Positions 1 to 64,000 of a stretch of DNA of 64,000 nucleotides are shown piece after piece. Position numbers and translations under genes: made by a program. The notes below the pieces were generated by a model. The model was not told where the DNA came from. It did not search any database and saw only the letters and a list, made by a program, of their open reading frames with translations. Numbering within the stretch: the first letter of the stretch is position 1; every line of letters starts with the position of its first letter. Origin of the DNA: Anthoceros angustus (lineage: Eukaryota > Plantae > Anthocerotophyta); the NCBI GenBank assembly GCA_010909165.1, contig MU008212.1:233491-297490 (forward strand), read 5' to 3'.

Positions 1-3000
1 CCAGCCGCGGACGTCGCTGCGGCCAAATGTCCGGCCTAGATCCGTGAGGGCAATGCCCTATGATCCGAGGCGATTCTTTGGGAGGCCGGGAGGCGCCGGG
101 GCGATAGTTAGCTAGGAAGAGTGGAAGAGGTAGATTAGAAGAGAGGAGAAGAGAGGAGAGAGAAGAGAGAGAGAGAGAAGAGAGAGAAGAGAGAGAAAAG
201 AGAGAAAAGAGAGAGAGGAGAGAGAGCGAGAGAGAGCGAGAGAGGACGAGAGAGGAGCTAGAGAGGATAGGGAGCAAGAGAGAAGGAAGGAGCAAGAGAA
301 AAAAGAAAAAGACAAAGAGAAGGAGGATCGGAAGAAAAGTGTGAGCAACCTAGAAAAGAGAGGGAAGGTGAAATTTCAAGGGGTGTGACAAGAGCTTGAG
401 GCGGCCCCAAATTTGTCACGAGAAGGGTCTTAGGGAGTGTAGGATGGCTGGTGGGAGGAATTGCTTGTATGCGGTGATTTGGGGGTCCCATGGTGCGCAG
501 ATGGCGGTGCCTCTCATGACGAGGTCCGCGCCAGCAGTGGCGTGGTGATGTGACTTATCGAGGTGGGTCACCCAGGCGGCCGGTAGGAGGGGCGGTTAGT
601 CGGTCAGGCATGCGAGAGGTCGATGAGTCGAGAGGTCGATCAGGAGGGCACACCCTCCATCCGTCAGGAAGGGCTCCCCACTCCTTCGTGGATGAACGAA
701 ACCCTCTTGTCTGAATCGGCCGATGGGATAAGTGTGCAGCTACGGTGAGGGTTCCGGGTCTAGTGAGAGTGGTGAGAGGGACGGACTAGAGGCGGTGACA
801 AATTTGAATGATCTGAATGATGTGAGCGGTCCAAAAGCGTTTATCACGCCCGGGCTGTTCGTGAACGCGTTATGGGTAGTTAGTCGAAAAGCGATGAATG
901 TGTGTTGGTTAGATGCAAGCAGTCAACTGCGTGAGGTGAGAAAGCGATTGGAGCATGGCGAACCTATCATTCTCTTGGGAGCGGACCCCTTACTACAACG
1001 ACACGGTTATTGCTTGCCGGTGCCGTCGGTGAAAGTCGCGCCACATTTTGGCCGTTGCGGGAATGAGATCGGCTCATAGCACGTGGAAGGGTAAGTGTGG
1101 ATGCGTGGAGGACGTGAGGTAGTCAAAGATGAATTCTTTGAGTGAAGCCGGACGTGGTGGCCAGCGGGCGCTCGAGCACGGGCCGTGAGAGGCGCGAGCT
1201 CAAGCGTGAGATACCACGGCGGAGTAGATTTGTCGGACCGTGAGGAGGCCATAGCACAAAGTCGGGTGGCAGTAGGGGGAGCGGTTTCTCAACCACTGCT
1301 GGCCGTGGCGATGGCGGCGACGTCGACAAAGCAAGCATACTCCCTCTTTGGGGAAAAAAAGAGCGGGATGCGGAAACCTTCGTGGAGGATTTCGTGTCCC
1401 GAGCGAACTTCAATGGCGAAGGCTCGGACGCCCAGCTCATTCAGTTGTTTCAGGGGGTTCTTCGGGGAACGGCGGCACAGTGGTACCGGAGGAAGTACCG
1501 ACCGCCCCAACGCCCCCTGCGACCTTTGAAGCGCTGAAGGATGCCTTCCTGGAGAGGTTCCGTGGAATCGACCAGGAAGGCTACGTCCTGTCTAAGCTCG
1601 AGAATCTGAAGCGAGGCAGGACGGAAAAGTTGGGATCGTACATCGAACGGTTCTACGCCCTCCGGGACCGGCACCCCACCCACACCACCATGCAGGCGGT
1701 GCGTTGGTTTGCAGCTGGCCTGCCTAAGCCAATGGCTAAGCATGTGCTGCTGCTGGTAGAAGGATGTGAGTAAGGCGGTCCGAGCGGCGGAAAACTACGA
1801 AGAATCGATGCACCAACGAAGGACGAGGGGCGCCTCGGTGGAAGAAGAAAAGAAGAAAGCGGGGGGTGAAGGATGAAGAGCCCTCGGAAGAGGAGGACGA
1901 GGAAACCGAGGTTACTTCGGAGGAAGAGGAGGAGGTCTCCGAAGAAGAATCCGAGGATGTTATGGAAGAGGAGGAACCTCGCCGAAGGAATAAGAAGAAA
2001 AAGCCCGTAGTAAAGCGGAGGGTCGAGAAGAAGGAGGTCGTGATGCCTACCCCGGCGTGAGAGGTTCCGCCTGATCCAACCCCTTTGAAAGAAGTAGCGG
2101 GGTTGAGGGAAGATCTGGAGTGGGTAATGAAGAGGGTGGAAGAATTGACGATCAACCAGGTGAAGGATAGAAGGCAGGCGGAAGGCTGCAGTTCGGACCC
2201 ATCTATGATGTGGTGTGCCACCATGGGCATTCAAAGGCTCGCCTCCGGACCCGTGAACCAAGTGGAGTCGACTACGGGAAGAGTCAGGAGGCGGTGCGAG
2301 GGGCGCGCACCAAAATCACGAGGCACCGCCGGAGACGTGATCCAAAAGCGATGTACCCTACGGCGGACCATCCATGCATCGGCCCCGATCGGCACGCATG
2401 GAGCACCTCGAATTCTCCAGCGTTGTGGTTTCTTTGGGCCGGGAACCCCGGCACTACTCCAACATGTGCCCATACCCCACTCGGCAAGGTAAGTTTGAGC
2501 GCTGTGTGGGATTGCAAGGCGGGACACATGGCCAGGTCACCTTGTGTCCGAACCTCGCCGAGGGGCGTTCAAGCTCGCCACCGGTGGAGCCATGACCGCC
2601 TACACCCCCTCTCCCTAAGGCCGCGCCGGTGCTACAGATTGAAGATGCACAACTGGCGGAGTGGGAGGAGGCGCCAAGGGAACTTGGGGCGGAGTGGCAC
2701 GAAGCGGGATCTGCTAATGAGGAGAAGGTGCCCTGGAGGTACTGGAGGTATCAACCTGAAGCCGTCGGAAGGAGCGAAAGGAGAGAAGGCAGCTAAAGAG
2801 GAAGAAGAATGGAGAGAGCACCACGGATATGGAGGACGGGACTCTCGCGAAGAAGGGGGAGCCAGCCAAGGAAGGCGAGTTGAATCGGGCAGCTCTGTCA
2901 GAAGAATCACCCGAGAAGAAACCCCCTGAAGCGATAGCAGAAGGAACAGACCCACCCAAGGCAACACCCCAGTTTCCACCGGATGTGGTTCGTGAAGTGA

Positions 3001-5800
3001 CGGAGATGCTTCAGGAGATCCGACAGGACCCGGAGGTGGTCCGGCCATCGCGGAACGGTGGCGGAGGGCTAGAAGAATCACGGCGGACACGCGACCCAAC
3101 GAAGGAGTCGCCCACGCCCTTCAAGGTGGCTGACTTGATAATGGGCCAACAGCACCTGGTGTCACTTAGACACTTGTTAAGAGACAACCCGAAGTATCGA
3201 CAAGAAGTCCGTAGGGCCATCAAGGAGACACAACCATGCCGAAACACCTCGGGTCGGAAGACCAAGAACGTGGAGGTAAGAGTGGTATCTCATCTACAGG
3301 ACCGGGCCGGTGGTTGTGGAAATCGAGTGCGTGATCAAAAGCGTACCGGACACATGTGGTCGAGTCAACCTCATCACGGAGGCCACAAAGAAGGCTAGTT
3401 AGGGGTTCACAAGATTTGAACCATCCACCAAAACCCTCGGATGGCGGACATGTCGTATCCGTGTGGTGAGTTGTCCGAGTCCAAGCAACCATAGCGGGGG
3501 CACCCTACACTTTGGACTTCGTGGTCATCAAGCCCGTCGGACCTGCAGGGTATGAGTGCGTTGGGGCGTCCCTGGCTGCGACTCGCTCAGACAAAACTAC
3601 ACTTCGGAAGGAAGGAAATCCACTTCAAACCAGTCGACTGGGATCCGAAGGTAAGGGAAGGGCGAGTAGCGATCACCTGGAGCAAGGACACATACTGCGG
3701 GGAAACCGTAAGCACCACAGAGGGGTACACCTCCGCCGAAGACAGTGGAAATGATGAACGCGAGGATACGGATGACGCCTACCCCTTTCCAAAAATCTTG
3801 TGGTCCGAAGAAGAGATGGACTACCGGAGGGACACTTTTGGAGTGGAGGTGGTCAATTGTTTCCGAGTTGAGGCCGCGCCTAGCCTCGAGGACGAGGGCA
3901 AGGGAGGAGACCCACCAAACGAGGAGGTAATCAAGAAGTGACCAGTTTACCCCAGAGCTTTTCCGAGAGTGGGGGATGCGTGAGGATGAACCTCGGATAG
4001 AGGATGACGGCTTTGGGCACAGCGAAGCGGTGAGGGAAAGGGAGACGGTCAATCCCGGCGATGTGGAAGGCGTGGAGGTCCGAATTCTTAAAATTCAAGG
4101 GTGCCAATGGAGTTGAAGCGAGACCTCACACAGTTGTTGGGGGAATTCAGCGAGGTGTTTGCTTTTAAGGTCACGGATATGAAAGGCATTCCGAAACAGT
4201 GGGGAGAACTCCAGATAGACTTGAAGCCAGGAGCGGTGAGGTTCGGATTCGACAATATAAACTGAATCCTAAACACTCGTTCAAGGTCAAGGAGGTCCTG
4301 GACAAATATTTGGAGGCGGACATCATCTTTCCAATCGTGAACAGCGAATGGGTAGCATTTGCCGTGTGCCTTGACAAGGGTGCATCCGTGTCCGCCAGGA
4401 TTGGAGGAAGCTCAACGCCGCTACCGAGAAAGACCACTTCCCCATGCCCTTCGTGGATGACATAATCGGACAGTATGGACCAGTACTTACTCCTTCTTGG
4501 ATGGATACTCCCACACAACCAATCACCGCAAGTGGGAGCCTGACCGATAAGACAACATTCACCACGGAGTGGGGAACGTTCGCTTACAAGCGAAGCGCCT
4601 TTGGAATGACAGGAGCACCCGGGTCATTCATGCGGATGGTGACCAACGTCTTCCGGGATTTCCTAAGGGACTTCATGGAGGTATTCCTGGACGACTTTTG
4701 CGTACATGGAGAAGAGGACAAGCACGTTGGGCACCTGCGGAAGTGCTTGGAGCGTTGTAAGGAAACACAACCGTGTCTACATCCGGAGAAATGCTACTTC
4801 GGAATGACGGAGGGAATCTGTTGGGACATTGTGCCATGCAGAGGAATAGAGGTGGACCAAGACAAAGTCCGGGTCATTCGATCCTACGCCCTAATCAGTT
4901 GCGAGATTCTTGGGTATGGTGGGTTATTACAGGCGGTTTATTCAGGACTTTGCCAAGCGGGCCGCCAAGTTAACGGCGTTACTCCGGAAGGAGGAGGAGT
5001 GGGGCAGACCTGAAAGGGCGGCATTCGAGGATCTGAGACCACACGATAAGTGCTCCAGTATTGAAGGGTCCGGACTGGAGTAAGCGGTTCCATGTGTATG
5101 TGGATGTGTCGACTTTCGCCGCCGGAGTGTGCTCGGTAAAGGGCGACAAGCGGAGGATCATCCGATTTACTACGCGAAGGCGGCTCACGCATGGGCAGTA
5201 CTACTACGGGCGGGCGTTAGGAATGGTGTACGCGGTCAAGAAATTCAGACACTACCTCCTGCCCAACGAGTTTGTGTTCTACGTAGATTACTTTGCGCTT
5301 AAACACCTTGTGAATAAGGCGGACCTGTCCGGGTGAATTGCGAGGTGGATCCTGTTGCTACAGGAGTTCACCTTTGAGGTAGAGACCAGGCAAGGGCGGC
5401 AACACCAAAACGCGGACTTCTTGTCCAGGTTGAAGACGGAGCCGACCCTGCGGGACTAGGAGGATGATTTTCCGGACGAGGAATTGGTGGCCACGGTGGC
5501 GGCGCAAGAGGAGGAGCGCAATCAGAGGAACCCCAAAGGTGGCCATACCATGGCGAAGCGGAGAAGGGAGCGGGCGTGAGGGGCGACCCACCTGTCACCG
5601 GAGCTAGGCAGTGTCATGGGAGATGGAGATTCCAAGCGGGTTAACCCGTGCCCAGCAACAGGCCTTTGTACACTACGCTCGCCCCTTCGGGATGTACAAC
5701 GGATGTATCTTCAAGATGGGACCGGACGGCGCGGAACGAAGGTACCTCCAGCAGGCGGAAATGGAGGTAGTAAGGCCTTGGTTTCCCTACCGAAGGCCTC
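1..5800 (+). mobile_element. Degenerate Ty3/gypsy LTR retrotransposon, internal region (gag-PR-RT-RNaseH-start of INT)
   Basis: Gag-like ALKDAFLERF...YIERF (1348-1773). Decayed Cys/His knuckle motifs at ~2340-2550. Protease-like VPDTCGRVNLI at ~3340. RT motifs TTFTTEWGTFAYKRSAFGMTGAPGSF and VFLDDF (4444-4800). RNase H FHVYVDVS...KKFRHYL (5061-5336). Integrase-start-like sequence to ~5790. RT-RH-INT order indicates gypsy. Many stops and frameshifts; LTR ends not identified. Confidence 0.92.
112..360. repeat. GA-rich low-complexity tract
   Basis: Imperfect (GA)n/AGAG runs, probably within the retroelement leader or LTR. Confidence 0.9.
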
Positions 5801-7260
5801 GGCACTAGCAGCCTTTCTAGGAAGCTGGGCCCTCCTTGCTCCCATTTTGGCCTCTCGTTGCCTCCTCAGGGATTTTTGCATCTTGGAGGGCTTTGTCTCA
5901 GGCGGTGAGGAGGGGGCCTTCCCCCTATAGGTCTTTAAGGCTAGCTAGGGGCCTCTTATCCTCTTAGGCTAGAATAGTCATGCCTTCTTTTTCCTCGTTC
6001 CTTGTAGATGGTCTGCGGGGGCTCTCAGCCTCTCTTCAGGAGAAACAATACGGGCAGGCACAATAAGCTTTACTTATGGATTTCTCTATTCCCCGACCCG
6101 CACGCAATCGCCTTTGCTCTTGCTTGAGGAAGAGAGCAGGTTTCTGGCTTCTGGCCTGACCTTGCATCCAAGCCTTCTTAATTACACTAGCTTCTTTTTC
6201 TACTGCGATGAGGTTCCATATGGGCTTGGTTCAACTTTTGGCCTGTTGCCTCATGACTTGCACTGCAGTACTAGTTGTGGTGCCCCCCTCGACGACTCTG
6301 GGACCCACCTGGCTTGCTATTCAACTGGTAGGTAGCGCATTGCGACACATGATGCCGTCCGAGATGTCATGTTCTCGATGGCCAAGGAGAGCGGATTCTT
6401 TCTTTCTAGGGAGCGCCTCTATACCTTGCTTAATGGCGTCTGCTTCAAGGCTAACTTATTTTTGACCAGCTGGAACTAGGTCTCTGTTGCAGATGTGCTA
6501 GTAACAGACCCTACTCGGGATATAGTTTGCGAACATATCATCATCAACCCTCCGGGCTGGGTGGTGAAGGGGTGCGCAACTGCCAAGGTCCACAAGTATA
6601 CCCCCATGTAGGAAGGCCATGCTTTCATACCTCACTATTAAGACTCATGGGGCCATTCATGGGTAAGGAGTTTTCGAGGTTCATCAAAGGCTATGCTAAT
6701 GCCTACCATCGCCATAAGAATGGGGTAGGTCTCTCCCTTTCTTCTGTGGTGGACTTCTTTCGATAGCGTGTGTCCATCACCCTGTAGAGGGCATTGGCAA
6801 ACGCTGTTTACAGAACAACTTTGTGTGCAGGAGATGTTCGCATCTTCAGCTCTTGTGGTAAGTAGGCCCTTCCCTATTCCTGACTACAACATCTTGGGGG
6901 CAATAGGTAACTTCAAGGTACACAATCGTGGAGCTAGTTCCTCTTGGCTTGGGCCCTTTAGTGGGTTGTTCTCCACCACCTCACTGCAGATGGGACTTTC
7001 TATCTCTGCAAATCTTATATTGTCCATTTCTCGTTCAACTAAAACGAGCTCAATAATCAAATTTAGAACCATGCAATAACTGTGCAATGAGAAATGCACA
7101 TCGAGGCTTTCACACAAGCAGTCCATAAAATAACGGGATGCATGTTTGACTGCACCAATGGTATGTAGGTCTCTCCATCTTCCTAGGCTATGACATTAGG
7201 GAGAGGCTTTACGGAGCGTACCCCCTAGACAAAACTGTGACTCGTGAAATTTCCCAAGTC
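5800..7260. mobile_element. Scrambled retroelement-like remnants
   Basis: Short broken ORFs on both strands. The peptide FMGKEFSRFIKGYANAYH (6640-6720, +) resembles AMGKDFSQFIKDCAKAYH at ~32050-32100 (-), indicating a dispersed repeat family. Confidence 0.4.
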
Positions 7261-8029
7261 AAGTAGTGATAGATGGGCTCATCATATGTAAGTATACAAC
7301 AACCAAAGCACCTTTTTTTCAAAATGCATAACCAAAGTGATTCAAATGAAAGTGGAGTACACGCCAATATCCCCACCTCCTAGCTCAACTTAGAGGTACA
7401 AATCTTGATTTTATAAATTATTACCTATAACTCAAATAAATATTTTAATATACTATATATATAATATCATAAGAGTAACTGAGTTCCTATTTTATTGCAT
7501 GGGATTGTAAGAAATAAAAATTCAGCTTCAAGACTGTAACTTTAACATTAGGGAATTTCTATACCCGCAGGTTACTCTGGTAACTTCTACTGCAGACTCG
7601 TTCCTACCCGTTCTGGAATCTACATTACGCGATACAGTATAGCTGTATACCTTTAAGCTCTCAATGCCAGGGAGGGTCAATAGATTCAGGGGTGCGAGTA
7701 AGTAGATGCTGCGGTACGTGTACAGGCGAGAGCGGTGAGGAGTCCGGAGCGTCGAGAATCAGAGGATAGGTCGGGCTTACCCGGCAGGAACCATTCCAGA
7801 ACCCGGGGAGGAAAATGGCGTAGGATTAGACTCATCCGAGCACAGAAAGAAGCAACTGGAGGCCAAGAAGAAGCGCAAAAAAGAAGATCGGCGAGACCGG
7901 CGCCAGGAGGACAAGGACAAGGCCAAGGTGAAAGAGGAGAAAAAAAAGAAGACGCAGGTTCAGGGACAGCCGGCAAACATTCCGCCCTCAGCAGCGCCTG
8001 CTGGTGCTGCGCCGCTGGGAGCATCCGGC

Positions 8030-9084
8030 ATGGATGCAGCTCCGGCGGCAGCAGCACCTGGCGCACCTACGGCCGCGGCCGCCGCCGCCGCAGCAGCAGT
8101 GGTGCAGGGGAGTAGCTCTCAGCTGGAGCAGGAAGGAGGGACGGGGATCAGAAGGGGTCCACAGCCTACTCCCAATCAGCTGGCTGTGGAGAGCACCTCC
8201 GAGTCGATCCACCGAGCCATTTCCCTCTTGCACGAGATTGAGCTTAACGTCACCAATTTTGCTATGCATCAGCAGCTTCTGCTGCTGGATCGTCTGTAAG
8301 TGGGGAGTAAGAATTCCTTGCGTTTTTGCTGTCCCTGTTTTCTGAAGCTCCTCATTTATGCTTGCTCTGACTTGTTACAGAGGGTTTTTGGCGAATGAGT
8401 TCTCTGCAATGCAAACGGCATCAAGTGGGTGCAATATACAGATACCCGTGGAAGTGATCAGGTATTTTCTCGTGCCTAACTTCTTACGGCACAAGTGATG
8501 GCGTGTTGATAAATCTAATGTTTTTCAGGGTTCCCATAGATAGGGCAGACTCTGTTGGAGTCGTGTTTCGTGGCTTGGTACAAGATCTCTTGCTGACGAG
8601 TGACTCCGGCTGATTTTCAAAGGTTCATCGACGAAGGCCTTGAGCCAGACCAATATTCTAGGGACCTTCTTAAGAACTGCGAGCAGCGGAACCAGGCCAC
8701 CAAGGGCAAAGTGGACGCCTTTAAGGTAATGGTTTGCCGTGTATTTGTGAGAGTCATGATGCAAGCGCTTATAACCTAACTTGAGGCATGCGTCAGGACC
8801 TACGGAAACATCTGTTGGACGAGATCGACGAAGCCTTCCCAAAAGAGATCGAGTATTTTCGAGAGATGCGGTCAGCCGCTCTTGCGGTAACCTCTCCTAA
8901 CCTACAAGTAGCGTCCTGTGAAGCTATATGCTTCTTCGCCTGGGGTCTCCTGTGGATGTCAGTTCGTTCCCGCAAGTGGCTTGGGAGTTCACACGGGCCG
9001 GGGTTTTGACAGGAATCTAGGAGGCTCCACCAATCCACAAACTCGCTGGCCAATGGTGATGTGAAAGTGAAAGGGGAACATTAA
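8030..9084 (+). CDS. MED10: Mediator subunit 10 (multi-exon)
   Basis: Exons read SIHRAISLLHEIELNVTNF...LLLDRL, CNIQIPVEVI, FIDEGLEPDQYSRDLLKNCEQRNQATKGKVDAFK, LRKHLLDEIDEAFPKEIEYFREMR and ...LANGDVKVKGEH*. This matches plant MED10/NUT2, with GT-AG introns. Confidence 0.92.
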
Positions 9085-9327
9085 TCGGGTTTGTCACTTG
9101 TACAGTTGCGGTGTCGACGGTGGAATAACTGCTCAATGGTTACGGGCCAATCTTCACGGTTCCACTGTTTTTATACCAGAGATATAACGAGGTATTTGTT
9201 TATTGCCGAAATATTTTCTGCTCATCAATTTTCACTAGTTTCGTCGGGAGTCATATCGTAAGCTCAAGACGAAATACGATCCAGTCTCAAAATTGCTCCT
9301 GAAGAAATATTCAATAGCCTAAAATGC

Positions 9328-12300
9328 TCACTTTTGTCGTTTACGAGGAGTATTTCCCTTCAGATGAGGACTGTTTGATGTGGATGGTTTCTCCCACTTC
9401 TTTACCAAGCGCTTTCTTCTTGAACTGCCTTCCCCAATCTCCTGTTTTGCAGTATCCTTGTTCTCTGTAGGGGCAAACAGTACCAGTACCTGGTATTAAG
9501 ACCCTGTCTACGATAGGAAGCAGCTGAGATGTTCAGACCTGACTGCCAGAAGTTTGATGGTTCAAATCGACCACTACCTTTGTCAGGTGACGACCTGTCC
9601 AACGTGATCTCTGAGTCCGTGGTTGGTCCATTCTCAACTTTAACTGTGACCACATTATCAGACGCCTCTTCCGGCATCTGGCATTTTCCCCTGAAGGGCG
9701 GCAAGTAGCAAAACCTGCAGAAACAAGGATGAAAAAGAATGAAACATTTGGAATCTCGCCGGAAACAATAGGGTAAGGCAAGAGCCGTATGGATGTCCAG
9801 CGTACCATTCATCTGGTAACCTCTCAGTGTCAAAGCCTGCAGGAAGTCTTCGCCATTTCAGGCACTTGTCACATTGTGCCCAGCCGTTGTCTGGGATCAG
9901 ACCTTGTCCATCTTCTACCTGTACCCACAATTCGCACATCCTAAGTTAGGGCTTGGAATAGGGATTGAGGTGATCACATTCAAAGAATATTTATGGTCAT
10001 TCGAGAAGCTCACCTTCGGGAGCTTCTCGAATTCATCCTCCCAGTATGCATGGATTTCCTTCGCTAGTGCCTTTTCCAACTCTGCATATGCTTCACTGTC
10101 CTCAAAGCCCTGTTTGGTGTTCAGCACCCCACCTATAGCTTTATCCCCCTACAGCACAAACAAACTCAGATCAATGGTGGAAAGGAGAAAACTAAAAACA
10201 TAGTTAAAAATCTTCTGATTCTCAAGAAGGCTGTACTCAAGTCTTGCAGGTGTAGAGCCAAACCCAAATTGCCGTCGTGTCAACAACCCCAATAACTCCT
10301 CGCCCCACGTCTGCACTGTGCATTAATCGACCAACTCGTTTGTAAGCCTGCAATAGGATGCACCATAGAATGACCTAGAGCATCAGTACCAACCACCAAG
10401 ACGTAATTGCTGAAGGTTCTTCATTACTGCCACCAGGCAGAAGATTACCTCAATAAGTCGCCCATGCCAATACAAAAAAACCCCACAGTTAGCTCGTTCT
10501 CTCTCCTTAGAGGACAATCCCATGGTCAATAACAGCTCCTTTCCTTGCACTACTAGCGTTCTTTTGCGTGTCCTACTTAAAGACTCGCCCAGCTTCCTGG
10601 TTTTGACCTTTATAAACACGGCATTCACGCTTTTACTAGACAGCTAATCCACTGCCACTGAACTCTATGCACTTGCACAAGGTAATTTTCAGCAAGCAGG
10701 CAGCACAAAAGGACTATTATATGTGCTCTTCTTACCACTACACCCTGAACGTGGACTTTCATCCTTGGATGAAGAAACAGGACCTCCACATAAGCTCGGA
10801 GGGAGTAATCAAGTGGGACCTACATACATCACGAAGTCATGTTGCTTGAGAACTGGCATTTTCATGCGCACACAATGATGAGGAAAGAAGTGGAATAACT
10901 TACATTGTGACTTATCTGTCCAGGACGGGTCCGAGGCCGCTTCGAGGTGATAAGAATATCATTTTCTTCTTCCCCTTCACCATCCCACTGCAACCTATAG
11001 GTCTCCCCCCACTTCTCCAGGTTATATACATAAATTCGGGTTCCGGTCCGGGAAATTTTTTCAAACTCAACCCCAATATTGAACTTATCGAAAGGTGAAT
11101 GCTCTTTCACAGCCTTCAGGTATTTCTTAGCCTCATCTTCACTTTGAGCTTCATGGTCAACCTCCATTCGCCCAGCTTTCCAGGCCCAAGTCACAATTGG
11201 TATTTGCAACACCTGTGAGCGTGGGTATAAATGTGAGTAAAGGATTCAAAGTACAATTGACAGGAAACGCGCAGAAACAGTTCGCCAGATAGACAAAGAC
11301 AACTAACTATCTCACCTCATTCCCTTGATTGAAGGAAGTAGATAGGAACCCCATTGAACGGCTGTTTTGGCACTGAGTCAAGATGATGGCATCTTTCCCA
11401 ATCCTCATGGCCCCTGACTAGAAAAGTAAAGGAGCCCCAGATTAGTAACTGGAAACATGTCACCCTTCGGACTCTTAACTCTAACCGGCACACATTGCGG
11501 CTGAATGTGATGCACTATGTAAGGAAGTGTCTCAGCAGACACAGCTACCTTGAAACCGACACCAAATCGACCAATACGATCAACATCCTCTTCCTTAGCA
11601 TGTTCATGCCCGAAGGAGAGCATCCGACAAATCTCTTTGTGGTTCATCCCACATCCATTGTCCGCGAACACCAGTATTGGTATGGGGGTATCCTGATCTT
11701 TTAGCCTTCCCATGTCCACAAAAATTTCAAGACTGTACCGGCACAATACAAAAAGTCTTAGCACAAAGAGCAACCTGTGGCATCATACAGGATGTTGCCA
11801 ACAGCGGTATATAACAGAATGAATCAACCTTCTCACAACTCTACAATTCCAATTCCAGTGTACCCAGCAGAAACAATTTTTCGGGGACGCACCGTGTTGC
11901 TGAGGCATCACGTGCGTTGTCGATCAATTCTGCCATGCCTCCGAACAGCCAAGATGCATGATTCTGGCTCAAAGTCTGCAGGTAGTTGGGATGCATATGG
12001 GAAACCATTGAATCTTTGGCTAGCAACATAGATTCGACTTCAGGCTGCAAAGGTGCCTGAGGACTTGCCACTGCCAAACAGTCCAGCAACTGCTATTAGT
12101 ATCCTTCACACTGCCTGTAATTGCTCAGCAGACGAGGGACAACTAAGTGTCAACAAACAAACCATTAAGCCTCGGATCGCGTGATTTATGACTATGAGAT
12201 TGTTTGGAAGGCATATGTTTAACTGCTCTCCCCTCTAGCCTGCGATAGCTGACATAGACACAGCACCCAGAGTCTTTGGGCTTGTCAACAGGAGAGTTGA

Positions 12301-13269
12301 TCCACAGCTCCCAGCCATCGAAGCGGATGTATGCAACCTGCACGTTCGAGGTAAGGGTCATACAAAGAGGAAAAACAAACACTTGCAACAGTTGTCTTTA
12401 CACAGTTCACTTACACAGCATAGCCATTATGAGTTCCACTGAAAAACAGTGCTGTACATGTCTAGACCGCTCACCCTGTCGTGGTCCCAAAGAAAATCAG
12501 TGAATTTTCTCCACTCATCAACTGTTGCAGTCCTATCCCCGAATGGATATACAAGAAACTTCGGCAACCCAGCAAGTGAAACCACTGTAGAACTCTGTAC
12601 ACGATGTATTTGAAGCTGCATTTCCTTGGACCTGTGAAATCCAGGAAGTCAGTTGCATTGCACATAGTATTGGGCCGACGGTCAGTGCGACTCACACTGT
12701 GAATGGAAGTCTCTCGAAGCTCACAACCGGTGAAATCTTTTTTCCATCCATCACCAGATTTGCAATACACTGGATTTCTCGTCCTGCACGGAAGAGACAG
12801 CAGTATCAGAAAAACGATAGCGAATTGTTTGACAATTCGCCACAAAGAGATAGAAACCGCAAGCCTAACCTTCTCCTTGTGCTAATACTGCTTCCACTTG
12901 TCTTCTTGGGAAGGCGTAGTATTCAGGAGTATTAGGCGGAGGGCACGCCAGCAGCGAAGGGGTAGGCCGCTGCATTGCGTCAGACGCTGGCGTAGATAGA
13001 CCAGAATCAGCCTCTGGCAACATGGCATGTCTGGTGCTCCCTTGGCTTGGGTACGCCTGTGCATATACCGGTATTGGGAAAAAACCCCCTGGGCCTGGCT
13101 GCATCACAGGTGGGCTTGGGAATAGTGCGCCTCCAGCGCCTGAGCACAAGACAGCCGAGTCCGGGCCTATTTCCAATCCATGCTGCGGAAAGAAAGGAGA
13201 GAGTCCCACGAAAGGACCGTCGCTCCCTGGCATCCAGGTCCGAACGCCATATTCAACTGCCTGCACCAT
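9328..13269 (-). CDS. MORC: MORC-family GHKL ATPase with CW zinc finger (multi-exon)
   Basis: GHKL motifs AELIDNARDA, ADNGCGM and IGRFGVGFK; S5-fold exons; CW finger WAQCDKCLKWRRLP...PDEWY; last exon ending RKRQK* at 9328. The start codon (13269) and N-terminal exons are inferred. Confidence 0.88.
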
Positions 13270-14790
13270 TTCCGCAGCGGCAGGGCCTGTAATTGATTGT
13301 GAGTCTGCAACAGGACACAAGAGGCGAACTAGTCAGCGCTTCCTGCTTCAAGAAGTGAGCTCATACTAAACACCAGCTCATCCAGCCGCAAATCTTTGCG
13401 CCCGTACATTCCAGAGGCCGGTTCACATCCATGCCTTCGCCCCTTCAACGCGCCCCCACCACCACGGCAAAACATAACCACCAACACAATTCCCTGATCC
13501 CGATACCTCTCCGCGACAAAACTGACACACTCAGCGCATCCGGTTCCGCGCATGACGGTCTCAGACCTGTCCTGCAAAGAAGCAAGCGGCAAGAAACTCA
13601 TAAGCCAGGGCGCCACCACAATCCCCATCCTGTGAAAGCGCTTGAGGCGGGCAAAGGCAGCACATCGGACAACAACTTGAGGATCAAACGCACCTTAGAG
13701 GCAACAACAAAAAAGGCGCGCTCTCACAGACAGCAGAATAATGCACACAGCGCCGCACTGCGAGCTTCCAACTGGGCAGAACCTTGGAGGGAGAAGAAGC
13801 TAAGACGTACAAAAATGCGATGAGCAGCAGATATGCAATCGATTTTGAAAGGCCGACACTGTCTGGCAGCAGATTTGCCGCCACTTCCAGAGCGCGGGAC
13901 CGAATGGCGGCCTGGCGGTGATTCGCCCTCCGCGCGCCGCCTGCTCTGAGATCGTCACGCCCCACGACTTGTAGCGCGTGCAAAGCGCCAGGTCTAGGAT
14001 TCTTCACCTGATAGTGTTCTGAGCTGTTACGTCCGACCGCCTTTAGAGCTGCTGCACGCAAATCACGTCCCTAACGGGGAGCCCACTGGATTACGGTATA
14101 TAAGCTATATTTCAATCAATCTCATGATACAGTATGTACTGTACATACAATCGTCAAACGATTGGATGTACCGATTGGCGGTTTCCCAGGGCAGGCCACG
14201 TAGCAATCAGTCCTTGGCCTGGGATCCACTTCCACGTGTGACGTACTGTAATACTACACAGAGGGAAATCATATACTGTATCCCAGTCGCAGAAGTCGCG
14301 CCAACAATTTAATGTGATGGCCTCCAAATGGCTTAAGCCAAAAGGACACCGCTGTTAAGCATCCTACGCTTAGACTCAGATCGGTACTTAGATTGGGTGT
14401 TTTGAGGGAGAGGATTCCTCGGTGCAAGTAGCTTAGGCACAGGATGGTACAAGGTGTTAAGTTCCAAGTTCCAGGACAATTCCGTCCAAGCAGGACTTTT
14501 CTTCTACGTACTACCCACACAGTGGGGAAGCAAGTGAATACCGAGAATTGCTTTGGACCTCCGATTCTGGACACGATATTAGATACCAAGGTAGTTGAAA
14601 TCATCGTATAGCACCTGTGTAGGAACATAATCCCATTTTCATGGGCGCGCCAAATTCCCAAGCGAGAGGTTAGTGAATCGATCGAAATTCCCTAGCGACT
14701 AGTGCGAGTTGTTAACCATGCCCGAGACCACCCTTCATGATCGTAATCGCACGTCCAGTGGATAGGAAACCGCAACTTGACGTCTGTCCT

Positions 14791-17353
14791 TCAATGTTCG
14801 TCAAGCAGCTGCGTGGCATTGAAGGCGAGGTTAACACGAGAGCGGCCGACAAAGTACGCACTGACCTGGATTAGGGGGCGTGTTCGAACCTTCTTGGCGT
14901 TGTGAAACCGGGCCTTGACTTTGGCTATGAAGTCCTGAGTGAGACCGGATGGCTGAAAGAGCGGGGAAGAGTGCAGGCGGTTGTTAGCCACAAACTTGAA
15001 GGCGAAAGAGAGGTAGAGCTCTGAGTTGCTTCAGGCCACACCTACCTCCTGGTCCAAGTTGTGACAGTAGAGATTGGATCCCCCCGGATTTCCTGCATTT
15101 GTCATTCCAAGTATCAGGAGAGATGCCACTTGGGGACTGATGAAATATCAGCCTAGACATTGTGGTGGTGATTGTTCTTACGTCGATGGGTGTTGCTGAT
15201 GTCTCTGATGCCAGCTACAGTGGCTTGCTCTACATAAGATCTTGGGGATGGCTCCTCTGTAAAGAGAATATGCTTGTTTAGTGAGCTAAAAGAAAGTGTG
15301 TTTTTGAGGATTCGAAGGAAGTTCAGGCTAGTGAACTGCTTACCGTCACATGCCTTGTTGTAGTTGACGACAACGTTGGGAGGTGCAGTAACAACCTGAA
15401 ATACGCAAGGTGTGGTTAAAGTATCTTTCAGCGTCGTTGTGGGGTCAGTACGAACGGACGGCACAGGCATTTGTTTCTCCAACCTGGCATGGTGGATTGT
15501 GTTCCAAGTGGTATAACCGATCTTCTAGCCCAACAAGTCGATCCTGCAAAGTCGGGTGCGAGGTCATCCCAAATGGATAACTATGAGATCTGAGAAATTA
15601 TTTGTCTTTTCTTATGATTGCATCTCGGATTCAAGGAGCACCTGTATATTGGCAGTGGTTGTGTTCAGACCTTGCTCTAAAACGCAGAAACGCTCCGCCA
15701 TCTGGTCCGAGATGTCTACCTGCTCAAACAGATTGTACACATTCAACTGAAAGCACGTAGGGTGAGTCCATGCCCTAAACAGCATGGATTGCAGTGTACC
15801 CCTAACCCGCACTTACGAGCTTTTGATACATCTCCTGGTAGCTATTTCTCAGGGCACAGAAAGCCTCCAAAGAGCGCTTGGCACGAGGTTCTCGTTTCCC
15901 GTGACCTCTCTCAATTGTCACCTGATAGTACAGCACCCGGGCTGTCAAGTTTGTCACTTGCTGCTTATAGCTTGTTGAACACCAATGAGAACAGAGAGGG
16001 CTGGGGGGCAGACCTTCGTTGGTGATGCTGCACGCAACCTGCAGCCGCTGTGGTCCTGTAGTCATGAATAGTGGATCATGAACATGGCTGGCACCTAAAT
16101 GCGGCACCCATGAAGAAGGTGCCAATGATGAGGTAATGGAGATCAGTTTTCAAGAGGCACCTCTCCTTGCTGATGAGCCCTGGTCTCATGGATGTCCTGA
16201 TGCTTCGAATAAGGCACGTGCTCTTCTGAGTACTGATCCAATTCCGACATCTCCTCATCCTGCAGCCGTTCTTCGTTAGAGGTCGACCATCCGACACAGA
16301 AGGTCGCCCTAACCTTGGATGTGAGGTACGTACTACCAGACATGGCTGGGCTGGGGGTACTTGGTTCTCCATTTCGCACTTGTTGGATTGGCGAGCACTT
16401 TTCAGCTAATGCGATGGAGATGAAGTCAGAGCACATGTTGGGGGTTTCCGCCACAAGAAGTACCAACCATCTCTAGGTTGTTTCCGTAACAAGAAGTACT
16501 CACCTTGCACATGAACTTGGCTTGCCGGAATTGTTTGAGCAGCTCATAATGTTTTCTCTTGCAGATCTGTATATGGAGAGGTGGCACATGAGGAGTGACC
16601 TGGATATTGAGCTCTGATATCGTCAACCTGGGCAAGGTTACTCGTCTGACCTGAATAACGTCGTGCACAAAATGCAGCTTCCTTTCGACAAATCCTCTCG
16701 CAAACAGCTGCCAGCAACACTAGGTCAATTGCCAACAACCGCTTCTTACTGGCAGCATCAGTTCCACCCATTAGGACTAGGGCAAAGCAACAGTGGTGCC
16801 ATAAAATGCAGATTGACCGCTGGCTGGTTGCAGGTTGCTTACGCAACGACGCCGTACAACAGTGGATTCACCTGTGCCAGAGTCAAAGAGCATCTGTAGT
16901 TGAACTCGGTCCGAAGAAACTTCAAGGTGCACTCGACAAATCTCTGCACGACAGCAATGGATACCTTTAGCAAGCAGACACCTGAGAACAGGAAAATAAT
17001 GCGCATACTGTACTGTACAGGTGGGCCAACCAAGTCACTCTTGGCATACAACTCGTAGCCACAAGCGGACAGGTATCTGGCAACGTGTCTGGAAAATCCC
17101 AGCAACGCGTAGTGCAGGAGTGGCAAAATAGCTCCCGGCAATCCATCCCGCAGCCTGCTTGGCAGGGTTGCAGCAGGAAGGGCATTCAGTGAAGGCACAA
17201 GGATTTCATTCTAGAGCAGAGCATGCTGCATTGCATTGGCAGATCTTTAAGGGAGTCATGTAACCCTTGGATATCCAGAGGATGCGGATATGCGATGGAC
17301 CGCAGCTGCACGCGCATACGCTCCAAATTCCCCTCTAAGTCTCCCGTTGCCAT
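14791..17353 (-). CDS. CEP44: Centrosomal protein CEP44 homolog (multi-exon)
   Basis: Spliced N-terminus MATGDLEGNLERMRVQLRSIAYPHPLDIQG / LRDGLPGAILPLLHYALLGFSRHVARYLSACGYELYAKSDL / RFVECTLKFLRTEFNYRCSLTLAQ / LFARGFVERKLHFVHDVIQ / ICKRKHYEL follows the CEP44 domain (human [23 protein letters not shown]...). Coiled-coil exon at ~15650-15750; C-terminus FHNAKK/LLDEH*. Confidence 0.85.
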
Positions 17354-18130
17354 TCTGCCCCGATTTTGAATCTATCACTGCTCATCAAGCCCGACAGATT
17401 TCCCGCTGCTGGAAGCAATTTGAGCATTTCTTGGTGGGCACTTCGGCTCCTGCCAAGAAACAACGGTCATTGCAGGTTCTAACTGCCTTTCTCGGTCGAC
17501 CGCCAATGTGGCAAACTCTCATCGCTAGTGGAAGCCAAACGATGGCAACCGGCATGTTCAATCCAGGACCAGCAACAGACATAATTACACTGTTTATATT
17601 GCCTTGCACGGATTACGAGAAAAAGGTGCTGTACATCCGAAACATCCATTTCAAGACGCAGCAGCAAGGCAGAGAAGCTCTGCGATTGCCTTGGCTACCT
17701 AAACTGAATCACCTCACGGGGAAGGGCAGGACCTACATCAGATCCCCTGAAGCCCCTTCCCTTCCCTTATTTATGTCTGCAAGAGAACAGGACTAAATCC
17801 CTTTACTTTCTGAAGTGTGTGTCATCAAGAAATGACAACTCCAATGTAGGTAACATAAATACGCCTCGTCTGCAACAAAGGCCACATAGCAATAGCAATA
17901 GCAATAGCAACAGGACGCAAAGAGAGCCCTGTCTTGTCAGTAATAGACTACCTAGGTAGTGTGGGAATCATAATAGAAAAGGATTCCAAAGCAGCAAGAT
18001 TGCTTGCCGAGCCAGCAAAGCAGTCTTGCACAGCTTATTCTGACGGGGAGAAAAGTTGGTTCGCACCCCCGCAGGTGATACCCTCAACATAAGCATACAT
18101 AGTGAAGGGGCCAAGAAAAGCGCATGATCC

Positions 18131-21070
18131 CTAACCAGTGTTCTGCATCCCAGCAGCAATACCCTTCATAGTGAGGATCAATGTGTCCTCCAGCCCAGGC
18201 GGATACTGGGTGGTGGAGTTGAGCAGCACCAGGTCAGCAGCGGACGGGGCCGAGGCCACACCATCAACAGGGTTCCGCACACAAAACTGTGAGTTCTGGT
18301 CACGCATCCTCTTCAGCGTGTACGCCTGCTGCACGTTGAGGGCCGTGATGTAGGGGTCCCTGAGCCGGAGCCGCTGCTTCAAAGTCGGATTCCCGGCAAG
18401 AATATCCGCATGTCCTGCCACCTTCAAGAGAAGCTGCTTGGCCTCGTCGTACTTGGCCCGCATTGTGGCACCCACCTCCTGCAGCTCATCTGACACCAGC
18501 AGATTATCGTACAAGGCAGCGATCCTGGGGTCCCCCTTGGCGAACACCATCTCAATCAAGTCGATGGTAACCCTGAAGAACGGCCACTCCTCGTACATGG
18601 TTCGCAATGTATCAAGATTCTGCGGGCTCTTCTGCAGCGCCGTCCTGAACGCCGCCCCGAGCCCCAGCCACACAGGCAAATGAAACCGCGTCTGCGTCCA
18701 TGCGAAAATCCACGGAATCGCCCTCAGCGTCTCAATCCCTCCGCTGGGCCTCCGCTTGGAAGGCCTGCTCCCGATGTTCATCCGCCCGTACTCCAGCTCC
18801 GGGGTCGCCGCTCGGAAGTACTGCACGAACCTGGGGTCCCCGAAAACCAGGGCCCGGTACTCCACCGTCGCCTCCACCGCCATAGCGTCCATCAGCGCTC
18901 GCCACTCCGGCTTCGGCGACACCGGGGGCCGCATCCCGTGCTCCAGCGTCGCGGCCGTGAACCGCTGCAAAGTCCGGAAGCACAGATGCTCCTCACCGAA
19001 CGACTGCTCGATCACCTCCCCCTGGATGGTCACCCGCAGCGACCCGTTGATGGTGTCCGGGGGCTGCGACAGGATAGCAAGATGCGTCGGCCCGCCTCCT
19101 CGCCCCACCGTCCCGCCCCGACCGTGGAAGATGGTGAGCTTCACCCCGTACTGCTTCGCCACATTCACCAAGCTCTCCTGCGCCTTGAACATGGCCCAGG
19201 CCGCGGTCAGCCTCCCCGCATCCTTCCCGGAGTCCGAGTACCCGATCATCACCTCCTGCTGCCCAGCGATCCGCGCCAGGTACCAGTCGATGGAGAAGAG
19301 CCGCTCCAGCGACGCAGGCGCCGACTCCAAGTCAGCCAGCTTCTCAAACAACGGCACCACCCGCAGCGGCCTCGGCACTCCGCACTCCCGCTGCAGCAGT
19401 TCCACCACCAGCACGTCGGACGGGGCCGTCGCCATGGAGATAACATACGCCCCGAAGGAATCCCGAGGAAGGTCGGCCACCGTCCGGATAGTGTCCAGCA
19501 CGTCCTTGATCTCCTCCGTCATCGGCAGATCTGCGCCAAACAACGGCCGCTTCCCTCGCAGCTCCGCCAGCAGCCATTCCTGCCGCTGCTCCTCGCTCCA
19601 CTCCCGGTACGAGCCCAGCCCTAGGTGGAGAGTGATGGCGTCCATGACATCCGTGTGCCTGTCCGACTCCTGCCGGATGTCCAGCTTCACCAGGGACAGC
19701 CCGAAGCACGACACCTGCCGGATGAAGTCCAGGAGGCTCCCGTCCGCGATGGCCTTGTCCCCGGTGGAGCAGAGGGAGCGGTAGCATAGCTCCAGCGGCT
19801 CCAGGAGCTGGTCAGTGGAAGAATAGGTCTCATCAGCCGGGATGTCGGACTTGCCTGCAGCCAGCACCTGGCGGATGCGCTCCCGGGTGTGGTAGAGCCG
19901 GTCCCGCACGTCGCCAAGAATCACTCGGTAGGGTTCCCCGGGAGGAATCTGCTTCCAGAACTCAATGTAGTGCTTGGCGTCCTTCTTGGAGACGCTCTCC
20001 AGGGAGGCCACCCGGGAGCGGAGCTCGTCGCTGCACCGCCACATGGAGAGCTCGAACATGAGGTCGTCCAGCTGCGAGAAGTAGAGGTTGGTGGCCATGA
20101 GGCGCGCCAGGAGGCAGACATCGCGGGTGACCTCGGCCGTGACCCTGGGGTTGCCGTCCCGGTCCCCTCCCATCCAGGAGGAGAATTGGATGAGCGGGAC
20201 GCGGTAGGGGAGGCGCTCCTGCACCCCGATGCGGCGGAGAGCCGTGTCCACCCGGCGGAGGAAGCGCGGGAGTCCCTTCCAGATGGTCTCGTGGAAGTAA
20301 CTCATGCCGGCGCGCATCTCGTCCTGCGGGGTGGGCGGGTTGCGCCGGATCTCGTCGGTGCGGAAGGCGGCCTGGATCTCCCGCTGCAGCGCCTCGTCCA
20401 GCTCCTGCCGCTCGTCCTCGTCTTGCTCCCCGTCCGCGGCCTGCTCCTCGGCCAGCGCGGGGAGACTATGGCGGTGGAGCTGGGTGAGGCAGCTGCGGAT
20501 GCGGCCATGCTTCTGGAGGAGGGAGCGGCGCACAGACTGCGTGGGGTGCGCCGTGAGCACCAGGTCCACCGTCTGGTTCATGAGCGCCTCGAAGATGTCC
20601 TGCGGGCTCCGGCCCAGGCGGAGGAGCTTGGCGAAGGTGTCGTCCAGGTCCGACTCCGTCAACGCCGAACCCTCGTCCAAGATGCCACCCGAGCGGGTCT
20701 TGAGCGCACGGCGACGGAAAGCAATCTGCACCTCCTCCGCAAGGTTGCCCAGGTTGAGCATGTGGGACAGAGAACTGGCCACCACGATGGAAACTCCCGG
20801 TTCCAACGCGCTCAGCACCTCCCCGAGCTGCTGCAGCATACGCGGGTCATCCGTCTGATTGTACTGGCCCGACAACTCGTAGCACCGCAACACCACCTCT
20901 TCCACCTTCTCCCCGTGTAACTCCCGCAGCACGTCCAGAAAGCGGTCGAGCAACAACCCCTCCGATTCCACCAGCGTGTCATCCTCCGATACCTTCTTGG
21001 GTGCCAAGAGCCGCATCTGCGCGTCCATGCTCGCCGACTTCTCCAACACCGCGCCCGCCCTCAACGCCAT
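18131..21070 (-). CDS. PPC: Plant-type phosphoenolpyruvate carboxylase, single exon (~979 aa)
   Basis: Uninterrupted ORF with N-terminal phospho-motif [61 protein letters not shown]-type [13 protein letters not shown] and C-terminal MQNTG. I place the start at MALRAG (21070) rather than at the upstream GTG of the ORF track. Confidence 0.98.
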
Positions 21071-21160
21071 CCCCACGTCCTGGCACCCGATGCAACCTGC
21101 AAACATGCCGCTCCGCCCCTTGCCTCCCGCAACCCTCGCTCTCTGTTGAAGTCCAGTCTT

Positions 21161-21281
21161 CCTTTTAAGTACAGTCCTCCTCACGTACAGTTTTCCTTAT
21201 GTAGATTCTTCCTTATGTACAGTCTTCCTTATGTACAGTCTTCTTTATGTACAGTCTTCCTTATGTAAAGTCTTCCTTATG
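21161..21281. repeat. 16-bp tandem repeat (TTCCTTATGTACAGTC, ~7.5 copies)
   Basis: Units start at 21193, 21209, 21225, 21241, 21257 and 21273, with two degenerate units at 21161 and 21177. Confidence 0.9.
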
Positions 21282-21359
21282 ACCTTAAGTCTCAAGTTCC
21301 AGACACACGCATACTTTCAAGATAGTGCCTGAGCGTGCTTGAATCCTCTGTTTCACAGC

Positions 21360-22910
21360 ATGTTTAACCGCAAGTTGGTGTGGTGATCCCAAGTGTTATC
21401 AAGTTTGGATCCTCCGTTGGTGGTGATGGTGATGGCAACCCTTTTGGTAAGTTGTGAGGACTTCATCTGAATCTGTTCTGCTTTGAATCTTAGGGGCTGG
21501 TCATTTACCAATGCCTTTGCACTGTGTGTTTGGGCATCAGTTAAGCCGGAGACAACAGTTGTGGCAGGCCTGTTACAGAGTAGGCTTATACTGGCTGAAC
21601 ACATTAAGCGGTGTCGTACTTGCGAGGTACTTTTAGCTACATCGATAAATGAAGCTTTTCACAAGACATGTGTAACCTTCTCTTTCTCTACTGAGATTTT
21701 TTCCTCATCATGTGCCTGTGCAGGAGATTTTGACCCTTTCCCTTTGCAAAGTTGATTTGCTTAGCAGTCTGGAAGAGGACCAGACTTTGATAGACAAAAT
21801 CCCGGCTCTAAAGAATGACGCTGCACTGTTTGAGCAGGTAACCTTATTGCAGTACTGTGTATGATATGGGTGTGGTCAACACAGGCTATTGCACCAGAAA
21901 GAACACAGAACAGTTTCAGATTATTCCTAGAGTTGATGCCTAGTTGCATCTTTGCGTATTTTGTTGAGGAGCCATATGAGATTCGAGTCATGAGGCACAA
22001 ACTGGAGCAAAATCTTCGATTAGTAAATGCAGGTCTGGGCATAGCTGATGAGCTCTAACACATTTTAATTGATTGTCAATTGTCAAGCGCGTTTTTTCTT
22101 ACTGTTCATAGCATCTGTTAGTCCAGCTCCTCATTGACATTGAGTACAACATTGATGATATCCCTGGCATTGACCCTCGAGAAAATGCATATGGAAACGA
22201 GCAGGAGTTTCTCCCATGACTTGAAGCTCGTGGATGTGCGTTAGCAGTATGGATATAAATTGCGTCTCTGAGATCCATGCATGCTAACATCTCACAATAA
22301 CGTCATCGAACTACAGCTTTTCTTTGAGAATGCATCGTGATGCTCGCTTGGCTGACAGCAAGCTCAAAGATCTTGTGCGGCTTGCGCAGACGTTTGGGTT
22401 TCACCAGTGAGCACTGGATGTGCGCCAAGAGTCAACAATGCACTCAGAGGTCGAGCACGTAGCTCCAGAAGTTATTTTGGAAGGGACGGCATTTCCCAAG
22501 TACTTTCATGCACAAGGGTACTCTCAGCACTTTTCCTATCTGAATGTCTTGTTGGTTTGCAGGCCACACATGAGTTCATGAAATTGCTGAGCCTTGTTGA
22601 CGACTATGCCTCTCTTACAGAATCCAAAAGCTGGCTGATGCCCTGTCCTTGCCTCCTTCACTGGACAAACTTAAGGTGAGGGTTTATGATGTGCTTTGTT
22701 TGGTGGCTGTAGCACTAGGCGTGGGCTGTGGTCTGACTCTCGAGGTTGTTCACTGCAGGGTATTCTTGAAAAGATGTCAGAATCAACCCGGCAAGTGGTC
22801 GATGTATTCTTTGCCTGTGCTGACATCTTGGACATGGTCTCTCTCAAAGCTGTTGCCTCGTACATCGTCTCCATGACTAGCCATGCATCTCATGTGCTGG
22901 AGGTATGTAC
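21360..22910 (+). pseudogene. Decayed intron-containing PEPC fragment of atypical bacterial-like type
   Basis: Exon peptides: VIPSVIKFGSSVGGDGDGNPF|VKPETTVVAGLLQSRLILAEHIKR; ILTLSLCKVDLLSSLEEDQ; VEEPYEIRVMRHKLEQN; AYGNEQEFL(fs)HDLKL; DARLADSKLKDLVRLAQTFGFHQ*ALDVRQESTMHSE; DDYASL(fs)RIQKLADAL; STRQVVDVF...AVASYIVSMTSHASHVLEV. These are collinear with the PEPC core. In-frame TGA at 22408, frameshifts, GT-AG introns. Confidence 0.85.
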
Positions 22911-23102
22911 CATCTTCTAATGTGTCCTCGATTCCTGGCTTAACAGTAGGGACATGGAATTAAATATGTTGTTGCCGTGTGATGCCAGGTCCTATTCCTT
23001 GCATGGTTCTCTTGCCGAAAGCTGATTGCGAAAGACTCCACTGGCAAGTGCACAGCACGGCTAATAGCAGCACCCTTGTTTGAAACAACACCCGATCTTC
23101 AG

Positions 23103-23652
23103 GTATACTATGCTGGAATAGCGTCTGAGGGGCAAACTGAGCAGGTTGTGAGGCTGTCTTTTAACTGTTGGTTTCCACCATGGATAAACTATGGCAAAAA
23201 AATCACATTTCCCACAGTTGTTGGCCACTCTAAGCTCCTGCCTTGTCTCAGGTTCTAAAAAACATGGGAGAAGCTGGTGGTGCAAGCTATTCTTCAGTTG
23301 TCAAAACAACTATGAAGTAGGCCCACCAAACCTCCTGACTTCTTGACACATGTAGATACCTGGCAGGAACAGAATCGCTATGTGCAGGCATCTCACCTCA
23401 GGTTCTGGCAGGTTGGCTGATCTTGCCGACTTCAACGCAGTGAATGAAATCTACGCTAAATGTAAGCCTTGCCTCAACTTGGATACCTCATATCTGCCAC
23501 AGCAGCTTGCCTGGAAACTAATGACGACTGCCGGTGGATGCAGACTTCACAGGACCAGCACTGGCACGGTGCACTTACCAGGTGGCTGCATTGCCTTTAA
23601 ACGCCCGAATAGAAACAGAGTGTACTGCGGCGCTTCCCTCCTCCACGGGTAA
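23103..23652 (+). pseudogene. RidA/YjgF-family 3-prime fragment
   Basis: Exons GQTEQ / VLKNMGEAGGASYSSVVKTT / LADLADFNAVNEIYAK / FTGPALARCTYQVAALPLNARIETEC...*. The GPYSQA N-terminal exons were not found, and small deletions are present relative to typical RidA. Confidence 0.8.
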
Positions 23653-24061
23653 TCTCTGACTGGTAGGAGACAACTGGTGAACACCCTGTCCGATTGCTGG
23701 GACGTGTTAACTGTAGACTGGAGTTACATGGTTGCAAGATGCAACACACCAAAGGCTGCACTGTGCGACACGAAGACGAAGAAAGCTCTTTGTCGCCCGG
23801 CAGCTGGATAGGAATCGGAACACCTAATAACAGAACACGCTGGAGCGAAATGCCGAAGGGAAACAATTTTGGTATCTGTCAGTTCTGTTAGTACAGGTCG
23901 GTTGTTGGCAAACCCTAATAAACGAAGCGGTCTCGTGAGCTATGTCGTGTGCCAAGTGTGACGTCGTTCCCATCCAGCCAACTTCCAAGTTCCGACTTGC
24001 GCATTCCTTCCGCTACTGGAAAGCGCGAGGGTAGAGAGAGAGCGAGAGCGGATTATTCAGG

Positions 24062-24298
24062 ATGAATTTCGGAGATGGGGCCGGCGACGGTTTCAGGCGC
24101 ACAGGGACACCCTTCTCTCGCATCGTGAACCCGGAGCTATATGCCAAACCCAACCTCACGGTGGGTCTCATGGGCACTACTGTCTTCGTCGTCCTGCTCT
24201 CGAATTTCTGGTGGCAGCGGCATAGCATGGAGAAGCAACGGGAAGTGAGGCTGAAGAATGCTCCGAAACCGGTGGAGGTTCTGCACCAGGATGACTAG
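24062..24298 (+). CDS. SMIM8-like small single-pass membrane protein (78 aa)
   Basis: FSRIVNPELYAKPNLTVGLMG followed by a TM segment resembles the SMIM8/DUF4500 signature [20 protein letters not shown]. An upstream AAACCCTAA telo-box lies at ~23910. Confidence 0.7.
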   Translation: MNFGDGAGDGFRRTGTPFSRIVNPELYAKPNLTVGLMGTTVFVVLLSNFWWQRHSMEKQREVRLKNAPKPVEVLHQDD

Positions 24299-24463
24299 CT
24301 ATCTTGTGATGGTGCTGTAAGCAGGGTCGTCGAGAACACGAGCAAGATGTTAGATAATCCTAGTGATAGCAGTTGTATAGAGAGCTTGCCAATTTTGACA
24401 AACAGTAGAGACGAGAAATTCCCTCCCCCCCCTTTTTTTTTTTTTTTCCTTTCAGTCAGCAGG

Positions 24464-25459
24464 ATGGCAGGGGTTCAGTTTAGATCGAAGTGGGTTCTAC
24501 GGAATCTGCTTTCGGGGGCTGCTGTTGTGTTGCTTCTGTTCGTTCCGAATGGGGAGGCTGAAAATGCGGGAAACTGCAAGGTGAAAGGTGAGGTCGTGCA
24601 CCAGACTTTGAGACTTGAGTTGGCTGCTATCATTTGGGGCCACATGTGTGATATTATGTAATCGTTTTGGTGCAGATGTGCCAGTAGTTGAAAGTATTAC
24701 GGACATGGAACCTTTCACTCCTGGCTTTCCAGGGTTGACACATGTATCTGTTGCCGGGGTGCAGCAGCATGGTATGAAAGAGGTTAGTTCTCCGTGGATT
24801 CACGTGGCATTACAGGATTTTGCAGGTTGAAGTCTAAGAGTGCATGTGCTTCTGTTGTACAAGGTTGAAGTCTGGCTGGAAACGTTGGCGCCTGGATCTG
24901 CAACTCCGATTCACAGGCATGCCAGCGAGGAGGTTTTCGTTGTGTTGAAGGGGAAAGGAACTGTCTACCTGTCCAAACTTCAAACTGGGACTTATCCTGG
25001 GGAGCCAGAGACTGTCGCTATTGCAGTGAACTCCACTGTAAGGGTACCACCTAACCGTGTGCATCAGGTACTACCTGACGTTGCCCTTGGGTTTTTTTCA
25101 CCACAGTTGTCTCAGTGAATCATGATTCTTTCAGGCCTCGCATGTTCCAGTCGTTACGGTGATACTAAACCCTCAATATGCTGAACAGATGGCAAATACA
25201 AACACAGAGGACCTGCAATTCTTAATCTCAATCTCGCAGCCACCAATTAAGGCGTAAGTCATCAGTCTCTCCTCCAAGGGTGCGAGATTGGTTTTCCGTG
25301 TCGTCCTTATGTAAGCCTTGTTCCTGCAGGTTCATCTATACAGATTGGTCCACCCCACACGATGAAGCTTCGGTTCTCTTCCCATTCGCCGGTGACCCAG
25401 TCTCTAAGGAGTGCTCAGCCCCTGGACCTACCCTGGAATCCCAGTATGGCTTTGTTTAA
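24464..25459 (+). CDS. ABP1: Auxin-binding protein 1 (5 exons)
   Basis: Signal peptide; GLTHVSVAG...HGMKE; VEVWLETLAPGSATPIHRHASEEVFVVLKGKGT (box A); VPPNRVHQ (box B); NTNTEDLQ; FIYTDWSTPH. The canonical 5-exon structure is present. Confidence 0.93.
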
Positions 25460-26066
25460 GGATAAGCTGGGACAGGAACTTTAGTTCGTCTTGTGTGGTA
25501 CTACCCACCCGTGTGTGTGAATAAAGTTCTGAGCTTGTGTGCAGAAAATGTGCGTCCTGGAAGAGTGTACAGTTGGACGTCCTTGTCGTTCCAGTCAGCG
25601 ATGCCTGAGCATTCCACCCCAAAGACGTGTGATGTGTCCGCAAACCGCTTGCTTAGCTGATTGAGATACATAAATCGAACGTTACATACCGACATACAGA
25701 CTAAGTTGTTCAGATTATCTGTTGCAAACCTTCACATGCTGGTGACTGCCATGTTTGTGGGTGGTGAGATAGAAGGCTGCGTTTGACTGGAGTCCGGTGA
25801 TGCCGGCGTACGAAACAGCCACGCTCCTTCGGCGCAAGAAACAGGCAGCTGAAGGCCAAAGCGAGATGGTGGTTGAATGGCCGAGCTGGGAGCATGGCAT
25901 AAATGGCGAGCGCTCCGGTGTAGAGCTCCATCGCAACCTCTACACCTGCAATTGCCTGTCTGACGGAGATCACTGCCCTCCCGATCGACGATCGACGATC
26001 GTCGCCCATTCTACGAGTCGGCGATCCATTCACGTCCTCTGTCCCGCGTAGTGCGAGCTGCACTCT

Positions 26067-27341
26067 GTGCAAGAAACCATGGCTCCCGATCGCGAGGGCT
26101 CTGCAGCGGCCGATCGAACAGCGTTCGAATTCGAGAAGCTGAAGATGGAGGAGGTGAAGGAGTGGCTGGAATCCCCGGACGAGATTGCGGGATTCATCTT
26201 GGCGGAGAACGACTCGCGCCGGCCTACTGTGCGGCACGACCAGTATACCGACGCCGATTCCCGGGCGCATGAAGTGCCCATCATCGATGTGGGGCTCATC
26301 AGGAGCGGGTCTAAATCCGAGCGGCACAGGCTGACGAAGGCGTGCGAGGACTGGGGCTTCTTCAAGATTATCAACCACGGCATCCCGCTGGAGCTGGGGC
26401 AGGAGGTGGAGAGGCAGAGCCTGAAGCTGTTCGCGCTGCCCAAGGAGCGCAAGCTCCTGGCGGACCGGGACGACCGCGGCATGGGCTACTTGCCCAAGAA
26501 TCATGGCAAGCCCGTGGGCGATGAGACGGCCAGCCTGCGGGTCTGGGCAGAGTCGGCCAATCTCACCTTCGAGGGCAAGCCCCGCCACCTGGAGACATTC
26601 GCCGCCACCGTCTTCGAGACTCCAGAGGAGTCAGAGACCTTCCGGTAAGCGGGATTGCATTCAGGTAATTGCATACAATCTCATACCCCCATGGATCATC
26701 ACACACTGAGACGGGCATTGATGTGCAGGAACACGTACGAGACGTGGAGAAACGAGTGCGCGGAGCTGGGGCGGGAGCTCCTGGAGCACATGCTGCTGGG
26801 GCTGGAGCTGGGGATCGACACGAAGGAGGTGCTGGAGGTGTTCGGGCCGGGCCACATGAACGTGTCGGTGAAGCTCAACCGATACCCGCCGTGCCCCGAG
26901 CCGGAGAAGGTGATCGGGCTGTACTCGCACCGGGACCCGCAGATTCTCACCATTCTGTACCAGGACCAGACCGGGGGGCTCCAGGTGATGAACAAGGGAG
27001 AGTACGTTCCCATCAGCCCCGACCCAGTGGGCTCCCTGGTGGTGAACATCGGATCGACGCTGCAGGCCTGGACCAACGACCGCTTCACCAGCGTCTTCCA
27101 CCACGCCGTGGCCAACAGCGAGAGGACGCGCTTCTCCGTGGCCTGCTTCCTGGGCACGCCCCTGGACACCGTGCTGCACCCCTGGCCCATCCCGCAGCTG
27201 GTGGACCAGGAGCACCCGCAGAAGTACCGCGCCATGGCCTTGCGCGAGGTCCTCACCGCCTTCGCCAAGCACAGCCGGCAGCCCACCTTCACCCAGGGCG
27301 ACCGCTCCGCCTGGCATGTCATCGACTACTTCCGCCTCTGA
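26067..27341 (+). CDS. 2-oxoglutarate/Fe(II)-dependent dioxygenase (DOXC class), one intron ~26646-26728
   Basis: DIOX_N motif VPIIDV...ACEDWGFFKIINHGIP; NRYPPCP; HRD...H iron triad; RFS 2-OG-binding motif. Confidence 0.93.
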
Positions 27342-27657
27342 GCAGCGCAACGCCAATATGATCCAGTCTCCACAAGATCGATGCTGCAAATTTGAGATCG
27401 AGCTAGCTGGCTTAATTGTACTATGCATCTCTTGCTCATTTTCTAGAGGCAATGCCTTGCAGTTTGAAGGTATGTACTAGTTTTGTAGGGCTGGCAGAAG
27501 ATGTTGCCATGTCCATCCTGTACTGGATATGAAATTGAAGCTTGCTGTAGGCTGCATTTCTATCTTCTTACAAAAATGTGTTGTTCACAATCGGAGAGCC
27601 GGAACCATGACACTTCCAAGACAAGACAGATGATTCACATTGATCAACTGGTGACAA

Positions 27658-28443
27658 TCACCATACTGCTGTGCCTGGTACAATGAATGAAGAAAATGCA
27701 AGCAAGGGAGAAAAAACAAGCAAGGCTGGCCTAGTTGCGCACCATTCCAGACCGCCTGCAGCTACTTGCAAGTTCGACAATTGCACGAACCCAATCCATC
27801 CAGGGTGGACGAAGGAATTGCGCAGGTTGTCGACGGTCTCGGTGGTGACGCCCAAGTACTGGGCGATGGTGGCGTCGTCGATGGCGACGGGGGAGGCGGC
27901 CAGCAGGGCCTGAGCCACGATCTGCACCCCGGGGTTCTGGCTGTTGAGGGTGGCGAAGGCAGTGGCGTTGCCGGGGCCCACGTTCTGCTGGAAGTGCAGC
28001 AGGCCCTTGGGGAAGATGAAGAGGTCGCCCTTGTACACAGTGGTCTGGTAGAGCACGCCGGCGTTGGACACGAATCCCACTTTGAGCGCGCCGTCCAGCA
28101 CGTACAAGAGCTCGGAGGCCCGGTTGTGCGTGTGGGGAGGGGTCTGCCCGCCTTCGGCAAAGGTGAGCAGGGCGGCGCCGATGCCCAGGTGGTTCAGAGC
28201 AGGGTACTGCGAGGCGAAGGCCGGGCTCAGCCCCAGCCGGAATCGCCCAGCCGGCACCCCCGGGACCAGGCTGAATTTGAAGTCGTCACCTGTGAGGTTG
28301 GCGGGCGGCTTGCAGGGGAAGCCGTCCCCCAGGCTGGAGGCCACATCCCCCACGCAGAAATCGTCGATGGCTTCGTCGGCGAATGCCGCTGCCTGCACCA
28401 CCAAGAGCGCCAAGAGCACGGCCGCGGCAGCCTTGGCGGCCAT
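27658..28443 (-). CDS. Germin-like protein (cupin)
   Basis: Signal peptide, DFCVGD, PPHTHNRASE and FPKGLLHFQQN germin boxes with all four Mn ligands. The exact 3-prime end is uncertain. Confidence 0.92.
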   Translation of the reverse strand: MAAKAAAAVLLALLVVQAAAFADEAIDDFCVGDVASSLGDGFPCKPPANLTGDDFKFSLVPGVPAGRFRLGLSPAFASQYPALNHLGIGAALLTFAEGGQTPPHTHNRASELLYVLDGALKVGFVSNAGVLYQTTVYKGDLFIFPKGLLHFQQNVGPGNATAFATLNSQNPGVQIVAQALLAASPVAIDDATIAQYLGVTTETVDNLRNSFVHPGWIGFVQLSNLQVAAGGLEWCATRPALLVFSPLLAFSSFIVPGTAVW

Positions 28444-28857
28444 ATTGCCGGATCCGGAATGCAGGCTCCGACTCCGATGGGTCCTTCAGGGACCGAAGGC
28501 TGGCTGCTGCTGCGAGAGGACGTCTTCAGTCTTGATACAACTTTGCAAAGCAGAAGAAGGTGGATGAGTGGGATGAGAGGAACCACGGTGCATTTCACCG
28601 GGTCTGGACCGAATGAAAGATTGAGACTGTCATGCCAAGCTACATGTTATTTCACGTTTGCAACCTGAACTATGGCACGCCCACATACACCCGGGAGCTG
28701 TTCCAGGCGCGCTCGGCGCTCGCTGTATGGAACCAGCCTGCACGACAGCTATCCACCCCAAGCATATCCGATTTTTCCTCCCGACAGGGCACCTAAAATT
28801 ACGGGCAGCTGGTGAAGTGGGAGGGGACTGTCCTTGTGGCTGTGTACTTGCTTTCTA

Positions 28858-28943
28858 CATTGTGCTCTGGCTTCTCTCCAAGTGACCCTGCCTTTTTTGC
28901 AAGTGACTCTGGCTTTTCTGCAAGTGACTCTAGCTTTTCTGCA
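28858..28943. repeat. 21-bp tandem repeat, ~4 copies (CAAGTGACTCTGGCTTTTCTG)
   Basis: Units at 28858, 28879, 28900 and 28921. Confidence 0.85.
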
Positions 28944-29754
28944 TTTCGACGAGTTATCAGACTCGGAAGAGAATAGTGCATCGCTCATTCGGGGAGCAAC
29001 AAAAAATAAAGGTCAAAGAATGTGAAAGTAGCCCTCGCGCTGAACCAAGAAAAGCAGCTGTCCTATTTTGCACACTTCACCCTTGCCGCGCACAGATTTG
29101 CTGATGTGCTGAACACAAGGACAATGAGAAATGTCAAGAAGGCTTTTGAACTCAGCCGACTTCTCCGTCAGCGAGAACTGAATGTATCTACGTACATGAA
29201 TTATGCCTCATGACAAGCAGGCAAGCATCTGTACCTTTGATGTCACTGGCAAACAGTTAGGTTCGTGCTCCCCGTGACTTTGCATGATGGATCAAGTTAC
29301 ACCACGTCCCCTCAGAAATGTTTCACAACAGATGTACCACACTGCCAGACTGCTGATATAGTGGGGAGCCAGGTTGGTTCATCATCATCTAATTTGCTGT
29401 GATGAGATTCTTGGCTGAAGAAGCCTGACGCTTGTAACACCATCTGGAGCCACAACTAGGGACGGACCAGCTCCATGTAGACGTGGCCTGGAAATGAATT
29501 CTTCTCTGCCTTCCAATCGAACAACTGCTTCATCAATGAACCATGCCCGCATTTCTCATACAGCTTGTGCCATCATTTCTGGGAAAACATTAGCTTGGGC
29601 TCCAGGTTCAGGATGATTTGGCACGAGAGAACGGTTAGAGTCTTGTCTGATTCAACAAGTGGCTCCGACTCCACCAGCTTGTCCGCCCAATCGCAGACAC
29701 ACTGCATCCGTTGCTGACATGCATTCCTCACTCACTCGTTCAGTAAAAGTTGCA

Positions 29755-30531
29755 TTACTCCCAGCTACCCTTGCTCCTTCTGAGAGTCTTTTTTGATGCC
29801 ATTCGTTTTTTCCCATCCAGCCGCTTTTCGTTCTCCACCTTTGCGAGCTTCTGGATCCGCTTCTTCTTCTTCTCTGACACAGGAGGAGGCTCATAAGCAG
29901 CAGCATCAATCAGCTGCTGCAACTTGGCCAGCGCATCATCAATGTTCCCCTTTTGAGTCCTGGTTTTCGTGGAAGATATAAACAGCTCATCATCTCTATT
30001 GATCCTGTTCTTCTCCATGTGCATCAATTTCGACCTCACTCTTGCTGGGAGCCAGGTTGCACCCATGACATTGAAACGCATGTCCACTTTCGTGTTGACC
30101 TTGTTCACATTCTGGCCCCCAGCTCCACCACTTCTAGCAAATCTTAGAGTCAATTGGTCCAGCGAGATCTTGGGCACCAGTTTTGACAAGGCAGGGACGA
30201 CTTGAGAATCTAGCTCCTCACTGATAGCTAACCTGGCTGGCAGCTTGGGTCCGTCACCTCCAGGAGCATAATCCGCACACTGGGCCCTGACGGAGCTCCA
30301 ACTTCTGCTCTTGAACTCTCTACACGTCACCAGCTTTGCATGCAATGGACCAAGGGCAATATTATGTGCTGACAACGCAAACGTCCGAAGAAGAAAGAAC
30401 AAGCCCCAACACCCGAACGCAGAGGCGACAGTGAGCCTCAGTGATCCGATAAGCTACTCTGTTGAGGTGGGGGAGGGAGTTTTCACATTCTGTATTCGCC
30501 GTCTACTCACCTGACAGCCATCACCGGACAT
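29755..30531 (-). CDS. ArfB/ICT1-like organellar peptidyl-tRNA hydrolase (class I release factor family)
   Basis: FARSGGAGGQNVNKVNTKVDMRF (GGQ motif), RTQKGNIDDAL and a basic C-terminal tail. The first short exon (ATG 30531, GT-AG intron) is tentative. Confidence 0.88.
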
Positions 30532-30610
30532 TGTCTGCCTGTGTGTGTAGCACATCCCCTCCCCTCGATCTACTCCTTTGAATGCTGCCTAGTCATCTTG
30601 CTCGGTTAGG

Positions 30611-31835
30611 ATGGTGTTTGGAATTCACGGTTGTGCTGCAGATTTCTCCATGGCTCAAGTGGTGCAGAGAATGTGGTGGAGCAGGCCCGAAGTCTGTGCA
30701 CCTCGAATGCCTGGGGGGATAACAAGGTTGTGGTGCAGAAACGAGGCTGCTGTGATAATGCTGAATCAAGAAAGCGGAGAGTGCTCGTGTTGGGAGGAAC
30801 AGGTCGGGTGGGAGGCTCTACAGTCAGAGCATTGGTCGCTAGCACCCCTTCGCTGCAAGTCATTGTTGCTGGCGGCAACCGGTATGTGCGTTGTCCGCTG
30901 TGTTTACAGCCGGAGGTTTGTCAAGGATTGCACACCAGGGGAGTGTTGGTGAGATCTCCTCAGTTCTCATGTTTCTGGGCTGTTCTCGTGCAGGCAAAGA
31001 GTAGAAGATCTAGTGACAACGCTTGGTGCGGGAACCGAGTTTATGCAATTCGATACCGACGACGCGACATCTTTGCGAGCATTACTTGAAGGATTCTGCA
31101 TCGAATTTGTCACTTGAAGGTAGTACGTGTTCCTTGCAAACCACTATAAGCAGCCTCCTAATTCGCCCTCCCTACACGCAAAGTCATTTTCCTCACTCCA
31201 GCAATTGGTCAGATTGTCTCCCCATTCTGAGCAGAATGATTTGTTCTGGAATTGTTCGCAGGTGTAGACCTTGTGGTCCATGCTGCCGGGCCATTTCAAC
31301 GGCAAGAGACATGCCTTGTCCTGGAGGCTGCCATCGCCACGAGGGTAAATGGCAAAGCTTTCTGCAACAGAATAGGACGTGCGCGTGGTGCAGTAGTCTG
31401 ATATTTCAGCCCCTCAAACAGTCCTTGCTGTTGCAGACTGAGAATCATGCTTCAATATGTGCAGACACCCTATGTGGATGTGTGCAATGACCAAGAGTAT
31501 TCCTTCCACACTGACAACAAGCTATCACGAGAAGGCAGTTGCTGCAGAGATTCCTATTATCACTGCCGCCGGCATCTATCCTGGAGTCAGTAACAATGGG
31601 TACTCCTTGGAAACATCGCGATCTCATCTGTGGGATGTGAGGAATCTGTCCAACCAGAATGCACTTTTTGTCAATGTATTGCACTGTCTTGGTCTGTGAG
31701 TGAGGCAACGGAGGTCCATACTATGACCCTCGTGCTGTCTTCTGAGTCTCCGTGGTTTTCTTGTACTGGCAGTAATGGCTGCAGAGTTGGTCCGATTGGC
31801 TAGGTCGGGCACTGCGAGGGGGGCTGGCCCCAGGA
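30611..31835 (+). pseudogene. Saccharopine-dehydrogenase-like NAD(P)-binding protein, 5-prime half, disrupted
   Basis: RVLVLGGTGRVGGST, VDLVVHAAGPFQ, PYVDVCND, IPIITAAGIYPGVSN and VMAAELVRLAR exons. Frameshift at ~31515; internal deletion before GAGP; no homologous continuation after ~31835. Confidence 0.8.
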
Positions 31836-32399
31836 ATGCCAACCCCAAAGCGACCTACCGCCCCTATTGTATCGTGGTTCAAAATGAGGAAGAGCCTACA
31901 TACCACTGGTACCGAAGGCTGCCATGTCTCATGTAACCGTTGCCGCCCTGTAAATAGCGTTGGCTAGCACCCACTGCAGGACGATGGATACCCAGGCAAG
32001 AAGGAGACCCACCCTGCTCCAATGATTGTGGTTGTGCTAAAACAATGATTGTGGTAAGCTTTAGCACAATCCTTAATGAACTGAGAAAAATCTTTGCCCA
32101 TAGCCTCATGAATCTCAATAGGGAGGGGATGAAGACGTGGCATTCTGCAAAGGTGTGGGCTTATGTACCTTGGTAGTCGCGCAGCCCTCCGCCTAGCCCA
32201 GAAGGTTGATAATGATATGCTGACAAATGGAGTTCCTGGTAGGGTCCATCTAGCGTAGGAAACTAACCTCCAGCGTATGCATATGCATACATACCTGTAC
32301 AGAAATGACGCAAGCTTGAAGCAAGGGCCAAGGCACTCATCTTTGTTGGATATGGGGAACAAGCCAAAGCTTATAAATTATTTGACCCACTTACCCATC

Positions 32400-33822
32400 C
32401 CTCTATGCCAAAAGTGTGACCTTCAAGGAGTTGTCCTCTCCTTCACAGCCCCATTTTGCTACTCGGCGCAGTCTCCTTGCTTCTCATGATTTAGATGATT
32501 CAGACTGGAGATGCCTCCCCTACCATTTACCCTCAAGACATGCACCACTTGCACCTGACGGGGGCAAATCTTCCACCACAGTAGCAATCCATGGAGGTGG
32601 TGACGAGGACAAACCTATTGCTGTGATCCCAGTTGCAGGTGTTCCCGCTGCAGATGATCCACTTATTGATCATGCTGCCCCCCCCCCCCTAGTTGCTAGT
32701 GTTGGAGAATTCATGGACAACTTTCCTGCTGTAGACGAGTTTGATTGGGCTGATGATTTTTCATATACAGGACCCTGGTGATCTCCCTGACATTCCTAGT
32801 GATATATATGCTTGCCACTCTAGAGGTTGAACCAGCTGTAGAAGTTATCCCCAAGCCCAAACGCGGATATCTTAGCCGTCATTGTCTCCCGAGAGACCAG
32901 TGGCATGAGGTTCCCTAGTCTGAAGATTTTCGCCGTCCTAGGGGTTTTGTACTCCCACAATACCTCGCACAATTCAGATAGCCCTATTAGTGGGTACACA
33001 TCAGACCAAACCTAAGTCATATCATGAAGCCCTTACTCGCAACGACAATGTTAGCGCCACACTGAATTCATTAAGAACGCGGCCGAGGTGCGTTGACGGG
33101 CTCACTGTCTTAGTGTCTAGCTTTAATACACCATTGGATTCCTTCCATATATGATGAGTATCAGTCACTTATCAAAAATGAAACTTGGGAGTTGTGTCCT
33201 CTACCTGCTGGCAGCAAGATTGTAAGCTGCTAGTGGGTGTTCAAACACAAATTGAATGCCAAAGGTGACATTGTTCCTTACAAGTCTCATTTAGTTGCAC
33301 GAGGTTTCACACGTGTGCCAGGAGTCGGCTTTACTGAAACCTTCAGCCCTGTAGTCAAGACACAGTCCATTAGGATGATCTTAGCCCCAATGCATGGTAC
33401 CTCCAATAGATGGATGTCTGCACAGACTTTTTATGTGATGAGCTAGAGGAAGATATCTACATGGAACAACCCGAAGGCTTTGTGGATCCAGAACATCCAG
33501 ACTGGATTTGCTGACTAAAAAGACAATTTACGGCTTGAAACAGTTTGCAAGGGAGTGGTACAAGACTATTGACAAGTATTTGAAGTTTATTGGATTTATA
33601 CAAAATCCAAGCGACGGAAATGTCTACATATACCTGAAGAGTGGCAGTCTTGTCGTGCTGGCTCTGTATGTCGACGATGCCACCCTCGCGTCAAACAGCC
33701 CGGAATTATTAGCTTGGGTCAAGGGTGTGTTACATCAACACTTCGATATGAAGAACATCGGCACACTTACTTTCGTTTTAGGTGTCCAGTTGGCTCGGGA
33801 TTTGGAAGATGGTTTCCTCGTA
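32400..33822 (+). mobile_element. Ty1/copia retrotransposon remnant (RT region)
   Basis: EYQSLIKNETWEL, WVFKHKLN...LVARGF...ETFSPVVK, KKTIYGLKQ..REWY and LALYVDD...HFDMKNIG, with stops and frameshifts. Truncated by a TIR element at 33823. Confidence 0.92.
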
Positions 33823-34752
33823 ACAGCATCTAAGTAGAAAGAGGTTTCTCCAGTAACCCCTTTTTGCACACGGACTTCCGCAAACCCCAAATTGCATGCT
33901 AAAAATCCGCACTGAAAACGGCGGTTTTGAAGAGTTATTTACGCGTGCACAAATGTATTTGATTTTAAACTCTATCCAATTCTGAGCCTTCCTAAAAGAA
34001 GGTCATTCTCTGTCCCACGTATACAAACATTTAGAGTTTTAGGGCTTTGCATGCAGTGCGCAAACTTGTTTGCACCAACCTTCATTCATACGGTCAACCC
34101 CTGTGTGCGTGCACTGCGCGCACTGGCTCCTGCCGGTGCACGCACCGGGCCCCTTGGCATGTTTGATGATAACCCGGTACTAGGTCACCGCCGAAAGAGA
34201 CGGAAACACTGTAAAGGATAAAAAGGGGATAGGGTATTCTTCGTCGCATTGGGGCATAGAATAGACATATGAGAGCGGTCTAGGTGAACCTCCGCCGATG
34301 TCTGCTACTTGTTATTTCGTCGGGAGTTCCGACACATCCTTAGACCTCCAAAAGGACATGTTTCCCCATTAGAAGATCATTTTTCGCGTTCTTTTTGCAC
34401 AGTGCGCACACAAGTTTGTGCATAGCATTGTACCAGGCCCCCCTGGAATGCAAAAACATAGAAAACCACATAAAATGCAGAAATTACGGACATGACAAAA
34501 TAATGGAACAATGAGGTCACTGACCCGTCATCACACCGACTAAATCGCCATGAATTTGATTAGAAGGCCCCAGCTCGGTGTAAATGACTTGACAGGAAGT
34601 GGCACATAAACTGAGAATGCCAGAGACTGATGCATGAACACTTACAAAAAAACAACAAAAACCAAACCAACTTGAGTTTTCGGCGAAATAGGGTTGGGAT
34701 TTTTACCAAAACCCCTTTTGACAGGAGAATTCTCTTTCTACACAGACGCTGT
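33823..34752. mobile_element. Non-autonomous TIR DNA element, copy A
   Basis: Left end ACAGCATCTAAGTAGAAAGAG, preceded by TA; right end reverse complement ACAGCGTCTGTGTAGAAAGAG. The internal 33860-34080 segment aligns with 49180-49410. Confidence 0.78.
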
Positions 34753-36099
34753 TGGCTCCATTTCTTGTTATGGTTGGCAATGCTCGGCTCGGCTCCTTGC
34801 CTCCGCAGGCGCTTTCTGTGATCTTCACAGATGTGTTGGTACAGCAGGTAGATCGCTACTACAAAGGCTTACGGGGGTGTGTTGAAGCTATGTTAAGCAT
34901 ACAGCTGTTAGCTTAGCTATATAACTATAGGTTATTATCCATATAAAGAGACATGACCTAATGTCGATTTTGTATAAGACTTGTCATTTTTTTCATTAAT
35001 TAGTTGTTCATTACACATTGTATCTCCTCTAGTATACTCCGACTTTTCACATTGACAGACCTGATCCACCTCGGCAACCTTCAGCCTGGATCTCGCTACG
35101 CGCCCCCCCCTCCTCTTGCAGAGCTTCCCAGTCCCGGAATCGATGGAGACGAGAGGCCACCTCCCTATGGCCGGAAGAACCATCTCTAAAGCGACAAAGA
35201 CACCTCGAGGAGAAAAAGGAATAGGGTCCAAGCTGCCTCGTCCCTAGGGTCCAGCGCAAGGCGATCCAAAGGAAAGCCAGTAGGCAAGTCAAACGTCGTC
35301 ATGCACGCCCCTCGGGAGACACCAAAAAAGGCGGGGTATTGGAAAGTGAGCTTCGAACAGGGTGAGCAAGTGATCCAATTGCATTCGCAACCACTGCCAA
35401 GACTTTGGGGGCGGGCTGAGGGGAGCATCCAAACTCGGATCCAGATGTATAGCCCCACTAGAAGAAGCAAGCCTCATCTGAGCCTCCCAGGTGGTTCGGT
35501 CGAAGTCCTTGTGTCTGTGCCCAATGTGACATTTCACCTCTTGACTGCACAGCACAACTAAGCGCAGACAAGACAAGGGGTGTCCTTGACTGCCACTGAA
35601 GGAGTGGATTGCACCATAGGGGAGAGGGCAAGAACAAATGAGAACAACGTGTGGACGACTGCCCGAGGGTGTCAGGGTCAAGGGGGCACTAGGTGACAAG
35701 GACAAAGCGTCCTCGGCATCTACCAAACATATGGAGAGTACACTCCGTATGGCGAGCCTGCCCAATAGGCTGGCCGAAGGCCTCCGCTCAAAGGGGCCGC
35801 AACCCGCCAAAACACCTAACAACCTACCGCACAGACCCCCGCTCCCGAAATCATGAACATAAACCCTAAAAGCCCCTGGCCAACCGGAACATGACAGCCG
35901 CGTGAAAGCCCACTAAAACTGCTAGCAACTTACCATAGTGTTTTCACTCTCGTAGCCACTTAGCAGTGTGTTTTCAGTCTAGTAGTTCTTGCTACGGTAG
36001 AAGCATTTCATCGCATGTATTATCGGTCACATTCCCACGCCACAGGCGAAAGAATGCCATGGGCTGAATTTGAAGCGCAAGTTCAGAACTACGCTTGGG

Positions 36100-36830
36100 T
36101 GACCTCATAAAGAGATGAGTTGCTTTCCATGCTAATCAAATGGTGATGTAGTTTGCCTGCCCTCAAGGCCATCACGTCAAGCATTTCCTCAGCAGAGTTG
36201 ATCATTGCATGACCGTTGTTGACATTGCTCTGTGACCCGCATGTGCTTGTGATGGCCTCAAGACTGATATGGTTCTTTCCACATCGGCTCGTAGAACCAC
36301 CTCATCTTAGCTGCCATGAGTGATCAACACCGGAGGACAATTCCCCTCACAAACACTATCACTTTGTTGGTGTCCTTCTTGAAGAAAGAGTTCACGAAGT
36401 AAGGAGGCAGAGATAGCAACCACACTGCTTACGTGATTCACGCCACTATGATTCAATGAAAAATCCAGTACAACTGTTCCACCTTGTGAGAAACCAAATA
36501 GGTGGATTCTATCTTGCCTCCAATCACAGCTCGTGCAAAGCACATCGACCACTTTCTTCAGCCGAGTCCTTGTTTGGTAAAGACTGTCCACCCTCCTTCT
36601 TTCTCCAATAGAAGGTTGAATCATGTTCCAGCTCTGGTCGTATGACGTGAAGCATGATCTCCCATATGTAATTACTTCAGGAAATTCTATAAGTGCAAAC
36701 AATTTAAGCTAGAGTTGCAGTTTGAGGTAACGAGAGTGTCTTAGCAAGACCTGCAAACGAGGTGTGCGTGTCGCCCAGCCCGTACAGGAGAACCATAAGA
36801 TTTTTGTCAACACCATCCGCACGGCTATGA
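36100..36830 (-). pseudogene. Phospholipase/carboxylesterase (alpha/beta hydrolase) pseudogene, copy 1
   Basis: DGVDKNLMVLLYGLGDTHTSFAGLAKTLSLPQTAT, IHLFGFSQGGTV (nucleophile elbow) and PPVLITHGS*DEVV. In-frame stop and frameshift; no introns apparent. Confidence 0.75.
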
Positions 36831-37839
36831 GGTAACCATGATAAAGTGAGTTAGAACCTTGACTGGATCTCGCCCCCCTCCTCTTGCAGGCTTCCCGATC
36901 CGGAATCGATGGAGACGAGAGGCCACCTCCCTATGGAAGAACCATCTCTAAAGCGACAAAGACACCTCGAGGAGAAAAGGAATAGGGTCCAAGCGCCGTC
37001 CCTAGGGTCCAGCGCAAGGCGATCAAAGGAAAGCCGTGGCAAGTCAAGCGTCGTCATGCACGCCTCGGAGACACCAAAAAGGCGGGGTATTGGAAAGTGA
37101 GCTTGAGCAGGGGTGAGCAAGTGATCCAATTGCATTCGCAACCCGCCCAAGACTTTGGGGGCGGTGAGCATCCAAACTCGGATCCGGATGTATAGCCCCA
37201 CTAGAAGAAGCAAGCCTCATCCAGGCCTCCCGGTGGTTCGGTCGAAGTCCTTGTATACGTGCCCAATGTGACATTTCACCTCTTGGACGCAGCTGACAAG
37301 CCAGAGACAAGACAAGGGGTGTCCTTGATCGCCTTTGAAGGAGTGGATTGCACCATAGGGAGAGGGCAAGAACAAATGAGAACAACGTGTGAATTGAGGG
37401 TGTCGGGGTCAAGGGGCACTAGGTGACAAGGACAAAGCGTCCTCGGCATCTACCAAACATATGGAGAGTACACTCCGTATGGCGAGCCTGCCCAATAGGC
37501 TGGCGAGGCCTCCGCTCAAAGGGCCGCAACCGCCAAAACACCTAACAACCTACATACGGACCCCGCTCCGAAATCATGAACATAAACCCTAAAAGCCCAC
37601 AGCCAACCGGAACATGATGGCCCGTGAAAGCCCACTAAAGCGCTAGCAACTTACCATAGTGTTTTCACTCTCGTAGCCACTTAGCGGTGTTTTCGATCTA
37701 GTAGTTCTTGCTACGGTAGAAGCATTTCATCGCATGTATTATCGGTCACATTCCCACGCCACAGTGAAAAGAATGCCATGGGCTGAATTTGAGCGCAAGT
37801 TCGAACTACGCTTGGGTGACCTCATAAAGAGATGAGTTG

Positions 37840-38525
37840 CTTTCCATGCTAATCAAATGGTGATGTAGTTTGCCCGCCTCAAGGCCATCACGTCAAGCAT
37901 TTCCTCGCAGAGTTGATCATTGCATGGCCGTTGTTGACATTGCTCTGTGACCGCATGTGCTTGTGATGGCCTCAAGAGGCGATATGGTTCTTTCCACATC
38001 GCTCGTAGAACCACCTCATCTTAGCGCCATGAGTGATCAACACCGAGGACAATTCCCTCACAAACACTATCACTTTGTTGGTGTCCTTCTTGAAGAAAGA
38101 GTTCACGAAGTAAGGAGGCAGAGATAGCAACCACACTGCTTACGTGATTCACGCCACTATGATTCAATGAAAAATCCAGTACAACTGTTCCACCTTGTGA
38201 GAAACCAAATAGGTGGATTCTATCTTGCCTCAATCACTGCAAAACACATCGACCACTTTCTTCAAGTCCTTGTTTGGTAAAGATCCACCCTCCTTCTTTC
38301 TCCAATAGAAGGTTGAATCATGTTCCAGCTCTGGTCGTATGACGTGAAGCATGATCTCCCATATGTAATTACTTCAGGAAATTCTATAAGTGCAAACAAT
38401 TTAAGCTAGAGTTGCAGCTTTGAGGTAACGAGTGTCTTAGCAAGACACAAGCAGAGGTGTGCGTGTCGCCCGGCCGTCTGAGGAGAACCATAAGATTTTT
38501 GTCAACACCATCCGCACGGCTATGA
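37840..38525 (-). pseudogene. Carboxylesterase pseudogene, copy 2
   Basis: Duplicate of 36100-36830 (IHLFGFSQGG at ~38190) with additional frameshifting deletions. Confidence 0.7.
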
Positions 38526-38624
38526 GGTAACCATGATAAAGTGAGTTAGAACTGCCCAGCCTTTGTAGTTGCTAGACACAATGTAGCAAGTGGAACAAGG
38601 TTGTATGAGAGCTTTCTGTTGTGA

Positions 38625-38735
38625 AAAGTTCGGGTATCTTTTATTACATGGCAGGCTTTGGTGGGGCAGGACCCACCAATCTTGCAATTATCTTTCTCTT
38701 ACTTGGAGAAGACGTGGTAGTATATCGAATGGGTG
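38625..38735 (+). pseudogene. Isolated exon of the saccharopine-dehydrogenase-like gene
   Basis: YYMAGFGGAGPTNLAIIFLLLGEDVVVYRM followed by GTGAGT resembles the conserved YYTAGTGGAGPTILATSFLLLGEEV exon of this family. Confidence 0.65.
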
Positions 38736-39506
38736 AGTATTTTTGGCTCCAACCACACATCTTCCTTTTACCTCTAGGTAAGAAAAGTCTTGTTTACCAT
38801 CATAAATATTGTTCTATACGCACTTACACTATCTATGTGGGCTACGATTGACCTCCCACCAACTCCATTTTGCAGATTTCCTATGAACTCCATTTTGCAG
38901 ATTTCGATTCTTATGCCCATATTGCAAAGAATCGGGGTGGCTTCATTGACATGTTTATGTAACAATACACCTTCGGTTGAATTGATTTTGAGCATATTAG
39001 AGAGACTGCACACTTCACGTTCATGCATCAAACTACAAACCATGTACAGATTTGTAAAAAAATTTAAAAGGACAAACCAAAATAGGCAAATTAGGTACTT
39101 GGTCCTTCACAAAATGGTATGGATTCACTTGTGAACTCTAACTACACTATACCCAATGCATTTTTTTCCATATGACAACGACCTAAACATTGCTCGAATA
39201 ACAAGCTACATACCTACATGCCGACTACATTGAAAGGCCTAAAGCAAAGAAGCTATTAAGTGAGGCAATCTCGGGGGAACAAGTCCAACAAGTCTAACAA
39301 GCTTTCTCTGTCTGAAATGGAGGAGTATATGGAGAAAATTGACGACTGAGTGGCGTTCCGTATATAGTCTGCAATGATCTCGTTTGTCTGTCTACCATAG
39401 AGGAATAGAAATAACAAGAAATTGTCAACTGAAGATGGTGAACCAAATATAGTATGCAATGATCTCGTTTGTCTGTCTACCATGGAGGAATAGAAATAAC
39501 AGGAAA

Positions 39507-40646
39507 TTAACGTTGGAAGATGGTAGACCAAATATAGTCTGCAATGATCTTGTTTGTCGCTCGAGTTGGATGAATAACATCCCACCAAACATAATCATCT
39601 GGATTATCGCATATTGGATTAGGAGGCAAACAAAAAGTTACTTCTGTACTGTCACTACTTCCACAACATGCTCCATGTGCATGCATTGAGTAATTTCGAG
39701 GATAAGAAATAATATGAAGAGCTAGGTCATATATACCTCCAATAGCAATTGAAACATTTGGGGTATTAGCAAAATTATTTCGTATCGCACTAGTGATATT
39801 TCTATTAATACTTGGAATATAAGTATTTGCTTCTTTGTCACATCCGTCTTGTAGTCCAGCCAAAGCTTGATCAAATGGTGTGCAACCAAGTGGTCCTATT
39901 TCCATGATCAAAAATTGTCTAGCCCCTAACCTATACAATAGGTTTAGTTGTTCTATCAATGTATATTCCATTCGTGTATACACCTCATTAAAATTCAAAG
40001 ATGTATTAGTTAAAAATATAATATCATTACTTCCCGTTGAAATAAAAAATAAAGAATCTCTCAAATGAGATCTAACTCGATCTTCTTGATTATCAAATTC
40101 TTGATATATCTCGGGCAGTGTCTGATTGGCAAACCTGAACACTTGTGTACCCAAAGAATAAAGTGGTCCAAATTCTTGTCCAGTTTCCTCAAGTATTCCG
40201 GATCCACCTGATGCATAGTTAATTCCAGGTCCAACTACATCTTTCGCACTGTATTCAAATATGGTGCGTGGATAACTAGTAAAATGTAGATATTTAGCGA
40301 GATAATCAATTACTAACCGACCATTGCAAAATCGCCCTGTCGGATTTTTTGTATCAAAATCACGTCCATATGGAAAAAAGTTCGCTTTCACGAGCGTATT
40401 TAAATGATTATTGGTTCCCACATCAGCTGTTGAATCTCCAAATATATATAAAGCTGGAAATTTATTACCTATATGTACAGCTGGAAATTTATTACCTATA
40501 TATACAGCTGGAAATTGATTACCGTTTACTCCATAAATCAAAAATAACAAACCAAAAAATAACTCAAAAAACAATAAGCTTGAGCAAGGTCTAACAAGCT
40601 CTTGCTTGCTCGCCATCATCCTTGTTGATATCCTTCTCAAATTCAC
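39507..40646 (-). CDS. GDSL esterase/lipase, single exon, AT-rich
   Basis: Signal peptide; block I FGDSTADVG; PTGRFCNGR; GINYASGGSG; ISTGSND; IGPLGCTP; terminal WWDVIHPT (DxxH). Open 379-aa ORF. Confidence 0.92.
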   Translation of the reverse strand: MNLRRISTRMMASKQELVRPCSSLLFFELFFGLLFLIYGVNGNQFPAVYIGNKFPAVHIGNKFPALYIFGDSTADVGTNNHLNTLVKANFFPYGRDFDTKNPTGRFCNGRLVIDYLAKYLHFTSYPRTIFEYSAKDVVGPGINYASGGSGILEETGQEFGPLYSLGTQVFRFANQTLPEIYQEFDNQEDRVRSHLRDSLFFISTGSNDIIFLTNTSLNFNEVYTRMEYTLIEQLNLLYRLGARQFLIMEIGPLGCTPFDQALAGLQDGCDKEANTYIPSINRNITSAIRNNFANTPNVSIAIGGIYDLALHIISYPRNYSMHAHGACCGSSDSTEVTFCLPPNPICDNPDDYVWWDVIHPTRATNKIIADYIWSTIFQR

Positions 40647-40924
40647 AAAGAAAATAAAAAATGGTAGACAAATATATGAAAAAGAGAATGAAGTAGGTCC
40701 AATAGCTAGCCAATTTGTATCCTATGCGGGTTGTTCTCACTTAAACAACTAAAACTACTAAACCTTAAACTCCATGCCAACCACACATCAAATGTTAAGC
40801 TTCCCATATAGAAGTTATCTTAACAAATTGAATGTACTATTCATAGCCATATTACCCAACATACAGTTACTATAAAGATAGTTATTACATATGGTTAGAT
40901 GTGCCGTTCACCTTTAGATCTTAT

Positions 40925-41250
40925 CATGATAGAGAAGATATCATACGCTTAGTGGTCTGGCATGGGAAATCGGTGCACTCATCGCCAAGATCGATTTAGT
41001 CACTTTTTCTTCCGAAAAGAGGATGGGTAGACCTGATTTTCTTTTCAGGCTAGTCTTCAACCACAAGTCTTTGCTTCTCATAGCACTTTCCATCCAGGTG
41101 GGGACACTAAAAATTGACCCTACTGTCCGATTTATGCAACGTAATTTTTGAAGCACGGGATTGATAATCTTGACATATCTTTCTTTTCATCGTGTCCGGG
41201 TCTGGTTCAAAGCGTTGTGTCCGGGCCTAGTTCTATAAGAACTAAAACAC
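40925..41250 (+). mobile_element. Possible LINE reverse-transcriptase remnant
   Basis: DIIRLVVWAWEIGALIAKIDL...DFLFRLV loosely resembles the LINE RT segment (lKlDf.KAyD.v.WdFL). Heavily decayed. Confidence 0.3.
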
Positions 41251-41841
41251 GCGTAATTTATCCTACAGATAATCTGCATAGGTATGCCGTTGTAATGCCT
41301 CCAGCTTCTCGAGCGGAAGGCATGGAATCGGCCCTTCCATCCCAACGTACCGAGGCACCAGTCAGGTTGGCGACCGCTTCTCCACGGACGCGTCCCCCAC
41401 TCCTCTCCAACCGTGCTCCGAGTCCCCATCCCGACTGCCATATTGGAGGTAATTTTCCTGGCACCCAGCCGGTTCCAGGTCGGAGGGCTTGGTTTTTTCG
41501 CCTTCAGTCTGTCCCATCGACTATGGGGTGGGGGCTACGAGTCATGAGAATTCGACGTTGAAAGAACCGGAACCCGAACCCGTCGTGGCCTCCGTGGAGG
41601 AGATGTGAGGGGCATGTGCGCCTCGTCGCAACATGGTGGTTTGTCATGCATCACTCGCGATTCGACGAATTAACAAAACCGTGTCCATGTACCGGAATAC
41701 AAACAGTGAGACAGGGCTGACCATTGTGGGGTCAAGATCGGCAATCCATGGCAGACGTACAACTCCACTCACACCGTTCATGACAATTGTAGTGTAAGGC
41801 CGTCCTGAAACGACCATGGTTGAAGAGAACCGCGGACTTTG

Positions 41842-44800
41842 CTATCCTACACGGTTCCCGAACGAGATCCCCACATCATCCAAGACACGGCGCTTCTTTG
41901 CTGGTTGTAGAGAAGTTTCAGCTGATTCGTTTTCGATCATCTGTTTCAAAGTTCTGGCCCGCAACTCATCCAAAGTTTCACCCTCTTTTGCTCGCTCTAG
42001 CACCTGCAGGAACCCCAGAACAGGTCTGAGCGTCTTGCAGCTCAGGGAATCAGAGGCTGACAAGCTCAGAGAAAAGTGCTCACCAGATGGCGCCCGTAGA
42101 GATGTGTACTTCGTAGAGCATTAAAAGCATTTTGCGCTTCCTGTCGTGTGAGAAACTCCACAAACGCAAAGCCACGATGCCTCCCATCATGCTTCTTAGG
42201 CAGCCGCAAACTTTTGATCTGCAAAGGCATCCAAGAACAGGAGTGAGAAACGTGGATAGCACCTTTCTGGTTTGATCCACTCTCCAGAAGGGAACAAGAG
42301 GACAAGGATAGTGTCCACAGCACCTGGCCAAAAGGGCTCACAAGCTGCTTCAGGTCCTTCTTCGTAGCTTCGAAGGCGACATTTCTTATTATTATCTTTG
42401 TAGAGCTCCCTTTCTTGTCTGTTTCTGGAGCCTTCTGTTCCACTGAATTTGCCTGTCCCTTGGGATTCGACCGACGGCTTAGCTGAACCACAAGAGCATG
42501 CCCATCTAGAACTGTGCCCTAAATCAAAGATGGTAATAGGTGGGCTCAGAGTTGCCATGACAACGCAACAAAATTCAGACTTGACAAGAGACCTGCATGA
42601 ACAAGAGGCTAATCACTACACCGCAGAACCCATCTGAACAATACCTGTAGCGATTGACACATTTGTTTCGCTGTATCGACACTGTCCAACTCTACAAAGC
42701 CAAAGCCCATTGAGAGCGGTTTCCCAGTCTTTCCAGGCTTTGTACTTATCTGCAGCAGTCATCCCAACTTAATCAATTGTTATCCCTCATGTGACAGGTC
42801 AACTTATGCCACTCATGTCAAAAACATTCTCAACTGCAGAACATGTGTCCACACCTTTACACTTCTTATTGCACCCTCGCTCTTGACATGCTGCTGAACG
42901 TGGTTTTTTAGGGAGGATTCAGAAGTGCTGAAATTTAGATTCTTCACGAACAATGACCTGGCCTGCGTAACAGAAAGTCCAGGTTAGACCTCCTTCATAT
43001 GGGCACTAGCCCCAAAGGGCTTCAAACTCTTTGGACGGAACACACACCTGGGCAGGATCCAGGTCAGCTTCTAGGTCCATTTCAGATAGTTGCTCATCAG
43101 CAACATGTTTCACTTGACTTGCTGTTACAACACTTTCTTGCGATTTTTGACCACCCTTTGTTAGTATACCTTCAGGTGCCCATTCCAAATACAGAGGGAC
43201 GTGCCTGCACACAAAAGTGCTACCTTTGGTTAAGAAAATGTGCCAAATTTGTGCCATCCATGCATTGAAGGCCTGGACACAGCAAGAATAAAAGACAAAT
43301 TCAAAGACTTACTTGAACCGCTTGTAGGCTAAGCCCTTAAAAGCCCTTCGTGCATCTGCCGCTTCTAGAAACTCGACCTGCTACAAGTTGTCAGAGAAAC
43401 TGCAACAGGCAGTGAGCTAATTTCAATAACAGTGTACGATGCTGTGGTAGTACCAGAGCAAGAGTCTTGGTTGGAGGCAGCACTACCCTGCCCAACGTCC
43501 CAAAGCTATTGAACATCTCCACCAGTTCGCCGTGCAAAGCCGTAAAGGGAAGATTCTTCACTAGAATCACATGACCGCTGCGCTTAACATCTTTGTCTCC
43601 AATGGAAGCAAGCTCTTCCAGAAGCTCGACATTAATGCCCTCTCTGCTTAGAGCACGCTTTGTCTCAGCGATAATGTGTGTTTCCCCTAGGGCCAACCTC
43701 ACTGCAAGATCATCTGCCTCTGGATCCAGGAATTCACCTTTTGATAGGCCATATTGTTGTGCCACACTTTCAGCAACCTAGAACCAAGATACCATTTGCA
43801 AACATGAAGGTCAAACTGATGAGTTGATCTGAATTAGATGTGCTCCTGGACAATACAAAATGCACAAAGAACGATCAAGGAGGTACCGTGTCTGGATTCA
43901 TGAAAAATGCGTTCCATGATGTTGTATTCCCACCAGCTTCTGCCGCCTTTCTCTCGTCTTGCTTCTTCTGATTAAATTTTGAATTTTTTGTTCCTTCAGG
44001 TATAATCCTGCAGGAGAAACGGTCATGAGGATGTCCATAAGCTCCTTCATCAAGGTTTTATGCAACCAAAACACAAGGACAAATTTTGCTTCATTCTGTT
44101 GCTGCCAACATCGGAACGCTTCTTTACGAAGTTAACAGAGGCATACTGTTCTTTCCCAGGGATGGGCCCCTGTCGCTTTGCAGGTAAAATGTGAATAAGC
44201 CTCCCTTGGAAGCTACTCTTATCTAATTCCTCCATCGCTCTGCAGAACAAACAAAATACAAATTCGCCACATACTAAGTATTGGTTAGAGAGTCCAGTCT
44301 GTAGGAGGGAAAATAAAAGATAGCCTCTAAAGTTAAAAATAGCACTGAACCAGGAAGGTATACCGTAGAGGATATGTTAGTACCTGGCTGCTGCTTCGGG
44401 AAGCATGTAAAGGATAAAAGCAAGCCCTTTCGATAATTTGGAATCTCTGTCAAGCACTAGGTGCACTTCCGAAAGCTCCCCATACTTGCCAAACAGCTCT
44501 CTCAAATCTTCCTCACTGCAAGTCCAGGAAAGAACGTTAATTCCAGCACCTAGTGTTCAAAGCAGAAAGGAGAGTAGCACTCCACAGTCAACTGCTGAAC
44601 GTTTCAGCATCGTCAATTTTATAACCTTGCTGTGTATGGTAGGTTTCGGACAAAAAGACGCCCAGTTTCAGATACGCTCTCTTGACCGTCAAAAACATGC
44701 AGCCGTTCCTCCTGGCCTCCAACATCTGATTCAACCAGAGGTGAATCCCGTGAAGCACTGCCAGATGTCTCCGCGGGCCTATCATCCCTATCAGATGAGC

Positions 44801-45740
44801 CCTGAGCCTCATCCTCATTCTGATCGTCACCCTCACCCTCAACCAGAACCTGATCCTCATCATCATCATCACTCCAGTTCCCTTTCACTCTGCTCTTCAG
44901 ATATTCCAAATCAGATACGTTATCATGCCTGATAAGCTCAGCCACTTCGCTTGGCTCTGCACCCTCCGAGTCAGCCCTTTCATCCTTTTTCAGATTTATA
45001 TCAAGACCAGAACTCCCTGCTCGTTTGTCGTTGCCATCTCCTCCAAGTCGAACATAATCACGAGTCAATTGCTCCTTCCTTTTCACCTTGCCCGTAGAAG
45101 CTGTCCGCAACCCACCTTCAGCAGCGCTTGCCTTTCCTTTGACGACCTCTTCACCTTTTTTTCTGTTGATTTCCAATGTCTGCTGTGCTCCGGTGTCGTT
45201 GGTCCATAACTTCGACTTACTCCGTGGCTGCATAACCTCCATAAATTCAGCAAACTGAGGATCATCCTCCTCTTTACTGCTCTGCCCCTGAGACTTAGCT
45301 TCCACATTTTTCTGGCCCTTCAAGGACAAGGAACGAGGCTCAGCCTCGTGGTGCGTTTTTTTGAAAGCAGAACTCCCTTGAGAATGACGGCTCCATGGTC
45401 GTGGTAGATTTGGATCACCAATGGGCTGTGCAACCTGCAAATCACATAGCTTTAACGATCGCCTAGCCAAGCATTCCTCAATATCTCACAACCCAACACG
45501 AGCACGAACTTCATTCACCTCGCAACAAAGACGACTGCTATCCAAGAAGCTTCTGTGGAAATATTTCACGGCGGCCAGGGCATCCTCCTCTGTCCGATAA
45601 CCCACAAACCCAAATTGCCGAGAAATCCCATCTCTGGAAATCACTTTGGCATCGGTGACCTCCCCGCGAGCAGCAAAATGTGCTTTCAGCCTCTCATCGT
45701 CAACATACCGTGGCAGATTCTTCACGCAAATCCGGGACAT
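41842..45740 (-). CDS. MRD1: Multiple RRM ribosome biogenesis factor MRD1/RBM19
   Basis: MSRICVKNLPRY...SRQFGFVG (RRM1), GRLFVRNLPY, FQGRLIHILPA, VILVKNLPF, IIIRNVAFEAT and HRGFAFVEF...HLYGRHL. Last exon ends at 41842. Confidence 0.93.
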
Positions 45741-45792
45741 CTTCGCTTCCTGTGCATGACAGACAGGACGGTTCAAACAGAGCTTAAACCAT

Positions 45793-45802
45793 AAACCCTA
45801 AA
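45793..45802 (+). promoter_or_regulatory. Telo-box (AAACCCTAAA) in the MRD1/BUD20 divergent promoter
   Basis: Exact motif within the 227-bp gap between the two start codons. Confidence 0.55.
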
Positions 45803-45967
45803 GACCTTTTATCTGGAATCCATTCTAAACAGGTACATACATATATAGCAGCACATCATCGTCTGGAATATAGGGCGTTGTGTGGCCTTCTCGCTGTAGT
45901 GCTTCGGAATCAGGGCTCGGATCGACCGAACTGTGGTCTGTTCACGAGTTCATCGCCACGTAAAGAG

Positions 45968-46855
45968 ATGGGGCGCTGTCCGAATCACAAGAACAGCGCG
46001 AAGAAGCATTACTCTCATAAGAGCGCGCGGCGGGCAAAGTTTCTCGTGAAAGATATCCTTGAATTATGTCTCCTGTGTGCTTGATTATTTGTCTGTCTTG
46101 TTTCTGAGCCGTTGCTTCATGCCTCATGAGGCTGCAGCCAGCTGCCAAACGGAATCCGCCCTTTGTCAGCCTCTGCATACATCCCTCTTGCTTCTAGCAT
46201 CTGTTTCTGAGGGCAGGCGGATTTGTGTGGCTTTGCTGAGAACTCATTGCTATATTAGGGTAAGATTTTCTTGTGATGTGACCTTGGTTCAGTGTAATCC
46301 TTGACGGAGCACCACGGGATGACATGATACATGCAGAGCTGCAACAGGATGGGGTGGAGCACAAGCCCAAAGTGTTGGATGAGGACTTGCCAGGGAAGGG
46401 ACAATTTTACTGTCTCCATTGCGAGTAGGTTTTGATATGCTGCTAGCTCCCCGTGTTTTTATTTCAACAGATTTTTCCCACACGAAGCGGTGCTTGCATG
46501 TGTGAGGTGTTAGGTCTGGTCTGGTGTGGTGTGGTCTGATATCTAGCTCGTCTGGTTCCTGCAGCCGACACTTCGGTTCTACAGCAATTCGGGATGAGCA
46601 CTTCAAGACGAAACGTCACAGGAAAAGGTAATCTGACCACTGCTCTGATTATTGATCTCCTTGAGGTGAAATCCGTTATTTACAAGTCGCGGAGCTAGTG
46701 GTGACCCCTAGCACGTTTGTGTGTGCAGAGTAAAGATGATGCAAGGTCCGGCCCCTCATAACCAGGTGGATGCAGATGTTGCTGCGGGCATGGGAAGGCC
46801 GGACAACGGCCCCAAACTGCGAGGCTCCATAGATGCCGCGCCCATGATGTTGTGA
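45968..46855 (+). CDS. BUD20: ZNF593/Bud20 C2H2 zinc-finger ribosome biogenesis factor
   Basis: Exons MGRCPNHKNSAKK...AKFLVK / DDMIHAEL...LDEDLPGKGQFYCLHC / RHFGSTAIRDEHFKTKRHRKR / VKMMQGPAPHNQVDADVAAGMGRPDNGPKL...*. Confidence 0.9.
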
Positions 46856-47801
46856 GAAACAGTTGGCACCCGTGTACAAATAGCTGTCCTGTAGGTAGTG
46901 GAAAGTGTAAAAATCCCACTTGTCATGCTGACATGCCTGGTGGGATGGAGATCCGGGAGCTTGTAATATACAAGTGAGAGCAAGTTTTGGCAAGGGATCG
47001 TGGGAGTGAAAACAAGGCTAGAAGTACATGTTCTACTGGAGGCCAGGCAGGCAGGCGCGACGGGAGGTACGCAGTGGTGGAGGCTGGAGGCTATGTGATC
47101 ATACGACCAGGCAGGCGTTAGACGGAATTGCAGGGCTAACCACCGCAAGCTGAGCGCATGGTACCAATTAGGCAGCAGAGGGTAGTAAGGTACTCCCGTG
47201 CTCTCTAGGTATCTGCGAGTCGCTTCTCGAGTGGCGAGTCGGAAGTCGGGACGAGCAGGGTGTGGGTACGCAGATCCACCCAGCTTATAGCCTCCCAGGT
47301 ACAGCCAAGCTTTTGTGTGGGGCCCCGCACGCCGATGCGGGTCGCGACCGCCCTTGTCCTGTCTCCGGAGGTCCGGGGACTATAGGGGTCCAGGCCTTGC
47401 TGCGGTTGGCTGGTTCAAGTTTTGCTTGTTGGCAAGCTCCCTGGTCCTGGTTGCTTGCTCGTTTAGGCTTTCTCTGCGACGAGGGCCACCATACCTTCCG
47501 CCCTCCTTCGATTGGTCCTCCTTATATATTCGAGATATTTTAACTGGAAATACCGCTCCAGCTGGTTCCATATGCGGACAGGAGCCTTGCCCTATCCAAG
47601 ATTCCGTAACTATGTCGTTTTTATGTGTCTTCCTTATCGAAAATTCCAGGGTTTTTATGATCTGATTTCTTGATGTTTATATAAATACGTGTTAAGACGC
47701 TGTCCACGTTGAGAGAGAACATGAGTGGAGTTAACAGGCCAAGTAAGTCCTAAATTTGGGATTAAGGAGTGTATTTCCAGTAAGGTTGCGTATCGGTTCA
47801 A

Positions 47802-47960
47802 AAAAAGGTGACCAAATACGTATGTGAGTGTTAAAAAGGTGACCAAATAAGTATGTGAGTGTTATAGAAGAAGAAGAACAAGAAGAAGAAGAAGAAGAAT
47901 TTTATTTAAGTCCACTAAGGATGGATTTCTGTCATGGGATTCTTATAAATGTGTGTCCAT
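47802..47960. repeat. Short direct repeat plus (GAA)n-headed dispersed repeat
   Basis: AAAAAGGTGACCAAATA(C/A)GTATGTGAGTGTT occurs twice. It is followed by GAAGAAGAATTTTATTTAAGTCCACTAAGGATGGATTT, also present at ~57400 and ~57600. Confidence 0.8.
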
Positions 47961-48496
47961 TTGGCCTAAGCCATTTAGACACACATTAGGTGATCTTGGT
48001 TGGTCTCGTGGCCTGGTGGGTAACGACTGGAGCAGGAAATTGTGGGTTCAAGTCTCCTGGGGATGTCGATCAAAATGGAGAATGACATTTATTTTAATTT
48101 ATTCCCTTCTTCTTTTGAAGAAAGAAAGTGTTCATTAAAAATTAATGGGGAGCTTTAAGGGAACCAGTAAAGATGAGAAACGTACTCGCTGGGCTTTACC
48201 AAAATCAAAAAGAATAGGAAGTATATTACTTCAAAAATTGAGAGGGACCTTTTCCTTTAAAAAAAAAAATGGGGATCTTTATAGGAGCCAATAGGGATTA
48301 GAAGCACACTCACCTAGCTTTACTAAAATGAGACACATTAGGGAGCAACTATCCACCACATACTGCTCACCTCATCCTTCAAGAAATTTCACAGGTCGTA
48401 AATAGCTCCATTTTATAATGTGCTTCCCTTCATGTGACACTACGGCTGCAATTGTGTACTTTGTGTCTCTATATGATTTTATTAAGGACCCTTACG

Positions 48497-48873
48497 CACT
48501 GCTAGTTCCGTCGAGCTAATGTCAGTTCAGTTCACCCGTTCAGTTCATAGAACCATGCGTCAAGTGAACAGTTCAGTTTCACGCTGAACATTCAGTTTCA
48601 ATTTGAACAGTTTAGTTCCAATTTGAATAAAAATAAAATATACAATACGTTGTTTTTTTCATATCAGTTCGTTTGAATTATGGGTAATCCATGGCGGTTT
48701 AGTGAAGGGTCTGAATTGGGAGAAACCCAATCATTACTTACTACGTCAATGCATTATCAACAAACTGGTTGCTGCGATGAACTATGTCCATGCGCAAGTT
48801 CGAGCTCAGTTCGATGCTGACCTGGCCTAGAGTTGAACTGAACTGACCAAACTGAGCTCCCGAGTTGGCAATG
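48497..48873. mobile_element. Degenerate MITE-like element with subterminal CAGTT/AACTG repeats
   Basis: Left arm is rich in CAGTTC and right arm in GAACTG. Imperfect terminal inverted repeats CACTGCTAGTTCCG / CGAGTTGGCAATG; no clear TSD. Confidence 0.45.
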
Positions 48874-49155
48874 CATAAAGTTTATAACACTATTCCTCTA
48901 CCACGGATTTTTATCAGCATCTTGTCACCGATCCATTAACTATACCCATTACCTAATATCGTTAATAATATTTGTATATAATATTTATCAAAATTATTAG
49001 CTGCTATTTTTTTTTATTAACCTTAAAAGGATTGAGGTACTCAAATAGAGTGCCTCGTGCTATATTTTGAGCTGTGCTATTAGCATTTGAAAATTGTATG
49101 AAAATTGTGAGCCATATCATTCGACGGGTTACGTCCTGAGCAACAACCTCACATA

Positions 49156-61237: not shown

Positions 61238-62638
61238 TGCTCAACACTACAACGTTAACCAGTCGGAAGACTGCTGACATTAAGGAATGCACAGCGGGGC
61301 CTGGAATAAATACGTGGAGTCGCGCTAGGGCGGAGGAGCAGAGAGTGATCCACGTCAGAATGACAAATCGCACCTTCTGCCGGCGGCCCGGCACCTTGGG
61401 GTCATTCAGATGAACTACCTACGACTAAACTCTAGTTTCGAATTTCTTACCTTTTAATGCTTCACGAGTAATAGGCGACGTAAGGTGAGTTAACGAGGTC
61501 TATGGCTCTCTCGCTAGTTAGCTACAGAGTAACCTTTGCTTTAACAAAAACAAGTCCTACAAGATCAAGCCCCACTGTTAAAAGATATGTCGTTTTCCTT
61601 TGTGCGAGATTCTTAAAGGTATAAGACTTGTTTGTGCCCGTTTATAAGACTTGCTTCAGCCCTTTTTTTCACATGCAAGATCCAATGGTGAAAGAAATGC
61701 TTTCAATGTTCCGTTACTCATAATAATGTTGGAGACTTAAGCCACAGCTTAAAAGTATATTCTGAAAGAGAATGGTACAAGACACGCTTTCAATATTTCC
61801 TCACTATTCAACTAAGTGTTAGCGACTCAAGCCACAGCTCACAAGTATACTCCACAAGAGATCACCCTAATGTTCAAACGTAACATGAGATATCTTGACC
61901 CCAACACACTTAAAACGTCACATAAGATCTATTTCTCATAATCTACAACAAGAATAGCGTGAATTTATAACCTAATTCTATGTACATATCCATAAGAAAA
62001 GAATATAAAATCAAGTCTATTTCAAAGAAATTTTATGTATGATTAGTTTAGAGGTTTTTGACAAGGCTAGCCTAAAAATACTTAAGACCTTAAACTAAAA
62101 AAAGTACAAAAAATCTTGTCACAAAAATAGAAATATTTAATAAGTTTCAAATCATTCATGACATGAATGGAAATGTCTATACCAAATCTTGATAGGAATG
62201 GAAACGTTTGCTTCCAAAGTGAGAAATTTCTTTGTTCTAGAAATTGTTGCTTCATTTGGAAACCTGTGAACCGTCCTATAAATTGCCAGGCTGGTCTAGT
62301 CATGGACAAAAAAGGTCACTAAGAAATTTGTTTTAAGTTACCCCGATGAGTATGTATAAGTCCACATGTATATATATATATATATATATTTCGTAGTCTC
62401 GCCTTTTGAGGACTCACACAAGGGAGTCTCACGTAGCCCAATCTGGCAGGGACGGACCTAGCCGAGACCAGGCTTTTGTGGAAGCTAGGCAGTTTAAGTT
62501 AACTTAAGCTCAAAAAAACGAGCTACAACTAATTTTACCGGCGGTTTCGTAACTTCCGCACAAACATTGTACAAGCCTCTCACTTCCTTTCTTACCATTA
62601 CCAATACAATTGATATCGCGCTTAGGTCATTGATAAAA

Positions 62639-63563
62639 ATGAACCATGTTTCTGCTGATACATGTTCACCTCGTCCAGGAGAGATGGATGTCAAAGTAGG
62701 CACTGAGAGTCTATCTAGCTTTGCAACTGATGTATGCCTCAACATCGAGGCCGATGAATTGGATGGTGAGGAAGGGAACTTCAGCACTGAAAACCAGGTC
62801 GTCAACGGATTAGGTGGAAGTCTTGGCGAAAACATTCGAGACACACTTTTGGGAACATCTTGCTCCCTTTCGCAAGGTGGCAAAGGTGATTTGTGTGTCA
62901 TTTTACATACATGTGATTGCTTAGATTGGTTTGAATTTGAACCACGATCTTTAAGTGCGAGGCTAACTCCAAATTTGTCTTCTTGTCATCTTTGTAGAAG
63001 TACACCACCCGACAAACTTTATGGCTTGCCTATCAAACCTTAGGAGTGGTATGCGGTGACATCTCACTCGTCTTCTCCGGCACAATTGAGCAATCCTATC
63101 GGTGGCGAGTTGCTTGGAGTAATGAGCATAATGTTACGGACACTAACGTTGATCGCGTTGATCAAATATGTTTTCATAGTGCTGCGGGATGACCATGGGG
63201 AAGGTGAGTTTGGTGAGATAGTAGGACATTAATTTTACGTAGTTGAGCATTGGCCAAGCGTTCAAGTTTTGTGGTGAACAACATTCTTCCTCACCCAAGC
63301 TCCTAAGCTGGAGGTACCGCTGCGATTGTACTCGAAGCTTTGTCAACATGCCAAAATCGGCCAGACGGCTGGCAGATCACATACGCCGGCACTGCAATCT
63401 GATACACAATTGCAATCTTTTAGTAGAGATAATAGGGGAATTCATTCCTGGACTACAAAATTCTAAGAGGGAAGCAAGAAGGCACAAACGGCATTGCTCA
63501 TCCTCGTCATGATTGGCACCAGCATGGTGATCGGCGATGGTGTTCTCACGCCAGCTATATCAG
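62639..63563 (+). pseudogene. KUP/HAK/KT potassium transporter, 5-prime fragment, disrupted
   Basis: LWLAYQTLGVVCGDIS, LGVMSIMLRTLTLIALIKYVFIVLRDDHGE, GGT(fs)LYSKLCQHAKIG and [33 protein letters not shown]. Frameshifts and a stop; homology stops at ~63563. Confidence 0.85.
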
Positions 63564-63599
63564 GTATAATGCAATTTGGTTCCTTTTCTTGTAATTGCT

Positions 63600-63790
63600 T
63601 TGCAATTGGGATGTTGTAGATGGACAAAGTCGTAAAGCGCGTTGTACCCACACCGAGACGCTCAAACTTAGATGTTGTAATTCCTTTTGCAATTGGGATG
63701 TTGTAAAACAGTCGTTGTAAAGCGCGTTGCCACACCGAGACGCCTCAAACTTAGATGTTGTAATTCCTTTTGCAATTGGGATGTTGTAAA
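63600..63790. repeat. ~85-bp tandem repeat, ~2.2 copies
   Basis: TTGCAATTGGGATGTTGTA recurs at 63600, 63687 and 63770, with shared intervening sequence. Confidence 0.85.
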
Positions 63791-63833
63791 TGGTTTGTAA
63801 ATGGCACCACGTCATCACATGGTGATGTGGCAA

Positions 63834-63909
63834 TGAAGGGCCTTGCATGAAATCAGCCCATACCGCGAGCCGCAATGCCACAGCGAGGCTAACTCCAAAT
63901 TGAAGGGCC
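63834..63909 (+). other. Templated patchwork insertion copied from carA exon 1 and the KUP intron
   Basis: 63834-63887 is identical to 61125-61178 (54 bp); 63883-63901 is identical to 62957-62975; 63893-63909 is identical to 61117-61133. Confidence 0.9.
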
Positions 63910-64000
63910 ATGTGGCAACAACATGCCATGTCATCACTTGGTGATGTGGCGTGATGTGGCGCCACATCACCACTTTAATGACATGGCACCGAACCGCCAT

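Follow-up and report, generated by a model that had tools for sequence, protein, structure and literature searches.

The window analysed here, a 64,000-nucleotide stretch of Anthoceros angustus contig MU008212.1, carries an intact, intronless and GC-rich plant-type PEPC (PTPC) gene on the minus strand (18131..21106), whose product measures 991 aa when read from Met27 of the listed open reading frame. The protein has the N-terminal motif, ends in QNTG and is 76% identical to the Marchantia and Ceratodon PTPCs, and the gene is expressed, with an unspliced RNA contig covering 18612-21156 at depth 288. Between its 5′ end and a plus-strand run of decayed PEPC exons, hereafter the relic, lies a tandem array of about nine copies of a 16-bp repeat (21146..21297). 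A sequence-only reading had placed the relic about 290 bp from the start of a functional PEPC; the neighbour is indeed a real, expressed gene, but its ATG (Met27, 21106-21104) is about 250 bp from the relic, and the gene's 5′ end about 200 bp away. On the other side, 24 bp past the relic, the plus strand carries the 3′ exons of a RidA/L-PSP-like gene (23127..23723; PF01042, E 0.003). RNA from a ~92%-identical expressed paralogue of this fragment shows joints at 23151>23271, 23313>23412 and 23461>23544 and a loose end before 23127. For the gene that follows downstream, too, a diverged paralogue is expressed.

The relic had been read as seven or more pieces at 21360-22910. Collinear PEPC exons bounded by GT-AG are present, and the PEPC peptides quoted in that reading were all found in plus-strand frames, but the pieces number nine and span 21359-23102, about 190 bp more. 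Numbered after the 31-exon genes described below, they are equivalents of exons 13-21. The exon 13 equivalent (21359..21446, with an AG acceptor just upstream at 21357-21358) reads HV, a stop codon and PQVGVVIPSVIKFGSSVGGDGDGNPF, followed by the first base of a split Val codon; exon 14 (21541..21626) reads (V)KPETTVVAGLLQSRLILAEHIKRCRTCE between a phase-1 intron upstream and a phase-0 intron downstream, both placed as in Ceratodon and Marchantia. Exon 15 (21724..21837) reads EILTLSLCKVDLLSSLEEDQTLIDKIPALKNDAALFEQ, exon 16 (21969..22052; RNA joints 21838>21979 and 22036>22125) reads EPYEIRVMRHKLEQNLRLVNAGLGIADE, and exon 17 (22127..22235) reads LLIDIEYNIDDIPGIDPRENAYGNEQEFL, then a frameshift and HDLKLVD. 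Exon 18 (22318..22449) consists of SLRMHRDARLADSKLKDLVRLAQTFGFHQ and ALDVRQESTMHSE separated by a stop codon. The seventh piece, equivalent to exon 19 (22563..22675), reads ATHEFMKLLSLVDDYASLTE, a 10-nt deletion and then QKLADALSLPPSLDKLK; its corrected reading gives KLADALSLPPSLDKLK after the deletion. Exon 20 (22759..22902) reads GILEKMSESTRQVVDVFFACADILDMVSLKAVASYIVSMTSHASHVLE and the last piece, exon 21 (22989..23102), reads VLFLAWFSCRKLIAKDSTGKCTARLIAAPLFETTPDLQ, all on the plus strand.

Three pieces match the Pfam PEPcase profile (PF00311) in collinear order, with piece 1 at 237-256, piece 6 at 379-406 and piece 8, the exon 20 equivalent, at 464-507 (E 3.7e-6). A library-wide HMMER search with exon 20 returned 13 matches, of which the top full-length one was Ceratodon KAG0580420 (P0126; 1,180 aa); the same exon had no match among PDB sequences. 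When spliced, with X at each break, the relic yields a 327-aa peptide that aligns end to end with full-length relatives (E 2e-138, well outside what chance would give), at residues ~460-801 in Ceratodon P0126 numbering. Over ~335 aligned positions and all nine exons, the identity of this peptide to the PEPCs of an ACT-domain clade (ACT-PEPC) is 55-61%, compared with 38-40% for gammaproteobacterial and 27% for plant-type PEPC. An origin as a copy of the neighbouring PTPC gene is ruled out; a PTPC probe found the relic only weakly in the window. The copy begins at exon 13 and the N-terminal ACT domain is absent from it; a tblastn search found no further pieces of the relic's gene in the window.

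The relic is a dead, unprocessed pseudogene fragment, with introns, disabling lesions and a close expressed parent. Stops and frameshifts are spread over four of its nine exons. First, an in-frame TAA (21365-21367) stands where Marchantia has Tyr (HVYPNS), and a TGA (22408-22410) stands where the expressed paralogue described below has TGT (Cys). Second, compared with that paralogue, exon 17 is shifted by one extra base near 22213-22214 and exon 19 by the loss of 10 nt near 22620-22624, where the paralogue adds 1, 7 and 2 letters behind 22620, 22623 and 22624. Third, exon 16 has an in-frame 12-nt loss near 22037 and has lost its donor, with CT for GT at 22053. At 22387, 22406 and 22410 the paralogue carries the clade consensus residues E, L and C (consensus LAETFGFHLCSLDVRQES), from which the relic differs, and the GGDRDGNP motif is kept as GGDGDGNP with the preceding Trp changed to Ser, both residues being invariant in the clade. 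Finally, truncation at both ends has removed the N-terminal ~460 and C-terminal ~380 residues, and a complete PEPcase catalytic domain (TAHPTE, GYSDS.KD.G, FHGRGG..GRGG and the C-terminal NTG) is not present. With most catalytic motifs missing, and with two nonsense codons, two frameshifts, one in-frame deletion and the donor loss in what is left, the relic cannot yield an enzyme. The eight introns retained rule out a processed (retrotransposed) pseudogene. The earlier description, in which a bacterial-like nuclear PEPC with introns had left a decayed partial copy, is borne out.

The parent of this copy, which the sequence-only reading had suggested might lie elsewhere, exists: an intact-looking, transcribed and spliced gene sits at another place in the genome. 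It is known only from contig differences and loose ends. A spliced RNA contig of 2,249 nt (depth 38.8) from the same sample matches the relic exons at ~95%, and because this paralogue RNA extends into exons 12 and 22, reading TYRYAESSLH upstream of 21359 and HMPDALSELL past 23102, neither of which occurs in the window, it must come from an expressed gene elsewhere. The splice proposed earlier to join GNPF to VKPETT is matched by a joint in the paralogue's spliced contigs, as are four further introns (21445>21540, 21624>21722, 22447>22561, 22673>22757 and 22900>22987). In the DNA run the two forms have similar depths (14.7 of 25.3), and the variants that occur in DNA contigs but in no RNA contig are intronic (21643, 21882), which fits a DNA-level copy. 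Two Logan proteins considered as possible parents (P0169 and P0303) were ruled out at 50% identity.

The relic could still be in use, whether within a chimeric transcript or as a regulatory RNA for the PEPC neighbour or the parent. Most of its splice sites survive, and the 5′ end of a highly expressed gene is ~200 bp away, but four of its exons carry stops or frameshifts, and its substitutions at conserved residues take it away from the clade consensus. Paralogue RNA assembled at depth 23-39, whereas no RNA contig matched the relic exactly, a comparison of assembled contigs that cannot show silence. We regard continued use as very unlikely.

With ~95% exon identity to its parent, the relic is a fairly recent DNA-level duplicate and not an old remnant. 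The middle section of the ACT-PEPC gene, exons 13-21 with their introns, would have been duplicated at the DNA level, through either a segmental duplication later trimmed by deletions or a mobile element that captured parts of genes. Capture by a Pack-MULE, Helitron or similar element would explain why PEPC exons 13-21 and the RidA-like 3′ end, which are unrelated, truncated and still contain introns, lie 24 bp apart, each ~92-95% like an expressed gene elsewhere, in a block bordered by the 16-bp array. However, a search of 20900-26500 gave no convincing terminal inverted repeats or other hallmarks of a mobile element, a duplication with one internal deletion gives the same layout provided that PEPC and RidA adjoin at the parent locus, and the diverged expressed paralogue of the downstream gene fits a larger duplicated block. 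Capture is thus the less likely route, at perhaps one chance in a few. It is extremely improbable that bacterial-like pieces foreign to the plant gene's side were joined to it by contamination or misassembly. GC content does differ (46% in the relic against 65% in the neighbour), and DNA and RNA contigs show a second form diverging from the window sequence at 21156, but the relic's spliceosomal introns occupy positions common to moss and liverwort genes, and a 482-nt DNA contig spans the junction (21117-21598) with zero differences at a depth like the rest.

The family to which the parent belongs is found in mosses, liverworts, a lycophyte and streptophyte algae. Its proteins measure ~1,130-1,215 aa and combine a presequence-like N-terminal extension, an ACT domain and a full PEPcase domain ending in RNTG. 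Members include Ceratodon KAG0580420, Physcomitrium XP_024391121 / Pp3c12_10250 and Marchantia PTQ42341 / MARPO_0030s0078 (P0298), together with sequences from Sphagnum, Diphasiastrum, Spirogloea, Chlorokybus and Mesostigma. Pfam ACT families match them at about residues 100-220, two members exceeding the curated cut-off, and NCBIfam matches to the C-terminal ACT domain of GlnD reach E values down to 4e-14. The Ceratodon and Marchantia genes have 31 coding blocks each, and the relic corresponds to exons 13-21 of 31, with the exon 13 acceptor, all eight introns and the exon 21 donor at the same residue and phase as in both genes, an agreement that the sequence-only reading had proposed as a check. 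Unlike the genes of bryophytes and streptophyte algae, the window copy has these exons alone, broken by stops and frameshifts, and has no ACT domain. The relic is very probably an unprocessed fragment, exons 13-21 of 31, of this plant's own ACT-PEPC gene, a member of a third streptophyte PEPC lineage, and it indicates that this plant has the gene, expresses it and duplicated it in recent times.

Phylogenetic trees, which took in no canonical bacterial-type PEPC (BTPC) sequence, recovered an ACT-PEPC clade including the relic (support 100/100), placed the relic within its embryophyte subclade (100/99) and nested the clade in a gammaproteobacterial group (100/100); a quick tree of 113 rows gave the same placement of relic and clade. 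An AU test rejected a joint clade of ACT-PEPC and plant-type PEPC (p = 2e-49), which together with the tree upholds the proposal of a lineage apart from plant-type PEPC; with its 27% identity, the relic is ruled out as a plant-type PEPC. The two share family PF00311, but plant-type PEPC scores ~370 bits to Ceratodon P0126 as against ~930 for gammaproteobacterial matches, and the PDB matches of P0126 are PTPC and E. coli Ppc only (~360-370 bits), with no BTPC structure. The closest non-eukaryotic PEPcase domains are those of sulfur-oxidising and related Gammaproteobacteria (Thiohalomonas, Thiohalobacter, Halochromatium, Ectothiorhodospira, Methylophaga and Thiodiazotropha; 41-49% identity, ~900-930 bits). 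These proteins are ~930-950 aa long and have neither introns nor the ACT part, so that the match starts at about residue 200-230 of the plant protein. The style of the sequence had earlier been read as cyanobacterial, actinobacterial or Firmicute. PEPCs of those groups are 33-36% identical to the clade, compared with 41-48% for the sulfur-oxidiser type of Gammaproteobacteria, and both these identities and the tree rule out that affinity. Nor is the gene special to this lineage, as had been suggested: the tree of its orthologues, which share the 31-exon structure and span Mesostigma, Chlorokybus, liverworts, mosses and a lycophyte, follows the species tree, so any transfer must be ancient and a lineage-specific one is unsupported.

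Reviews and genome papers recognize two PEPC clades in plants, plant-type and bacterial-type (PMC4196954 among them), and it could be argued that the relic derives from an ordinary BTPC resembling AtPPC4 and looks atypical merely through decay. Both kinds are bacterial-like, and both have the RNTG end (seen in P0126). ACT-PEPCs further resemble BTPCs in being non-plant-type, nuclear and intron-bearing and in lacking the N-terminal phosphorylation motif. Where a BTPC is recognized by a C-terminal (R/K)NTG and the absence of that motif alone (PMC4196954), members of the clade, which end in RNTG, would be named BTPC. However, decay does not explain the motifs of a relic that shares 55-61% identity with the intact members of a coherent clade. 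Canonical BTPCs were also missing from the best 120 matches of two clade members (P0126 and P0310), among which gammaproteobacterial PEPCs were present, and the matches listed for the PTPC included none either. BTPC genes have about 20 exons, as against 31 in ACT-PEPC genes.

A published CDD table bears on the same question (PMC8784020). In Marchantia it lists PTQ45560 as PTPC, PTQ41595 with a PRK00009-specific hit at 19-1060, and the ACT-PEPC member PTQ42341 with a superfamily hit only, at 372-1191. The same three kinds and a fragment are listed for Anthoceros angustus, whose BTPC is AANG012509 (PMC8784020). BTPCs, including AtPPC4 / At1g68750, show the PRK00009-specific hit from residue 19 (PMC8784020), unlike ACT-PEPCs, in which the superfamily hit starts at about residue 360-370 behind an extra N-terminal region. 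Since Marchantia and Anthoceros each possess a separate canonical BTPC beside their ACT-PEPC member, a third class of plant PEPC, as the sequence-only reading had raised, is supported by this domain table and by the best-120 matches, and descent of the relic from an ordinary BTPC is highly improbable. One survey filed these proteins under 'other PEPcase superfamily' (PMC8784020). The gene family looks undescribed: clade entries bear automatic database names only, and a literature search on ACT-domain PEPC and its gene identifiers found no description of the clade, its sole find being Peng et al. (2012), in which P. patens A9SLH0, for which no link to the ACT-PEPC clade was found, was named a transfer candidate among bacteria.

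It is reasonably probable that streptophytes, from Mesostigma and Chlorokybus to lycophytes, keep an overlooked, vertically inherited third PEPC, apparently lost in seed plants. Its 31-exon gene would encode a PEPcase domain of gammaproteobacterial ancestry behind a presequence and a GlnD-like ACT domain, and the protein may be an anaplerotic enzyme that senses an amino acid (glutamine), possibly in plastids. We hypothesize that the GlnD-like ACT domain would tune PEPC activity in response to an amino acid, most likely glutamine, and that the enzyme might reside in the plastid.

The relic itself is an ordinary dead duplicate and matters as a pointer to its parent family. If the ACT-PEPC lineage proves separate from BTPC, the number of PEPC genes and the use of the name 'BTPC' would need revision for bryophytes, lycophytes and streptophyte algae, the PEPC history of the green lineage would gain a second bacterial donor, and the fused ACT domain would connect nitrogen status directly with anaplerotic carbon flow, a link that can be tested in Marchantia or Physcomitrium. 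As a pseudogene, the relic is like other unprocessed (duplicated) pseudogenes in its retained introns, truncation, disabling mutations and expressed parent elsewhere; unlike them, it lies beside a gene from another lineage of its own enzyme family. The relic and this unrelated plant-type PEPC stand head to head, an arrangement that may be coincidence.

On the + strand at 21359-23102 lie nine short open stretches that contain all the PEPC-like peptides quoted in the sequence-only reading, three of them singly matching the Pfam PEPcase profile, collinearly, at positions 237-256, 379-406, and 464-507. The relic extends one exon past the end assigned in that reading, its last exon (VLFLAW...PLFETTPDLQ) occupying 22989-23102 (+). 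GT directly follows eight of the nine stretches, the exon 16 equivalent having CT instead, and AG directly precedes every stretch whose start could be placed. Lesions on this strand comprise a TAA at 21365-21367, where Marchantia exon 13 starts HVYPNS, an in-frame 12-nt loss near 22037, the donor change from GT to CT at 22053, one extra base near 22213-22214, a TGA at 22408-22410 in place of the TGT of an expressed paralogue, and a 10-nt loss near 22620-22624. In one motif the relic has Ser and Gly where Trp and Arg are invariant, the comparison here being with its clade. No other exons of the gene were found by tblastn across the 64-kb window. The relic has no function that can be seen and is an ordinary fragment; it is the family behind it that merits proper description.

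The paralogue was recovered from one sample that gave a DNA run (X1) and a second run (X2) identified as RNA because its contigs are spliced. X2 contigs on the relic exons are ~95% alike (17 mismatches in 351 letters in one contig record, plus indels), leave out exactly the predicted introns (21445>21540, 21624>21722, 22447>22561, 22673>22757, and 22900>22987; all GT..AG), and continue before 21359 and behind 23102 into sequence absent from the window, where the translated overhangs read TYRYAESSLH and HMPDALSELL, respectively. In X1, window and variant letters occur side by side at comparable depth (e.g., 14.7 of 25.3 at 22387-22410), and a 482-nt X1 contig covers 21117-21598 with zero differences. 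Together, the overhangs and the two letter forms therefore indicate two genome copies, the relic and an expressed paralogue extending both ways, which supports the earlier proposal of an intact parent. Paralogue letters at 22387, 22406, and 22410 give E, L, and C, the clade consensus LAETFGFHLCSLDVRQES. No RNA contig matched the relic exactly, a contig-level result that cannot prove silence.

With relic exon 20 as the query, HMMER returned only 13 matches among 1.84 billion cluster representatives, the best full-length one being Ceratodon purpureus KAG0580420 (1,180 aa), named 'phosphoenolpyruvate carboxylase / ACT domain-containing protein' in the database. Used as a query, this protein retrieved a tight set of about 1,130-1,215 aa (the ACT-PEPC clade) from Ceratodon, Physcomitrium (XP_024391121), Sphagnum, Marchantia (PTQ42341), Riccia, Calypogeia, Diphasiastrum, Spirogloea, Mesotaenium, Chlorokybus, Mesostigma, and a few marine transcriptomes. 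Among the matches listed, no protein came from a hornwort, and Gammaproteobacteria PEPCs ranked next (45-49% identity). Against embryophyte members the relic peptide shows 55-61% identity (best E 2e-138), compared with 38-40% against bacterial PEPCs and 27% against plant-type PEPC (PTPC). All clade members carry a full PEPcase domain starting at ~residue 175-245, and ACT-family matches lie N-terminal to it, exceeding the Pfam cut-off in two members. In P0126 (KAG0580420), P0298 (the clade member PTQ42341), and P0174, the N-terminal region (~105-233) finds its strongest match in the C-terminal ACT domain of bacterial GlnD, the PII uridylyltransferase (NCBIfam; E 1e-9 to 4e-14). Glutamine sensing is hinted at by this match, and the parent class may be a PEPC under allosteric control by an amino acid, glutamine being the likeliest, via a GlnD-like ACT domain. 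The N-terminus of the class is rich in Ser/Thr and poor in acidic residues, a composition that suggests organelle import.

When the Ceratodon and Marchantia proteins were mapped back onto their own loci, both genes resolved into 31 coding blocks with identical boundaries. The relic corresponds to blocks 13-21, with residue and phase agreeing at every boundary. Common boundaries are ...N|HV(Y)P, GNPF|V (phase 1), ..Q/E|D/E, FE.|EPY, DE|LLIDIE, (I/V)D|.SLR, HSE|A, (V/L)(E/K)|, (M/L)E|VLF, and PDL(E/Q)|.MP. Separately, a cluster of 18 (P0121 and P0138-P0147) represents a product of 286 aa encoded on numerous contigs (up to 239 kb) from metagenomes and genomes; its C-terminal end comprises the exon 20 and 21 equivalents with no intron between them and is 64% identical to relic exon 20, which shows a clade member with a different gene structure.

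A tree was determined from the PEPCs of 80 named bacterial genomes, E. coli Ppc, six PTPCs plus the neighbouring PTPC, 21 clade members, and the relic. Monophyly of the ACT-PEPC clade, relic included, has 100/100 support, the relic falls inside its embryophyte subclade (100/99), and a 100/100 branch separates the clade from E. coli Ppc and PTPC. Thiohalomonas, Halochromatium, Methylophaga, Thiodiazotropha, and other Gammaproteobacteria form the group in which the clade is nested (100/100). Forcing all eukaryotic rows together, a grouping defined after the first tree was seen, cost 269 log-likelihood units (AU p = 2e-49). The proposed cyanobacterial, actinobacterial, or Firmicute affinity is not borne out, as those PEPCs are 33-36% identical and fall elsewhere; GSWIGGD is one of the motifs they do share, a likeness that may lie behind the proposal. 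Nor is the gene particular to this lineage, since the clade spans Mesostigma and Chlorokybus to mosses and liverworts, with a branching order equal to the species tree. Bacterial matches begin only at ~residue 200-230 of the plant protein, and the ACT part is therefore a eukaryotic addition.

The published scheme recognizes two PEPC clades in plants, and the third kind was left out of the analysis in PMC8784020, supplement 1 of which lists CDD hits protein by protein. In Marchantia, PTQ45560 hits pfam00311 (PTPC), PTQ41595 has a specific PRK00009 hit (19-1060; compare At1g68750, 19-1032), and PTQ42341 has a superfamily hit only (372-1191). The Anthoceros angustus entries are AANG013611 (PTPC, hit to residue 991), AANG012509 (PRK00009, 19-1103), AANG007402 (superfamily, 358-1149), and AANG010857 (N-incomplete, PEPcase fragment only, 196-451), the last of which could correspond to a similar relic that has been annotated. 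Physcomitrium has Pp3c12_10250 (361-1179) without canonical bacterial-type PEPC (BTPC) (PMC8784020). These hits indicate that BTPC and the ACT-PEPC kind coexist as separate genes; a third PEPC class is thus supported, set apart from BTPC by the published domain table and not by a joint tree. Literature searches for ACT-domain PEPC or its gene identifiers turned up nothing further. The P. patens entry A9SLH0 clusters among bacteria (Peng et al., 2012) and could not be tied to the clade.

The relic keeps its introns, and their letters are only modestly unlike those of the other DNA form, which argues for copying at the DNA level, probably fairly recently. Beginning 24 bases after the relic, a 5'-truncated RidA/L-PSP-like piece of four 3' exons (23127-23723, +; weak PF01042 match) looks like a second dead fragment because the RNA contigs over it come from a ~92%-identical paralogue. 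The next gene likewise has a diverged expressed twin, a ~93% alike RNA contig lying over 23732-24000, where the stretch compared with contigs ends, beside a faint exact one. A duplicated block later trimmed by deletions would fit; capture by a mobile element would also fit, but element termini were looked for and none were found. From their translations, we take the ORF at 23732-25120 (+) to be an ABP1-type cupin (signal peptide, HRHASEEVFVVLKG), that at 26067-27341 (+) a 2-oxoglutarate/Fe(II) oxygenase, and that at 27658-28443 (-) a germin-like protein.

The neighbouring PTPC (18131-21106, -) is intact, intronless, and GC-rich (60-66%; 65% vs 46% in its surroundings), with best matches to Marchantia and Ceratodon PTPC (76%). 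Its listed ORF (18131-21184, -) is uninterrupted and encodes 991 aa counted from Met27, and an RNA contig covers 18612-21156 with no splice joint. The 991-aa length equals the last residue of the AANG013611 domain hit, which is consistent with, though no proof of, an Anthoceros-like hornwort as the source. PTPC genes of land plants typically comprise about ten exons, and this one could be a retrogene turned working gene. DNA and RNA contigs match 18603-21156 with 3 differences in 2,545 letters but diverge from the window beyond both ends, the RNA form carrying 75 other letters past 21156, a pattern suggestive of either another PTPC copy or a structural variant whose flanks differ. At 21146-21297, in the interval separating the relic from the 5' end of the PTPC, lies a 16-bp tandem array whose roughly nine units resemble GTACAGTCTTCCTTAT.
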